NCBI GenBank assembly: GCA_038215615.1
Contig: JBBQQR010000005.1
Span: 66,152-130,151, forward strand
DNA length: 64,000 nt
Direction: 5' to 3'
Source of the DNA: Vulcanimicrobiales bacterium
Lineage (GTDB): Bacteria; Vulcanimicrobiota; Vulcanimicrobiia; Vulcanimicrobiales; Vulcanimicrobiaceae
This document shows positions 1-64,000 of this stretch, one piece after another. A program made the position numbers and the translations under genes. Each line of letters opens with the position of its first letter. Within the stretch, counting starts at the first letter, position 1. The notes below the pieces were generated by a model, which was not told the origin of the DNA, did not search any database, and saw only the letters and a list, made by a program, of their open reading frames with translations.

Positions 1-627
1 AACGATGATCGGACGCTGCGCGTCGATGCGATCCCACCCGGGGGGCTGCGGCAAATCTTCGCGGGAGGCAGTGAGCAAAAACGCGTCGATCACCGTGTTG
101 CCGGTCACGATGATATTTTCTTTCGGAACATTTTCGCCGAGCAGATGTTCGCGCGAGAGCTGGGTCGGAGCGAAGTGATACGACGAAATCGTGCCTGTTA
201 TGCGCCGGTTCATCTCTTCGGGAAACGGCAGCGAGGGATCGCTCGTGCGAAGTCCGGCCTCGACGTGGCCGACCGGGATTTGCTGGTAGAACGCTGCCAG
301 CGCCGCCGCGGTGCTCGTAGTCGTATCGCCGTGCACCAGCGCGACGTCCGGACGGATTTCTTCGAAAACTTTCTCCATGCCGATGAGAACGCGCGTCGTG
401 ATCTCGGTGAGCGTTTGATCTTCGGTCATGATGTCGAGATCGTGATCGGGCCGGATCGCGAAGAGCGCGAGCAAGTCGTCGAGCATCTCGCGGTGCTGCG
501 CGCTGACGCACACGATACACTCGACGTGCGGGTGGCGCTGCAGCTCCGCTACAACAGGGGCCATCTTGATCGTGTCCGGGCGCGTGCCGAAGATCGCCAT
601 AACGCGCAGCGGTTTGGTTTCGCTCAT
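1..627 (-). CDS. wecB: UDP-N-acetylglucosamine 2-epimerase (non-hydrolysing); only the 5' part is in the window
   Basis: Manual translation from ATG at 627 gives MSETKPLRVMAIFGTRPDTIKMAP, the GTRP(E/D)xIKMAP signature. ATGA overlap with the upstream gene. Not in the ORF track because its stop is outside the window. Confidence 0.92.
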   Translation of the reverse strand, partial: MSETKPLRVMAIFGTRPDTIKMAPVVAELQRHPHVECIVCVSAQHREMLDDLLALFAIRPDHDLDIMTEDQTLTEITTRVLIGMEKVFEEIRPDVALVHGDTTTSTAAALAAFYQQIPVGHVEAGLRTSDPSLPFPEEMNRRITGTISSYHFAPTQLSREHLLGENVPKENIIVTGNTVIDAFLLTASREDLPQPPGWDRIDAQRPIIV

Positions 628-1616
628 GCCAAATAGAGAGCGGCCGCGCCAAGCAAAATGCAAATCGCGTAGATCAGCAGCACCGCTTGACGCGCGTTGA
701 GTCCGAACCGGAAAACGAGCAGGTGATGGAAGTGCCCCAGATCGCCTTCGCTGATTCGTTTTCCCGAGCGCGCCCGCCGGAAAATCGCCGCAGCCGTATC
801 AACGATCGGCAGCGCCAGCACGATCATCGGCGCGATCAAACCGACCGCAATGGCCGTCTTGCTCGTACCGATGATTGAAACGGTCGCGAAAACGTAGCCG
901 ATGAAGTGCGAGCCGCTGTCTCCCAAGATGATGCGGGCCGGCGCGAAATTATAGGGCAGAAAGCCGAGCGCTCCGCCGGCCAGTGCGATCAAGACCAGCG
1001 CGACGATTGGATCCCTCGTGAACGCGATCGCGAACAAAAAAATCGACGAGATCGCCGTAAAGCCGGAGAGCAAGCCGTCCAATCCGTCGATGAAGTTGAT
1101 GGCGTTGATCATGCCGGTGTACCATAGCAGCGTCAGCGGATAGCTGACCCACCACGGAAAGTAGATGAAGTCGCTGGGGTCGTGCGAGAGCGGCCGGTGG
1201 ATGTAGTCGATGTGAAAACCATACGCCATGGAGATCAGGGCGACCGCGATCTGGGCGACGAGTTTATATTTAGGGCGCAGTCCCATGATGTCGTCCCACA
1301 AGCCGACGCACATAATCAGCATGCTGCCGAAGAGCAGGCCGATCAGGTTGTGGGCGGCAGCCAGTTGGTCGTGCGGCGGAAGAAACCCGCGCGCGTTCGA
1401 GAGCGCGAAGCCGAGCACCACGAAGAGCGCGAACGCGAAACCGAAGAAGACTGCAACGCCGCCGATGCGCGGCTTGGGCTCTTCGTGCATGCGGCGATCG
1501 TCGGTGACGTCGAACATGCCGACGCGATGCGCCAGCCGCAGGATCAGCGGCGTGGTGAGAAGTGCCGCGGCCAACGCGATCGCAAAACCCGCTATATAAA
1601 GGTAGTTCGCCGTCAC
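624..1616 (-). CDS. Undecaprenyl-phosphate alpha-GlcNAc-1-phosphate transferase (WecA/TagO, MraY-like GT4 family)
   Basis: Multi-TM protein with PRIGG, LWDD, NAINFIDGLDGL, GDSGS and HFHH motifs. Start placed at GTG 1616 (GTGA overlap), not 1745. Confidence 0.9.
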   Translation of the reverse strand: MTANYLYIAGFAIALAAALLTTPLILRLAHRVGMFDVTDDRRMHEEPKPRIGGVAVFFGFAFALFVVLGFALSNARGFLPPHDQLAAAHNLIGLLFGSMLIMCVGLWDDIMGLRPKYKLVAQIAVALISMAYGFHIDYIHRPLSHDPSDFIYFPWWVSYPLTLLWYTGMINAINFIDGLDGLLSGFTAISSIFLFAIAFTRDPIVALVLIALAGGALGFLPYNFAPARIILGDSGSHFIGYVFATVSIIGTSKTAIAVGLIAPMIVLALPIVDTAAAIFRRARSGKRISEGDLGHFHHLLVFRFGLNARQAVLLIYAICILLGAAALYLA

Positions 1617-2032
1617 GTGCCGGCCTGTTCGATAACGACTTCCGCCTCGCGCAGCAGCGCTTCGGCAACCGGATCGGCGTAAGGCGTCTGATAGACCAGC
1701 CGGCGCACGCCCGCGCTGATGAAGAGTTTGGTGCAGTTCACGCAAGGCTGATGCGTGCAGTAGGCGGTGGATTTCGAGAGGGTCACGCCATGCAGCGCGC
1801 CCTGGACGATGGCATTTGCTTCCGCGTGCGTCGCGCGCTGGCAGTGATCGTTCACGACGATGCAGCCCGCATCGGAGCAGTGCGCCACGCCGGGCGACGA
1901 GCCGTTATAGCCGGTCGTGAGGATGCGGTGATCGCGCACGAGCACGCAGCCGACGGACGCCCGCGGGCACGTTGCCCGCGTCGCGACGGTCTGGGCGATC
2001 TGCATGAAGTAGTCATCCCACCCGGGACGCAC
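1613..2032 (-). CDS. dCMP deaminase / ComEB-like cytidine deaminase family protein
   Basis: RPGWDDYFM, TGYNG, HAEANA and PCVNC zinc motifs. GTG start at 2032, just after the upp stop. Confidence 0.9.
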   Translation of the reverse strand: MRPGWDDYFMQIAQTVATRATCPRASVGCVLVRDHRILTTGYNGSSPGVAHCSDAGCIVVNDHCQRATHAEANAIVQGALHGVTLSKSTAYCTHQPCVNCTKLFISAGVRRLVYQTPYADPVAEALLREAEVVIEQAGT

Positions 2033-2033
2033 G

Positions 2034-2705
2034 CTATTTTCGCGACCTGTGCGAAACCGGGACGGAGCTGGTGCTGCCGAACATGCGGTCGCCCGCGTCT
2101 CCCAGTCCCGGCACGATGTAAGCATGTTCGTTCAAGCGCTCGTCGAGCGCCGCCGTGACTATGCGCACGCTGGGATGCGCGGCTTGGATCGTTTTGACGC
2201 CCTCCGGCGCGGCGATCAAGCTGACGAACGTCATGTCCCGCGCGCCGCGCGACGCGAGCGCCTCCAGCGCTGCGGCGCCGGAATTCCCCGTTGCCAGCAT
2301 GGGATCTAACAGAAAGACCCTGCGTTCAGCCAAGTCGTCCGGAACGTTCGCATAATAGGCAACGGGCTGAAGCGAGTCGGGATCGCGATAGAATCCGAGG
2401 TGGGCGACGACGGCGTCGTCGATGACGTCGAGAAATCCGGGAAGCAGCCCCAAACCGGCGCGCAAGATCGGCGCCACGACGGGACACGTTGCTATGCGCT
2501 TCGCGGTCATCTCGGTCAGCGGCGTCATCACGCGTTCGTCACGCAGCGGCAAGTCTCGCGTCGCTTCGTATGCGAGAAAGGCGCCGAGTTCTTCCATGAG
2601 CTTGCGAAAGACCGGTGTCGGCGTATCGCGATCGCGCAACCGCGCGAGCCGGTCGGCAACGGCCGGGTGGTTGACGACGAGCAGAGAATCTGGTGCGCCG
2701 GTCAT
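2034..2705 (-). CDS. upp: Uracil phosphoribosyltransferase
   Basis: PILRAG, DPMLATG, YIVPGLGDAGDR. Confidence 0.97.
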   Translation of the reverse strand: MTGAPDSLLVVNHPAVADRLARLRDRDTPTPVFRKLMEELGAFLAYEATRDLPLRDERVMTPLTEMTAKRIATCPVVAPILRAGLGLLPGFLDVIDDAVVAHLGFYRDPDSLQPVAYYANVPDDLAERRVFLLDPMLATGNSGAAALEALASRGARDMTFVSLIAAPEGVKTIQAAHPSVRIVTAALDERLNEHAYIVPGLGDAGDRMFGSTSSVPVSHRSRK

Positions 2706-2709
2706 ATGC

Positions 2710-3957
2710 TTACGGGACGCTGAAACGGCCCGTGAGTTCGCGCACGCGTCCGCGCAGCGCGTCGATTTTAGCGCGCGTGCCGATATCGTCGAGCCCTTCG
2801 CAGATGATACGCGCGACTTCGCGGCATTCGTCTTCGCCGAACCCCCGCGTCGTTATCGCGGGCGTGCCGATGCGGATTCCGCTGGCCACGAACGGCTTCT
2901 GCTGATCGTAGGGAATTGCGTTCTTGTTGACGGTGATGCTGATGCCGTCCAGATATTCCTCAGCGGCCTTCCCGGTGAGTCCGCGGACCGAAACGTCGAC
3001 GAGCATCAGATGCGTATCGGTTCCGCCGCCGACCAGCCGTAAGCCATTGCGCGCAAATTCGTCGGCCATCGCGCGCGCGTTGCGCACGACGTTGCGTTGG
3101 TAGGCCGTAAATTCGGGTTTGAGCGCTTCGCCGAAGGCGACAGCTTTGGCGGCGATCATGTGCATGAACGGTCCGCCTTGAATCCCGGGGAAAACCGACT
3201 TGTCGAGCGGCTGCGCCCATTGTTCTTTGCAAAGGATCAGGCCGCCGCGCGGACCGCGCAGCGTCTTGTGCGTAGTCGACGTGACGAAATCGGCAACCGG
3301 CACGGGCGACGGATGCAGCCCCGCCGCGACTAAACCTGCGATGTGCGCCATGTCGACCATCAGCGGCGCGCCGATTTCGTCGGCGATCTCGCGGAACTGG
3401 GCGTACTCCATTGTTCGCGGGTACGCGCTGGCGCCCGCGATGATCATCTTCGGTTTGTGTTCGCGCGCGAGTCTGCGCACTTCGTCAAAATCGATCAGCT
3501 CCGTGTCTTTACGCACGCCGTACGCAAACGCGCTGTAAAGTTTGCCGCTGAAACTGACCTTTGTGCCATGCGTCAAGTGGCCGCCGTGCGCGAGCGACAT
3601 GCCGAGGACCGGATCGCCCGGTTTCAGCACCGTCATGAACACGGCCATGTTCGCCTGCGCGCCGGCATGAGCTTGCACGTTGGCATGATCGGCTCCGAAG
3701 AGTTGCTTCAAGCGGTCGATCGCGAGATTCTCCGCGATGTCCACGAACTCGCAGCCGCCGTAATAGCGTTTGCCCGGATAGCCCTCGGCGTATTTGTCGG
3801 TCATGACCGAGCCCATCGCCTCGCGCACGGCTTTGCTCGAGTAGTTTTCCGACGCGATCAGCTCGAGATTCTGACGCTGCCGCGCTTCCTCACCGGCGAT
3901 TGCCGCAAAGAGTTCCGGATCTTGCGCTTCGATAAGGCTGCCCGAGCTGGCGATCAA
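2710..3957 (-). CDS. glyA: Serine hydroxymethyltransferase
   Basis: [31 protein letters not shown]. Start placed at TTG 3957 (TTGA overlap with the upstream small gene). Confidence 0.97.
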
Positions 3958-4139
3958 AGCGCAGCGTCTCCGCGCAGCAGCTTGCTCAACACCCAAATCG
4001 CAAAGGCGGCCATCATTGCGCCCAGGGCCCACGCCACAATGTTATTGCCTTGACCGCGCACGGCAGCGTAGATGTCCCACGCGCAGATGACGACCGCTAC
4101 CGCGAAGATGATCCACAAGCCGGTACGCGAGCGCGTCAC
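3954..4139 (-). CDS. Small two-helix membrane protein (61 aa), unknown function
   Basis: GTG 4139 gives two hydrophobic segments. It fills the rpiB-glyA gap exactly, with 4-nt overlaps at both ends. Confidence 0.75.
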
Positions 4140-4660
4140 GATGTCGCTCCCAGCAGCTCGCGCGGCGTCTGCGCATCCGTCACGTTTCCGGCTTCGATTG
4201 CCTTGAGCGTGCGCGCACGCTGGGCGTCGCTGTACTCGAAGAGCTGCTCGACGCGGTGCGCGTGACGTCCGCCGTCGAACATCGTCGTCAGGAATATCAG
4301 GACGCACCGCTCGATCATCTCCCAACCGGTGAGACGCTCCGAAAGTGCCAGCACGTTGGCGTCGTTATGCCGGCGCGCGAGCTCCGTTGCGAGCGGTTCG
4401 AAAACCGCGGCACAGCGTATCCCGGGTACTTTGTTGGCCGCCATTGAGATCCCGATGCTCGACCCGCAGACCAGTATTCCGCGCTCGGCTTGTCCCGACG
4501 CGACGGCTTCCCCGACCGCGTAACCATACTGTGGGTAATCGACCGGCGTGTCGTCGTGCGTTCCGAAATCTAAAATGGTGTGACCGGCGTCGCGCAACGC
4601 GAGCGCGATGCGATCCTTGTATTCGAAACCGGCGTGATCGGCTGCAACGGCGATATTCAC
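4136..4660 (-). CDS. rpiB: Ribose-5-phosphate isomerase B
   Basis: ADHAG, VDYP, CGSSIG..MAANK, RRHNDANVL, GGRH. GTG start at 4660. Confidence 0.95.
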   Translation of the reverse strand: MNIAVAADHAGFEYKDRIALALRDAGHTILDFGTHDDTPVDYPQYGYAVGEAVASGQAERGILVCGSSIGISMAANKVPGIRCAAVFEPLATELARRHNDANVLALSERLTGWEMIERCVLIFLTTMFDGGRHAHRVEQLFEYSDAQRARTLKAIEAGNVTDAQTPRELLGATS

Positions 4661-4700
4661 AAGGGGTACCTTCCAATATGCGGTCGAAACGAGCGCGCCT

Positions 4701-5402
4701 ATGAAGCTGGCTTGCTCGAGCACGGCTTTCGACGTTCAGTTGCGCAGCGGCGATCTCACCCAACTCGAATGGATCGATGCATGCGCGCGGGAGCTCGCAG
4801 CCGACGGCGTCGTTTTTGACGTGCGGCATTTTCCGCGCACCGACACGGACTACCTCGCCCAGGTCAAAAAGATGTCCGCCGACCTGGGGCTGACCGTGGC
4901 GGCGCTTAGGCACGACGGCTTTTTCACGGCCGGCGCCGCGCATATCGAGCAAGCGCTCGAGATGGCGCTCGCGCTCGGATCGCCGCTCCTGGCCGCACCG
5001 CTTCCCCCCACGACCGCAGCGGCATGGGACTCCGTACTGGAGACGCTGGGCGAAGCGGCGTCGCTGGCAAAACGCCACAACGTCACGATCGCGCTACGTA
5101 ACCAGCCGCATTCTTTTGCCGCGGGTGCGCACGACATGAAGCGCGTTGTGAAAGAAACCGATTCGGCGTGGCTGCGTTATGGGCCGGAGTTCGAAACGCT
5201 CGAAGAAGGAAGCGATCGGCGCGAACTCATTCCGAAGACCGTTTTGGTTTGGCACGATGTAGCGGCCGGTGAAGAGAGTTTGCGCGCGTTGTTAAAAGAT
5301 TACCGCGGATTCGTGGCGCTGGATGCGGCACAGGGCGACGCTACGGTGCAGACGATAAAAGAAGCGGTCGACCGCATATGGCGTCTGTCGTATAAGGTGT
5401 GA
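4701..5402 (+). CDS. Sugar-phosphate isomerase/epimerase-like (AP endonuclease 2, TIM barrel) protein
   Basis: Pattern MKLACSS..F, DGV, LGLTVAAL, A..LG.P and NVTIALRN resembles the xylose-isomerase-like family. The metal ligands look degenerate. Confidence 0.65.
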   Translation: MKLACSSTAFDVQLRSGDLTQLEWIDACARELAADGVVFDVRHFPRTDTDYLAQVKKMSADLGLTVAALRHDGFFTAGAAHIEQALEMALALGSPLLAAPLPPTTAAAWDSVLETLGEAASLAKRHNVTIALRNQPHSFAAGAHDMKRVVKETDSAWLRYGPEFETLEEGSDRRELIPKTVLVWHDVAAGEESLRALLKDYRGFVALDAAQGDATVQTIKEAVDRIWRLSYKV

Positions 5403-5555
5403 ACCTGCTTTCTCGCAGGTGGGTGCGGCCCGGGCGCCGGTGCGGCAGCCGTTGAAGGCCACTACGCCGTCGTATCCGGAGCTGATGCTCCCTAGGTACT
5501 ATCGTTGGCCCAGCACCTGCAATACGTTGCGCGCCATGCGCAGTCGACGGCCTTC
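5361..5555 (-). ncRNA. ssrS: 6S RNA
   Basis: The minus strand folds into a ~190-nt rod: GUCGACUGCGCAUGGCG pairs with CGCCAUAUGCGGUCGAC, plus CGUAU/AUACG, AGGUG/CACCU, UGGGCC/GGUUCA and GGGAGC/GCACCC. The 3' bubble motif GCACCCACCUGC-GAGAAA-GCAGGUUCA resembles Bacillus-type 6S. A U-run follows. Confidence 0.85.
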
Positions 5556-5564
5556 ACTGTACCA
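5556..5564 (-). promoter_or_regulatory. Extended -10 promoter for the 6S RNA
   Basis: TGgTACAGT immediately upstream of the 6S 5' stem. Confidence 0.55.
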
Positions 5565-5605
5565 CAAGGCCTTGCTAAAAGCATCCAAGCGCGTGAACGA
5601 CCGGC

Positions 5606-6049
5606 ATGGCAATCGCAATCCCCTCACGGGCCCGCTCGGATTTCGAGCTCGCTAGGGCGTATTTGATCCGCGACGGCGGCGAGCGCAGTCTCTTGCGACG
5701 CTTGGAGTCATCCGCGCGGACGTTTCATCTGACGATCGATCGCCACGGCGACGATCACTTCGATCCGGCCACGGACACCATAGCGTGGGATCCGTACAGT
5801 GCATTGCGCACCACACGTGGCGGCAGACAGTCACCCGCCCTCGGCCTGGCACACGAAATCGCGCACGCCGTGGAATCGCCACGCCGGGAAGCCGAGCTGA
5901 GCTCGCGTTTGCGCGCACGCTACGACAACGACGAAGAGGCTCGCGTCATTCGCGGGAGCGAGCGGCATGCGGCGCGCGTATTAGGCGAAGGCATCCGTTT
6001 CGATCATCGCGGAAGCCTGTACCGGGTCAGCACGCCGGTTTCGCGGTAA
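5606..6049 (+). CDS. Stand-alone HExxH zinc metallopeptidase-like protein (M91/NleD-like toxin-domain resemblance)
   Basis: QSPALGLAHEIAHA followed by YDNDEEARVI..E...A..LGEG.R..H. Confidence 0.6.
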   Translation: MAIAIPSRARSDFELARAYLIRDGGERSLLRRLESSARTFHLTIDRHGDDHFDPATDTIAWDPYSALRTTRGGRQSPALGLAHEIAHAVESPRREAELSSRLRARYDNDEEARVIRGSERHAARVLGEGIRFDHRGSLYRVSTPVSR

Positions 6050-6084
6050 CGCTGAGGGGGCAGAAGTCACCATGAGGTTCCTTT

Positions 6085-6258
6085 ATGAACGAAACAAAAA
6101 ACGACGACCTTGAAAAAACCGCCGACGGCGACCCGCTGGTCGATCGCGGCAGCGCGGATTCGGCCAACGATACGGTCACCGATCCGCAAGAGGACGGCGA
6201 TGACGAGCAAGAGGACGACGGCGAAGACGAAGAGGACGAGGAAGACCTAGGCCTCTAG
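6085..6258 (+). CDS. Hyper-acidic microprotein (57 aa), unknown function
   Basis: GAGG SD 7 nt before the ATG. Sequence MNETKNDDLEKTADGDPLVDRGSADSANDTVTDPQEDGDDEQEDDGEDEEDEEDLGL. Below the ORF-track size cutoff. Confidence 0.65.
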   Translation: MNETKNDDLEKTADGDPLVDRGSADSANDTVTDPQEDGDDEQEDDGEDEEDEEDLGL

Positions 6259-6294
6259 GGGCTGGAACCGCCTGCGAGAACGAAGCAGTGCGAC

Positions 6295-7314
6295 ATGTCC
6301 GCGCTCTTCCTCTCCACCTCGACCCTCGAACTGCCGCTGGTCCATCCGTTTACGATCGCGCGCGGCAGCGCGCAATCCGCGCGCACCGTCTTGCTTCGCT
6401 TGTCTTGGAACGGCCTGGAAGGGCTGGGAGAAACGGCGCCGATCGCGCGCTACCACGAGTCGGCCGAATCCGTGACGGCATACTTTGCCGGGCACGCGCC
6501 GCGCGGCGACGATCCCTATCTGCTCGACGACTTGCTCTCCGAAGAGATCCCGGCCGCGGCGCGCTGCGGGCTGGACGTCGCGTTGCACGATCTGATTGGC
6601 AAAGATTGCGGCCAGCCGCTTTACCGCTTGCTCGGGCTGAATCCGGCCGAAACCCCGCTGACGTCATTTACGGTCGGCATCGGCAATCCGGAAACAACGC
6701 TGCGCAAGGTCGCGGAGCTCGGAAGCCATCCGGTGATGAAAGTGAAACTCGGCGCCGGCACGCGCGCGAGTCAAATAGAAACCATCGAATCGATCCGTTC
6801 CGCGTACTCCGGCACGATCCGCATCGATGCGAACGAGGGCTGGGATGCGCAAGAAGCTGCCGCGATTCTGCGCGAACTCGAGCGTTTCGAGATCGAGTTC
6901 TGCGAGCAACCTATTCCGGCGGGCCATCCCGAGCAGTTACGCTACGTCCGCGAGCACTCCCCGATTCCGATTGTTACGGATGAAGATTCGCGCACCGCGG
7001 ACGATCTGCCGGCGCTCATCGGCTGTGTCGACGGCGTCAACGTCAAGCTCGTAAAGACTGGTGGCATTCGCGGCGCCCTCAAAATGATCCACGCCGCGCG
7101 CGCGCTGAAATTCAAAATCATGATCGGCTGCATGGTGGAGAGCCAGATCTTGGCAACCGCCGCCGCGCAGCTTTCCCCGCTGGCGGATTGGGCGGATATC
7201 GACGGCCCGTTTCTCACCAAAGACGATCCATTCGTGGGGATCACGTATGACCGCGGAAAGATTGTGCTACCTGACGGCCCCGGTTTGGGCGTGCGCGAGA
7301 AGACCGTTGCGTAG
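6295..7314 (+). CDS. L-Ala-D/L-Glu dipeptide epimerase-like (enolase superfamily; DgcA/YkfB-like)
   Basis: KVK, DANEG, EQP, DED, NVKLVKTGG, GCMVES and DIDG (DxD) motifs. Confidence 0.9.
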   Translation: MSALFLSTSTLELPLVHPFTIARGSAQSARTVLLRLSWNGLEGLGETAPIARYHESAESVTAYFAGHAPRGDDPYLLDDLLSEEIPAAARCGLDVALHDLIGKDCGQPLYRLLGLNPAETPLTSFTVGIGNPETTLRKVAELGSHPVMKVKLGAGTRASQIETIESIRSAYSGTIRIDANEGWDAQEAAAILRELERFEIEFCEQPIPAGHPEQLRYVREHSPIPIVTDEDSRTADDLPALIGCVDGVNVKLVKTGGIRGALKMIHAARALKFKIMIGCMVESQILATAAAQLSPLADWADIDGPFLTKDDPFVGITYDRGKIVLPDGPGLGVREKTVA

Positions 7315-8371
7315 ATATGCGATTCTCGCGCCCGGACAGTTTACGGACAACGCGAAAACTGCGCACGGCGTCATCGGGTACTCGAATGATGAAACGGTCG
7401 CGGTGGTCGACCCGTCGTGCGCGGGCCGGACGGTGCACGACGTCGTGCCCTATCTCGCAAGCTCCGCGCCGATCGTCACCAGCGTGGCAGACGCGTTTCC
7501 GTACAAGCCGACGTCGCTCTTAATCGGCACGGCTCCCAAGGGCGGAAAGCTTCCGCCGGAGTGGCGCGCCCAGATTCTCACCGCGATTGCAGGCGGACTG
7601 GGGATCGTCAGCGGTCTGCATGACATGCTCGGCGACGATCCGGAGTTCGCTGCTGCGGCACATCGGCACAACGTCGCGATTTGGGACGTGCGTAAACCGC
7701 CGGAGGTGCCGCTCTTTAGCGGATCGGCCTACGACGTGAAGGCTCCGGTTTTGCTCGCGGTCGGAAACGACTGCGCCGTCGGGAAGATGACGGTTATGCT
7801 GGAGCTTGCGCGCGCGGCGAGCGACATGGGATCGAACGCGAAATTCGTACCCACCGGACAGACCGGCATCATGATCGCCGGCTGGGGCATCGCGGTCGAT
7901 CGCGTGATCTCGGACTTTGCAACGGGAGCGAGCGAGCAGCTCGTGCTCGAAGCGGCGCAGCGAAATCCCGAATACATTTTGGTTGAGGGTCAGGGCGCGA
8001 TCAATCATCCGGCCTACGCGCCGGTCACGCTGGCACTGCTTTTCGGTTGCGCTCCCGACGCATTACTGCTCGTCGCCGACGTCAAGAGAACGAGCATGGA
8101 AAACTACGGAACGCCGGTGCTGTCGTACGCACGACTCGTCGCCATTCATGAGGAGCTCTGCGCAACGGTAAAGCCCGCCGGCGTTGTGGGCATCGCCCTC
8201 AACACGTTCGGTCTGGATGAAAGCGCGGCCATAGCAGAAATCGCTCGGGCGCGCGCAGAAACTTCGCTCCCCACAGATGACGTCGTCCGCAACGGTGCGG
8301 CGCGTCTGTGGAGGGAAATCGCGCCGAAGCTCGTCAAACGCCACCCTCTCTCCGTAAAGGTCGTCGCATGA
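7307..8371 (+). CDS. DUF1611 family protein (DgcN-like)
   Basis: KTAHGVI, GTAPKGGKLP, SGLH, GNDCAVGKMT, TGQTGIMI, DRVISDF, VEGQG. Start placed at TTG 7307. Confidence 0.9.
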   Translation: MRRYAILAPGQFTDNAKTAHGVIGYSNDETVAVVDPSCAGRTVHDVVPYLASSAPIVTSVADAFPYKPTSLLIGTAPKGGKLPPEWRAQILTAIAGGLGIVSGLHDMLGDDPEFAAAAHRHNVAIWDVRKPPEVPLFSGSAYDVKAPVLLAVGNDCAVGKMTVMLELARAASDMGSNAKFVPTGQTGIMIAGWGIAVDRVISDFATGASEQLVLEAAQRNPEYILVEGQGAINHPAYAPVTLALLFGCAPDALLLVADVKRTSMENYGTPVLSYARLVAIHEELCATVKPAGVVGIALNTFGLDESAAIAEIARARAETSLPTDDVVRNGAARLWREIAPKLVKRHPLSVKVVA

Positions 8372-9987
8372 AACTCAAGCTTACTGCCGCGCTCCTTACA
8401 ACCGCTCTCGTCTTGAGCGCCTGCACGAAAACCGGAACGACGAAGGTGGGCGGACACAACCCGTGGACAATCCCGGGCGAAGTCCGCGTTGGAAACTCCG
8501 ACGAACCCGATGGACTCAACCCGATGTTCGCGCACACCGATGCGAGCAACCAAGTCGACGGTTTGATCCTCGCGTCGATTTTGAAGTACGACGACAACGG
8601 CAACTTCATCCCCGACTTGGCAACCGAAGTGCCTAGCTACGCCAACGGCGGCTTGAGCAAAGATGGGAAAACCATCACGATTCATTTGCGCCAGGGACTG
8701 CGCTGGTCCGACGGCGCGCCGCTCACGTCAAAAGATTGGATGTTCACGTACTCCGCGGTGCGCAATCCCCGCAACAACGTCAAGACGCTCTTCGGGTGGG
8801 ACGACATCGCCTCTGCGAATGCACCCGACAACACGACCATCGTCGTTCACCTCAAACAGCCCAACTCGACGATCATGGGATTGTTCGCAGTTGACGGCGC
8901 CGCCTATCCGCCGCTGCCCGCCCACATTCTCGCGAGCCTGCCGGACATCAACCGCGCGCCCTTCAACGGCAAGCCGATCTCAAGCGGCCCGTTCATCCTG
9001 CAGCAATGGAACCACGGTTCGTCGCTCATCTTCCTTCCCAATCCGTATTACTATCGCGGGCCGCCGCACCTAAAGAAAATCGTTTGGAAGGTGATTCCGA
9101 ACACCAGCACGCTCTTCAACGAACTGCAAACGCACGACGTCGACGTGCTGATCGGCGTCAACGAAAACGATATCGGACGCCTGCCGCAGCTTCCGGGGAT
9201 TACCGTTATTCAGAAACTGATCGCCAATTGGCGTCACATGGAATTCAACTTGCAAAATCCCATCCTGGCCGACCAGCGCGTGCGCCTGGCAATCGCGCAG
9301 GGCGTGGATTGGAAGCGAATCAACGATACGAGCTACCACGGCTATAACCAACTCGCGGCCAGCGACGTCTTTCCGCTCTCGTGGGCCGCGCCCAACATCC
9401 CGCTTTACCCCTACGATCCCAACGGCGCCAAGAAGCTGCTCGCCCAGGCCGGCTGGACAATGGGCTCCGACGGATGGCTGCATAAGGGATCGCAACCGCT
9501 ACAGCTCACGATTTCGACCGGAACCAACAAACAAGAAAATATCGAAGCTGAAGTGCAGGTGCAGAGCCAGTTAAAACCGCTTGGCGTCAACTTGCAGATC
9601 CGCAACTATCCGGTCAACGTATTGTTTGCGCCGACCGGGCCGCTCTATACCGGCAAGTACGATATTTCATGGACGGTCTCGATTAACGCACCCGATCCCG
9701 ACAACTCCGGCCTCTGGAACAGCAAATATGCACCGCCGCACGGCGGCAACACGTCGCACCTGAGCGACCCAATTGTGGACCGCACGTCAACGCAAGCGTT
9801 GCTCACGTTCGATCATGCGGTGCGCAAAAAACTCTACCAGCAAGAAGAGGAGCGCATTCATCAGCTCGTGCCGAGCGTTTTCTTCTACTGGGAGAACGAG
9901 TACACGGCAGCCAACAGCGACATGAAGAATCTCAAGCCGGCGGCGTTTGTCCAAGACACCTGGAACGCTTGGGACTGGCAGATATAG
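8368..9987 (+). CDS. Peptide ABC transporter substrate-binding lipoprotein (family 5, OppA/DppA-like)
   Basis: Lipobox LSAC after ATG 8368; PDLA, WSDG.PLT, GPF.L..W, D.RVR.A motifs. Confidence 0.92.
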   Translation: MKLKLTAALLTTALVLSACTKTGTTKVGGHNPWTIPGEVRVGNSDEPDGLNPMFAHTDASNQVDGLILASILKYDDNGNFIPDLATEVPSYANGGLSKDGKTITIHLRQGLRWSDGAPLTSKDWMFTYSAVRNPRNNVKTLFGWDDIASANAPDNTTIVVHLKQPNSTIMGLFAVDGAAYPPLPAHILASLPDINRAPFNGKPISSGPFILQQWNHGSSLIFLPNPYYYRGPPHLKKIVWKVIPNTSTLFNELQTHDVDVLIGVNENDIGRLPQLPGITVIQKLIANWRHMEFNLQNPILADQRVRLAIAQGVDWKRINDTSYHGYNQLAASDVFPLSWAAPNIPLYPYDPNGAKKLLAQAGWTMGSDGWLHKGSQPLQLTISTGTNKQENIEAEVQVQSQLKPLGVNLQIRNYPVNVLFAPTGPLYTGKYDISWTVSINAPDPDNSGLWNSKYAPPHGGNTSHLSDPIVDRTSTQALLTFDHAVRKKLYQQEEERIHQLVPSVFFYWENEYTAANSDMKNLKPAAFVQDTWNAWDWQI

Positions 9988-10853
9988 CGCTCGCAGCTGC
10001 ATACGCCGCGAACGAAAGTGCGCGGCTGACGTTCGAACCCGCGCGCGAAGGCGTGCTGAGCTGGAACACGTTCGCCGATCGCGGAACCATCGAGTTTCGA
10101 CTTCTCCGCGCGCACGCGCCGGCCACGCAGTGGCTCCCGCACGCGCAATGGACGACGGACGGACGCAAGTCTTTCAGCACGGAGCATGCCGACGTGACCG
10201 TTGAGGTCGACGTGATTCGCAGCGCCCAGCCCTTCGACGGCATCGATGTTCGCGCGCTCGGCGTCGAGTTTAACGCACTATACTTTGCGACGCCCGAACA
10301 AACCGCGCCGTCGCTGCCGTACGCGGCGCCGGCCCGCATACTTGACGTTCCGGCGCGATCGCAGTATGGCGAGCACGGCGAGCGCGGCTGGTGCAGTCCG
10401 ACGGCGCTCTCGATGCTCAACGCCTATTACGGTTTGGATTTCGATTCCGCGACAACCGCGCGTGCCGTTTTCGATCGCGCGTACAACGGCACTGGCAACT
10501 GGTCGTTCAACGTCGCGTTCAGCGGGAGCTTGGGCCTGCGCGCCGCCGTGGTGTACTTGCGCAACCTCGACCAAGCCGCGCGATTCATTGAAGCCGGGAT
10601 CCCGATCGCCATTTCGTACAGCTGGAAAGGCGATGAATTGCCGGGCGCGCCGCTCGAACATTCCGACGGTCACCTTTGCGTGCTGTGCGGCTTTACCGCG
10701 AGCGGCGACTGCGCGATGAACGATCCGGCCGATCCTAACGTCCGGGTCGTCTATTCGCGAGGCGCGATTGAAAAGATTTGGCAGCGCAACAACGGCGCCG
10801 CCTATGCTGTCGCGCCGGCCGGCCTCGATTTCGTTTCCATCGTCAACTCGTAA
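9969..10853 (+). CDS. C39-like cysteine peptidase family protein
   Basis: SQ...WCSPTALSM (Cys), GHLCVLCGF (His), NDP (Asp). No signal peptide. Confidence 0.8.
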   Translation: MGLADIALAAAYAANESARLTFEPAREGVLSWNTFADRGTIEFRLLRAHAPATQWLPHAQWTTDGRKSFSTEHADVTVEVDVIRSAQPFDGIDVRALGVEFNALYFATPEQTAPSLPYAAPARILDVPARSQYGEHGERGWCSPTALSMLNAYYGLDFDSATTARAVFDRAYNGTGNWSFNVAFSGSLGLRAAVVYLRNLDQAARFIEAGIPIAISYSWKGDELPGAPLEHSDGHLCVLCGFTASGDCAMNDPADPNVRVVYSRGAIEKIWQRNNGAAYAVAPAGLDFVSIVNS

Positions 10854-11362
10854 TGCAGCCGCACGATCGCCTCGACAGCGGCTCTGCCAGCAATGCGCCG
10901 TTGCAGATCGCGCTGATCGAACCCGAGATTCCGCCCAACACCGGCAACGTTGCGCGTCTCTGCGCGGCCACCGGCTGCGCATTGCACTTGATCGAACCGC
11001 TCGGATTTAGCATCGACGACCGCGAGCTCAAGCGCGCGGGCCTCGACTACTGGGAGCACGTCGGCATAACGCTGCACGCAAGCCTCGATGCGTTCCTGGG
11101 TGCGACGACCGGTTCGCGACGCTGGTATTTTTCGACGCGAGCTTCGTTGCCCTACACGCAGGCCGACTTTCGCACCGGCGACATTCTGGTCTTCGGAAAA
11201 GAAACCAAAGGTTTGCCGGACGAACTGCTGGCGCGCGATCCCGATCGCTGCCTGCGTTTACCGATGCGGCCGGGAACCGTACGCAGCCTCAATTTATCGA
11301 CGGCCGTCGGCGTAGTAACGTATGCGGCGCTCGCGCAGTTAGCGTTTCCGGGCATGCAATGA
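10853..11362 (+). CDS. trmL: tRNA (cytidine/uridine-34-2'-O)-methyltransferase
   Basis: PEIPPNTGNVARLC, KRAGLDYW, FGKETKGL, RSLNLS. ATG at 10853. Confidence 0.95.
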   Translation: MQPHDRLDSGSASNAPLQIALIEPEIPPNTGNVARLCAATGCALHLIEPLGFSIDDRELKRAGLDYWEHVGITLHASLDAFLGATTGSRRWYFSTRASLPYTQADFRTGDILVFGKETKGLPDELLARDPDRCLRLPMRPGTVRSLNLSTAVGVVTYAALAQLAFPGMQ

Positions 11363-12057
11363 GCGCGACAACTTTGAATGCCCTCCACCGCGAGGTCGTC
11401 GCATGCACGAAGTGCCGTGAGCTGCGACGCTACTGCACGCAGGTCGCCACGGAAAAGAAACGCGCGTATCGCGATCTCACCTACTGGGGAAAACCTGTTC
11501 CGGGCTTCGGCGACCCGCACGCGCACGTCTTGCTCGTGGGCCTCGCACCCGGTGCGCACGGCAGCAATCGCACCGGCCGGCCCTTCACGGGCGACGCGTC
11601 GGGCGACTTTCTCTATCCGGCGCTGCATCGCGCCGGCTTTGCCAATCAAGCGTCGGCTTTACATGTCGCCGACGGCCTGAAGCTGAACGACGCCTACATC
11701 ACCGCGGCACTGCGTTGCGCTCCGCCGCAAAACAAACCAACGCCCGCGCAGCTGCGCAAGTGCTTTCCATACCTCGTACGCGAGTTCGAAGCGCTCGATC
11801 GCCTGCGCGTCGTGATTGGCCTCGGCGCAATCGGAACGAAAGCCGCGATCGAAGCGCTCGAGGCCGCCGGCTATTCGCTTTCGACCAAAGGCTGGCGCTT
11901 CGGCCACGGCGCCGAGCTGACCGCAACCAAAGGCAGGCGCACCGTCACGCTGATCTCGTCATTTCATCCGAGCCGTCAAAATACGAACACGGGCAAACTC
12001 ACCCGCCCGATGTTCGATGCAATTTTTACGCGCGCGCGAAAACTGCTAACGGGGTAG
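11359..12057 (+). CDS. Uracil-DNA glycosylase, family 5 (UdgB-like, Fe-S)
   Basis: CTKC, GLAPGAHGSNRTGRPFTGD, RCAPPQNKP, HPSRQN. Confidence 0.93.
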   Translation: MSATTLNALHREVVACTKCRELRRYCTQVATEKKRAYRDLTYWGKPVPGFGDPHAHVLLVGLAPGAHGSNRTGRPFTGDASGDFLYPALHRAGFANQASALHVADGLKLNDAYITAALRCAPPQNKPTPAQLRKCFPYLVREFEALDRLRVVIGLGAIGTKAAIEALEAAGYSLSTKGWRFGHGAELTATKGRRTVTLISSFHPSRQNTNTGKLTRPMFDAIFTRARKLLTG

Positions 12058-12058
12058 T

Positions 12059-12215
12059 TCGGAAGGCGGCAGATGCTGCCCGGAAATTTGCAACTTTTTC
12101 GAACTCGACAGGATGTCGACTTCAAAACTTCGTTTTCTCGAAAAAGTGCGTAAGTAGCAAAATTACACGGACGTTTTTTCGCCAGCGGTTTCCGGGCGGC
12201 GCCTTGCGCCTCCGA
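12059..12215. repeat. Structured intergenic inverted-repeat element A (MITE-like or ncRNA-like)
   Basis: Imperfect terminal inverted arms 12059-12086 and 12189-12215. Inner stem ACTTTTTCGA/TCGAAAAAGT. Hairpin TCGAC-AGGAT-GTCGA. Lies between convergent udg and aspS. Confidence 0.7.
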
Positions 12216-12216
12216 C

Positions 12217-13971
12217 CTATTGTTGCGGTGGTGTAACCAAGCGCAGTGAAAGATCGCTCACGAGCTGATCGGGCACCGGTGAGGGGGCATCCATCATGAC
12301 GTCGCGCATCAGCTGGTTCTTCGGAAACGCGATCACGTCGCGGATGTTTGATTCGCCGCACGCGATCATGACGATGCGATCGATACCGAGCGCCATGCCT
12401 CCGTGAGGCGGCGCACCGTAGTCGAGCGCGCGCAAGAAGAAACCGAAACGATCGTTGACCTGCTCTTCCGTCAGGCCGAGCATAGCGAAGATCTTGCGTT
12501 GGAAGTCGGCTTTGTGGATACGGATCGATCCGCTTCCAAGCTCGAAGCCGTTGAGGACCATGTCGTAGTGTTGCGCGCGCATGCGCAGCGGATCCGAGTC
12601 GAGCAGCGACCACTGATCGTCCGCCGGCGCGGTGAACGGATGATGCGCCGGGCCGGGTTTGCCGGTCGCCTCATCCAGTTCAAACAGCGGAAAATCCGTG
12701 ACCCAGGCAAACGCGAACGTTTTCGGGTCACGCAACCCGGCTCGATCGCCCACGACGTTGCGCATCTTTCCGGCCGCGCCCAGCGCGGCTGCGGTGGCAT
12801 CGGCGAAGATCAAGATCGCGTCGCCCGTTTCTGCTTGCGCGCGCTCACGCAATTGCGCAGCGGCGTTCTCGTCGATGAACTTCGATGCGGAGCTCTTCAC
12901 GCCGTCGGCACCCAGTGCGACCCACACCATGCCTTTCGCACCGTTTTGCTTGGCCGTTTCGACGAGCACGTCGAAGTCGCGGCGCGAAAGCGCGGCGCCG
13001 CCGGGATAGCGCAGCGCGACAATCGCGCCGTTCGAATCGATGACGGATTTGAAGATCGCGAAATCCGTTTGAGCGAAGACGTCGTTCACGCGCCGTAATT
13101 GCAGACCGAAGCGCAGATCGGGCTTGTCGCTTCCGTAGGTTTCCATCGCTTGCGCGTGCGTCAGCCGGGGGAACGGTGGCAGCTCGACGCCGAGCGCCTC
13201 GCGCCAGACATGGCGCATGCATGACTCCATGATCTCGATCACTTCTTCTTGCGTGCAGAACGACAACTCGACGTCGAGCTGTGTGAATTCGGTCTGCCGG
13301 TCGGCGCGCGAATCCTCATCACGCATGCAGCGAGCGATCTGCATGTACCGGCCGAAGCCGGCAATCATCAAGAGCTGCTTCAGAAGTTGCGGCGACTGCG
13401 GCAAAGCGTAAAACGAGCCGGGGTGCAAACGGCTGGGCACCAAGAAGTCACGCGCGCCTTCAGGCGTCGACTTGATCAAAATTGGCGTCTCGATCTCCAG
13501 GAAGCCGCGCTCGTCGAAAAAATCGCGCATCGCTTTGATGATCTTGTGACGCAAAGCGATGTTGCGCTGGAGCGGGCCGCGGCGCAGATCGAGATAGCGG
13601 TACTGCATGCGCAGGTTCTCGTCGACGTCGTCGTCCTTGTTGATTTGGAACGGCGGCACCGCGGAACGGTTGATGACGTCGAGCTCGCCGACCGCGACCT
13701 CGATCTCGCCGGTCGGCAATTTCGCGTTCTCGGTACCGGCCGGCCGGCGGCGGACCGTGCCGCGTACCCGGATGACGTCTTCGTGGCGCAGGCGCTCGGC
13801 CTCGCTGAAGTTGGCCCGTTGCGGATCGAAGACGATCTGCGTGATGCCGTCGCGGTCGCGCAGGTCGGCAAAGATCAAGCCGCCGTGATCGCGCCGGACG
13901 TTCACCCAACCCGCCAGTTCGACGACGGCCTTTTCATCGCTCGCGCGCAACGCGCCGCAAGAATATTTCAT
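12217..13971 (-). CDS. aspS: Aspartate--tRNA ligase (probably non-discriminating Asp/Asn)
   Basis: GWV..RRDHGG, YRYLDLRR, STPEGARDF, ALPQSPQ, GAPPHGG. ATG at 13971. Confidence 0.97.
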   Translation of the reverse strand: MKYSCGALRASDEKAVVELAGWVNVRRDHGGLIFADLRDRDGITQIVFDPQRANFSEAERLRHEDVIRVRGTVRRRPAGTENAKLPTGEIEVAVGELDVINRSAVPPFQINKDDDVDENLRMQYRYLDLRRGPLQRNIALRHKIIKAMRDFFDERGFLEIETPILIKSTPEGARDFLVPSRLHPGSFYALPQSPQLLKQLLMIAGFGRYMQIARCMRDEDSRADRQTEFTQLDVELSFCTQEEVIEIMESCMRHVWREALGVELPPFPRLTHAQAMETYGSDKPDLRFGLQLRRVNDVFAQTDFAIFKSVIDSNGAIVALRYPGGAALSRRDFDVLVETAKQNGAKGMVWVALGADGVKSSASKFIDENAAAQLRERAQAETGDAILIFADATAAALGAAGKMRNVVGDRAGLRDPKTFAFAWVTDFPLFELDEATGKPGPAHHPFTAPADDQWSLLDSDPLRMRAQHYDMVLNGFELGSGSIRIHKADFQRKIFAMLGLTEEQVNDRFGFFLRALDYGAPPHGGMALGIDRIVMIACGESNIRDVIAFPKNQLMRDVMMDAPSPVPDQLVSDLSLRLVTPPQQ

Positions 13972-14852
13972 AATGCGCTTTTGATTCCGGAGACGTAATA
14001 GTACTGCTGGATGAGGCTGCGCGCAAACTTCGAGGTCCCGGCGCGCTTGTCGAAGTATCCCAAGAGCCACGGCATCTTGGTCATTGCCGAGTGCAGTCCC
14101 AGGGAAACCGGGGTCATGCCGAGGTTGGCCATCACCGCGAAATCGGGATGCTTGCGGTAAAAACGCACGGTCGAGCGGCCGGCCAGCTTCATCTTCTCGA
14201 CCTGGTCCTCGTGGCCGATGTCCTGCCAATGATAATTCACCGCGCGCGGTTCGTAGAGAATCGTAAGGCCGGCTTTTTGCAAGCGATAACCGAGCTCCAA
14301 GTCCTCGTGACCGTATCCGGTGAACGATTCGTCGAAGCAGCCGACGCGCAGCAGATCGTCGCGCCGGACCGACGCGTTGCCGGTCAAGAAGTACAGCCAG
14401 CTTAACCGCTTGCGGCCCGGCGGATGCAGCGCACCGCGCTTTTCGGGGTGATCGCGTTTCTCTTCGTACACTTGGAACGATCGCACTTGCACTTCGAGGC
14501 CGACTACGGCAATGTGGCGTTCCTTGCGATGATGTCCGAGATGGCGTGAGAGTAAATCGGGCGACGCGATGATATCGGAATCGTTGAAGAGCACGACGGA
14601 TCCGCGCGCGCGCTCGATGCCGGCGTTACGCGCCATGGCCCGCCCGGAGTATGCGCCTGGAACGTGCTCGACGTTGGGATGACGTTCGCGCATACGCGCT
14701 AGATACTCGGCGGTGCCGTCGTTGGAGTTGGAGTCGCAGACGAGCACCTCGAAGCTCTCGGGCGAAAGATCTTGTGCGAGCAACGACGGGATGACATGAC
14801 GCAGCGTCTCGATCCGGTTATATGTCGGCACGACGACGGAAATCTCAGGCAT
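13968..14852 (-). CDS. Glycosyltransferase family 2
   Basis: SVVVPTYNR, D..S.DGT, ARNAG, FNDSD, GYGHEDLELGYRL. Confidence 0.9.
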   Translation of the reverse strand: MPEISVVVPTYNRIETLRHVIPSLLAQDLSPESFEVLVCDSNSNDGTAEYLARMRERHPNVEHVPGAYSGRAMARNAGIERARGSVVLFNDSDIIASPDLLSRHLGHHRKERHIAVVGLEVQVRSFQVYEEKRDHPEKRGALHPPGRKRLSWLYFLTGNASVRRDDLLRVGCFDESFTGYGHEDLELGYRLQKAGLTILYEPRAVNYHWQDIGHEDQVEKMKLAGRSTVRFYRKHPDFAVMANLGMTPVSLGLHSAMTKMPWLLGYFDKRAGTSKFARSLIQQYYYVSGIKSAL

Positions 14853-15840
14853 GCGCACCGAGCAGTTTCTCGACACCTTGCAGCACGTCACTGCGCAGCT
14901 GCGCGAGCGATTCCGGATCTTCGTAGCGAGGCTTGCGCACGAGCACGCTCGGCACTTTGTATGGCGCCCATTCTTGTGAGTTCAAGTGGAAGTAGCGGTG
15001 TTCGAAAACGACGAGCGTCGGCCTGCGCATAGCGCTTGCGACGTGCGTCGCGCCCGTATCAACCGTCACCACTACGCGGGCCCGTTCGAAAACCGCGGCC
15101 CAGCAATGAAACGGCAGCCCGCCGAGCACGATGTCGGCCGCACGCGTTTCCGCGATCGCCGCGACGTAGCGGTCGCAGTCGGGCGCGTACGTCACCACGA
15201 TCGGAAGATCGAAGCGGTGCAAATCTGCGAGCAGCTGCATGGTGGATTCGAGCGTACTGCCATCGTGAAACCATCGCCTTCCCAAATGAAAGACAATGGG
15301 ATCCTCCGGGATAAACGCGACCGCCGCGCGATCTTCATCCGTGACGTCCAACCGCAGAGATTCGACGCGCTGTTTCGCGCCGGCCCGCGCCACTAGGTCG
15401 AGCAGCTGATCGACTTCGTGGCGCACGTGACGGCCCGGATCCCGCTCGCACAACTGCGGGTCGGCTTCTGAGGTCATTAACAGGTTGACGAACCGGCGCA
15501 GCGTCAAACGCAGCAGGTACCGCCGTTCGTACGTGTATCCCACACGCGTCCGGGCATGCGTTCCGCCAACGATCGCAAGGTCCGACGCGCGCGGCGCAAG
15601 GGCGATAGCGAGATCTGTGCGGCCTTGAAAGGTTGCGCCGAATACTCCAGGCCGCGCGCCGCTGGGAAAGTCGACCAGTTCGTCGACGTCGGTATTTCTC
15701 TCCATAGCGACGCGATTGTACGAGCTGCAGACCAACGTCACGTGAGCTTCGGGGAACGACGCGCGCACAGTTGCGATCGCGGGCGTCGAAAGGATCAGAT
15801 CGCCGATCCGGTCGGTACGAACGAGCACGATCCGCTTCAT
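14845..15840 (-). CDS. Glycosyltransferase family 9 (LPS heptosyltransferase-like)
   Basis: RTDRIGDLILSTP and DTGATHVA motifs. Confidence 0.9.
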   Translation of the reverse strand: MKRIVLVRTDRIGDLILSTPAIATVRASFPEAHVTLVCSSYNRVAMERNTDVDELVDFPSGARPGVFGATFQGRTDLAIALAPRASDLAIVGGTHARTRVGYTYERRYLLRLTLRRFVNLLMTSEADPQLCERDPGRHVRHEVDQLLDLVARAGAKQRVESLRLDVTDEDRAAVAFIPEDPIVFHLGRRWFHDGSTLESTMQLLADLHRFDLPIVVTYAPDCDRYVAAIAETRAADIVLGGLPFHCWAAVFERARVVVTVDTGATHVASAMRRPTLVVFEHRYFHLNSQEWAPYKVPSVLVRKPRYEDPESLAQLRSDVLQGVEKLLGAHA

Positions 15841-16739
15841 GAAACGGCCTGCCGCGCACGCTCCAGCTCTTCGAAGTATGCTTCCGCTGCCAGCCTGCGC
15901 ACCGCGCGAAGTTCGCCTCCGCTAAGTGGACGGTCGCCGGTCAGGCAGCCAAGGCTCGACCTCCGCCGGCTTGCGGCGCCGGAACCCCGCATCCATCCGT
16001 GCAGCAAGCGCTGCACCGGGTTATCGCCCGTCGCCAAATACGTGCGCCAATGCGGGTGCAGCTTCGCCAGCTGCACGGCGGTCCTCGCCTGCGCGCGAGC
16101 CTGCCGCAGCATTTTTTCCACGTCCGCTGCGCGCGGGCGCGGCTTATAATGATAGACCAGCGCGCGCGGATTGAAGGTCGCTTTCACACCGGCGAACCGC
16201 AAGCGCAATCCGACGTCGATGTCTTCCCAGCCGTACTCCGCGAAATCTTCGTTAAAACCGCCCGCGGCCCGCAGCGTATCGAGCGGCACCGAGACGTTGG
16301 TCGTCCAAAAGTAATTGCCGCTGTAATTGCGCAGACTCCAAACCGGCAACGGCAAATCGTCGAAGTTTTCGACGTTAATGGCCCCGCCGCGAACGATCGC
16401 GCGGGGACGGCGCGCATGGCTGCGCAAGTGTTCTTCCACGAAATTCGGCAGCGGCAAAACGTCGTCGTCGATCAGAATGATGCGTTCGCCCGCGCAGCGC
16501 GCGAGCCCCGAGTTGCGGGCCTTTGCCAAGCCGCCATTTGGTTTGCTGACAACGGTGAACGGGCACGTCGCGCGCGCTTGGGCTGCAGCGATCACGGCCG
16601 GCGTATCGTCGGTCGAACCGTCGTTGACGAGCACGACTTCGTAATCCGCGTACGACAAGGTCTGTTCGAAGCACGCGTCGAGAACGCGGCCCAGCAAATG
16701 CGCGCGGTTGTACGTGCAGAGTTGGATCGTCGCCTTCAT
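15837..16739 (-). CDS. Glycosyltransferase family 2
   Basis: TYNR, NDGSTD, ARNSG, IDDD, YGWEDID. ATG at 16739. Confidence 0.9.
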   Translation of the reverse strand: MKATIQLCTYNRAHLLGRVLDACFEQTLSYADYEVVLVNDGSTDDTPAVIAAAQARATCPFTVVSKPNGGLAKARNSGLARCAGERIILIDDDVLPLPNFVEEHLRSHARRPRAIVRGGAINVENFDDLPLPVWSLRNYSGNYFWTTNVSVPLDTLRAAGGFNEDFAEYGWEDIDVGLRLRFAGVKATFNPRALVYHYKPRPRAADVEKMLRQARAQARTAVQLAKLHPHWRTYLATGDNPVQRLLHGWMRGSGAASRRRSSLGCLTGDRPLSGGELRAVRRLAAEAYFEELERARQAVS

Positions 16740-17749
16740 GCAGCTGCAGTCGCGCCGGTCAGCGATTCGATCGCAGCCATGATGCGCGGCACATCCAGGT
16801 TGGCAATGCACGCGTAGTCCGGGCAGGTCTCTTTACGTTCTCCCGGACGGCACGGGTAAGTTGCGCGAACGATCGCGGTCCGGTCGCCGAGCGGCGCCCA
16901 GCGATCGGGCGTATCGGTTTGAAAGGGATAGATGCCAACGGTCGGCGCTCCGCATGCCGCCGCGACGTGCATCGCGCCGGTCGTCACGCCCGCAAAAAAT
17001 GCCGAGCGGCGCGCGATCGCACCGAACGATCCGATCGTGGTTTTTCCCGCGATGGCGAAGCCGCCGCCTCGCGCCACGACGCCTTCGACGATGTCGCGAT
17101 CGTCCTCGCTGCCGCTCACCAGTACGGGCAGATTGAAGCGCGCGGCGATCTCGCGCACCAGATTCGCCCAGCCTTCGAGCGGCCAAATTCCGCGCTCGCT
17201 CGCGATCGCGTTGGCGGGATGCACGAGCGCAAATCCGTTGCGCGCCAAGCCGAGTTCAGCGCAGAGCGCTTCGGCCTCGCGTTCGTCGCCGGATGACGGC
17301 TCGAAGCGCAGCACGAGTTTGTTGGACGGCACGACGTCGAGCGCGCGCGCGTAGTCCAGAAGAATCTGCGACCAATGCGTCGTGACATCGCCCTGCTCGC
17401 TTCGTACCGCGACTTTCTGCGTGAAGCGCCAAGAATAGAGCCGGTTCGCCTGGCCGACGCGCACGGGAATCTTGGCGAGCTGCGGAACGCGTGCCGTGTG
17501 CGGAGTCGCCCACGTAACGATCGCGGCGTCGTATCCGCGTCGCGCCAACGATTCGGCCAGCGCGCGTTCGTCGCGACCGTCGTCGGTAAGCACGGCATCC
17601 AAGACGGGCACGCGTTCGAGTGCAGGACGGTGCGCCGGCAACGTCAGCGCATCCACAGTTTCGAACCGGTCCTTCAGAGCATCGGCAACGATCGTCGCCA
17701 TGAGCGAATCGCCGATTCCGCCGCCCGCACAGTAGACCAGTGCGCGCAT
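16736..17749 (-). CDS. Glycosyltransferase family 9 (LPS heptosyltransferase-like)
   Basis: GGIGDSLM, HP...WP, TGAMHVAAA.G.PT, RWAP. Confidence 0.88.
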   Translation of the reverse strand: MRALVYCAGGGIGDSLMATIVADALKDRFETVDALTLPAHRPALERVPVLDAVLTDDGRDERALAESLARRGYDAAIVTWATPHTARVPQLAKIPVRVGQANRLYSWRFTQKVAVRSEQGDVTTHWSQILLDYARALDVVPSNKLVLRFEPSSGDEREAEALCAELGLARNGFALVHPANAIASERGIWPLEGWANLVREIAARFNLPVLVSGSEDDRDIVEGVVARGGGFAIAGKTTIGSFGAIARRSAFFAGVTTGAMHVAAACGAPTVGIYPFQTDTPDRWAPLGDRTAIVRATYPCRPGERKETCPDYACIANLDVPRIMAAIESLTGATAAA

Positions 17750-17751
17750 CG

Positions 17752-18624
17752 CTACGCCTTCGATTTCAACGCGCGCGCGAGTTCGACGGTGTAGATGCCG
17801 TCGAGCAGCTGCGCACGCGCGAGCGCGCGCAGCGGAGCGGGCTTGCGTTCGTCGGTCGCGATCCCCGCATAAAGCGGCAGCATTCGTTCGAGCACGCGCG
17901 CGCGCAGCAAGTTTGCCGGGTGGGCCCCGGTTGCCGAGCGCACGCGCAAGCTGGAATCTTTCTGCACGAAACGCACGGCCATGCGCGCTTTTTCCAGCGC
18001 TTTACGCATCTCCAATTCCAGCGACGCCTCGCCGGGCGGCTTAATGTGCCAGATGTACGCGTCCCACGCGAATTTCGATCGCAATCCGGCGCGGCCCAGA
18101 CGAACGCCGAGTTCGGTGTCCTCCCAGCCGTACAGATGGAACTGTTCGTCAAACCCTTGCTCGGCGCGCAACGCAGCCCGCGGGATGGAGACGTTGCACG
18201 TGCAAAGCGCGGCACGCGAATAGTTGGCGAGTACCGGTTTCGGCCGCTCGTGATACGTCGGCACGTTCACGATCGGGCCGTTGACGATCAGATTGCTCGC
18301 CTCGTGCGCCGCGTCGTGGGCCGCCAGCCAGCCCGGCGGCGCGTAGACGTCGTCGTCGCAAAACGCGACCAGATGTCCCTTGGCAACGTTGATGCCGCGA
18401 TTGCGTGCCGCGCCGCGGTTAGGCCGCTCTTCGAAAACGTAGACGACCTCGAACGGGTGTTGCGTGCGCGCGCGCTCAACGATCTGCGCAGTCGCATCGG
18501 TCGAGCCGTTGTCGACGACTATCACTTCGAATGATGGCGCTCCAATCTGTTTGCCGAGCGACTCCAGCGCGCGATCCAAATACTCGGCGCGATCTTTGGT
18601 GGCAATAATGACCGACATGCGCAT
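17752..18624 (-). CDS. Glycosyltransferase family 2
   Basis: SVIIATKDR, VDNGSTD, ARNRG, FCDDD, YGWEDTELG. Confidence 0.9.
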   Translation of the reverse strand: MRMSVIIATKDRAEYLDRALESLGKQIGAPSFEVIVVDNGSTDATAQIVERARTQHPFEVVYVFEERPNRGAARNRGINVAKGHLVAFCDDDVYAPPGWLAAHDAAHEASNLIVNGPIVNVPTYHERPKPVLANYSRAALCTCNVSIPRAALRAEQGFDEQFHLYGWEDTELGVRLGRAGLRSKFAWDAYIWHIKPPGEASLELEMRKALEKARMAVRFVQKDSSLRVRSATGAHPANLLRARVLERMLPLYAGIATDERKPAPLRALARAQLLDGIYTVELARALKSKA

Positions 18625-18625
18625 G

Positions 18626-19840
18626 CTAAGCCTGCATCTCCAGAAGGCGGCGCGCCATCCGGCCTGCGGCGCCGGCATGGTCTGCGTACAATTCGCGCAG
18701 CGCCTGCGACGACTCGGCCAAGCGCGCCTTATCGCCCCATAAGTCGAGCGCCTCGCGCGCGACGCGCCCGGGAGTCAGCGTGCCGTGCAGCTCGCGCACG
18801 ATCTCGCGATTTGCGTCTATATTCGGCTGCGTGTGAAAACGAAAGCGCCGCGAGACGGCGGTAACGGCGATCTGTTTCAAACGCCGTCCGGCAAACGGAA
18901 TGCGATCGAGATAGGTCAGGGGACCGTTTATCGCGGCGAACTCCGCTACGTTGAGCGGGGTACAAGACAATACGGGCGCTCCGATCGCGGCCAGCTCGAT
19001 CACTTTCGTACCTGGAAGCGTCACGGTCAAACGCGCACGCGCGGCGGCGGCCAGGGCATTGCGCAGGATGGGAAACGTCTGCGTACCGTCGAGTGATGAC
19101 AGCGCGGGTCCGCCGGGCATCTGGATGATCCGACCCGCGTGCGAGTACATGCGAGGGTCGCCGCTGGCTTCGATCGCCAAGCGTACGGCTTCCATCGTGG
19201 TGAACGGCGAAATGCCGAACGCGATCGGCATGGCCGGGTCTTCCTGGCGGATCGCCAGTGCCGCGGTGAAGAAAAACGGAATCATGTACTGAACTTCATA
19301 GCGGCGCGACCCCGGCATGAATAGGATGCCGCCGGCCGGCGCGCCGGGTTCGGCTTCCAGCGAAGCTTCGGCAAACGCGCCGTCGATCGCAAGGTTCCCG
19401 CTGACGATGACGCGCTTGGGATCGAGACCCTCCGCAATCAGCACGGCCGCGTTTTTGGCGTCGACGGCAAAAGCCCGCTCGGTATAGCGCGCGTACTTAC
19501 GACGCGTAAAACGATACGTCGCGAATTTTCCGCCGGCTTTGCGGTGCAGGCGCGCCGCGTGCATCAAATCCCCTCCGAGGTAAAGCGTGACGTCGACCCG
19601 CTCGGGCAACCCGGCGATCGGCCGGCCCAGGATCGTCTTCAGATACGTTTTCGCATCGTAGACGTGGGCCTGCGGAAAGAGGGCGCGCACGAACTCCGGC
19701 TCCGCGCCCGTCGCGAAATCGTCGGGCACGTAGCAGACGTGCACGTCGGCCGCCGGCTCCAGGGAATAGAGCTCGCGAAGCAACGGCCGCAGCCAGCCGG
19801 CAGTTTCGCCCGGGCCGTTACAGGTGATGGCAATTTTCAC
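18626..19840 (-). CDS. Lipid-A-disaccharide synthase (LpxB)-like GT-B protein
   Basis: N-terminal NGPGE..GW.RP, central FMPGSR..E, PGT...EL...G.P and a late PN motif. Sits among LPS genes. Confidence 0.65.
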   Translation of the reverse strand: MKIAITCNGPGETAGWLRPLLRELYSLEPAADVHVCYVPDDFATGAEPEFVRALFPQAHVYDAKTYLKTILGRPIAGLPERVDVTLYLGGDLMHAARLHRKAGGKFATYRFTRRKYARYTERAFAVDAKNAAVLIAEGLDPKRVIVSGNLAIDGAFAEASLEAEPGAPAGGILFMPGSRRYEVQYMIPFFFTAALAIRQEDPAMPIAFGISPFTTMEAVRLAIEASGDPRMYSHAGRIIQMPGGPALSSLDGTQTFPILRNALAAAARARLTVTLPGTKVIELAAIGAPVLSCTPLNVAEFAAINGPLTYLDRIPFAGRRLKQIAVTAVSRRFRFHTQPNIDANREIVRELHGTLTPGRVAREALDLWGDKARLAESSQALRELYADHAGAAGRMARRLLEMQA

Positions 19841-20304
19841 TCGCCGTAAGACTTCAATATGCGCGCGATGAGTTCTGTCGTGCTGACGCCTTCAACGTGC
19901 GGAGCGAGTTTGATAACGCCGCCGTGCTGCAGCACCACGTCGCGCTCGGGCAGTTCGTCTTCCCGGTATTGCGAGCTCTTCACGTGCACGTCCGGACGAA
20001 TCTTGTCGAGCAGCACTTCGGGCGTGCGCTCGCTGAAGCCGACGACCGCATCCACGCTGCGCAGCGCGGCCAGCACACGTGCGCGATCCGCAAAAGGTAC
20101 GATCGGCCGCGCCGGTCCCTTGATACGCTTGACCGAGTCGTCCTCGTTCAACCCGACGATCAACGCGTCGCCTTGCTCGCGTGCCCAGGCTAAATACTCG
20201 ACGTGGCCCGCGTGCAAAACGTCGAAACATCCGTTGGTGAAGACGACGCGCCGGCCCGCCGCGCGGTGCTCTTCACGCCACGCGAGGGCGGCATCGAGCG
20301 TCAA
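19837..20304 (-). CDS. rfaE2: D-glycero-beta-D-manno-heptose 1-phosphate adenylyltransferase (HldE domain II)
   Basis: VFTNGCFDVLHAGH, GLN.D.SV, STT. TTG start at 20304 overlaps the upstream stop, with a GGAGAGGA SD. Confidence 0.93.
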   Translation of the reverse strand: MTLDAALAWREEHRAAGRRVVFTNGCFDVLHAGHVEYLAWAREQGDALIVGLNEDDSVKRIKGPARPIVPFADRARVLAALRSVDAVVGFSERTPEVLLDKIRPDVHVKSSQYREDELPERDVVLQHGGVIKLAPHVEGVSTTELIARILKSYGE

Positions 20305-21287
20305 GAGGTCCTCTCCATGAGCGCCACGATCTCGGCGGCGGAAGCCGTCGCCGTTCCCAATTTCTCGACGACCGCGCCGGCGGCAAAATTCGCCAGCTGC
20401 AGTGCCAGTTCGATCGGCGCGCCTGCCGCGAGCCCAAGCGAGAGTACGGCGGTGACCGTATCGCCCGCACCGCTGACATCGTAAACCGTACGCGCAACCG
20501 ACGGAATATGCAGCTTCTCGCCGTCGCGGCCGAGTAGCGACATGCCGTGTTCGCCGCGCGTAATTACGACGTAGCGGCAGCTCAGCTCGCGCAGCAGAGA
20601 TTCGCCGGCGCGCTCGAGCGATGCGTCCGAACGGATCGCGATGCCAGTAGCCTGCTCGGCTTCCTGCGCGTTGGGCGCAACACACGTGACGCCGGCAAAG
20701 AGTTCGAGGTTTTGCGGTTTGGGATCGGCGACGACGATCGGACAGGCGAGCGCCGCTTCGACGAGTTCGCGCGAAAAAAGCCCTTTGGCGTAATCGCTCA
20801 GCACCACCGCGTCGGCGGCGGCCGCCTCACGCGCCACGATCTTGGCGAGCTTCAGACGATCGGCGGCATCGAGCGGAGTGGTCGCCTCCCAATCCGCGCG
20901 CACGACCTGTTGGTTGTGCGCGACGACTCGCGTCTTGCGCGTTGTCGGGCGGTCTGACATCGTCACGAGCCCTTCGCTGCCGATGCCTTCGTCGGCCAGC
21001 AAATCGGTAACGAAATGTGCGAAGGCGTCCGCGCCAACGGCTCCGACGAACGTCACCTGCGCGCCGAGTGCGCGTAAGTTGTTGGCGACGTTCCCCGCGC
21101 CGCCCAGCGTGAACGAGTGGTCGCTGACGGCGACAACGGGCACGGGTGCTTCGGGCGAGATGCGCGAGACGCTGCCCCAAATCCATTCATCGACCATCAC
21201 GTCTCCGACCACGAGCACGCGCCGTTCGCGCATGCGTTCGAAGAGTGTGCGTGCGTCGGGAGGCGCCAGCGGTTGCGTGCGGCTCAT
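20301..21287 (-). CDS. rfaE1: D-glycero-beta-D-manno-heptose-7-phosphate kinase (HldE domain I)
   Basis: GDVMVD, RISPEAPVPV, GGAGNVA, SDYAKG, DVSGAGDT. Confidence 0.95.
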   Translation of the reverse strand: MSRTQPLAPPDARTLFERMRERRVLVVGDVMVDEWIWGSVSRISPEAPVPVVAVSDHSFTLGGAGNVANNLRALGAQVTFVGAVGADAFAHFVTDLLADEGIGSEGLVTMSDRPTTRKTRVVAHNQQVVRADWEATTPLDAADRLKLAKIVAREAAAADAVVLSDYAKGLFSRELVEAALACPIVVADPKPQNLELFAGVTCVAPNAQEAEQATGIAIRSDASLERAGESLLRELSCRYVVITRGEHGMSLLGRDGEKLHIPSVARTVYDVSGAGDTVTAVLSLGLAAGAPIELALQLANFAAGAVVEKLGTATASAAEIVALMERTS

Positions 21288-21299
21288 TATAAGGAAGCT

Positions 21300-21893
21300 T
21301 TAGACCTCGAAGATCATGCGCTGTTCGACGAGATCGCAGACGATGTGCGCCATCGTCTGATGGACCTCTTGCACGATCGCAGAGTATCCGTCGGGGCCGA
21401 GCAGCACTAAATCGGCGGCGCGGCCGGCATCGCCGCCACCGTTACCGGTAAATGCGACCGTTACTGCTTCACGGCGCTTGGCTTCTTCCAGCGCGAGCAC
21501 GATGTTTTTGGAACTTCCGCTCGTGGTCATGGCGATAACGACGTCGCCGGCCTGCACGAATGCTTCCACTTGACGCGCGAAGACGTAATCGTAACCGAAG
21601 TCGTTGCCGATTGCGGTCAGCGCCGACGTATTGACGCTCAGCGCCTCGCTATGGAGTCCGGGCCGCTCGCGCAAAAAGCGTCCGCTCAATTCGGCGGCCA
21701 TGTGCTGGGCCTCCGCCGCGCTGCCGCCGTTTCCCATCCATAAAACTTTGTTGCCGCGGCGCAGCGCTTTCACGATCGCATCGGCAATGGCTTCGACTTG
21801 CGCGCGATAGTGCGGCGCGTCAAGCATACCGTGCCGGTCTGCGATCAGCTCGGCGTAGCCGCGGCGAGCGCGAACGTCTATGGTTCGATCCAA
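21300..21893 (-). CDS. gmhA: Phosphoheptose isomerase
   Basis: [31 protein letters not shown]. Confidence 0.95.
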
Positions 21894-22309
21894 AAGAGTT
21901 CCTGGCCGAGCGAAACGAGCTCGCCGTTCTCCGGTACGATGCGGCTGACGATGCCGGAATAGTCGCTCGTGATCTCGTTGAACAATTTCATGGCTTCGAG
22001 AATGCAGAGCACCTGCCCGGCTTCGACGCGATCGCCTTCCTTGACGAAAGACTCCGCATCGGGCGCGGCCGAGCGGTAAAAGACGCCCACGAGGGGCGCG
22101 GTCACTTTCTTGACATTGGGCGAAGCGGCCGGCGCCGAAGACGCCGGAGGCGCGCCCGCGGCAGCGGCGGGCCCAAGCGCCGCGACGGGGCCTCCCGGCT
22201 CGCGCCGGACCAACTCGAAAATCGCGTCGCCAACCTTGACTTTGAGCGCGTCGAGATCATTCTCGTGCATGATCTCGAGCAATTCTTTAAGGGTCTGCTG
22301 CTCGTCCAT
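21878..22309 (-). CDS. accB: Acetyl-CoA carboxylase biotin carboxyl carrier protein
   Basis: [19 protein letters not shown] biotinylation motif, Ala/Pro linker. Confidence 0.95.
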
Positions 22310-23577
22310 TACTCCCTCATTTCACCGAGGGCCTCAAGAGTATCTTTTCCGAAGGGTAAGGGGCGGTCCGTGCGCGTCTCCAGGTCGCGTAAAACGATCC
22401 GTCCCTCGGCCAACTCTTGCTCGCCCAGGATGAGCGCATAGCGCGCGTTGTTGCGGTCGGCTAGCTTGAGCTGCGCAAGCAGTTTCCGGTCACCGTAATC
22501 GATAAAGATGGGCCAGCCGCTTGTGCGCCGGAGCGCGGCTACCAAAGGCAGCAGCGCTTGCAGCGCCTGAGCTCCGATCGCGATCGCCTGCACGCCTTCG
22601 CGGCGCGCTTCCCCGCTCGTGCCGGCCGATTCGACCGCCCATAAAAAACGCTCCAGGCCGAACGCGAAACCCACGGCGGGAACATCGGGTCCGCCGAGCG
22701 ATCCGACCAGTCCGTCGTACCGCCCGCCCGCGCAAATCGTATTCTGCGCGCCGAGCGCGTCGGAGCGGAATTCGAAAACGGTGCGCGTGTAATAATCCAA
22801 ACCGCGCACGATCTGTGCGTCGACTTCGTACGCTATGCCGTCCGCATCGAGCACGCGTTTGACGCCATCGAAATGCGCCCGGCATTCCGCGCACAAGAAA
22901 TCTTCGAACGCAGGCGCGCTCGCGACGAGTTCGCGATCTTCAGCCGCCTTGCTGTCCAAAACGCGCAGCGGATTGCGCTCCAACCTGCGCTGGGAGTCCG
23001 CGCTTAGCGAATCGCGGTGCGGCAAAAAATGCGCGCGCAAAGCGTCGCGATATTTCGGCCGGCATTTTTCGTCGCCGATAGAGTTGAGCTTCAGTGTAAC
23101 GCCCGCGATCTTATACGCCTGCAGCAGATCCCACGCCAGCGAGATCACCTCCGCGTCGGCTTCGGGCTGCGCGTAGCCGGCGCACTCGATCCCGAACTGA
23201 TGTGACTGGCGGTAGCGTCCGGCTTGCGGACGCTCGTAACGAAAGATGGGACCAAGATAGTACAGCCGCTGCGGATCTTGGACGAAGAGACCGTGCTGCA
23301 ATGCGGCGCGCACGACGGGCGCCGTCCATTCAGGGCGCAGCGTCATGCTACGGCCGCCCTTGTCGTCGAACGTGTACATTTCTTTTTCGACGATGTCGCT
23401 CGTCTCGCCGACGCCGCGCACGAAAAGCTCGGTCGATTCGAAGATCGGCGTTCGTATCTCCCCGTAGCCGTAGCGCCGCGACAACGTGTGGATGCGCGCC
23501 TCAAGCTCTTGCCAGCGGCCGGACTCCGGCGGAAAAATATCTTGCGTGCCGCGCGGCGCCGCGAGCTTCGAAGGCAT
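22309..23577 (-). CDS. hisS: Histidine--tRNA ligase
   Basis: [39 protein letters not shown]. Confidence 0.97.
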
Positions 23578-23651
23578 GGCGCAGTCTTTAAAAGGCGCTC
23601 GGGCCGGACCTGCCCCTAGCGTGAGGCGCCGCAGAACGTGATTGGAGAATC

Positions 23652-24718
23652 GTGGTCAGCGTGATTCTCGTCAATGCCGCGGCGATTTTGCTTGAAAGCG
23701 CGCCGTTCATTCTCGCAGGAGCAATCTGCGCGCGGATTCCACAGCGCTTCGGCCGGACGATCGTTCCCTACTTGGGCTGTGGATGCGGGCCCGGACTTTA
23801 GCGCGCTCGCTTCCCGCGTTTGCCGCCGCGTGGATCGTTTTCGGTCCACTTGTCGCCGGCGCCCGGCTAGGCGCGGCGATCGCATTTCAAAAGCTCGCCG
23901 GCAGAAACCGCTGCGCTGGTCATGGCGATTCCGTGCTGGGCGAACTTCGAGCAATCGTGCCCTTCGCGTTGGGCGGAGCCGCGCTGCTTCCGCTGCTGCC
24001 GGCGATTGCGGGCCTGCATCTTCCGATGGCCGCGATCGCTGCAGCTGCTGCAGTTACCGCCTTCGCCACGTCGCCGTGCGCCCTCGGCACGATCGGCATC
24101 GCCGGGATCGCGCGCGGGGTCGCACCCGCCGCCGCGGCCGGATTTCTGTGCGTTGCCGGCATCTTCGATCTTCGCGCATGGTCGCGCAGCGCGGAGCCGC
24201 CCGCGAGCCACGATTGCATCGCGTATGTCCTCACGTTCGTCGCGTGCTCGCTCGCGGCGGTTCGCGGCGGCGGTTCGCTGGTCAACCCGAGGTTCACACC
24301 GGCGCTCTGGATCTGTGCGATTGCATGCGCCTATCTCGCGCACCGGTACCGGGCGCATGCACGACCGGCATTGCGAATCGGACCGGCGATCATGCTTGCC
24401 GGCTGCGTTCTCGGTGCGCCTGTGCCGGTCTACTATGCAACGCAAACCACGCTCGCCGGCGCGTTTCCCGGCGAACGGATCGATTTCACCGGCGCCGTGG
24501 TCCGGTCCGAAAAAGAAACCGCGCTGGTGCGCTACGCAATCACCTGCTGCCGCGCCGATGCCGCGCCAATCTCGATTCGTTTGGATTCATCTGCCGCCGT
24601 TGGGTCGGGCTGGGCGCGCGCGCGCGGCACGCTCGTGCTGCGAAATGGAGAACTGCGCTTGCACGCCGGAAAGATCGAAGCGGTCCCGGCGCCCGCCGAT
24701 CCTTTTGTCTACCGCTAA
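23652..24718 (+). pseudogene. Membrane protein with a DUF318 permease-like N-terminus and DUF1980-like C-terminus, interrupted by one -1 frameshift near 23797 (pseudogene or assembly error)
   Basis: GGAG SD plus GTG 23652 give VVSVILVNAAAILLESAPFILAGA...YLGCGCGPGL*. The -1 frame continues ARSLPA...RYAITCCRADA...DPFVYR*. Confidence 0.65.
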
Positions 24719-25107
24719 GTGCGAACGCGCGCTTCCAGCAGCTCGACGGGGATGCCGTTGGGATCTTCCACAAAGGCGAGTGCGCCCGCTCCGCTCGGCG
24801 ATTTCTTCACGTCTTTGACGATCTTCACACCTTGTTCTCGCAGTCGCGCAATGAAAGGTTCCAGCTTCCCATCGATCTCGAGCGCGAGGTGCTCGTAACG
24901 GTTACCGACTTCATACGGCGGGTGATCCTCGAGGTCGTAGACGAGCTCGATGTACGCGTGCCAGTCGTTTCCGACAAACGCCATGTCCGCGTTGCCCGGG
25001 TAGTGCAGCGGGCCTTCGAGCAGCTTCAGCCCGAGCGTCTTGGTGTAGAAATCGATCGACTCTTGCATGTCGTTAACGAAGATCGATGTATGCAGGTAAC
25101 GTGCCAT
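24715..25107 (-). CDS. VOC family protein (lactoylglutathione lyase-like)
   Basis: YLHT, FY...LG, IEL, HLAL, FVEDPNG..VELLE. ATG at 25107. Confidence 0.88.
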   Translation of the reverse strand: MARYLHTSIFVNDMQESIDFYTKTLGLKLLEGPLHYPGNADMAFVGNDWHAYIELVYDLEDHPPYEVGNRYEHLALEIDGKLEPFIARLREQGVKIVKDVKKSPSGAGALAFVEDPNGIPVELLEARVRT

Positions 25108-25117
25108 TCCAATTCTC

Positions 25118-26632
25118 CTAATGCAAAAAATAGCGGTGGCTGGAAAAGACGAGCGCGACGCCGGCGCGATCGGCGGCCGCAATCACTTCGGAGTCGCGAA
25201 TCGAACCGCCCGGCGCGATGATCGCCGTGCAGCCGGCTTCGGCCGCCGCTTCGAGACCATCGGCGAACGGGAAAAATCCGTCGCTGGCGCAGGCGGCGCC
25301 GCGCGCGCGTTCGCCGGCGCGCATTCCTGCGATCTGCACCGCGCTCACACGATTGGTTTGACCGGCACAAATGCCGCGCGTGACGCCATCCTTCACGATG
25401 ACAACGCCGTTGCTCTTGACATGACGCACGACGTCCCAGGCGAACGCCAAATCGTGCCATTCTTGTTCGCGCGGACGGCGCGTGCTGACCACTTTCCACG
25501 ACTCGGGCGCAAACGCGGGATCTTCCTGTTCGGCGAGCACGCCGCCGAGCGCACTGCGCAACTGCGGTCCGCGCTGCAACGCATCGGGCACCTCCGGCGC
25601 ATAACGCATGATGCGCAGGTTCTTCTTTTTTTTCAGCAGCTCCAGCGCATCGGGAGCGAAATCCGGACCCGCAACGATCTCCAGAAAAAACGGCGCGATC
25701 GTTTTTGCGGCAGCTGCATCGATCGCGCGATCCGCAGCCAGGATTCCGCCGTATGCGGAGACCGGATCGGCCGCCAGCGCTTCTCCGACGGCCTTGTCGA
25801 CGCTCGAACGCTGCGCCACGCCGCAGGGCACGGTATGCTTGACGATCGCGGCGCGCGCGAAGCGCTCGCGCTCCGAACCGAACTCCGCGCCGAGCGGCGC
25901 GCGCGAAAGCAGCCGCAGCGTCGCATCGAGGTCGAGCAGATTATTATAGCTCAGCGCTTTGCCGTGCAGCTGTTCGGGAACGCGCGAAGATTCCAGATAA
26001 AATGCGGCGCGCAGCTGCGGATTCTCACCGTAGCGAAGCTGCTGCGCGAGCGGCATGGCCACAGTCAGCGCTCCGGGTAGTTCCGCGTGCGACGATCCAG
26101 TCTGCCCTCCCAGCTGACGCGCGATAGCCCCATCGTACGCTGCCGTGATCTCAAACGCGCGCACCGCCCACCGTTTGCGCGCGGCTTTATCGGGCCCGCC
26201 GTTCTGCAGCTTGGCGAGGAATTCGGAGTACTGCGACGGGTCGCTCAGCACGGTGACGTGCGCGTAATTCTTGGCGGCGGCCCGCAAAAGCGCGACCCCG
26301 CCGATGTCGATCTCCGGAAGCGGATAGAGATTAACGACGATCGTTGAAAAGGTGTGAATTGCATACGTGCGAGCCTGCGCGAGATGCGAGTCATCATCGC
26401 GGTCGAACAGAATCGCGCCGAGAATTTTTGGATGCAGCGTTTTTACGCGGCCGCTGAAGAGCGGCGGAAAGCCCGTGATTTCCTCGACGTCGCGCGAAGC
26501 AACCCCGTCAGCGCTTAGCGCGTCGCGCGTGCCGCCGGTCGCGTAGATTTCGTGGCCGCGCTCGGCAAGCGCGCGCGCTACTTCGGCGGCGCCGGTGCGG
26601 TCGGAAAGCGAGAAGAGCGCAGCTTCAGGCAA
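25118..26632 (-). CDS. purH: Bifunctional AICAR transformylase/IMP cyclohydrolase
   Basis: GRVKTLHP, IDIGG, RAAAKN, LRYGENP, SYNN, ASDGFFPF, PGGSIRD. Confidence 0.96.
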   Translation of the reverse strand: MPEAALFSLSDRTGAAEVARALAERGHEIYATGGTRDALSADGVASRDVEEITGFPPLFSGRVKTLHPKILGAILFDRDDDSHLAQARTYAIHTFSTIVVNLYPLPEIDIGGVALLRAAAKNYAHVTVLSDPSQYSEFLAKLQNGGPDKAARKRWAVRAFEITAAYDGAIARQLGGQTGSSHAELPGALTVAMPLAQQLRYGENPQLRAAFYLESSRVPEQLHGKALSYNNLLDLDATLRLLSRAPLGAEFGSERERFARAAIVKHTVPCGVAQRSSVDKAVGEALAADPVSAYGGILAADRAIDAAAAKTIAPFFLEIVAGPDFAPDALELLKKKKNLRIMRYAPEVPDALQRGPQLRSALGGVLAEQEDPAFAPESWKVVSTRRPREQEWHDLAFAWDVVRHVKSNGVVIVKDGVTRGICAGQTNRVSAVQIAGMRAGERARGAACASDGFFPFADGLEAAAEAGCTAIIAPGGSIRDSEVIAAADRAGVALVFSSHRYFLH

Positions 26633-29600
26633 TGGCGGCCTCCGCCGGCCGCTCCTCTTCGCGCAGTTCCGCCGAAACGATCGAGCTGATTCCCGCTTCG
26701 CGCATCGTCACGCCATAGAGCCGGTCGGCAAGTTCCATCGTCTGTTTGTTATGCGTCACGATGACCATCTGCGACTCCGACGCGAGTTCGCGCACCATCT
26801 TTGAGAAACGTTCGACGTTCGCGTCATCCAATGCGGCATCGACTTCGTCGAGCAGATAGAACGGCGACGGCCGCACTTTGATGAGCGCGAAGATGAGCGC
26901 CGCGGCGGTGAGCGCGCGTTCCCCGCCCGAAAGCGCGGCCAGCGGCATCAGTTTTTTGCCCGGCGGCTGCACGGAAATTTCGATGCCCGTCTCCGAAAGG
27001 TTCTCCGGATTGGTCTGCCACATGCGCGCTTCGCCACCGCCGATGAGCCGCGCGTACATTTCGGTGAACGCGGCCGCGACCAGTTCGAACGTTTCGTTGA
27101 ACTGCGCCTGCGTCAGCTGCTCGATCTCGGAAATCGACTGGAGCAGCGTCTCGCGCGCTTTCGCTAAGTCGTCCATCTGCGCGCGCAGGAACTGCTCGCG
27201 CTGCGCCAGCTCTTCGCGGTCGGCCTCGGCGTTGAGATTCACGTTGGAGAGACGCGCCAAATCTTCGCGCAGCCGCGGAAGATCGACGGCGATTTCGTCG
27301 GGCTCTTCTTTGTACCGCTCTTCGACTTCGCGGCACTCTTCGTCGGTCGCGGGATTTTGCGCGAACTGCGAGACGAGCATGCCCAGCTCGGCTTCGATTT
27401 CCGCCAAGCGCGTGCGGTGCTGTTCGCCGCCCGCAGCGATATCGCGTTCTTCGAGTTCCGCCGTGCGCAGGTCCGATTCCAACTGGGTCACGCGATTCGA
27501 CATCGTTTCGCGGTCGCGCCGCGCCGCTTCGAAGGCCGCATCGGTTTCGCCAACCGCGGCCCGCAGCGTTTCCAATTGCGCCGCCGCGTTTTGCACTTGA
27601 TCGTTCAGGCTCGCGATGTCCGCGTGCATCTGATCGCGAGCGGTACGCGAGCGCTCGACGTTCGCATCGATGATGCCCAGGCGCGCTTTGGCGGCATCGC
27701 GTTCGGCGCCCAGCGCCGCGTGACGTTCGCGCAGATCGCCGGCCGCGCCCGCGGCGCGTGCCTGCGATTCCTCCGCCTGTGAAATCCGCTCGCGCGCTTC
27801 GCGCAGACGGCCTTCTAAGCGCGCGCGTTCGGCGTCGTCGCTTTCCTCCGGCGCCTTCTCGAAATCGCGTTCGCGCGTGCGCGCGCTGTTCGCCGCCAAC
27901 TGCATCTGCGCGATGCGCGCCTGCGCGGCTTCGAATTCCTTTTGCATGCGCTCGACTTCGGCTGCCGCCGACGCCATCTCGCCGCGCACTTCGGCCAGCG
28001 ACAACTCGGTCCGCGTGAAGAACTCGCGCGTGGTATCGCGCCCTTCGATCGCCTTGACCGAGTGGTTGGCGGCGCGCTCGAGCTGTGCCTCGACTTCGAG
28101 CAGATGCGCGCGCATCTCGTTCAGCCGTTCGCGCAGCGTCTGCGCCTGCGCGCGCCGCGACAGAATCGAACGCTCGCGTTTGTAGCGGCCGCCGGTAATC
28201 GCGCCGCCGCCCGCAATCTGCTCCCCCGAAAGGGTGACGATGGTATCGCGGAAGCCGCGGTTGCGCACCAGATCGATGCCCGTTTTGAGCGTATCCACCA
28301 CGAGCACGCTTCCCACCAGGTAGCGCACGATGCTTTCGTATTTGGCCTGCGTACGGACCAGGGTGTGCGCGTAGCCGATGATGCCCGGTGCGCCGCGCAA
28401 ATCGGCGCCCACTTCGCGACCCGTGCGGCTCTGCAGCGTGTCGAGTGGAAGAAACGTCGCGCGGCCGACTTCCTTGACGTTGAGGAAATCGATGGCGCGC
28501 TCGGCGTCTTCGGATGTCTGCATAATGATGTTGGAGAGCCGAGCGCCAAATGCCACGTCCATCGCGCGCGCGTAGCGTTCATCGATCTCGATGACGTTGC
28601 TGACGACGCCTTCGATGCCGCGCAGTTCGCCGCGCTGCCAGGCCTCAACGACGGCGCGCGTGCCGGGCACGTGCCCTTCCATCGCGTTTTCGAGCTCTTC
28701 AATTGTATGCAGGCGAGATTGCGCGGCCGCGACCTCGCTGGAGTACTCGCGATGCTCGGTCTGCGCGCGGGTTAAATCAGTTTGCGCCGCGACCGCCAAC
28801 TTTTCGGCGTCTTCGATGCGCCCGCGCGCGTCGACGAGTTGCGTTTCGAGCACGCTCAGCCGCGCCTCGCGCTGGCCGTACCGGTGCGTAGCTCCCCCGG
28901 CGGCGATTTGTAACTTCTCGGACGCGTCGTGCGCCGCGCGCAGCTCGTTTTCGAGCCGTTCGCTTTCGGCGCGCGCGCTTTGGTATTGCGCGCGGCGTTC
29001 GGCTTTGCGCTCCGCGCTCGCGGAAGCCGCCGCCTCGACTTCGCGCAGCTTCGTGAAAATCTCGTCGAGCTCGCCGCGCGCTTGCGAAAGTGCGGTTTGC
29101 GCTGCCAGTTCGCTCTCGCGGGCCCCTTCGAGCTCGGTCTGCAGCGGTCCAATCCGCGCATCCAAACTCGCGAGGGTGGCTTCGAGCCCTTCGCGTTCTT
29201 CGCGCACGCGCGCCGCGTCTTCGGACGTTTGCGTATCTTGCGCTTGCAGTGCCTCGCGCCGCGCCTGCGCCGCGGCATACTCCGCCTCCAAACGCGAAAG
29301 ATCCGCGCGCACGGTTTGCGTTTTTGTGCGCAAGTCTTCGAGTGTCAGCTCTTGGCGGTATGCGGCCGTGCGGGCTTGCGCGAGCTGGGCTCCCAGCGAC
29401 GCCGCTTTGGCTGCGCCGGCCCCGCGCAGCTCTTCGTTGCGCTCGAGTTCGCCCTTGAGATGCTCGCGCTCCGCGCGGCGCGACACGCTCGCGCGGATGT
29501 AGGAGAGAATTTCGAGGTCGCGTACGCGAGCGCTCAGCTTGCGGTAGCGTTTGGCACGCCGCACCTGCGTATCGAGCTCGGGAATGCGCCGTTCGAGCTC

Positions 29601-30188
29601 GACGATCAGATCGTTGATGCGGATTGCGTTCTGTTCGGTTTGTTCGAGTCTGCGCAGCGACTCGTTCTTGCGCGCCAAAAATTTCGCGATGCCGGCAGTT
29701 TCCTCAAAGAGCGCGCGACGGTCGCTGGGTTTACTGGTAAGGATCGCGTCGATCTGCCCCTGCGAAACGATCGAGTAGCTTCCCGGCCCCAGCCCGGTGC
29801 CCATCAGCAGATCGTGCACGTCGCGCAACCGCACCTGATTGCGGTTGATGTAGTACTCGATCTCGCCCGCGCGGTACGCCCGGCGCGCGATCTCGACCTC
29901 GGTGAAGTCGATCGGCAAACGGCCATCGCTGTTGTCGAACGTGATCGTTACTTCGGCCAAGCCCAGCGGTTTGCGTTTCTCGTTGCCCGCGAAGATCACG
30001 TCTTCCATCTTGCCCGAGCGCAAGCTCTTGCTGCTCTGCTCGCCGAGTCCCCAGCGGAAGGCGTCGATCAGATTGGATTTTCCGGAGCCGTTGGGGCCGA
30101 CGACGGCGGTGATGCCGCCCCCGAATTCGAGCGTTGTGGGATCGGCGAATGTCTTAAAGCCGAAAGTTTTTATGCTCTTGAGTTTTAT
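26625..30188 (-). CDS. smc: Chromosome segregation protein SMC (1187 aa from a probable ATA start)
   Basis: The frame extends 55 codons upstream of the track start, giving (I/M)KLKSIKTFGFKTFA...VGPNGSGKSN (Walker A). Hinge G.ATFLPL, LSGGE and LLDEVDAALD are present. Confidence 0.95.
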   Translation of the reverse strand: MKLKSIKTFGFKTFADPTTLEFGGGITAVVGPNGSGKSNLIDAFRWGLGEQSSKSLRSGKMEDVIFAGNEKRKPLGLAEVTITFDNSDGRLPIDFTEVEIARRAYRAGEIEYYINRNQVRLRDVHDLLMGTGLGPGSYSIVSQGQIDAILTSKPSDRRALFEETAGIAKFLARKNESLRRLEQTEQNAIRINDLIVELERRIPELDTQVRRAKRYRKLSARVRDLEILSYIRASVSRRAEREHLKGELERNEELRGAGAAKAASLGAQLAQARTAAYRQELTLEDLRTKTQTVRADLSRLEAEYAAAQARREALQAQDTQTSEDAARVREEREGLEATLASLDARIGPLQTELEGARESELAAQTALSQARGELDEIFTKLREVEAAASASAERKAERRAQYQSARAESERLENELRAAHDASEKLQIAAGGATHRYGQREARLSVLETQLVDARGRIEDAEKLAVAAQTDLTRAQTEHREYSSEVAAAQSRLHTIEELENAMEGHVPGTRAVVEAWQRGELRGIEGVVSNVIEIDERYARAMDVAFGARLSNIIMQTSEDAERAIDFLNVKEVGRATFLPLDTLQSRTGREVGADLRGAPGIIGYAHTLVRTQAKYESIVRYLVGSVLVVDTLKTGIDLVRNRGFRDTIVTLSGEQIAGGGAITGGRYKRERSILSRRAQAQTLRERLNEMRAHLLEVEAQLERAANHSVKAIEGRDTTREFFTRTELSLAEVRGEMASAAAEVERMQKEFEAAQARIAQMQLAANSARTRERDFEKAPEESDDAERARLEGRLREARERISQAEESQARAAGAAGDLRERHAALGAERDAAKARLGIIDANVERSRTARDQMHADIASLNDQVQNAAAQLETLRAAVGETDAAFEAARRDRETMSNRVTQLESDLRTAELEERDIAAGGEQHRTRLAEIEAELGMLVSQFAQNPATDEECREVEERYKEEPDEIAVDLPRLREDLARLSNVNLNAEADREELAQREQFLRAQMDDLAKARETLLQSISEIEQLTQAQFNETFELVAAAFTEMYARLIGGGEARMWQTNPENLSETGIEISVQPPGKKLMPLAALSGGERALTAAALIFALIKVRPSPFYLLDEVDAALDDANVERFSKMVRELASESQMVIVTHNKQTMELADRLYGVTMREAGISSIVSAELREEERPAEAAIA

Positions 30189-30898
30189 TTCTTCTTGCCT
30201 CTACGAGCCCGCGCGAGCAGTATCTGCAGCGCTTCATCAGCGGCCTGCAGCTGCGCTATTTTTTTCGACTTTCCGGCCCCGGAACCCAGCACCCTATCGT
30301 TGAGAACGACTTCGGAGACGAAATGAGGCGCCTGCGGCGTGCCCGCCGATCGCTCGCGATAGACCGGCAGCTTGCGGTAGCGCTCCTGAGCCAGCAACTG
30401 CAGCTGCGATTTCGGGTCGGTCACGCCTTCGTCGGAGAGATCGACCAGCGCCATGTGCTGCTCCAAAACGAAACGGCGAGCTTTGATTTCGCCGTAGCGC
30501 CGGTAGAGCGCGCCCACGAATGCCTCGAAAGCGTCGGCCAGGATCGTGGTGTTTTCGACTCCGCCCGAGCGCGTCAATCCCGAACCCAGCTCGACCAAAT
30601 CCGAAAAACCAAGGCGCAGGGCAGTCTTGGCCAACGCGCTGTCGCGGACGATCGCAGCCTTGCGCGCGGTCAGCCAACCTTCGGCGGAATTCGGATGTTC
30701 CTCAAAAAGCCACCCCGCAGCAGCTAGACCGACGACCGCATCGCCCAGAAACTCCAGGCGCTCGTTGGACTTTTTGCGGCGTTCGCGCGCGGCGCTTTCG
30801 TGGACGAAGGCTTGCTCGAATTCGGCGAGATCGGTTGGAGCAACGTGGGCTTTCCGGAGCAGCGCGCGCAGCCGGCGGCGCCGCGCTTCGCCCGCCAT
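30185..30898 (-). CDS. rnc: Ribonuclease III
   Basis: NERLEFLGDAV, ADAFEA, dsRBD DPKSQLQ...GKSKKIAQ. Confidence 0.95.
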   Translation of the reverse strand: MAGEARRRRLRALLRKAHVAPTDLAEFEQAFVHESAARERRKKSNERLEFLGDAVVGLAAAGWLFEEHPNSAEGWLTARKAAIVRDSALAKTALRLGFSDLVELGSGLTRSGGVENTTILADAFEAFVGALYRRYGEIKARRFVLEQHMALVDLSDEGVTDPKSQLQLLAQERYRKLPVYRERSAGTPQAPHFVSEVVLNDRVLGSGAGKSKKIAQLQAADEALQILLARARRGKKK

Positions 30899-32139
30899 CA
30901 GCGGACTTTGCCGAATACCAAGACGCTGTTGTGGCCGCCGAAACCGAAGGAGTTGGAAAGGGCAACGCGCACCGGCGCCTTGCGCGCCACGTTCGGAACG
31001 TAATCGAGCGTGCAGTCCGGATCGGGAACCTCATAGTTGATCGTGGGCGGCATCGTATCGCGTTCGACCGCCAGCGCGCACGCCACGCCTTCGATGCCGC
31101 CGGCCGCGCCAAGCGCATGACCGTGCATGGATTTGGTCGAGCTGACCGCGACTTTGGTGCCGGCTCCGAAAACGCGCTCGATCGCCTGCGACTCCGCAAC
31201 GTCCCCTTGCGGAGTTGACGTGCCGTGCGCGTTAATGTAATCCACGTCCCCCGGGCCGATACCCGAATGTTCCAGGCAGCGCTTGAGCGCGAGCTCCACG
31301 CCCAAGCTTTCCGGATCGGGGGCGACCAAGTTGTAGGCATCGGCCGATTGTCCGTAGCCGAGCATTTCGCAGTATATTTTTGCGCCGCGCGCTTTCGCGT
31401 GTTCGTATTCCTCGAGCACTAAAATGCCCGCGCCTTCGGCCAGCACGAAACCGTCGCGCTCTTTGTCGAACGGGCGACTTGCGCGCGTGGGCTCGTCGTT
31501 GCGCGTCGAGAGTGCCTTCATCGAGCAGAACCCGCCGACGGCGAGCGGTGAAATCGTGGCTTCGGTCCCGCCCGCGATCATCGCGTCGCAGTCGCCGAGC
31601 ACGACGTAGTTGTACGCGGTAACGATCGCGTCGTTGGCGCTGGCGCAGGCGCTGGCGGCCGAAAAGAACGGCCCGCGGAACCCGAACTGCATCGAGATGT
31701 GCGCGGCCGATGCGTTCGCCATCAGCATAGGAATGAAGAACGGCGTGACCTTCGACCACGTGCCGTTTTTGGCGGCGATGTCGGAGTTGTGCCAGAACGT
31801 CAGGATACCGCCGATGCCGGTGCCCAGCACGGATCCGACTCTGTTCTTGAATTCCTGATCTTCGGGCAGCTTCGCATCGGCAATCGCCTCACGCGCGGCC
31901 ACCATCGCGTACTGCGAGAAGCGGTCCATCCGGCGGGCCTCGCGCCTGCCGATCAAACTGTCGGCGTCGAAGTCCTTCACCTCGGCCGCGAAGCGCGTCG
32001 AGAAGTCGCTGGCGTCGAACGCCGTAATAGGGCCGACGCCGCTTTCACCTGCGACGAGGCGCCGCCAAAATTCTGGGACGGAATTGCCCAGGGGCGTCAC
32101 GGCGCCCAGCCCGGTAACGACGACGCGACGCTTTGTCAA
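30898..32139 (-). CDS. fabF: 3-oxoacyl-ACP synthase II
   Basis: [37 protein letters not shown]. Confidence 0.96.
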
Positions 32140-32202
32140 AACGGACTCCTGTTAGGGCGCGCCGAGCCGGGTACCTTTCGGGCTCGCCGGCCGAGGGGAG
32201 TC

Positions 32203-32232
32203 TTGCAGCGGCGGCCCCCGCTGTGCTATAGT
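32203..32232 (+). promoter_or_regulatory. Sigma70-type promoter for rpmA-obg
   Basis: TTGCAG-N18-TATAGT with extended TG. The ATG lies 9 nt after the -10. Confidence 0.6.
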
Positions 32233-32241
32233 GCTGCGGCC

Positions 32242-32520
32242 ATGTTCATCTTCGACCTTCAACTTTTCGCTTCCAAAAAAGGCGCCGGCTCGACCCGGAA
32301 CGGCCGCGATTCAAACGCGCAGCGGCTGGGGGTCAAGCGCTTCGGCGGCCAGGTCGTCATTGCGGGTAACATCCTGGTCCGCCAGCGCGGAACCCGCGTT
32401 TGCGCGGGCGAGAACGTCGGCATGGGCAAAGACCATACGCTCTTCGCACTGTCCGACGGCGTCGTAGAGTTTGCGATGCACCGCAATCGCAAGCACATCC
32501 ACGTGCGCGCGGTCGCCTGA
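32242..32520 (+). CDS. rpmA: 50S ribosomal protein L27 with N-terminal extension
   Basis: [37 protein letters not shown]. Confidence 0.97.
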
Positions 32521-32544
32521 AACCGCGGCGCGTCTCACCTGAAG

Positions 32545-32565
32545 AGGGCCTGCGGGTCCTTTTTT
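32545..32565 (+). terminator. Intrinsic terminator/attenuator between rpmA and obg
   Basis: AGGGCC-TGCG-GGTCCT hairpin followed by TTTTT. Confidence 0.6.
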
Positions 32566-32575
32566 GTTTCGCACG

Positions 32576-33838
32576 ATGCAATTCATAGACGAAGCCTCGA
32601 TCGTGGTGGCCGCCGGTAACGGCGGCAACGGCAAGGTCGCGTGGCGCCGCGAGAAGTTCATTCCTAAAGGCGGACCGGCGGGCGGCGACGGCGGTCACGG
32701 CGGCAGCATCTACATGGAAGCGTCGCCGGAGCTTTCCACGCTCGTAGAGTTTCGCTTCAAGCGCCAGTTCTCGGCCGACTCCGGCAACGCCGGCGGCACG
32801 TCAAACAAGTCTGGACGCAGCGGCGAGGATCTCATCATCCGGGTGCCGCCCGGAACGCTGCTCTATCGAGCGCTCGAAGACGAGCCCGAGCACTTTTTCG
32901 CCGACCTCAGCACGCCGGGGGAGCGGATGCTCGTCGCAAAAGGCGGACGCGGCGGCTTAGGCAATCAGCATTTCGCAACCAGCACGCGGCAAGCTCCGCG
33001 TTTTTCGGAGAAGGGCGAACCCGGGGAACGTTTCCGCTTCCGTATGGAGCTGCGGCTGCTCGCCGACTGTGGAATCATCGGCGTTCCGAACGCCGGCAAG
33101 TCGACGCTGCTGGCTTCGGTGTCAGCGGCCCGGCCGAAAATCGCCGACTATCCGTTCACCACCCTCGAACCGCAGCTCGGCGTCGTGCGGATTTCCGATG
33201 AGGAGTCTTTCGTTTTAGTCGACGTGCCCGGCTTAATCGAGGGCGCGCATACCGGCGCGGGCCTGGGCGATCAATTCCTGCGGCACGTCGAACGCACGCG
33301 CGTGCTGATCCATCTGCTCGACGGCGGCAAAGAACTCGACGAGATCTTGGCCGATAAGGCGACGATTGAAATCGAGCTGCGGGCGTGGAACCCGCGCCTG
33401 GTTGAAAAGCCGGTGCTTCTGGCGGTTTCGAAACTCGATCTTCCGCCGGCGCGCGAGCGTCTGCGCGAACTGCACGAACAGTTTCCGCACGTCTACGGCA
33501 TCAGCGCGGCGACGCGCGAAGGCGTACAAGAGTTAATGTACGCCGCCGTGCGCGCGATCGCCGAAGCTCCGCCGGTTGAAGTCGCGCCCGATAGCGCCGC
33601 AGTCATTAACCTGCGGCCATCCGAACCGTACGCTATTACAAAGGAAGACGGCATCTTTGTGATCGCCGGCGAGCGCGTGGAACGCCTTGCCGCCATGACC
33701 GACTTCGATTCAGATGAAGGACTGGCACGCTTCGAACAGATTCTGGCCAAGATGGGCGTCGAGAAAAAACTGCGCGAGCTGGGTGCGGCCGAAGGAGACA
33801 CGGTCCGCATCGGCCCATACGAGTTTTTGTACTCGTAA
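32576..33838 (+). CDS. obgE: GTPase Obg/CgtA
   Basis: MQFIDE, GGP.GGDGG, GVPNAGKST, ADYPFTT, DVPGLIEGA, C-terminal DUF1967-like tail. Confidence 0.97.
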   Translation: MQFIDEASIVVAAGNGGNGKVAWRREKFIPKGGPAGGDGGHGGSIYMEASPELSTLVEFRFKRQFSADSGNAGGTSNKSGRSGEDLIIRVPPGTLLYRALEDEPEHFFADLSTPGERMLVAKGGRGGLGNQHFATSTRQAPRFSEKGEPGERFRFRMELRLLADCGIIGVPNAGKSTLLASVSAARPKIADYPFTTLEPQLGVVRISDEESFVLVDVPGLIEGAHTGAGLGDQFLRHVERTRVLIHLLDGGKELDEILADKATIEIELRAWNPRLVEKPVLLAVSKLDLPPARERLRELHEQFPHVYGISAATREGVQELMYAAVRAIAEAPPVEVAPDSAAVINLRPSEPYAITKEDGIFVIAGERVERLAAMTDFDSDEGLARFEQILAKMGVEKKLRELGAAEGDTVRIGPYEFLYS

Positions 33839-34449
33839 TGCGCTTAGGTATTTTTGGCGGGACGTTCGATCCGGTGCATAATCTGCATCTCTTCATCGCG
33901 GAGTCCGCGCGGCGTCTCGAAAGTCTCGACCGTGTGATTTTCGTGCCGACCAACAACGTGCACTACCGCGAAAAGCCGGCCGCCTCGGCCGAACAGCGTT
34001 ATGAGATGTTGAAGCTTGCAATCGCAACCAACGACCGCTTCGCGGTCGACCGCAGCGACTTGGAGCCGGGCGCGACCGGATATACTGCCGACTTGCTGCC
34101 GCGGCTCCACGCGCAGTATCCCGGCGACAGTTTTGTCTTCGTCACAGGCGCCGACTCACTCGCCGAAAGCTCGTGGGTGCGGTTCGAGGAAGTGCTCGAA
34201 TCGCTGGAAGCCTTTGTTATCGCCCCGCGCGCGGGCGTGGCGGCCGACACGCTTTCCCGCGTGGTTTCGGCCGTTCCGGCTGCTTTGCGCTCGCGAATAA
34301 AAACGCTGAATTTGCCCGAAATGCCCGAAAGCGCAACGCTGATACGCACGATGCTGGCGCAAGGCAGATCGGCGCGCTACCTGGTACCTGAACCGGTGTG
34401 GGAATATATCACGCTCCACAACGTTTATGCGGCGCGCGATGAAGCGTAG
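33838..34449 (+). CDS. nadD: Nicotinate-nucleotide adenylyltransferase
   Basis: GIFGGTFDPVH..H, YT, GADS. Directly follows obg. Confidence 0.88.
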   Translation: MRLGIFGGTFDPVHNLHLFIAESARRLESLDRVIFVPTNNVHYREKPAASAEQRYEMLKLAIATNDRFAVDRSDLEPGATGYTADLLPRLHAQYPGDSFVFVTGADSLAESSWVRFEEVLESLEAFVIAPRAGVAADTLSRVVSAVPAALRSRIKTLNLPEMPESATLIRTMLAQGRSARYLVPEPVWEYITLHNVYAARDEA

Positions 34450-34828
34450 AGCAATTTTCGCACTGTTTGCCGCGGCCTTGACGGGGTGCGCGAGCGGCCC
34501 TGTGACCGTTGAGAAAGCGATGGGAGTTTGCGCGCGCGGCGCAACCTCCGTTGAGGTGAGCACGAGCGGCAGCGTTGCGCGTCTGCTTGGCAATTACTCA
34601 TCGCGGACCGGAACGCACGAAGGTTTCTTGCTGCGCAGCAACGGTTTAACGATTCGCGTCGAGGACAACACGACGATCACCGGAGCGATTCCGCTTTCCA
34701 AAGGCGAACCGGTTTCGCTGCAGGGGCAATACGAGTGCAACGACGGCGTGATTCACTGGACGCATCACGATCCGCGCGGACGTCACAGCGGCGGCTTCAT
34801 CGAAGCCGGAGGAAAGATCTACCGTTAA
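34439..34828 (+). CDS. DUF3465 family lipoprotein
   Basis: Lipobox LTGC; G.H..F, GQYE, IHWTHHDP.GRH.GG.I. Confidence 0.8.
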   Translation: MKRRAIFALFAAALTGCASGPVTVEKAMGVCARGATSVEVSTSGSVARLLGNYSSRTGTHEGFLLRSNGLTIRVEDNTTITGAIPLSKGEPVSLQGQYECNDGVIHWTHHDPRGRHSGGFIEAGGKIYR

Positions 34829-34835
34829 GATCATT

Positions 34836-35399
34836 TTGGCGAGCGCGTCACCACGGCGCTTAGAGTTGCTGCAGTCGCTCGGCCTGGTCGTGAACGTCGT
34901 ACCTAGCGGTTATCACGAACCCGATCGCGCAGAGCTCTCGCCTCGGGATCTCGCGTTGGAACACGCACGCGCAAAGTGCGAAGCAGTCGCGATGCGTTTC
35001 CCCAACGACGTCGTGGTCGCGGCCGATACCGTCGTCGATGTGGACGGAGCCGCTTACAACAAGCCGCGCGACGCAGCCCATGCGCGAAGGATGCTCGGCA
35101 ATCTGAGCGGACGCACACACGTCGTTCATACGGCGCTCGCAATCTCTGCCACCGGCACTATCGTGGTCGAAAGCGAGAGCACGCGCGTGACGTTCTTTCC
35201 ACTCGAGCCCGGCGAAATCGAACGCTACATCGAAAGCGGCGAGCCCTTCGACAAGGCCGGAGGCTACGGAATTCAGGCGCACGGCGCCTCGCTCGTGGAG
35301 CGGATCGACGGCGATTTTTACACCGTCATGGGCTTCCCGCTGGCCCGGTTCATGCGAACGCTCCGCCGGTTGGGAATTGTGCTGCCGATAACGAAATAG
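34836..35399 (+). CDS. maf: Maf-like nucleoside triphosphate pyrophosphatase; true start probably a few codons upstream
   Basis: (KII)LASASPRRLELL, ADTVV, KP, LSGRTH, DKAGGYGIQ. Confidence 0.93.
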   Translation: MASASPRRLELLQSLGLVVNVVPSGYHEPDRAELSPRDLALEHARAKCEAVAMRFPNDVVVAADTVVDVDGAAYNKPRDAAHARRMLGNLSGRTHVVHTALAISATGTIVVESESTRVTFFPLEPGEIERYIESGEPFDKAGGYGIQAHGASLVERIDGDFYTVMGFPLARFMRTLRRLGIVLPITK

Positions 35400-35432
35400 C
35401 AGAGTCCCTACTCGGCAGGGGAGTTTTTAGCT

Positions 35433-36236
35433 ATCTTTACTTATCGGGACGAACGTCGGCTTTTCGCGGTACTCGGGGTGATTATCGCGGCAGCTCTGGT
35501 CGCGCTGCTGCAGGTGACCGCGGCCCGCACCGGCACGCCCAGCCCGCTGACGACCATCGCAACCACGCTCGGAATCGGCATCGAAGCCGGCGCTTCGAAT
35601 GCCGTGGGCGCCGTGCGCTACGGCGGCCGCACCGCGCTGAGTCTCCCTGCTCTTCGGGCGCAGAACGCTGCGCTGCAATCCGAGAACCTGCGCCTCCAGA
35701 GGGAGAACGCTCGCCTGAGCGAAGCGCTGGCCGCTTCGAACAGCCAGCTCGCCGTTCAGCCGCAACTGCAAAGCTACGCCGGAGCGATCGAAGCGCGCGT
35801 CATCGGCTTCCCGCCCGAGGGCGGCATTCAAACCGTCACGATCGACAAAGGTACGCGCAGCGGCGTAGCGCGCGACGACGGCGTGCTCGCCGGTCCCGGC
35901 GTGATCGGGCGCGTGATCGAGGCGTCGCCGTTCACCAGTCAAGTCGCGTTGCTCACAGATTTCACGAGCACGATTCCCGCGCTCGTGCAGCGCGGCCGCT
36001 ATTGGGGCATCGCGCGCGGCAACGCCGACTCGGTGCGCCTCGAATACGTTTCACAAGACGCGCAATTGCGCGCCGGCGACAAAGTCGTTACGGCCGAAGC
36101 GCGCTCGTTCCATTCCGGTGCGCTGCTCGGAACGATCGTCAAAATCGAACGCGACTCGGCCCTCTATCAAACTGCGATCGTGAAACCGGCGGTCGACTTC
36201 TCGACGCTCGACCGCGTTGTCGTCCTTCCGCGCTAA
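35433..36236 (+). CDS. mreC: Rod shape-determining protein MreC
   Basis: N-terminal TM, coiled coil ENARL, A.VIG, IDKG...GV, G.IGRV, GD.VVT, KPAVDF. Start is ATC 35433 (SD-supported) or GTG 35478. Confidence 0.9.
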   Translation: MFTYRDERRLFAVLGVIIAAALVALLQVTAARTGTPSPLTTIATTLGIGIEAGASNAVGAVRYGGRTALSLPALRAQNAALQSENLRLQRENARLSEALAASNSQLAVQPQLQSYAGAIEARVIGFPPEGGIQTVTIDKGTRSGVARDDGVLAGPGVIGRVIEASPFTSQVALLTDFTSTIPALVQRGRYWGIARGNADSVRLEYVSQDAQLRAGDKVVTAEARSFHSGALLGTIVKIERDSALYQTAIVKPAVDFSTLDRVVVLPR

Positions 36237-36759
36237 ACCTCAAGAAACTCCGTTTGCCGGTCCCTTTTGGTGGCAAGCCGCCATTTTTTTGGCGCTTGCG
36301 CTGGTCTTGCAGATCGAGCTCATGCATTTCCTCACGTGGCGTCATGCCGAGCCGAGTTTGGTTCTGGTGGCCGTCGTGTGGTATGCACTGCGCACCGACA
36401 CTCGGCGCGCCATCGTATTTGGGTTGATCGCGGGCGCGTGCGAAGATATTTTAGGCGGCGCGCTGACCGACGCCGCCACGGGCGGCGGGTGGACGATCGC
36501 GACGACAGGCACCGCGCTCTTGGTGGGCTCGCTCTCGCAAGGTTTTTTTGCGGATTCGATTCCGGTTCTGACGGCAGCGGTCGCAATCGGAACGCTGGTC
36601 CGCCGGCTGATCTTTTGGAGCGTCCTTTCCCTGGAGGGATATCCGCGCGGGTACGCCGGCGTTCACGCGCACCAAGCACTCTGGGAAGCGCTCATGAACG
36701 CGGCAATCGCGGCGGCATTGATGCTGCTCTTACGGCTGGTGGAACGGCGTAAGGCATGA
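36217..36759 (+). CDS. mreD: Rod shape-determining protein MreD
   Basis: Hydrophobic protein with P.LVLV and G...G..ED, between mreC and PBP2. Confidence 0.85.
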   Translation: MSSFRAKPQETPFAGPFWWQAAIFLALALVLQIELMHFLTWRHAEPSLVLVAVVWYALRTDTRRAIVFGLIAGACEDILGGALTDAATGGGWTIATTGTALLVGSLSQGFFADSIPVLTAAVAIGTLVRRLIFWSVLSLEGYPRGYAGVHAHQALWEALMNAAIAAALMLLLRLVERRKA

Positions 36760-38606
36760 CGTACCGGCGCAAACCCGCCTGGGAACGCTCGGCGTGGCGG
36801 ATTGCTATTTTTGCATTGCTCGTCGCGCTTGCGCTGATGGGCTTGTTCGCCCGGCTCATTGCTGTGCAGCTTGTGCAAGGCGACGCGTTCCGCGCCGCGG
36901 CCCAAGAGAATCAGATCAGACTCATCCCGGTTGCCGCGCCACGCGGATCGATGCTCGATCGAAGCGGCATTCCGATCGTTCGCAGCCGGCCGTCCTTCGT
37001 GGTCGCCGTGATTCCCTCAGAGTTGACCGATCCGGCGAGCGAACTCAAAAGCGTCTCGCAAGCCATCGCCGTTCCGGTCGAAAAATTACGCTACCAACTA
37101 TTCAACCACCACGGCGTCACTTACAAAACGTTCGACGAGCTAGACGCAAACGAGCCGTACGGCCCCGTCATCATTGCCAGCGATCTGTCCGTGCGGCAGG
37201 TCGTCAAACTGACGGAACTGCTCGTTGACTTGCCGGGCTTCGACGTCGAAGCTCAAGCCGTGCGCGATTATCCGTACGGCGCCCAAGGTTCGGCATTCGT
37301 CGGCTACGTTGGGCAAATCAGCGAAGACGAATACAAAGCGCTGCGCAATTTGGGATATTCACCCAACGATGTCGTTGGGAAAGACGGCCTCGAGTACACG
37401 TACGATCGCTACCTGCGCGGCGAACCCGGCGGTCAACGCGTCGTCGTAGATTCGCAAAGCCAAGTCGTGCCGGGGATTAAGCTTCCGCAGAAGCAGCCGG
37501 TTCCGGGTGATACGCTCGTACTCAACATCGATTGGCGTCTGCAACGCATAGTGGAACAAGCACTCGCGAACGGCATTCACTCCTGGGCCGGCGGGCGCTC
37601 GGGGGTTGGCGGCGCCGTCGTCGTCGAGGATCCATGGACCGGAGCGATCCGCGCGATCGCGAGCTACCCGAGCTTCGACCCGAACGCGTTTGCATCGAAC
37701 GACTACAAAAAACTCGCGTACTATCTCACCAACAGTTCGCAGCCGCTCTTCAACCGCGCGATCAGCGCCGGAACTCCGACCGGATCGACGTTCAAAATGG
37801 TAACGGGCTCGGCCGCGCTCACTACGGGCGTCGTGAAAGTGAACGAGAGCGTCTACGACAGCGGCGCCTGGAATTGCGGCGGAGCCATCTTTCGCGACTT
37901 GGCGGCCGGAGGTTTAGGCTCGACCGGCTTCGTGCGCGCGCTGGCCGCTTCTTCCGACGGATATTTCTTTCAGATGGGCTGGCGCTTGGGTAACGCGCGC
38001 TTACGCAAATACGCGCTCGCTTTTGGACTCGCGGCAAGGGCCGGTATCGATTTACCCGGTGAATTCGAAGGCAACTGGCCGACAAACGCGTCGATGTTGA
38101 AGAGTTCCGGCCTTCCTTTAGAACCCTCCGACGTCTGCAGCTTGGCGATCGGCCAAGGCGCGATGCAAGCCACGCCGCTGCAGATGGCCAATGTGGAATC
38201 GGCGGTCGTCAACGGCGGCACGCTCTACCACCCGCACATCGTCGCCGAGATCCGCAATCCGAACGGTCATGTGGTGAAGCGGTTCGATCCGCAGATCATC
38301 CGCCAGGTCCCCGTCACGCAAGAAGCGCTCAAAGCCGTGCGCCAAGGAATGGATGAAGTGACCGATCCCGGCGGCACGGCCTACGGCCTGGCGATTCCGG
38401 GCTTACCGTTCGGCGGAAAAACCGGCACAGCCGAAACAGCCGGCGGCTCCGGACCGAACACGACGTGGTTTGTGGCTTATGCACCGGCGAAGCGCGCAAC
38501 GATCGCTATGGCGGTCTTCGTCGATCGCTCCGGCGGCTACGGCGCACAAGTGGCCGCGCCGATCGCGCGCGCGATCATGGTGCAGTACTTCCATAAAAAA
38601 CCCTGA
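36756..38606 (+). CDS. mrdA: Penicillin-binding protein 2
   Basis: APRG.M.DR, R.YP, GK.GLE..YD, STFK, SSD, KTGTAE. Confidence 0.94.
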   Translation: MTYRRKPAWERSAWRIAIFALLVALALMGLFARLIAVQLVQGDAFRAAAQENQIRLIPVAAPRGSMLDRSGIPIVRSRPSFVVAVIPSELTDPASELKSVSQAIAVPVEKLRYQLFNHHGVTYKTFDELDANEPYGPVIIASDLSVRQVVKLTELLVDLPGFDVEAQAVRDYPYGAQGSAFVGYVGQISEDEYKALRNLGYSPNDVVGKDGLEYTYDRYLRGEPGGQRVVVDSQSQVVPGIKLPQKQPVPGDTLVLNIDWRLQRIVEQALANGIHSWAGGRSGVGGAVVVEDPWTGAIRAIASYPSFDPNAFASNDYKKLAYYLTNSSQPLFNRAISAGTPTGSTFKMVTGSAALTTGVVKVNESVYDSGAWNCGGAIFRDLAAGGLGSTGFVRALAASSDGYFFQMGWRLGNARLRKYALAFGLAARAGIDLPGEFEGNWPTNASMLKSSGLPLEPSDVCSLAIGQGAMQATPLQMANVESAVVNGGTLYHPHIVAEIRNPNGHVVKRFDPQIIRQVPVTQEALKAVRQGMDEVTDPGGTAYGLAIPGLPFGGKTGTAETAGGSGPNTTWFVAYAPAKRATIAMAVFVDRSGGYGAQVAAPIARAIMVQYFHKKP

Positions 38607-38620
38607 CTCGTACATATACG

Positions 38621-38755
38621 GCTCGCCCACGCACCGGTTCGCACGGCTCTGAATTCGCCGCGAAGCCAAGGATGGCGAGAGCGGTCTGAATTCAGGAGCG
38701 CAGACGGGCACACGACGTGCCCGGCAAGTCTCCGTGAACCGGTGTGTGGCTGAGC
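38621..38755. repeat. Structured intergenic inverted-repeat element B (MITE-like or ncRNA-like)
   Basis: Terminal arms 38621-38646 and 38732-38755. Inner stem CTGAATTC/GAATTCAG. Hairpins GCC-AAGGAT-GGC and CGGGCAC-ACGAC-GTGCCCG. Lies between convergent genes. Confidence 0.72.
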
Positions 38756-38756
38756 T

Positions 38757-39161
38757 TTATTGTAAGAGGCTGAGTGTTTCTTCGATTCGTTCCGCACGCG
38801 CGCCGGGATGGCGCTTGACGTGCGCGCGTACGCGATCGGCTGCGCCTCGCCTTTCGAGGACATGCGCGGCTGCGAGCGCGACGGGTTCGGACGGATCGTC
38901 GAGTGCGTGCACCAGCAGACCGTCGGCGCGTTCGTCGTGCAGATCGGCGACCGCAAAGACGAGGTCGCAGCGCGCCGCTTCCGAGAGCGTCGCGAATTCA
39001 TCGCCCGCCTGCGCGGTCCAAGCGGTGTCGGGCTTCCACGGTTCGTTCGGAGGCGGCTCGGGTTCTTCGACGGTTTTTCGCTCCGGCGAAAGCCATGCGT
39101 ACGCACCGACGCACACCGCAATCGCGACGACGATCAGCAGACCGATGACGATGGCGTTCAC
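38757..39161 (-). CDS. Single-pass membrane protein with a HEAT-like helical domain
   Basis: N-terminal TM, Pro-rich linker, LL..AL.DP...VA.AAA..L HEAT-like repeat. GTGA overlap with the upstream gene. Confidence 0.7.
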   Translation of the reverse strand: MNAIVIGLLIVVAIAVCVGAYAWLSPERKTVEEPEPPPNEPWKPDTAWTAQAGDEFATLSEAARCDLVFAVADLHDERADGLLVHALDDPSEPVALAAAHVLERRGAADRVRAHVKRHPGARAERIEETLSLLQ

Positions 39162-42100
39162 GCGCGCGTGGAAATCTGGGCGCAGACCACATTGAGCGCC
39201 GCGTCGAGCACGGGATACGGGCGTCGCTGCAGTGCGTCGATGAAAGCCGTCTCATCGACGCCGGCCAGGTCGTCGAGCGACGTGATCAACATGCGACGGT
39301 AGTTGGCTTCCGCGTCCGATTCACTCGGCAACAGCCGTGCCAGCGCCGCCCAAGGAAGGGCGGTCGCCAACGGCGCGTCTTCCAAGCGCGCGGCTAGCGC
39401 GCGCAATTCGCCCGCATCGCAAGCGCCGCGCAAAATCGTGGCTCCGCTTGAAAGCGCCGGCCCTCCGGGCTGGAGCGAGTTGAGAAGCGCGACGATCCCG
39501 GCGCGCGTCCCGGAGTTTTCCAGATCGCGCGGCGCGATCACGTAATTCGGCAAGCGTAACTTGATGAAAAGGCGGTCGAGCGTCTCGCGCAGCGCGCCGC
39601 GAACCTCTTCGAGTGCGGACTCATTTGACGAGCCCGCTTCGTCGGGGAAAAATGCGCGCAGTGCAAACATGTGGCTCGTCAACCCGCCGAACCGCGCTTC
39701 GGAGAGAAACTTCAGCGTTCGCTCCAAGCGCTCGCGATCGAAAACTGCGACCGTTTCAACGACCGGCGAATCGGCGTCGTCGCCGGCGTGACCGTTCCCG
39801 CTCGACCCGAGCGAGAGCACCGACGTTACGGCCGTCTCACCACGCGCGACCGGCGTTGCCGGCGGCAGTTGCACGAACCGATCGTTGACGTCGGGCAGCG
39901 CGCGCTGTCCGCCCGCAAATGCCGGACCTAACATTCCGTCCAAGCCGAACGGCAGTCCCGCGATGGCATTGGCGAAAACGGGCGAGCAACGGACTTTCAG
40001 TTCGGGCGCGGCGATTTCGTCCAAGCGTTCGCCGTCATAAGAAATGCGCGCGGTGCGCATGAGCGTTTCGCCCGAAGATAATCCGTTGTGCACGACCTCG
40101 CGCCACGCAATCGTCGCCTCGACGCCGGGGTCGACGTCGCTCAGCATGATGCCCTGTTCGCTCGTCAGCGGAGACTGCGCTCCGATGTCGCGCACGGGCA
40201 GCTCGTTCACTGTCGTGCTGTTCGGCACGTAGATCAGCTCGTCGAGCGAGTCGATGGAGATTTTCACGCGACGCGCCGGTCCGTCACCGCCGTTGCGCAC
40301 GTGCAGCACGAATTCGACTTCGTCGCCGGCATCGGCAACGTCGGCCGGTTCGCTGTGGAGCGTGCCGACAGAAAAGTTTGGTTCGGCGGTCGTAACGATC
40401 GTGAGACGCATCAGCTGAACCGGGAGCATCGCATCGGCAGTAAGCACCGACTCTATGGTCACCGGATAGGCTTTGGCCAAACTGCGCAAGAGCCGGATGC
40501 CGAGCTTCGCTTCGACGCTTCCACCCGGACGGATCTCGCCGAAGAGTAGCGCCGATCGCTCGCGCGTCGCGCCTTCGACACTTTCCAGCCGGGCTTCGGG
40601 CGACACATACAAGCGCAGGCGCACGTTGTTGGCGATGTCCGTGCCCTCGTTGCGCAAACGTACATGCACTTCGACGAGTTGGTTGGGGCGAAAGACGTCG
40701 TCTTGTACGAGCTGGAGCTGCGAGGTTTCGGACGAAAATGCGGGATGCGACTCGACGCGCCAATTCGCTTCACCCAAAACGACCTCGCCCGCCTCACGGG
40801 CGTGCATAGATCCGCCTAAACGGATGTCGCTGCGGTTGGCATAAGGCGTTCGCACTCGCGCGCGAACGGTCAGGCGGCGCGACGTGTACGGATCGATTTT
40901 CCCTAAGTCGACCTCGTCGCGATCCATCTGCAAGCGGACGGTTTTATCGAAGACGCGGACTTCGTCGAGCGCCGGATCGAGCGTTAAATGCAGACGCGCA
41001 TCGGTCGCGGGCGCGCTGCCGTCGTTGCTCAAATGGATCGTCGCCTCACATTCGTCGGACGGTTGGACGGCGCTGCCGCCGACGCGAACGATGCGATTGT
41101 GACGCGTGGAGAAACGCGGTTGCGAACGCACAACCGCGGAACATTCGAAATTGCGCTCGCCCTCGGGCGCCCAGTTTAGTTTAGCGCGAACCGGGAGCGA
41201 CGTTCCGTCGGCAATCGGCGACAGCACCGCGCCTTCGGCTACGAATTCGACGCCTTCGCGCGCGCCGATCGCTCCGAGATCGAAGGTGAGGCTCTCTTTC
41301 TTGCGTTCGCGCAGCGGTTGTCCGTCGATACGGAAACTTCCGCGAACGGGCATGACGTGGTCGGGAAACACCAGCGTGATCGAGACGTTTTCCGCGGTGG
41401 TCGTGCCCGCATTAAATGCAACCGCCCGCACGACGATGTGCGAGCCGGGCGTCACGTCGTATTCAGGTTCAACGGTAACCGACGTGCGGTCGTCTTCAAA
41501 GTCGGCTTGCGCGCGGACGGTCAAGCTCGCCGCATCAATCACGAACGCGGCTGTTTCTTGCGACGCGATCTGCGCGCGCGCGACGATGGCGGTTCCGTCG
41601 GGGAGCGGATCGTCGACGCGCACGCGGTACTGCAGTGTCACGGTTGCGCTGGCCGGTAACGACGGCGCGACGATCGGCGCGTGTACGCGATCGAACGATG
41701 CCAGCAGCTCGCGTTCGAACTCGCGTCCGTTGACGCGCGCGGAGTTTGGAACGTAACTCGTATGTTCGGGAATCGGCGCGACGACCACGACATCGTGTGC
41801 ACTGGACTCGCCGGCGTTGTGAACTCGGACCGTCACGTTTGCTTCGCCTCCGGGAGCCGCTCCGCCGGATGCACCATGGCGCGTTTCGATCGCGACGTTG
41901 GTCAGCGCGTTTTCCAACGCGGGACGACTATGAGCGACCAAGCGGACGACGTTCGATCCGACCGGAGCGAGCTCGAACGCGGCGACCGCAGCCTGCAACT
42001 CGACGGTGGAACCATTTTCGATTGCGCCCGCGACGCTGTACGCAATGTCGATGCGGCGCTCTTCGCCGGGCGCGACGTCACCGATCTGCGCTCCGGCTCG

Positions 42101-42364
42101 CGCAAGCAACGGTGAGCTGCCCTGCTCGTCGTCGAGCGGCTCTTCATCGAGCTTTCCGCTTCCGACGAGGTAGACCAATCCTTCGGGAAGATTAAAACGC
42201 ACGCGCACGCCGGTTGCCGGCGCGCCGCCCTGGTTGCGGAAAGTGAATGTCGCGCGCACGGTCATCCCAGGTTCCAACTCGCGCTCAGGCGAAACGACGA
42301 GGGTTCGTAGACCCTCGGGAAGCGTCGGTGTACCCGGCGCAAACACGTCCGTCAGGGTGCGCAT
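39158..42364 (-). CDS. 1068-aa protein with six tandem DUF11/CARDB-like Ig-fold repeats and a helical C-terminal domain
   Basis: Six copies of PG.x.V...x.N.G...A..V about 120-140 aa apart. No signal peptide or TM segment visible. Confidence 0.8.
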   Translation of the reverse strand: MRTLTDVFAPGTPTLPEGLRTLVVSPERELEPGMTVRATFTFRNQGGAPATGVRVRFNLPEGLVYLVGSGKLDEEPLDDEQGSSPLLARAGAQIGDVAPGEERRIDIAYSVAGAIENGSTVELQAAVAAFELAPVGSNVVRLVAHSRPALENALTNVAIETRHGASGGAAPGGEANVTVRVHNAGESSAHDVVVVAPIPEHTSYVPNSARVNGREFERELLASFDRVHAPIVAPSLPASATVTLQYRVRVDDPLPDGTAIVARAQIASQETAAFVIDAASLTVRAQADFEDDRTSVTVEPEYDVTPGSHIVVRAVAFNAGTTTAENVSITLVFPDHVMPVRGSFRIDGQPLRERKKESLTFDLGAIGAREGVEFVAEGAVLSPIADGTSLPVRAKLNWAPEGERNFECSAVVRSQPRFSTRHNRIVRVGGSAVQPSDECEATIHLSNDGSAPATDARLHLTLDPALDEVRVFDKTVRLQMDRDEVDLGKIDPYTSRRLTVRARVRTPYANRSDIRLGGSMHAREAGEVVLGEANWRVESHPAFSSETSQLQLVQDDVFRPNQLVEVHVRLRNEGTDIANNVRLRLYVSPEARLESVEGATRERSALLFGEIRPGGSVEAKLGIRLLRSLAKAYPVTIESVLTADAMLPVQLMRLTIVTTAEPNFSVGTLHSEPADVADAGDEVEFVLHVRNGGDGPARRVKISIDSLDELIYVPNSTTVNELPVRDIGAQSPLTSEQGIMLSDVDPGVEATIAWREVVHNGLSSGETLMRTARISYDGERLDEIAAPELKVRCSPVFANAIAGLPFGLDGMLGPAFAGGQRALPDVNDRFVQLPPATPVARGETAVTSVLSLGSSGNGHAGDDADSPVVETVAVFDRERLERTLKFLSEARFGGLTSHMFALRAFFPDEAGSSNESALEEVRGALRETLDRLFIKLRLPNYVIAPRDLENSGTRAGIVALLNSLQPGGPALSSGATILRGACDAGELRALAARLEDAPLATALPWAALARLLPSESDAEANYRRMLITSLDDLAGVDETAFIDALQRRPYPVLDAALNVVCAQISTRA

Positions 42365-42446
42365 GACCGTCCGCGACTCTTCGCCGCAGGCACAACGGCC
42401 CCTTGACGCATTACTGACCGCTTAGCGAAAGGTTTGCACTGTAAAG

Positions 42447-43637
42447 ATGCTCGCAACGAAACCCGATCGTTTCGCCGAAGCCGTGTCGCGGCTCGGATCG
42501 GAAAGCGCCTTCGAAGTTCTGGCACGCGCTCGAGCGCTTGAAGCGCAAGGCATGCGTGTGGTGCATATGGAGATCGGCGAACCCGATTTCGATACACCCG
42601 ATCATATCAAGGAAGCTGGCATCCAAGCGATCCGTGAAAACCACAGCCATTATACGCCATCGCAAGGCATACTCGAGTTGCGCGACGTCGTCGCGCTCTA
42701 CGCCTCGAAGTTTCGCCACATCGAGCCCTGGACGGCAGAAAACGTCGTACTTTCGCCCGGTGCCAAACCGATTATCTGGAACATCCTGAGCGCACTCTTA
42801 AGCCCCGGCGACGAATTCGTCTACTTCGATCCCGCCTACCCCGCATACGCATCGTGCGCTAACTACCTGGGAGCGAAGACCGTTCCGATTCCGTTGCTGG
42901 AAGAAAAAAATTGGCGTATGGATCTGGACGAGCTCGAACGGCGCGTCTCCGACCGCACCAAAGCCATCATGATCAACTCGCCGCATAACCCGACCGGCGG
43001 CGTGCTGACCAAAGACGATCTCGAACGCATCGCGGCGATGGCGCAGCGCCACGATTTCGTGGTTATTTCCGACGAAATTTATAGCCGCAATTTTTACGAC
43101 CGTGAATTCAACTCGATCGTGAGCGTCCCCGGCATGCGCGACCGCACGATCGTGATCGACGGTTTTTCAAAGGCGTACGCTATGACCGGCTGGCGCCTGG
43201 GTTATGCGATCATGGCGCCCGAATATGCCAAGTACGTCACGCTTTTCAATAATAATACGTTTTCGTGCGTCGCCAGCTTCGTGCAGCAAGCCGGCATCGC
43301 TGCGCTTACCGGCGATGACGAGCCCGTGGTGCGGATGAACGGCCTCTTCCGCGAACGCCGCGATGCCATCGTCAACGGTCTGAACAAAATCAACGGCCTC
43401 TCATGTACCATGCCGGAAGGCGCGTTCTACGCTTTTCCCAATGTGACGAAAATTACGTCGGACGATAAGGCGCTAGCGAAGTTCCTATTGGAAGATGCAG
43501 GCGTCGCATGCCTGGGCGGCTCGGCGTTCGGCTCCGCGGGCAAAGGCTATCTGCGCTTTTCATACGCCGCATCGCTCGACGACATTCACTACGCGCTCGA
43601 CCAGATGAAGACGAGAATTCCGCACTTCAAGGGCTGA
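42447..43637 (+). CDS. PLP-dependent aminotransferase class I/II (aspartate aminotransferase-like)
   Basis: IGEPDF, NSPHNPTG, SDEIY, SKAYAMTGWRLG, YLRFS. Confidence 0.93.
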   Translation: MLATKPDRFAEAVSRLGSESAFEVLARARALEAQGMRVVHMEIGEPDFDTPDHIKEAGIQAIRENHSHYTPSQGILELRDVVALYASKFRHIEPWTAENVVLSPGAKPIIWNILSALLSPGDEFVYFDPAYPAYASCANYLGAKTVPIPLLEEKNWRMDLDELERRVSDRTKAIMINSPHNPTGGVLTKDDLERIAAMAQRHDFVVISDEIYSRNFYDREFNSIVSVPGMRDRTIVIDGFSKAYAMTGWRLGYAIMAPEYAKYVTLFNNNTFSCVASFVQQAGIAALTGDDEPVVRMNGLFRERRDAIVNGLNKINGLSCTMPEGAFYAFPNVTKITSDDKALAKFLLEDAGVACLGGSAFGSAGKGYLRFSYAASLDDIHYALDQMKTRIPHFKG

Positions 43638-43640
43638 ATT

Positions 43641-43683
43641 TGTCATCCTGAGCCTGTCGAAGGACCCTGAGCTTGTCGAAGGG
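43641..43683. repeat. REP-like tandem short repeat
   Basis: TGTCATCCTGAGCCTGTCGAAGGA followed directly by CCCTGAGCTTGTCGAAGGG; the 17-nt core CCTGAGCYTGTCGAAGG occurs twice. Confidence 0.65.
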
Positions 43684-43693
43684 CGGTTTTGAT

Positions 43694-44785
43694 ATGAAAA
43701 AGTCCCTCTTGTTTCTGGTTAGCATTGTCTTCGCGGCGATGTCTGCGATTGCGACATCGCGGGCGGCGACCTTCCCCACGCCCGTCGAGGGAACATATTC
43801 GATCCCTAACTTCAAATTCGATGACGGCGAAACGCTGCCGGAGCTGCGCATTCATTACTATACGCTGGGCACGCTGCGCACCGACGCAAGCGGACACTCG
43901 AACGCCGTTCTCATCATGCATGGCACGGGCGGCTCCGGTAAACAATTCCTCACTCCACCCGAACGCTTTGCCGGCGTACTCTTTTCGCCGGGCGGACTGC
44001 TCGACGCGAACAAGTACTTCATCATTCTTCCCGACGACATCGGTCACGGTCAGTCGAGCAAGCCCAGCGATGGCCCGCACGCCAAATTCCCGCACTATGA
44101 TTACCACGATATGGTGAGGGCGGAGCATGCGCTCGTGAGCGACGGACTTCGCGTCAACCATTTGCGTCTGGTGATGGGAACCTCGATGGGGTGCATGCAC
44201 AGCTGGATGTGGGGCGAGGCATACCCGACGATGATGGATGCGCTCATGCCCTTAGCGTGTCTGCCCATCGAAATATCCGGGCGAAACCGAGTCTGGCGCG
44301 ATATGGAGATGAATCTCATCACGAGTTCGCCGGACTATAACGGCGGCGACTACACGGCTCAGCCCTTCGGCTTGAAAGCGGCCAACGATCTGACGTGGTT
44401 CGTCGGCAGCGCGCCGCTCTACGATCAATCGATCATGCCGACGCGCGACACGGCTGACGACTATTTTTCAAAGCAACGCCACCTGGATCAACTTCCCGCC
44501 GACGAAGACGCAAACGACGTTCTGTATCAAGTCGGATCGTCGCGGGACTACAACCCTGAGTCGCTACTCGGAACGATTCAGGCGACGGTCATGGCTGTCA
44601 ACAGCGCGGACGATCAAATCAACCCGCCCGAACTGCACATCGTCGAGCGCGAGATCGGCAAGGTCAAGCACGCGAAGTTCGTTCTGCTTCCGATCACATC
44701 GCAAACGCGGGGGCATGGTACGCACACCCTGCCGCTCGTGTGGGGAAAATACCTGGGGCAGTTGCTAACGCAGACGGCGCACTGA
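43694..44785 (+). CDS. Secreted alpha/beta hydrolase of the homoserine O-acetyltransferase-like family
   Basis: Signal peptide MKKSLLFL...SRA; NAVLIMHGT, GTSMG nucleophile elbow, DD.INPP, GHGTH. Confidence 0.85.
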   Translation: MKKSLLFLVSIVFAAMSAIATSRAATFPTPVEGTYSIPNFKFDDGETLPELRIHYYTLGTLRTDASGHSNAVLIMHGTGGSGKQFLTPPERFAGVLFSPGGLLDANKYFIILPDDIGHGQSSKPSDGPHAKFPHYDYHDMVRAEHALVSDGLRVNHLRLVMGTSMGCMHSWMWGEAYPTMMDALMPLACLPIEISGRNRVWRDMEMNLITSSPDYNGGDYTAQPFGLKAANDLTWFVGSAPLYDQSIMPTRDTADDYFSKQRHLDQLPADEDANDVLYQVGSSRDYNPESLLGTIQATVMAVNSADDQINPPELHIVEREIGKVKHAKFVLLPITSQTRGHGTHTLPLVWGKYLGQLLTQTAH

Positions 44786-44952
44786 CGGCGCCAACTTTAT
44801 TCCAACCGTCACGCCAAGCACAAAAAGCAGCGCGATGACAATCCCCGCCAGAACGTAGAGCATCCACCAAGGCGCCAGTGCGAGATGACCACGACCGTGA
44901 TTGCGATGAGCATCAGACCCTGCAGTATCCGCAAAAAGACCTCAGCGGGCAT
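44765..44952 (-). pseudogene. Small two-TM membrane protein broken by a -1 frameshift (pseudogene or assembly error)
   Basis: ATG 44952 gives MPAEVFLRILQGLMLIAITVV. The -1 frame continues HLALAPWWMLYVLAGIVIALLFVLGVTVGIKLAPSVRRLR*. Span is 188 nt, one short of a codon multiple. Confidence 0.45.
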
Positions 44953-44960
44953 TCTCCGGT

Positions 44961-46502
44961 TCAGCGTGCATATAAATATGTCGCCGTCGCAAGTGCGCCG
45001 TTGATTTGACCGGCCACGCGGCTTGCGTCTTGCCCGTGCGGAACCGCGAGATTATTTAAGTAGAAGCAAAACGCGATGTGCCGCCCTGATGCGGTCGTCA
45101 TGTAGCCGGCCAGCCCTTTCCCCGAAACGAGCGCGCGCTGGTTGATCGCGTCGCCACCGCTCCACGTCCCTGTCTTCGCGTGCACCTTACCCCGCGCCGG
45201 CGAGTTGTTGGCGATATTGAAGAGCGTTCCGTCAACACCGAGGATCGGCAACGCAGAATAGAATGTCTGATAGTACGGCTGAGTGCGCAGATAAGCAAGG
45301 TAGTGCACCATGTACTGCGGCTGAATGAACGCAAAACCGCCGAGGCCGTCGTTCTGGACGATTTGCGTCGTATCGAGTCCCGCACTCTGCATAAATGCGC
45401 GTTCGAGGTCGAAGCCGGCCCGAAGCGTGTGTTTGGGCGACCATAAATATGGCATGATCGACGCGTGCAAGTTGTCGCTGACCTTGAGGGTGACTTTAAC
45501 GTCTTGGCTTAGCGGCGGTGAAACGTGCGCCGCGATAACGTTTGGACCAACTTCCGACGTACTCAGCGGCGTTACATCCGCGCTCGTGTTTTGAACGACG
45601 ACGCCGTGCGTTTGCAGCGCTGCCGAAAGCGCAACTTCCGCGAAGCGCGCCGGCGACGGTATGTCGTATGCGTAGAGTATCGGGGGCGATCCAACGGGCA
45701 GCGAACCGGTAATCGTGACCGTTCGCATCCCCGCCGCATCGGCTTGGCCATCGGGAACGGAGATCGTACGATCGGAATGCGCGGCTCCTGTCGTAGCTCT
45801 GTTCACGAACGTGGCGTATGCCGTCTGCGGTGAAACCGCAATCGAAACCGGATCGCCCGGGTGCGCGCCGGGAGTTACGGTAACATCGACGATGTTATCG
45901 TTGACAACAATCGGCGACACCACAACGCCCGTACCGGATTCGGGATAGCCGGCCTGATAGAGTGAATCGTCTACGATGACTCGGCCTGTTACCGTTTTTA
46001 CGCCGCGCGCGGCAATCTGCGCTGCGAAGTCCTCAATAACCGCCAACGGGTTCCCGGGCACCGCTTTCGTGTCTGGAGAGCCATCGTACGAGTGATCCTC
46101 ATTCTCAAACGTCATCGTGCCGTCGGATTGAATGCGACCGGACAGATTCGGATCGCCCGAAGCTTTTAAGACGACGTCGCCCTGGAGCGTGCCGTTCGCA
46201 TCGATCGGCCCGGTGCGGTACACGTTTGTCGCAAAGCGATAGTCCGGTCCGAGCAGCGCGAGCGTTGTGCCTTCGGTCAGCAGCTTTGTCGTGGACGCCG
46301 CAAGGAAAAAACGCTGCGCGTTGTAGCCGTACATCATCTTGTGCGAGTCAAGGTCGTAGATTGCGATGCCAAACTGCGTATGCGGATAGCGCTGCTCGAT
46401 TGTCTGCAACTCGGCCGGAAGCGTCGGTTTGGCATAGGCCGGAGGAACCGACGTCATTGCCACACAGCCAACAATCGCGGCGAAAATAAGCGAGCGCTTC
46501 AT
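44961..46502 (-). CDS. dacB: D-Ala-D-Ala carboxypeptidase/endopeptidase (peptidase S13, PBP4)
   Basis: Signal peptide; ASTTK (SxxK), GDP.L, SDN, AKTG. Confidence 0.92.
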   Translation of the reverse strand: MKRSLIFAAIVGCVAMTSVPPAYAKPTLPAELQTIEQRYPHTQFGIAIYDLDSHKMMYGYNAQRFFLAASTTKLLTEGTTLALLGPDYRFATNVYRTGPIDANGTLQGDVVLKASGDPNLSGRIQSDGTMTFENEDHSYDGSPDTKAVPGNPLAVIEDFAAQIAARGVKTVTGRVIVDDSLYQAGYPESGTGVVVSPIVVNDNIVDVTVTPGAHPGDPVSIAVSPQTAYATFVNRATTGAAHSDRTISVPDGQADAAGMRTVTITGSLPVGSPPILYAYDIPSPARFAEVALSAALQTHGVVVQNTSADVTPLSTSEVGPNVIAAHVSPPLSQDVKVTLKVSDNLHASIMPYLWSPKHTLRAGFDLERAFMQSAGLDTTQIVQNDGLGGFAFIQPQYMVHYLAYLRTQPYYQTFYSALPILGVDGTLFNIANNSPARGKVHAKTGTWSGGDAINQRALVSGKGLAGYMTTASGRHIAFCFYLNNLAVPHGQDASRVAGQINGALATATYLYAR

Positions 46503-46592
46503 TCACGGCTCTTGGTCCGCTCGCGGACGAAGCCCTGCGCCGCCGTGCGCTGGCGGATTTCCGGGTCAGAACGGCGCAAGAACCGCAGGAGC

Positions 46593-49500
46593 ATGAACGA
46601 GCGCGCACTCTGGCCTGTCTTGCGCCAAGCCGGCGGAAAAGATCCGCTGGCATTGGGCTCTGCCGCTCAGTCACAGAAAACCGCCGATTGGAAAGCCCGA
46701 ATTGACGGTGCAGAAGTCGTTAAGTCTATTTGCCCGTACTGTGCGGTCGGGTGTGGACAAAAGGTTTTCGTCAAAGACGAAAAGATCGTGCAGATAGAAG
46801 GCGACCCCGATAGTCCGATCTCGCGCGGACGGCTCTGTCCCAAAGGTTCGGCCACGCTCTCGCTCGTCGAAAGCCCGCTGCGCGAATATAAAGTAAAGTA
46901 TCGGCGCCCGTACGGGACGCACTGGGAAGATCTGCCGCTCGAACGCGCGATGGATATGATTGCCGAGCGCGTTCTGAAGACGCGGCGCGAAACGTGGGAA
47001 GCCAAAGACGACGAAGGCAACATGCTCAACCGCTGCTACGGGATCGCGCATCTCGGCGGCGCGACGCTGGATAACGAAGAGAATTACCTGATGAAGAAAC
47101 TCTACACGGCGCTCGGCGTCGTGCAGGTTGAAAATCAGGCCCGATTATGACATAGCTCGACGGTTCCCAGTTTGGGAACCTCGTTCGGACGCGGCGGCGC
47201 GACGACGTTCCAGCAAGATCTGCAGAACTCAGACTGTATCGTGATCATGGGATCCAACATGGCCGAAAATCATCCGGTTGGATTTCAATGGGTCATGGAA
47301 GCTCGCGAGCGCGGCGCCCACGTAATCCACGTCGATCCGCGTTTCACGCGCACGAGCGCCGTTGCCACGAAGCACGTGCCGATCCGCGCGGGCAGCGATA
47401 TCGCGTTTTTGGGCGGTATCATTCACTACATCCTCGAGAACGATCGCGCGTTCAAAGAGTATGTCGTGAACTACACCAACGCACCCGTCATTTTGCGCGA
47501 GGATTTTAAAGACAGCGAAGACCTCGACGGCTTCTTCTCCGGCTGGCATGCCGACACGAACGGCTATACCTTCGAGACGTGGCAGTACGACGGCATGGAG
47601 ATGCACGGCGCCGCCGGGCAACGTGAGGGCCACTCTTCGTTAGCGAAGGCGCCGAAGCTCAAGCAAGATGAAGACGCGCTCCAGAACGGCGAGCCGCCGA
47701 ATATGGATAAAACGCTGCAAGATCCGCGTTGCATCTATCAAGTCCTGAAACGGCACTACGCACGATACACGCCCGAAACCGTGGCGCGCATCTGCGGAAC
47801 CGACCCGCAAAACGTGATCGACGTTGCCGAAGCGCTCTGCGCCAACAGCGGACGCGATCGCACGTCCGCGTTTTGTTATTCGGTTGCCTGGACGCAACAC
47901 ACCACCGGGGTGCAAACGATACGCGGCGCCGCGATCATTCAGCTCCTGCTGGGGAATATCGGGCGCCCGGGCGGCGGCATTCTTGCGCTGCGCGGTCATG
48001 CCTCGATTCAAGGCTCGACCGACATCCCGACGCTTTTCAACATCTTGCCCGGCTACGTGCCGATGCCGCACGCGCACGCGCATGACGATCTTCAAGACTT
48101 CGTCGACTCCGAAGGCGCCAAGACCGGCTACTGGGGCAACATGGACAAGTACATCGTCAGCTTGCTTAAAGCGTGGTTCGGCGAGCGTGCAACCGAGCAA
48201 AACGATTTTTGTTTCGATCTCTTGCCGCGCATCAGCGGCGATCATTCGACGTACCGCAGCATCATGGGCATGCTCGACGGCACCGTCAAAGGCTTTTTTT
48301 GCATCGGTGAAAACCCGGCGGTGGGTTCGGCGAACTCCGGCCTGCACCGCCGCGCGATGGCGAATCTCGAGTGGCTGGTCGTGCGCGACTTCACCGAAAT
48401 CGAAAGCGCCTCGTTTTGGTACGACGCGCCGGAAATCGCGACGGGCGAATTGCGCACGGAATCGATTCCCACCGAAGTGTTCTGGCTGCCGGCCGCCGCC
48501 CATACGGAAAAAGACGGCTCCTTCACCAACACGCAGCGTCTGCTGCAGTGGCATCATAAAGCGGTCGAACCGCAAGGCGATGCGCGCTCGGAGCTGTGGT
48601 TTTATTATCACTTAGGCAAACGCATCCGCGAAAAAACCGCGCGGCAAGAAGAGCCATTTTCCGATCCGATCGCATTTCTCACGTGGAATTACCCGGAAAA
48701 AGGCGCGACGGCCGACCCGGATGCGCAAGCCGTACTGCGTGAGATTAATGGATGGGACGAAAACGGAAAAGCGCTTTCCGATTACAACTGCCTTAAAGCT
48801 GACGGCAGCACGGCCTGCGGATGCTGGATCTATTGCGGATGTTTCAAGGACGAAGTCAATCAAACCGCGCGCCGCAAACCTGGAACGCAGCAGAGTTGGG
48901 TGGCGCCCGAGTGGGCGTGGGCGTGGCCGGCCAACCGGCGCATCATTTATAATCGCGCGTCTGCCGATCCGCAAGGCAAGCCCTGGAGCGAACGCAAAAA
49001 GTATGTGTGGTGGGATGAAGAAAAAGCGGAATGGACCGGCCACGACGTCCCGGACTTCAACAAGACGAAGCGTCCCGATTACACGCCAAAAAGCGGCGCG
49101 AGAGCTGAGGACGCGATCGCGGGCTGGCATCCGTTCGTGATGCAAGATGACGGCCTGGGGTGGCTCTTCGTTCCAGCCGGCATCGTCGACGGACCGCTGC
49201 CGGTCTACTACGAACCGCACGAATCGCCGGTGAAAAACGCACTCTACTCGCAACAGGCCAATCCGTGCCGTCAGGAATTCCCGCGGACGTTCAACGAATC
49301 GAACCCTTCGCCCAGCGACGCTCACGGCAACGTCTTTCCGTTTGTGCTGCACACGTATAGACTCACCGAGCATCACACTGCCGGCGGAATGAGCCGCACG
49401 GTCGCGCATTTGAGCGAACTGCAGCCGGAGTTCTTCTGCGAAGTGAGCCCGGAGTTAGCGCGGCTGCGCGGATTGGCGCATGGCGATTGGGCGACGATCT

Positions 49501-49799
49501 TTACTTCGCGCGCGGTCGTCGAGGCGCGCGTCATGGTGACCGATCGCGTCAAGCCGATGTTGGTTGACGGCAAGACCCTGCATTCCGTGGGCCTACCATA
49601 CCACTGGGGTTCGCGGGGTCTGGTGACCGGCGACTCCGCCAACGATCTACTGAGCATCACGCTCGATCCAAACGTGCACATCCAAGAGACCAAAGGGTTA
49701 ACGTGCGACCTCATTCCGGGGCGCCGTCCGCGCGGCACGGATGTACCAAGATTCTTGAACGACGTACGCACGCGGTCTCACTCGGAAGGCCGGATGTGA
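46593..49799 (+). CDS. fdnG: Formate dehydrogenase alpha subunit, selenocysteine-containing (U186)
   Basis: CPYCAVGC..LCPKG, then ENQARL-TGA-HSSTVPSLGTSFGRG in one continuous frame joining track ORFs 46341 and 47172. ALRGH and EKDGS motifs follow. Confidence 0.93.
47162..47180 (+). promoter_or_regulatory. Bacterial SECIS element
   Basis: GGTTCCC-AGTTT-GGGAACC perfect hairpin with a G in the loop, starting 11 nt after the in-frame TGA (47148-47150). Confidence 0.88.
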
Positions 49800-50617
49800 G
49801 CGACTTTATCGATCTCACTTCAGCGGCCGCAGAGTCCGCGACCTACGGCGCCGACGAGCGCGACCGCATGGGCTTCTTTACCGACACGACGCTGTGCATC
49901 GGCTGCAAGGCCTGTGAAGTTGCCTGCAAAGAGTGGAATCAGCTGCCCGCGGACGGCTACGAATTCACCGGCGAGTCTTACGACAACACGAAAGAATTGA
50001 GCGGCAACACGTGGCGGCACGTCGCGTTTGTCGAGCAGATGGAACCCGAGCGTGACACCGGCCGCTGGCTGATGGAGTCCGATGTCTGCAAGCATTGTAC
50101 GCATGCGGGTTGTCTCGACGTTTGCCCGACCGGCGCCATTATCCGCACCGAATTCGGCACAGTCGTCATACAAGACGACATCTGCAACGGCTGCGGCTAC
50201 TGCGTGGTCGCCTGCCCTTTCGGCGTGATTGGCGAGAAACAAGAAGATCATACGATGGGCAAGTGCACGTTGTGTTACGATCGGCTAAAAGTGGGGGAGC
50301 AGCCGGCATGCGCGAAAGCCTGTCCGACCGAATCGATCCAGTACGGTGTCGTCGACGAGCTGCGCGGACGCGCCGAAAAACGCTTGGAAAAAGTGCAGCA
50401 CAAGTTTGAGGGCGCGCAGCTCTACCTGAACGATCGCAACGATGGAATCGGCGGCGGCGGTTCGATTTTTCTGCTGCTCGATAAACCGCAAGTCTATGGG
50501 CTTCCGCCCAACCCGATCGTGCCGACAAAAAATCTCTCGCAACGCTGGCGCACGGCCGGCATTGCCGCGGGGGCGTTGCTCGGCGCGGTCGTTCTCTGCG
50601 CGGTAGCGCGGCGATGA
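49796..50617 (+). CDS. fdnH: Formate dehydrogenase iron-sulfur (beta) subunit
   Basis: CIGCKACEVAC, CKHC...C..VCP, CNGCGYCVVACP, KCTLC...CAKACP; C-terminal TM. GTG 49796 overlaps the fdnG stop. Confidence 0.9.
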   Translation: MSDFIDLTSAAAESATYGADERDRMGFFTDTTLCIGCKACEVACKEWNQLPADGYEFTGESYDNTKELSGNTWRHVAFVEQMEPERDTGRWLMESDVCKHCTHAGCLDVCPTGAIIRTEFGTVVIQDDICNGCGYCVVACPFGVIGEKQEDHTMGKCTLCYDRLKVGEQPACAKACPTESIQYGVVDELRGRAEKRLEKVQHKFEGAQLYLNDRNDGIGGGGSIFLLLDKPQVYGLPPNPIVPTKNLSQRWRTAGIAAGALLGAVVLCAVARR

Positions 50618-51495
50618 GCGACGGCTACTACGGCCGCCCGATCGTCAAACCGCCGGCGTGGACGGATCTCATTCCGACCTATTTTTTCGCGGGCGGATTA
50701 GCCGGAACGGCCGCAACGCTCGCGTTCGCGGAGAGAACGGCTCGCAACGATCGCCTTGCGCGCACGATGATCTTCGGAGCCGCGGCCGGCTGTGCGGTCA
50801 GCGCATTTTGTCTCATCGCCGACTTAAAAAAGCCCGAGCGATTCATCAACATGCTGCGCGTCGTCAAACCCACGTCGCCGATGAGCGTCGGCGTCTACAT
50901 CTTCTCTGCGTTCAGCGGCTCGGTTTTTATCGCCGCGGGTTCGGAAGTGACCGGCATCGCGCGGCCTGCCGGCCGTTTCTTCGAAGCGATCGCAGGATTG
51001 ATCGGGCCGGTCATGTCCGTTTACACCGCAGTTTTGGTTGGCGACACGGTCATGCCGGCGTGGCATCTGCCGCGCAAAACGCTGCCGGGACTCTTCGCGG
51101 CGACGTCCGCCGCGAGCGCCGGCGCTTGGGGATTGCTGTTCGCGCCGTCGCGCGACAGCGGCTCGGCGCGGCGTCTCGCGCTTGTGGGCGGCACGGCGAT
51201 GGTCGCGTTACTTCAAGCTCTGCATCATGAGATCGGAGCGGTTCAAGCGCAGGCGTATTCCAAGGGCGAGGCGGGCGCGCTCGCGCGTTCCGCCCGGCTG
51301 CTCAACATCGGCGGCATCGTCTGCGCGGCGCTGGCGAAAAATTCCAACGCACTTTCAAAGATTGCGGGCGCACTGCTCCTAGCGGGCGGCCTCACGGAAC
51401 GCTTCGCGGTCTACCGCGCCGGCTGCGCTTCCGCCAAAGATCCGAAGTACGTACTAGAGTCGCAGAAAGCTAATTCAGCTTCATCGCCTGTTTGA
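50614..51495 (+). CDS. NrfD/PsrC-family membrane anchor
   Basis: P.W...IPTYFF.GG, LIADL..PERF, SPMSVG, YTAVL...T.MPAW. Confidence 0.88.
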   Translation: MSDGYYGRPIVKPPAWTDLIPTYFFAGGLAGTAATLAFAERTARNDRLARTMIFGAAAGCAVSAFCLIADLKKPERFINMLRVVKPTSPMSVGVYIFSAFSGSVFIAAGSEVTGIARPAGRFFEAIAGLIGPVMSVYTAVLVGDTVMPAWHLPRKTLPGLFAATSAASAGAWGLLFAPSRDSGSARRLALVGGTAMVALLQALHHEIGAVQAQAYSKGEAGALARSARLLNIGGIVCAALAKNSNALSKIAGALLLAGGLTERFAVYRAGCASAKDPKYVLESQKANSASSPV

Positions 51496-52474
51496 CGTCG
51501 CTTAACGTCTGAGCCGCAATCTCACGGGCACGCGACGTCCCTTCGGCGATGACTTTTTCGACATAGGATTCATCGGCCGCAAACATTTTGCGGCGTTCGC
51601 GCAGCGGACGTAAGAATTCATTGAGCGCTTGCGCTAAGTCGCTTTTGTCTTGCACGCAGCCGAGCGCGCCGGAGCGGCAATCGCGCTCGACGGCCGGCAC
51701 GTGCGCCGGTTTGACGAGCTTCCACAAATGAAAGACCGGACAAATCTCGGGCCGTCCCGGATCGTTGCGGCGTACTTTCAGAGGATCGGTTATCATGAGG
51801 CGGACTTTTTCGGTCGTCGCGGCCTCGTCGTCGCGCAAGTCGATCACATTGTCGTAAGATTTACTCATCTTGCGGCCGTCGATGCCGGGGACTTCGGGAA
51901 ATTCCGAAAGCATCGCTTTGGGCTCGACCAAGACCGCGGAACCACCGCCATAAATGTGATTGAACCGCCGCACGACCTCGCGCGCGAACTCCAAGTGCGC
52001 GACTTGATCTTTCCCGACCGGGACGAACTCGCCGCGAAAGATCGCGATGTCGCAGAGCTGCAGCAGCGGGTAGCCAAGAAACCCGTACGTGGCGATGTCG
52101 GATCCCAGCTGCTCGATTTGGCCTTTGAACGTCGGCACGCGCTCGAGCCATGAAATCGGCGTGATCATGCCGAGCAGCACCTGGAGCTCGGAGATCTCGG
52201 GTATGCCGGACTGCAAATAAAACGTGGACTTCTGCGGATCGACGCCTGCGGCCAGCCAGTCCACGACCATCGAGTTGCGCGCGTCCCGGATCGACTGCGG
52301 ATCGGCAAAGGCCGTCGTGAACGCGTGCAAATCCGCAATCTCGAAAAACGCGTCTGCAGTATCGCAATACTTCGCCCATTGCGTCAGCACGCCGACATAA
52401 TGTCCCAGGTGCAGATTGCCCGTCGGACGCATGCCCGACATCACGCGCGGTCGCTTCGCGGTTGCGGTCGCCAT
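51470..52474 (-). CDS. trpS: Tryptophan--tRNA ligase
   Basis: SGMRPTG.LHLGH, YPLLQ..DI, VPVGKDQ, KMSKS. Confidence 0.97.
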   Translation of the reverse strand: MATATAKRPRVMSGMRPTGNLHLGHYVGVLTQWAKYCDTADAFFEIADLHAFTTAFADPQSIRDARNSMVVDWLAAGVDPQKSTFYLQSGIPEISELQVLLGMITPISWLERVPTFKGQIEQLGSDIATYGFLGYPLLQLCDIAIFRGEFVPVGKDQVAHLEFAREVVRRFNHIYGGGSAVLVEPKAMLSEFPEVPGIDGRKMSKSYDNVIDLRDDEAATTEKVRLMITDPLKVRRNDPGRPEICPVFHLWKLVKPAHVPAVERDCRSGALGCVQDKSDLAQALNEFLRPLRERRKMFAADESYVEKVIAEGTSRAREIAAQTLSDVKQAMKLN

Positions 52475-53235
52475 CAGAACGCGGTTTGCAGTGAACCGAA
52501 GCGCGCACCTGCTTCGATTTTAGCGCGCACGTAATCACGCGCGTTGGAAACGGCCGCCGAAAGGTCGCGCCCGGACGCGAGTTCGCATGCCAACGACATC
52601 GCCAAGACGCAGCCCGTCCCACGCATTGATCCCGCCAAACGCGATCCTTCAAAGAGCTGCGAAGCGCCGGAAGTGACAAGAACATCGGACGGATCGCCCG
52701 CGAGATGGCCTCCTTTCACGAGCGCGGCGCGCGCACCGCCGGCGACAAACTGGGCGCCCGCCGCGGCCATCGCTTCGCGATCGCGCAAGGGTTTTTGGTG
52801 CAGCAGCAGCGCGGCCTCGTCGAGATTGGGTGTCACGATGACGGGCAAATGTAGCAGGACGTCACGCAACTCGTCGATGTAGGCGGCGTTCGTCCACAAC
52901 GCTTGACCGGTCGAAGAGCCCAGCACGGGATCCACGACGACGCACATCCCCGCGCGCGAGCGCAGAAAATCGGCCAGGACGCGGACGTTCTCCGCCGATA
53001 TCAACGCGCCGACTCGGTACGCGGCCACACCGGACGGAAGCGATTCAAGCTGCGCTCGGAAGACGCGGCTCGGAACCGGCAGCACGGCGGTAACGCGCTC
53101 GGCATCCTGCGCGCTGACTCCGGCGACCGCAACGACGTGTCCAACGCCGTATTCCGCGGCGACTCGCGCGTCGAGTCCGACGCCCGCGATGTTCCAGGGA
53201 TGAGTCGTGCCGACGGATGCGACGATGACGTTCAT
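52474..53235 (-). CDS. thiD: Hydroxymethylpyrimidine/phosphomethylpyrimidine kinase-like (divergent N-terminus)
   Basis: VVDPV, TPNLDEA, LVKGGH, GTGC.L. ATG 53235 overlaps the thiE stop. Confidence 0.8.
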   Translation of the reverse strand: MNVIVASVGTTHPWNIAGVGLDARVAAEYGVGHVVAVAGVSAQDAERVTAVLPVPSRVFRAQLESLPSGVAAYRVGALISAENVRVLADFLRSRAGMCVVVDPVLGSSTGQALWTNAAYIDELRDVLLHLPVIVTPNLDEAALLLHQKPLRDREAMAAAGAQFVAGGARAALVKGGHLAGDPSDVLVTSGASQLFEGSRLAGSMRGTGCVLAMSLACELASGRDLSAAVSNARDYVRAKIEAGARFGSLQTAF

Positions 53236-53837
53236 TCGGCGTTCCATATGCTGACCAGCGCTGCGGCGGCGGCGCGCGGGTCGGGCGCGGACGAAAAAGC
53301 TGAGATCATAGCGGCCATGGCAACGCCCGTCGCAGGCACGTCGCGAAGATTCTCCGCCGTAATGCCGCCGATGGCCGCAACCGGAAGCCGCGTTGCTGCA
53401 ACGATTTCGCGAAGCCCGTCGAGCCCGATGGGGTCGCCCGCGTCGCTCTTCGATCTCGTCGCAAAGACGGATCCGGCGCCGATGTAGTCGGCCGCTTGCG
53501 CCGCGCGCGCTTCGTCCGGCGTCCCGCAGGAAACGCCGACAATGCGATCGCCTAACGCTCGCCGGATCTTCGGCAGCGCTTCGAAACCGGCGTCGTCCGG
53601 TCCCAAGTGCACGCCGTCAGCATCGAAACGTTCGACCGCGCGCCAGTCATCATTTATAAGGAAGAGCGCGTCGCAAGCACGCGTGAGTTCACGCACCGCC
53701 GCGGCCTGCGCAGGCACGATTCCGGTTTTCGCGCGATACTGAATGATGCGCACGCCGCCTTCCAGGATCGCGCGCGTCAGTCCGAGCGGATCGCCTTCCG
53801 CGTTCACGATCGCGTAGATGCCGCGCAGCCGATCTAC
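53232..53837 (-). CDS. thiE: Thiamine-phosphate synthase; start uncertain (53807, 53828 or 53837)
   Basis: LRGIYAI, IQYRAK, LINDD, DGVHLG.DD, G.S, ADYI..G.VF.T.SK, AIGGI. Confidence 0.92.
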   Translation of the reverse strand, partial: VDRLRGIYAIVNAEGDPLGLTRAILEGGVRIIQYRAKTGIVPAQAAAVRELTRACDALFLINDDWRAVERFDADGVHLGPDDAGFEALPKIRRALGDRIVGVSCGTPDEARAAQAADYIGAGSVFATRSKSDAGDPIGLDGLREIVAATRLPVAAIGGITAENLRDVPATGVAMAAMISAFSSAPDPRAAAAALVSIWNAE

Positions 53838-54703
53838 TCTGATTCGAGCAACAGCTCCGCGATGCGCATTAGGTCGGACTCATCGGAGTATTTGATCTCG
53901 ATCGTACCGCCTTGTTGCGATCGACGCAACGCCACGCGCGTTCCGAGCCGCCGCCGCAAGCGGTCTTCGAAGTCGCGATCGTCGGGGGAGCTGCCGCGCG
54001 CGGCAGATTTGCCCGCAGCAGGCGGTGATTGGAGGCGGGCGACGATGCGCTCGAGTGCGCGCACGCTGAGCCCGTCGCCGGCGACTCGCCGCGCAAGCTG
54101 CAAGCGCGCGTTTTCCGGCGCTCCCAGAATCGCTTTGGCGTGTCCCGAGGTCACTTTACCCTCGGCGATCAGCGCCTTAATCGGTTCCGAAAGCGTCAGG
54201 ATGCGCAGGGCATTGGTAACCGAGGGCCGGCTCTTTCCCAAGCGTTGCGCGACCTGTTCCTGCGTAAAATTATGCGACTCGATCAGATCGGCAATGCCCG
54301 CGGCTTCTTCCAGCGCGTTCAGATCTTCGCGCTGCAAGTTCTCGACGATGGCTACTTCCAGGCTTTCGCGATCGTCGCTGCGGCGCACGATCGCCGGAAT
54401 TCCCGAGCGCTGCAAAGCGGCGCAGGCGCGCCAGCGCCGTTCGCCCGCGATCAGCTCGTAGGCATCGCCACGCTCGCGAACCAGAATCGGGACGAGCACG
54501 CCAAGTTCGGCGATAGACGCCTGCAGCTCGCTCAACCCTTCGGCGTCGAAGCGCTTGCGCGGCTGATGCGGATTGGGACGAATCCGATCGATCGGAATCT
54601 CGCGAATACCTTCGGCCATCGAGGCCGGTGCTGCGGTCGTTCGGGCGTCGCCGAGCAGCGCGCCCAATCCCCGCCCGAGCCCGCGCTTGGGAGCATTGCT
54701 CAT
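53834..54703 (-). CDS. parB: Chromosome partitioning protein ParB/Spo0J
   Basis: RGLGRGL.AL, NPHQPRK.F, IAGERRWRA, ENLQREDLN, HTH. Confidence 0.96.
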   Translation of the reverse strand: MSNAPKRGLGRGLGALLGDARTTAAPASMAEGIREIPIDRIRPNPHQPRKRFDAEGLSELQASIAELGVLVPILVRERGDAYELIAGERRWRACAALQRSGIPAIVRRSDDRESLEVAIVENLQREDLNALEEAAGIADLIESHNFTQEQVAQRLGKSRPSVTNALRILTLSEPIKALIAEGKVTSGHAKAILGAPENARLQLARRVAGDGLSVRALERIVARLQSPPAAGKSAARGSSPDDRDFEDRLRRRLGTRVALRRSQQGGTIEIKYSDESDLMRIAELLLESE

Positions 54704-55479
54704 CGCGCCACCGCGGCGGATTGCGCCGCCAGCATCTCCGCCGCCAACGCCATGTAGGCTTGCGCGCCGCGCGATTTCAGATCGAATAAGATCACCGGTT
54801 TACCGTACGACGGCGCTTCCGACAGGCGGATGTTGCGCGGAATCTGGGTCTTAAACATTTGCTGCGGAAAGTACGCGTTGAGCTCTTCGAGCACTTCCAT
54901 CGCAAGCTTCGTGCGGCCGTCGAACATCGTCACGAGAACGCCGGTAACCAGCAGCCCGGGATTGAGCGCCTCTTGCACGCGGCGCACGACGTTGGTGAGC
55001 TGCGAGAGACCTTCGAGCGCATAGTACTCGGCCTGTACCGGGATAATGATCTCGCGGGTTGCGGTCAGCGCGTTGATCGTCAGCAGTCCGAGTGACGGCG
55101 GGCAATCGATGAGCACGAAATCGTAGGCGCCCGCAATCGGCTCGACGACGCCTTTGAGCCGGTTTTCGCGGGACAGCGCGGAGACCAGTTCGATCTCGGC
55201 GCCGGCGAGATTGATCGTCGCCGGGATGATTTGCAGTCCGGGAATTTCGGTTTCGCATAGCACTTCGTCGATCGACGCAAAGTGCATCAGCAAATCGTAG
55301 ATGTCGCGCTTGATCTCGGCTTTGTTGATGCCCAACCCGGTTGTGGTGTTGCCCTGCGGATCGAGGTCGACCACGAGCACGCGCTTTCCGAGCACCGCGA
55401 GCGCCGCGCCGAGATTCACCGTCGTTGTGCTCTTGCCGACACCGCCCTTTTGATTGACCAGTGCGATGATTCGCGACAG
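54700..55479 (-). CDS. parA: Chromosome partitioning ATPase ParA/Soj
   Basis: IIALVNQKGGVGKSTT, DLDPQGN, IDCPPSLG, LSEAPS. Start is CTG 55479 (AAGGAG SD) or ATG 55500. Confidence 0.96.
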   Translation of the reverse strand: MSRIIALVNQKGGVGKSTTTVNLGAALAVLGKRVLVVDLDPQGNTTTGLGINKAEIKRDIYDLLMHFASIDEVLCETEIPGLQIIPATINLAGAEIELVSALSRENRLKGVVEPIAGAYDFVLIDCPPSLGLLTINALTATREIIIPVQAEYYALEGLSQLTNVVRRVQEALNPGLLVTGVLVTMFDGRTKLAMEVLEELNAYFPQQMFKTQIPRNIRLSEAPSYGKPVILFDLKSRGAQAYMALAAEMLAAQSAAVAR

Positions 55480-55489
55480 TGTGGACTCC

Positions 55490-56884
55490 TTAGCTTGCAT
55501 CGCGCTGCGCGTCCAAGTAGGTTTCCAAAAGGTGTTGCAGCGTGCCGGGCTCGTTACGCTCGGGCTGTTCGGTGACCTGCTCGAAGAGCTCGCGCAACGC
55601 CTCGCCGACGCGCGTATCGCCCGCAAACCCCTGTGGCGCCAGGCCTTTTCGCACCATCGCCGCGATCACTTCGCTTCCGCCGATTCGCAGATCAGCAACT
55701 GAAAAAGCGGGCTTGCGCGCGACTTCCTGGTGAACGCGCGCTTGAAAACGCTCGTTCGAATCGTCACGTTTGGGCAGGCCGCTGCCGGCGATGTCAGCCG
55801 CGCGCACGGCGAACTGGCGGTCGAGGTTTTCGGGGCCGATGCGCCGGATGAAACGGCGCAAAGCCGGATCGGAGAGATCGGGATCGCCGACGTACATATG
55901 CTGGCGAATCACATGCGTTACGCGCTCGACCACCTCGTTGGAAAAGCGCAGGCGTCCGAGCATATCGAGAGCCATGTCGGCGCCGACTTGCTCGTGGCGG
56001 TAAAAGTGCGGCCCGTCCTTGGTGCGCGGCTTGCCGACGTCGTGTAAGAGCGCCGCCAAACGCACGACCAAATCGCCGGGCGGCGAGGCATCGAGCGTCG
56101 CAAGGCTATGGCGGTAGCAATCGTAGGCGTGCCACTGATTTTGCTCGACGCCCACGCCCTCGAGGATCTCCGGCCAAACGTGCCGCAGCACGCCCGTCTC
56201 GCGAAGAAGCTCGATGCCGATCGACGGCTTGCGTGCGAGCGTGAAAAGCTTGGTGAATTCGTCGGCCATGCGTTCGGCCGAAACGGTCGCGATCGCGGGC
56301 GCCGCGGCGGTCATGGCCTGACGCGTCCGTTCGGTCAAACTGTATTCGAACCGGGCGGCGAATTGCGCCGCGCGCAGCATGCGCAACGGATCTTCTTCGA
56401 ACGTGCGCTCGCTGCGAATATCGATGCGGCGCGCGCGAATATCCGCTTCGCCGCCGTGCAGATCGACAATTTCGCCCGAGGGAAGTGCGCGCGCGATCAT
56501 GTTCATGCGGAAATCACGCCGGCCGAGGTCGTCCTCGAGCGAAACATCCGGCCCGCTCTCGACGTCGAACTCGCGATGGCCAGCTCCGGTCGATCGTTCG
56601 CGCCGAGGTAGGGAAATATCCACCGTAACGCTTTTGATGGTTACCTTCAGGACCGCGAACGACGCTCCGACCAGGTCTACCCGGCCCAAAGCCTCGAGGC
56701 GCCTTTGAAGATCTGCCGCTGAAAGGCCGGTGACGACATAATCGAGGTCCTTCAGATCCGGCGCGAAGCCTTCAATCTCCGCACGGAGCTCATCCCGCAC
56801 CCGCCCGCCGACAGCATAAAGCGAGCCGGCCGGCAAAACGCCCGCCAGTTCACGGTCGATCGGCAGTTGGCCGGTGGCACTCAT
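55490..56884 (-). CDS. cca: CCA tRNA nucleotidyltransferase with HD domain
   Basis: VGG.VRD, DLD, DL.RRDF..N, EDPLR.LRA..F, LLHDVGKP. ATG at 56884. Confidence 0.88.
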   Translation of the reverse strand: MSATGQLPIDRELAGVLPAGSLYAVGGRVRDELRAEIEGFAPDLKDLDYVVTGLSAADLQRRLEALGRVDLVGASFAVLKVTIKSVTVDISLPRRERSTGAGHREFDVESGPDVSLEDDLGRRDFRMNMIARALPSGEIVDLHGGEADIRARRIDIRSERTFEEDPLRMLRAAQFAARFEYSLTERTRQAMTAAAPAIATVSAERMADEFTKLFTLARKPSIGIELLRETGVLRHVWPEILEGVGVEQNQWHAYDCYRHSLATLDASPPGDLVVRLAALLHDVGKPRTKDGPHFYRHEQVGADMALDMLGRLRFSNEVVERVTHVIRQHMYVGDPDLSDPALRRFIRRIGPENLDRQFAVRAADIAGSGLPKRDDSNERFQARVHQEVARKPAFSVADLRIGGSEVIAAMVRKGLAPQGFAGDTRVGEALRELFEQVTEQPERNEPGTLQHLLETYLDAQRDAS

Positions 56885-57011
56885 AGGCAGGGGCCACATC
56901 CGAGCCATCCAGACAGGCCCGCCCAAAAGAATATGACACCAATGAGAATCACGACCAAGAGCGCCACGGCGATCACCAATTTTGTGGGTCGCCAGCGAAG
57001 TAGCCCTTCAT
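56881..57011 (-). pseudogene. Small single-TM protein (~43 aa) with a -1 frameshift after codon 2-3, or a 32-aa form from TTG
   Basis: Frame LLRWRPTKLVIAVALLVVILIGVIFFWAGLSGWLGCGPCL* ends in an ATGA overlap with cca. ATG 57011, 7 nt after TGgTAAGCT, joins it if the GGG run had one more G. Confidence 0.5.
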
Positions 57012-57056
57012 TTCTCCTAGCTTACCACGCTCTAAAACCGGGGACAGACGGGCGGC

Positions 57057-57072
57057 AACTTCCCGTGGAACA
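57057..57072. promoter_or_regulatory. Degenerate parS-like site (one intact half)
   Basis: AACTTCCCGTGGAACA shares CCCGTGGAAC with the neighbouring site. Confidence 0.4.
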
Positions 57073-57129
57073 TCTGCGGCCGGGTCCGTCATTTCGACCC
57101 TTGCACGCGAGCGGTCGATAAGCGGGCGA

Positions 57130-57145
57130 TGTTCCCCGTGGAACC
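57130..57145. promoter_or_regulatory. parS-like centromere site
   Basis: TGTTCCCCGTGGAACC has 2 mismatches to TGTTYCACGTGRAACA and lies ~1.6 kb from parA. Confidence 0.65.
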
Positions 57146-57146
57146 T

Positions 57147-57779
57147 CTAGCCGCCGAGGGGCCGCTTCTGAGCAATTCCGGCGCGGCGGGGAAAGCCGTC
57201 GGGCGTGGGCCCGGTCTTCCGGATAAGGATCAGCCGCCTTTCACGGTCGAGCTTTACCTCGGACTCGACCGTGCAAGCGAGCTCGATGGCGGTCATCGAG
57301 AGCGCCTCGGCTTCTTGCGGCGCAGGCGCCCCGCGCTGCAAGATCGCCAGACCGCCCACAGCCAGGAACGGCGCCGCCAATTCGACCGCCGCGGGCGCTG
57401 AGGCGACTGCGCGGACCGTGGCGCTTTGGAACCGCTCACGCAGTTTCGGGTCGCGCCCGGCATCCTCGGCGCGAGCGGTGATGACCCGGGCATGAAGAGC
57501 AAGTGCCTCGATCGTCTCCCTCAGGAACTTCGCCTTTTTTGCGGTGGCCTCGAGCAAAAGGGTTTGGACTCCACTGGCCAGCGCCACCGGGATCCCGGGA
57601 AGGCCCGCGCCGCTGCCGATGTCGATGTAGGGGGCCCGAACGTACGGCAGCACGGTCAGGCTGTCGGCGAGATGCAGCGCGAACTCCGCATCGGTGTGCG
57701 CGCCCGTCAGGTTGAACTTCGCGTTGGCCTCGAGTACCAGGCGCGCGTAGAGGGCCAGCCGCTCTTCCTCCGCGCTCAC
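57147..57779 (-). CDS. rsmG: 16S rRNA m7G527 methyltransferase
   Basis: [28 protein letters not shown]. Confidence 0.94.
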
Positions 57780-59623
57780 GCGGGCTGAGGTTGAGCGCCC
57801 GCGTAGAGGCTAAGAATCGCTATGTCCGCCGGGGTCACGCCCGGGATGCGTGATGCCGCGCCCAGCGTTGCCGGCCGCCGGAGAGCGAGCTTCTCCCGCG
57901 CTTCCCGCGACAATGCGCGCAAGCCGCCATAGTCGAGCGCATCGGGCAGTGCAGCGCCCTCGCTCTTGGACGCCTTTTCGATCGCAAGCTCTTCGCGGCG
58001 TACATAACCCTCGATCTTTATTTCGATCGCAACGCGCTCGCCGATGGCCGGCTCTGTATCCGACGCTTGCTCCGCAACGTCAGCGAATTCGATCCCCGGA
58101 CGGCGCAACGCGTCCGCCAGCGTCGCGCCTGGTTCAGGAATCAGCTGTGATACGCCGATGCGCGTGGAAGATATAAAGCGCCGCGCACGCTCGAGCTCGG
58201 CCGAGCGAGCCTCGAAACGCCCCCAATCAGCATCGCCGACGAGGCCAATGTCGCGCCCGATCGGCGCGAGCCGGCTGTCCGCGTTGTCGTGGCGCAGCAA
58301 AATGCGATGTTCAGCGCGCGAGGTCATCATGCGGTAGGGTTCGTCGACGCCTTTGTTCACCAAATCGTCGATCATCACGCCGATGTACGCCTGGCTGCGG
58401 GTCAAGCGCAGTTCTTCGCGTCCTTGCGCAGCGCGAGCGGCGTTGATTCCCGCGATCAGACCTTGCGCGGCGGCTTCTTCGTATCCCGAAGTGCCGTTGA
58501 GCTGTCCGCAGTGATAAAGACCGCGGACGCGCCGCGTTTCGAGCGTGTCAAAGAGCTCGGTTGGCGGGACCATGTCATACTCAACCGCATAACCCGCGCG
58601 CAACATCTCGCATTCTTCCAAGCCCGGCAGCGTGTGCAACATTTCCAACTGCACTTCGGCCGGAAGCGAGGTCGAAAAACCGCCGACGTACCACGTTGGT
58701 TCGTCCCAGCCTTCGGGTTCGATAAAGATGTGATGCGTTGGATTGTGCGCGAACTTAACCACCTTATCTTCGATGGACGGACAGTAGCGCGGACCAATGC
58801 CTTTGATGAGATCGAGTCCGTAGAGCGGCGAACGATGCAAATTGTCGCGCACGAGCTGATGCGTGCGTTCGTTGGTTTCGGTGATGTAACAGGGCAGCTG
58901 CGGCCCCGCAAACCGGAGCTCACTGCCGTAAGAAAACATCAATGGAACCGGGCTTGCGGGCTGCACTTTCATCGCGCCGGTGTTGACGGTCGCGCGGTCC
59001 AACCGCGGCGGCGTTCCGGTCTTCAAGCGCTGTGTCGGGAAACCGGCGCCGCGCAGCGCCTGCGCCAAACCGATCGCCGGCGGTTCGCCGAAACGACCTT
59101 CGGATTGCACGACGTCACCGCGAAAAGATTTTCCGCCCAGAAACGTGCCTGTTGCCAATACCACGCGACGCGCGTGATAGTGCGATCCATCCGCGCATAC
59201 GACGCCGCGGATTTTGCCGCCGCTGATAACGAGCGACTCGACCATCGCGCGTTCGATGCGCAGGTTGGGCTGCGCCCGCAAGACTTCGATCGCTAACCGC
59301 GCGTAGGCGGGCTTATCGGCCTGCGCGCGCAGCGCGCGTACCGCGGGGCCTTTCGACTCGTTCAGAAAGCGCGAATGCAGCGAGCATTGGTCGATGATGC
59401 GCGCCATCTCGCCGCCGAGTGCGTCGATTTCCCGCACCAGCTGGCCCTTGGCGCTTCCGCCGATCGACGGATTGCACGGAAGCGTGCAGATGCGGTCGGG
59501 ATCGCCTGTCAGCAGCAGCGTGGGCACGCCTAAACGCGCCGAGGCGAGCGCCGCTTCGACGCCCGCATGTCCGCCGCCGACGATGATAACGCCGGCGTCG
59601 TCGGAATGAATTCGCGCTTCCAT
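57776..59623 (-). CDS. mnmG: tRNA uridine-5-carboxymethylaminomethyl modification enzyme
   Basis: [47 protein letters not shown]. Confidence 0.97.
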
Positions 59624-59634
59624 AACCGCCCGCT

Positions 59635-59643
59635 ATTGTAGCA
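59635..59643 (-). promoter_or_regulatory. Internal extended -10 promoter for mnmG
   Basis: TGcTACAAT, 11 nt before the mnmG ATG. No SD. Confidence 0.5.
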
Positions 59644-59668
59644 GACGGTTCGCGAGTTTGCCCTGCTG

Positions 59669-61027
59669 TTATTTCCCGATGCAGAAGCGCGCGAAAATTT
59701 TGGTGAGCAACTCTTCGCCGGCGGCTTCGCCGGTAAGATGACCCAGGGCTGCAGACGCGCGCTGCAGGTCACCTGCGATGAAGTCGGCCGGCTCGCCGCG
59801 CTGCAGCGTTTCGGACGCGCGGCCAAGCGCTTCGAGGGCCTGCGCCACGGCGTCGAGTTCGAAGAGTGCCGCCAAGTGCGGGCGCTCCAGGTCCGGCAGC
59901 TCGCCGCCCCAGGCCGCGCGGGCGAGTGCGCCACGCAACGCCGCAAGCGTTGCGCCATCGAAAACCGAGCCGCAGACGACGGGGTGCCCGTCAAGTTCGC
60001 GCGCGCCGGCGTCGCCCAAATCACTTTTGTTGCAGAAGATCACGCGCGGGCGCGCTTGCGTCAAGTCGAGCACTTCGCGCGCCTCATCCCCCAAGGGCCG
60101 CGAGCCGTCGATCACCACGATCGCGGCGCTCGCTTCTGAAAGCGCGCGGCGCGTCCGCTCGACGCCGGCGCTTTCAAGCCGGCTCGCGTGCGCGCGGATG
60201 CCCGCGGTGTCGATAATCCGCACCGGAACGCCATCGACGTCGATCGTTTCCTCAATGGTGTCGCGCGTCGTGCCCGCAATCTCGGAGACGATTGCGCGAT
60301 CCTCGCCGAGCAGCGCGTTTAGCAACGAAGATTTTCCGGCATTGGGCGGGCCGACGATCGCGACGCCTACGCCTTCGCGGATCAGCCGTCCGGCTTCGCC
60401 TTCGCGCTGCAACCGGCGCAGCTCCGTTGCGATCGATTCCAGCGAAGTTTCGAGCTCGGTGCGATCGGGATCGCGAACTTCATCGGGAAAATCGATCGCT
60501 GCCGCAAGCTCTTCCAGAATCTTTGAAAGCCGCTCGCGCAACGCTTGCACTTCGCGTGCAACTCCGCCGCCGAGATTAGCCGCCGCGGCGCGGGCCGCCG
60601 ATCGCGATTCGGCCGCAAGCAGATCGGCAACGGCCGACGCTTCGTGCAGGTCCATCTTTCCGTTGAGCAGCGCACGGCGGCTAAACTCGCCGGCACCGGC
60701 ATAGCGCGCACCGCAGGCCAGCAGAGCGCGCACGACTTCGCGCGCCACGATGGGCGATCCATGAATCTGCAGCTCGAGCGTGTCTTCGCCCGTATAGCTA
60801 TGCGGCGCGACCGAAAGAATGGCGATGCCGCGATCGACCGTGGCACCGTTCTCGTCAACGACCGTACCGTGGGTCGCTACTTTCGGCGCTAATGCGTGTG
60901 AGGATCGAAACATCCGTGCGGCAAGCGATCTGGTTTCCGGACCGCTGACGCGCACGATCGCAATCGCCCCGGCGCCGGCCGGTGTCGCGATCGCACAAAT
61001 TGTCTGCGATGAGGGCATCGGCCTCAC
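59669..61027 (-). CDS. mnmE: tRNA modification GTPase
   Basis: TICAIAT, SYTGED, GPPNAGKSSL, GTTRD, DTAGIR, FCIGK. Confidence 0.97.
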   Translation of the reverse strand: MRPMPSSQTICAIATPAGAGAIAIVRVSGPETRSLAARMFRSSHALAPKVATHGTVVDENGATVDRGIAILSVAPHSYTGEDTLELQIHGSPIVAREVVRALLACGARYAGAGEFSRRALLNGKMDLHEASAVADLLAAESRSAARAAAANLGGGVAREVQALRERLSKILEELAAAIDFPDEVRDPDRTELETSLESIATELRRLQREGEAGRLIREGVGVAIVGPPNAGKSSLLNALLGEDRAIVSEIAGTTRDTIEETIDVDGVPVRIIDTAGIRAHASRLESAGVERTRRALSEASAAIVVIDGSRPLGDEAREVLDLTQARPRVIFCNKSDLGDAGARELDGHPVVCGSVFDGATLAALRGALARAAWGGELPDLERPHLAALFELDAVAQALEALGRASETLQRGEPADFIAGDLQRASAALGHLTGEAAGEELLTKIFARFCIGK

Positions 61028-61031
61028 CGGC

Positions 61032-61655
61032 CTATTTCGGGAAAATTACCACGCGGCGCTCGGGTTCTACGCCTTCGGACTCGGTGCGCACCAACTCGTT
61101 TTCGGCCAAAGCGATGTGCACGATCTTTCGCTCGGACGGCAGCATCGGTTCGAGCTTTTGGGGCGTCTTTTCGCGAACGCAGCGCTCGAGCGTCATCAAC
61201 GCCAAGTCCTTGAGTTGATCCGCGCGCCGTGCCCGATAGCCCTCGGCGTCGATCGTGTAGTATTTGCGGCCGGTCTTCACGCCGGCGTTGAGAATGTTGT
61301 TGAAGATCAAGTTCAGCGATTCGAGCGTGTTGCCGTGACGCCCGATGAGCATCGCCAAGTCCGGACCGGTCACTTCAAAGTACTCGCCTTCGGGTCGCGC
61401 GAGATAGCCGATCTCCGCGTGAGGCACGCCCATCTTTCCTAAGATCTCTTCGAGCAAAGCCCGCGCCGGCTTCGCTGCGTCGGGCATGGCGGTCTTGGCC
61501 CCACCGCGCGCCGGTGGGGCGCTGCGGCGCGTGCCGCTGGGCGGACGGCGTCCGCCGGAGCCGCCACGACGCACCCGCGTTCCCGTTCCGGGAATATCGC
61601 GGTCGCGAATCTCCGCGGGCTGCTGATCTTCGGGCTCGATGTCGTCTTCAAACAT
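61032..61655 (-). CDS. jag: Jag/KhpB-like KH-R3H RNA-binding protein
   Basis: LIGRHGNTL (KH), ERKIVH (R3H), S.G.EP.R. Position after yidC. Confidence 0.88.
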   Translation of the reverse strand: MFEDDIEPEDQQPAEIRDRDIPGTGTRVRRGGSGGRRPPSGTRRSAPPARGGAKTAMPDAAKPARALLEEILGKMGVPHAEIGYLARPEGEYFEVTGPDLAMLIGRHGNTLESLNLIFNNILNAGVKTGRKYYTIDAEGYRARRADQLKDLALMTLERCVREKTPQKLEPMLPSERKIVHIALAENELVRTESEGVEPERRVVIFPK

Positions 61656-61657
61656 AG

Positions 61658-62527
61658 CTACCTTCTTGCGCCTCTCTTTTTCTTTTTGTTTCTGCGCGAA
61701 CCGCCCCGCTGCTGGCCGGAGACTTCACCGTTGGCTTTGGGCAGCGCTTTGGTCTGCGCGTCCGCCGGCAAATCCGTGATCGCATGGAAGTCGTCCAGCG
61801 CCGAGAGCGGCTGGTGGTATTTGCCGAGCAGATAAAATTGTTGGCCCATCGTGAACAAGTTATAGGAAAACCAGTAGAGCACCATCGCCGACGGCCAATT
61901 GTAGCGAAGGCCCAAAAATCCGAGCATGAGCGGCGAGAAGATGGCCATGAGCTTCTGCGTCTGCGCCTGCTGCGGATCGGCTGACGGCATCGTGGCGTAG
62001 CGCGAGTAGAAATACATGGAGATCGCGTAGAGTAGCAGCAGCACGATGTCGGCTGCCGCTAAGTTCGGCGCGAAGATGTAGGCCTTCCATAAAAGCGGCG
62101 CTACGTGTTGCGTGAACGGGGCGCCGACCCACAGCCAGTGTTCGTTAGCGTAAAGATTCTTATGCGACCAGACAGCATAATAAACGCTGATGATAATCGG
62201 GTACTGCACGAGCATCGGCCAGCAGCCGGCCAGCGGATTGGCGCCTTCCCGCTTGTACAGCTCCATCGTTTCTTTTTGATAGCGCTGCGGATCGCTTTTG
62301 CCGTACTTGGTTTGCAGCGCTTTCATTTGCGGAGCGAGCTTTTGCATCTTGATCATCGACATGAACTGCTTGGTGTTCAGCGGCCACGAGATCAATTTAA
62401 ACCCGAGCGCGAAAATGACCAGACTCCAGCCGCGGCTATGTACGACGGAGTTGATCCCGTCGAGAATGGCGGTGATGCCGTTGACGATCGGATCCAGAAA
62501 CGCGTTGGTGGCGAAAATGAAATGCAC
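61658..62527 (-). CDS. yidC: Membrane protein insertase YidC (short form)
   Basis: LYKREGANPLAGCWP.LVQ.PI, PSA.VLYW. Confidence 0.93.
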   Translation of the reverse strand: MHFIFATNAFLDPIVNGITAILDGINSVVHSRGWSLVIFALGFKLISWPLNTKQFMSMIKMQKLAPQMKALQTKYGKSDPQRYQKETMELYKREGANPLAGCWPMLVQYPIIISVYYAVWSHKNLYANEHWLWVGAPFTQHVAPLLWKAYIFAPNLAAADIVLLLLYAISMYFYSRYATMPSADPQQAQTQKLMAIFSPLMLGFLGLRYNWPSAMVLYWFSYNLFTMGQQFYLLGKYHQPLSALDDFHAITDLPADAQTKALPKANGEVSGQQRGGSRRNKKKKRGARR

Positions 62528-62530
62528 GAT

Positions 62531-62746
62531 CTATCTCTCCGCTACGGGATCGAATCCGCCCGGATGAAACGGATGACAGCGGGCGAGGCGCGCGATTGCC
62601 ATCGCGCCTCCGCGAAACACGCCGTGTTTTTCACATGCCTGCGCAGCGTACTCCGAACAGCTCGGATAGAAGCGACACGCCGGCGGAAGAAGCGGCGAAA
62701 CCACAATCTTGTAAGCGCGCAGTGCGGCAACGGCGATCCGGCGCAC
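62531..62746 (-). CDS. yidD: Membrane protein insertion efficiency factor
   Basis: [21 protein letters not shown]. Confidence 0.95.
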
Positions 62747-63066
62747 TACGCTAACGCTCGCGAAAGTTCGGAACGCAGGTCACCATACGTTGCGGCAGCC
62801 GTCGAGGGGCGCGCGACGACCAAAATCCGGATGTGCGGATCGGCGGGAACGAGTTCGTGCAAAGCGGCCGCGATGCGGCGCTTCACTGTATTACGGATGA
62901 CGGCTTTGCCGACGGCGGTCGAAACGGTAATGCCCACGAGCGGGCGTTCCCCCTTGGGGGCGCCTTCGCCGCGGTAAACGGTCAAATTCGGGGTGGCCAT
63001 ACGCCGGCCGCGCTGCCGGAGGCGGGCGAAGTCCGCTTGACGGCGCAAGCTGGCAAAGCGTCGCAT
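62746..63066 (-). CDS. rnpA: Ribonuclease P protein component
   Basis: [17 protein letters not shown]. Confidence 0.92.
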
Positions 63067-63200
63067 CAGACGCTGAGGCGCTTGCGGCCCTTTCTGCGGC
63101 GGGCCGCGATGACGCGGCGGCCGTTTTTGGTGGACATACGTTCGCGGAAACCGTGGACGCGTTTGCGCCGGCGGTTATGCGGTTGGAAGGTCCGCTTCAT
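63066..63200 (-). CDS. rpmH: 50S ribosomal protein L34
   Basis: Manual translation [49 protein letters not shown] overlap with rnpA. Confidence 0.98.
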
Positions 63201-63255
63201 GAAGGAATGTACTCCTGGGAACGTGCCGCGGATGCACCCGCCGGCACAGCCACCT

Positions 63256-63285
63256 AGTATAGGGCCCGCACGACCGCAGCGTCAA
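63256..63285 (-). promoter_or_regulatory. Sigma70 promoter for the rpmH operon
   Basis: TTGACG-N18-TATACT. Confidence 0.75.
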
Positions 63286-63308
63286 GGGATTCGGGTGGTA
63301 CGCTCTCT

Positions 63309-63464
63309 TTAGCTGAACATGCTTCCGCACTGCTTGCAGTGGTGCTCGTCGGGATGCCTGCTATGGAAGTTGCTTGACTCGGTCGAGGGTTGACTCCAGC
63401 TCGAGTGCGCTGCCTGGCAATCTTCGCGCGTACCCGTTCCGGCGGGCTGTCCTTGGTCCGTCAT
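63309..63464 (-). CDS. 51-aa Cys/His-rich microprotein in the rpmH-dnaA intergenic region
   Basis: AGGAG SD 6 nt before the ATG. Sequence MTDQGQPAGTGTREDCQAAHSSWSQPSTESSNFHSRHPDEHHCKQCGSMFS. Has its own promoter upstream. Confidence 0.65.
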   Translation of the reverse strand: MTDQGQPAGTGTREDCQAAHSSWSQPSTESSNFHSRHPDEHHCKQCGSMFS

Positions 63465-63588
63465 GTGGGTCTCCTGTAAGAACATGGGTGGAGCCGCTTG
63501 GTTGTCTTAGTCGGTCGGCATTGGCCCGGGCCGGCCTTTTGTCAAACTCTTGCGTGGGAAATTAACATACTTTTTGAGAGGGCGGTCT

Positions 63589-63617
63589 AGTATATGCATC
63601 CGCGTTCCGGCCGTCAA
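63589..63617 (-). promoter_or_regulatory. Sigma70 promoter upstream of the 51-aa ORF
   Basis: TTGACG-N17-TATACT, the same hexamers as the rpmH promoter. Confidence 0.75.
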
Positions 63618-63638
63618 GCAAAGATTGAGAAACGGCCG

Positions 63639-63830
63639 CTCTCCACACTTGTGGAAAAGGCTGTGGACAGCGCGCCGCTGACGCTTGCTAGACTTGGGTC
63701 TAAAAGCCCGGCGCGACGGGCATTTTCCCGCCTGTCAATACATGTCAGGCAGCGGTGGAATACGTGTGTTTTGACCTGAAAAACCGGTGGTTTTACACCT
63801 GTGGATAAGTGGATAAGAATCTCTTAATTT
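63639..63830. other. DnaA-box cluster (oriC region and/or dnaA autoregulation)
   Basis: TGTGGATAA (63800-63808, perfect), AGTGGATAA (63808-63816), TGTGGAAAA (63650-63658), TGTGGACAG (63662-63670), CTCTCCACA (63639-63647). Lies between rpmH and dnaA. Confidence 0.82.
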
Positions 63831-63945
63831 ACCGCAGGATACGACCCCGATAGCGCCACCCTGTGCGCCTCCACGAAGGGACTACGCCGTTAGACTTTTG
63901 TCGACGGTGGAGTTCCAAACTAGACGACGACGGGACGGATACAGG

Positions 63946-64000
63946 ATGGCGCTTGCGGCTGGAAACACCGATATTTCCAATGAACTGTGGCAAACCGCAC
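63946..64000 (+). CDS. dnaA: Chromosomal replication initiator DnaA, 5' fragment
   Basis: MALAAGNTDISNELWQTA shows the ELW pattern of DnaA domain I. Divergent from rpmH, downstream of DnaA boxes. Only 18 codons are visible. Confidence 0.7.
   Translation, partial: MALAAGNTDISNELWQTA

Follow-up and report, generated by a model that had tools for sequence, protein, structure and literature searches.

In Escherichia coli, rpmH is preceded by two sigma-70-type promoters in series, and to our knowledge no coding sequence lies between them. The locus that we describe here differs in that its two promoter copies bracket variable cargo, which in the genome under study includes an open reading frame (ORF) of 51 codons. 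In Bacillus subtilis, the dnaA promoter region gives rise to ArrA, an RNA that DnaA inhibits and whose long form extends through rpmH (PMC12112137). Like the ArrA promoter as presented there, the distal promoter of our locus lies in the dnaA-rpmH interval, beside DnaA binding sites, and reads toward rpmH; unlike the transcript predicted here, which would carry a protein-coding ORF, ArrA is non-coding and antisense and overlaps the 5' UTR of dnaA (PMC12112137). A search of the literature for a small protein gene within the rpmH-dnaA interval led to this paper, whose abstract and passages on rpmH describe none.

The window analyzed here is a stretch of 64,000 nt from a member of the Vulcanimicrobiales, whose genome (G000) we compared with those of nine congeners (G001 to G009); 41 related genomes and 401 genomes of the phylum served as search sets. 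The reading that we consider probable is that the interval carries a real gene, though an optional one, whose product is a hydrophilic Cys/His protein of 51 residues, and that this gene is set in a cassette between two rpmH-type promoters at a junction subject to gain and loss. Such a gene would add to a poorly known, uncultured phylum a small-protein gene that is supported by comparison and that belongs to a family without a description.

Organization of the rpmH-dnaA interval

The interval between rpmH and dnaA spans 746 nt, with the ORF inside it. On one side, rpmH (63066-63200, encoding L34) is the first gene of a minus-strand run that continues with rnpA (62746-63066), yidD (62531-62746), yidC (61658-62527) and jag (61032-61655); on the other, the ATG of dnaA lies at 63947 on the plus strand. 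Reading toward rpmH on the minus strand, the sequence TTGACG-N17-TATACT (63617..63589; promoter A), which agrees with the consensus at 10 of 12 positions, is followed by a 5' leader (63465..63588, as seen in alignments with congeners), about 118 nt of which would be transcribed on the assumption that transcription starts some 7 nt after the -10 hexamer, near 63582. A ribosome-binding site, AGGAG (63475-63471), is separated by the six nucleotides ACCCAC from an ATG at 63464, and the ORF (63464-63309) consists of 51 codons plus TAA and specifies a small Cys/His protein that reads MTDQ...EDCQAAH...HHCKQCGSMFS. Its stop codon lies 23 nt (63308-63286) from the -35 hexamer of the proximal rpmH promoter, TTGACG-N18-TATACT (63285..63256, minus strand; promoter B), whose hexamers are identical to those of promoter A and whose spacer is 18 rather than 17 nt long. 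Four promoter-like sites occur between positions 62900 and 64000, where 50 shuffles gave 0.1 on average. Common only to the window and to congener G005 is a presence/absence cassette of ~234 nt (63286..63519, minus strand), made up of 45 nt of upstream sequence, the ribosome-binding site, the ORF and its 23-nt tail.

A scan that allowed at most two mismatches to TTATCCACA places three DnaA-like boxes (63639-63670, with one or two mismatches) 22-53 nt upstream of the -35 hexamer of promoter A, among them an inverted pair, TTTTCCACAAGTGTGGAGAG (63639-63658). On the plus strand, the promoter-like site TTTACA-N17-AAGAAT (63792..63820) overlaps two further DnaA boxes (63800-63816), one of them perfect and the other with a single mismatch, and is likely an autoregulated dnaA promoter. 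Nearly every element named in the original prediction was found in place: the promoter hexamers, a leader of about 120 nt, the AGGAG-N6-ATG arrangement, a 51-aa ORF with C-x3-H and HHC-x2-C, the 23-nt distance to an rpmH promoter with the same hexamers, a DnaA-like box about 20 nt from the -35 hexamer (the nearest, 63639-63647 with two mismatches, begins 22 nt away), and a GC-rich palindrome in the leader (63521-63534). The exception is a degenerate DnaA box that had been assigned to the leader (63553-63561); it reads TTTCCCACG, has three mismatches to TTATCCACA and does not rise above chance, and it is uninformative, since even at two mismatches the window contains 69 matches where 61 are expected.

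Selection on the probable small-protein gene and its relatives

In GC-rich DNA, an open frame of 51 codons means little by itself (43 ORFs of at least 20 aa overlap positions 61500-64000), and it is the comparative evidence that lifts this one above chance. A syntenic copy lies in G005, between the DnaA boxes and rpmH (L002, 1510-1668). Between the two ORFs there are 22 substitutions, of which 17 affect the third position of a codon (binomial p = 3.1e-5), and their sole difference in length is an in-frame 3-nt indel. By the method of Nei and Gojobori, dN is 0.063 and dS 0.84, a ratio of 0.075; for the same pair of genomes, the neighboring yidC, rnpA and yidD give 0.043, 0.084 and 0.18. When the other five frames are evaluated in the same way, four yield ratios of 1.1-3.9, and the fifth (0.13), which runs antisense with its wobble positions in common with the ORF, is interrupted by stops in the window copy. 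At the DNA level the ORFs are 86% identical, the far 5' leader being barely alignable, and the window protein is 88% identical to its 52-aa counterpart in G005 (P0001). The ribosome-binding site is kept in G005 as GAGGAG, 9 nt before the ATG, despite differences in the surrounding bases, and the GC content at third positions (0.73) lies within the range of the neighboring genes (0.64-0.80). These patterns show purifying selection on the predicted gene, all of the evidence for selection coming from one pairwise comparison, as there is only one close and one distant relative. Synonymous divergence between the window and G005 is higher in the ORF (pS 0.51, over the few sites, ~29, that are synonymous) than in the neighboring genes (0.27-0.35; 0.27 for both yidC and rnpA), which, together with the two leader backgrounds described below, hints at exchange of the cassette between lineages.

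Beyond G005, relatives are rare. A six-frame search of the 41 related genomes produced matches only in G000 (E 1.4e-37) and G005 (E 1.5e-25); the next best match (E 0.0015) contains an internal stop and lies elsewhere, in an unrelated location, and G036 gave a match at chance level only. A word-indexed search of 5.8 billion proteins returned P0001 alone, and a collection of 15 billion proteins has no entry identical to the window protein, whichever start is taken. When a profile of two proteins was searched exhaustively against 1.84 billion representatives, three proteins were recovered at E<=0.001: P0001 itself; a protein of 717 aa (P0002), which was set aside because its five repeats match 20 residues, in a short repeated stretch only; and P0003, which is Krac_7932 (EFH86626.1), a hypothetical protein of 66 aa from Ktedonobacter racemifer DSM 44963 (E 8.4e-5). 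BLASTP aligns P0001 and Krac_7932 without gaps over 41 positions, of which 21 (51%) are identical, and all five Cys and four His are aligned; the shared core can be written as CQAAH-x-S-C-x-QP-x-T-[ED]-S-x-C ... H-x3-HHC-x2-C-x3-F. Krac_7932 thus shares its Cys/His core with the G005 and window proteins, but it belongs to a different phylum, and its charged N-terminus is unrelated to theirs. A literature search by the name Krac_7932 found no paper.

A profile of the three sequences, run over the 401 phylum genomes, scored strongly in G000 and G005 only (2/401). Weak matches in four other genomes (G211, G186, G396 and G302; per-genome E 7e-4 to 8e-3 over 17-35 residues) were discarded: that in G186 overlaps a 447-aa ORF, apparently a GTPase gene, encoded on the other strand, and the remaining three were judged to be chance from their scores alone. 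Searches with tblastn gave one chance match among plasmids (inside rfbB, E 0.4) and none among phages; viral contigs likewise contained none, and metagenome contigs, besides that of G005, included no accepted relative, an 11-residue pattern match (L033) having been rejected because its frame overlaps a 464-aa ORF on the opposite strand. No second copy of the cassette was found in G000. By the sequence similarity of its core, the window protein falls within a Krac_7932-like family, unnamed and defined from three sequences, and as judged from these searches the family is uncharacterized and very sparse, with the window, G005 and Krac_7932 as its known members. K. racemifer is the one cultivable carrier of a homologue, through which the function of the protein becomes testable.

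The core of the family, with its five Cys and four His, is complete in G005, and the window copy keeps all four His and three of the five Cys (C16, C43, C46, H20, H37, H41 and H42), the second Cys having been replaced by Trp (C23W) and the third lost through a one-codon deletion. At the three core positions that can be polarized by Krac_7932 (C23W, the KC-to-S indel, and a G-to-R change), G005 agrees with Krac_7932 and the window is derived in all. The loss of two of the five family Cys fits relaxed constraint or early decay in the window genome, where the gene may be degenerating. Cys/His conservation and dN/dS, the checks suggested with the original prediction, favor the gene in the G005 copy (ratio 0.075); the ORF was not found in the other eight congeners, and two of the Cys are missing from the window copy itself.

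These losses are among the observations that would suit an alternative in which there is no functional protein, the ORF having opened by chance or being what is left of a gene in decay, and promoter A being no more than a second, distal promoter of rpmH whose leader is long. The abundance of open frames in GC-rich DNA, the absence of the exact sequence from the 15-billion-protein collection, and the existence of contigs that have both promoters, ~106-111 nt apart, without the ORF (G007, X3 and X10) would all be accommodated as well. We nevertheless regard it as improbable, given the third-position excess (17/22), the dN/dS of 0.075, the in-frame indel, the stops that break the antisense frames, and a homologue in another phylum with its Cys/His pattern aligned. 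The same codon-position pattern, ratio and indel, with the kept ribosome-binding site and the distant homologue, uphold the earlier proposal of a genuine small-protein gene: the ORF is very probably a genuine, previously unrecognized gene, and that it is coding seems to us highly likely.

The window protein is hydrophilic (GRAVY -1.29, pI 5.8) and has a low-complexity, variable N-terminus and a conserved Cys/His core toward the C-terminus. It has in common with the zinc-ribbon tails of ribosomal proteins and with metallothionein-like proteins a length of ~50 residues, a hydrophilic character, and conserved Cys and His residues that include a C-x2-C knuckle, but it differs from small metal-binding proteins in having a single such knuckle and no match in Pfam or NCBIfam. 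In a Pfam scan at E<=10, the window protein matched only GATA-N (E 0.017, below the cut-off) and P0001 and P0003 nothing; NCBIfam, PHROGs and PADLOC gave no match for any of the three proteins, and a profile search of the PDB returned only the eS31 zinc-ribbon tail, at chance level (E 0.16-2.1). Identification as a zinc-ribbon protein was rejected on these grounds, there being one C-x2-C only where a zinc ribbon has two knuckles (C-x2-C or C-x2-H). Bacterial metallothioneins constitute a Pfam family, and this assignment was likewise rejected, as the scan at E<=10 gave no match to that family. The zinc motif of ZAS-type anti-sigma factors is H-x3-C-x2-C; here the residue four before C43 is D39, with His at -1 and -2, and this candidate too was discarded. 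AlphaFold2, run on an alignment of two sequences, gave a model with a mean pLDDT of 51 and a pTM of 0.25, too poor at that pLDDT for a fold search, and the best feature scores in the ESM Atlas (0.85 for P0001 and 0.89 for P0003) belong to clusters that are all unnamed and serve as leads only. From the conserved Cys and His residues we infer, tentatively and as the simplest guess, that the protein could bind a metal ion of the Zn, Cu or Ni type.

Gain and loss at the oriC-rpmH junction

The ORF was not found in the eight congeners other than G005, among which G004 (56% complete) gave no match to the region. The stretch occupied by the cassette is skipped or replaced in G001, G002, G003, G006, G007 and G008. 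The first three of these have a single TTGACG...TATACT promoter, whose left flank corresponds to the oriC side of promoter A and whose right flank corresponds to the rpmH side of promoter B. In them, ~296 nt separate the twin DnaA boxes from rpmH, compared with 628 nt in the window; G009, at a coarser level of comparison, appears to be of the single-promoter type. In G007 the two promoters stand 107 nt apart and enclose no ORF, the leader resembling the 5' leader of G005, and in the X3 and X10 contigs, which come from soil and peat runs, 106-111 other letters replace 301-342 nt that include the ORF.

At the exact place of the ORF cassette, G006 and G008 have inserts of 3.3-3.4 kb that encode IS1-family transposases. 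The insert of G006 (3.25 kb; L029, G006:C14:7600-12100) is bounded by 43-nt inverted repeats and also encodes a STAND/AAA ATPase, recognized through weak PADLOC matches; in G008 (L030, G008:C5:77600-82100), 84-nt direct repeats of promoter A and leader, 94% identical, stand 3369 nt apart, and the insert also encodes P63C-domain and DUF3800 proteins (DUF3800_VII, PADLOC E 5.5e-20). Short direct and inverted repeats (10-17 nt) around the window's own cassette were judged to be chance, and there are no terminal repeats that would define a mobile element. The comparison of congeners shows that the predicted gene is patchily present and lies at an insertion hot spot, and that insertion and loss can recur at the oriC-rpmH junction, which is normally fixed.

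In the window, the 5' part of the leader resembles the leaders of G006 and G008 and the 3' 45 nt are common to G005. The 5' leader of G005, for its part, is like that of G007, but the 234-nt cassette (~63286-63519) is nevertheless common to the window and G005. In a tree of rnpA to yidC, G005 is sister to G006 (support 97/96), which is without the ORF, and the window genome falls in an unresolved clade with G002, G007 and G008. A cassette shared in the face of this pattern of leaders and tree indicates that it was either lost several times or exchanged between lineages.

A more far-reaching version of the optional-gene reading would make the junction between the oriC boxes and rpmH a cargo slot, set between two strong rpmH-type promoters and exchanging, between lineages, contents that range from the 234-nt cassette to IS1-type islands of 3.3-3.4 kb. 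The cassette would then represent a new family of metal-binding microproteins, enjoying origin-proximal dosage and a promoter beside DnaA boxes, and co-transcribed with the genes for L34, the RNase P protein and YidC. As a whole, we consider this version doubtful.

Two small features of the congeners were also seen at the junction. Directly after the left leader copy of G008 (L030:706-870, plus strand) there is a different ORF of 54 aa, with C-x2-C and H-x-H-x-C and unrelated in sequence to that of the window, for which Pfam offers only a RING-like zinc domain that stays below the cut-off (E 0.009). The short leader of G007 (L019) contains GCTAGCGTTGAC, which resembles the inverted-repeat tip GGTAGTGCTAGCGTTTG of the IS1-type element in G006 (L029) and could be the scar of an earlier insertion and excision.

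Predicted transcription of the cassette, and the DnaA boxes

The hexamers of promoter A are invariant in its five carriers (G000, G005, G006, G007 and G008), and the 17-nt spacer differs at many positions. Invariant hexamers around a changing spacer are what a working promoter looks like, and we regard promoter A as likely to be functional, in keeping with the prediction of a gene behind a promoter of its own. Promoter B keeps the same distance from rpmH in the aligned congeners. On the optional-gene reading, transcription would start at promoter A, the ORF would be the first cistron and be translated from its own ribosome-binding site, and the transcript would run on into rpmH-rnpA-yidD-yidC-jag, the encoded protein possibly binding metal through its Cys/His set. 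Since nothing resembling a terminator was found between the ORF and rpmH on the minus strand, promoter A probably also feeds the rpmH operon, of which it would be the distal promoter. The predicted transcript, which would start near 63582 and proceed to lower coordinates, should be clear of any dnaA mRNA that begins at 63792-63820, since promoter A is situated ~175 nt past the probable dnaA promoter and faces the other way.

The original prediction went further and proposed a zinc microprotein that couples the initiation of replication to ribosome or metal status and is possibly under the control of DnaA, which would act through the boxes 22-53 nt upstream of promoter A. Three DnaA-like boxes do lie just upstream of the -35 hexamer, the ORF appears to be a real gene with conserved Cys and His, and there is the precedent of the promoter in the dnaA-rpmH region of B. 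subtilis, which is inhibited by DnaA and yields a long transcript through rpmH (PMC12112137). But the inverted pair of boxes upstream of the rpmH-directed promoter is conserved, with small changes, in seven congeners (G001-G003 and G005-G008), and in G001, G002 and G003 the same boxes stand before a single rpmH promoter without any ORF, so that an effect of DnaA, should there be one, would belong to rpmH-directed transcription in general rather than to the microprotein. The rarity of the ORF, present in two of the 401 phylum genomes searched and missing even from G006, the sister of G005, the uptake of IS1-type elements by the site, and the three mismatches of the supposed box in the leader weigh in the same direction. 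Specific control of the gene by DnaA seems unlikely to us, and its coupling of replication to ribosome or metal status less likely again; this part of the prediction was not supported by the comparison, and with the link to replication control unsupported, the wider significance of the gene is modest.

The position of the ORF, between the distal and the proximal rpmH promoters and with no terminator-like site after it, would also suit a regulatory leader peptide, whose translation tunes read-through into the rpmH operon and which has no role as a peptide. In that case we would expect neither a conserved amino-acid sequence (dN 0.063) nor a homologue in another phylum, and most congeners do without the ORF. 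The leader shows no attenuator-like structure, its predicted fold (-25.4 kcal/mol) being no better than those of shuffles (mean -26.95, z +0.46), which gives no indication of a structured RNA, and an Rfam scan of 62900-64000 at E<=10 returned no leader family, only three chance-level matches far below gathering scores. We consider a leader peptide quite improbable. Least probable of all is a Cys-containing RiPP precursor matured by an enzyme encoded elsewhere, for although the small size, variable N-terminus and conserved, Cys-rich C-terminal core would be in character, the flanking genes, which in this comparison means the immediate flanks, are rpmH and dnaA, with no maturase adjoining, and no precursor family in Pfam or NCBIfam was matched.

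The palindrome in the leader has a second aspect when it is read on the plus strand, where it (63521-63545) forms a terminator-like hairpin followed by CCTTTTGTCA; as the terminator-like orientation is that of the plus strand, the hairpin is antisense to the ORF transcript, and G005 does not conserve it. Overlapping the palindrome, again on the plus strand, is a weak promoter-like site (63539-63568), where a second start for dnaA may lie.
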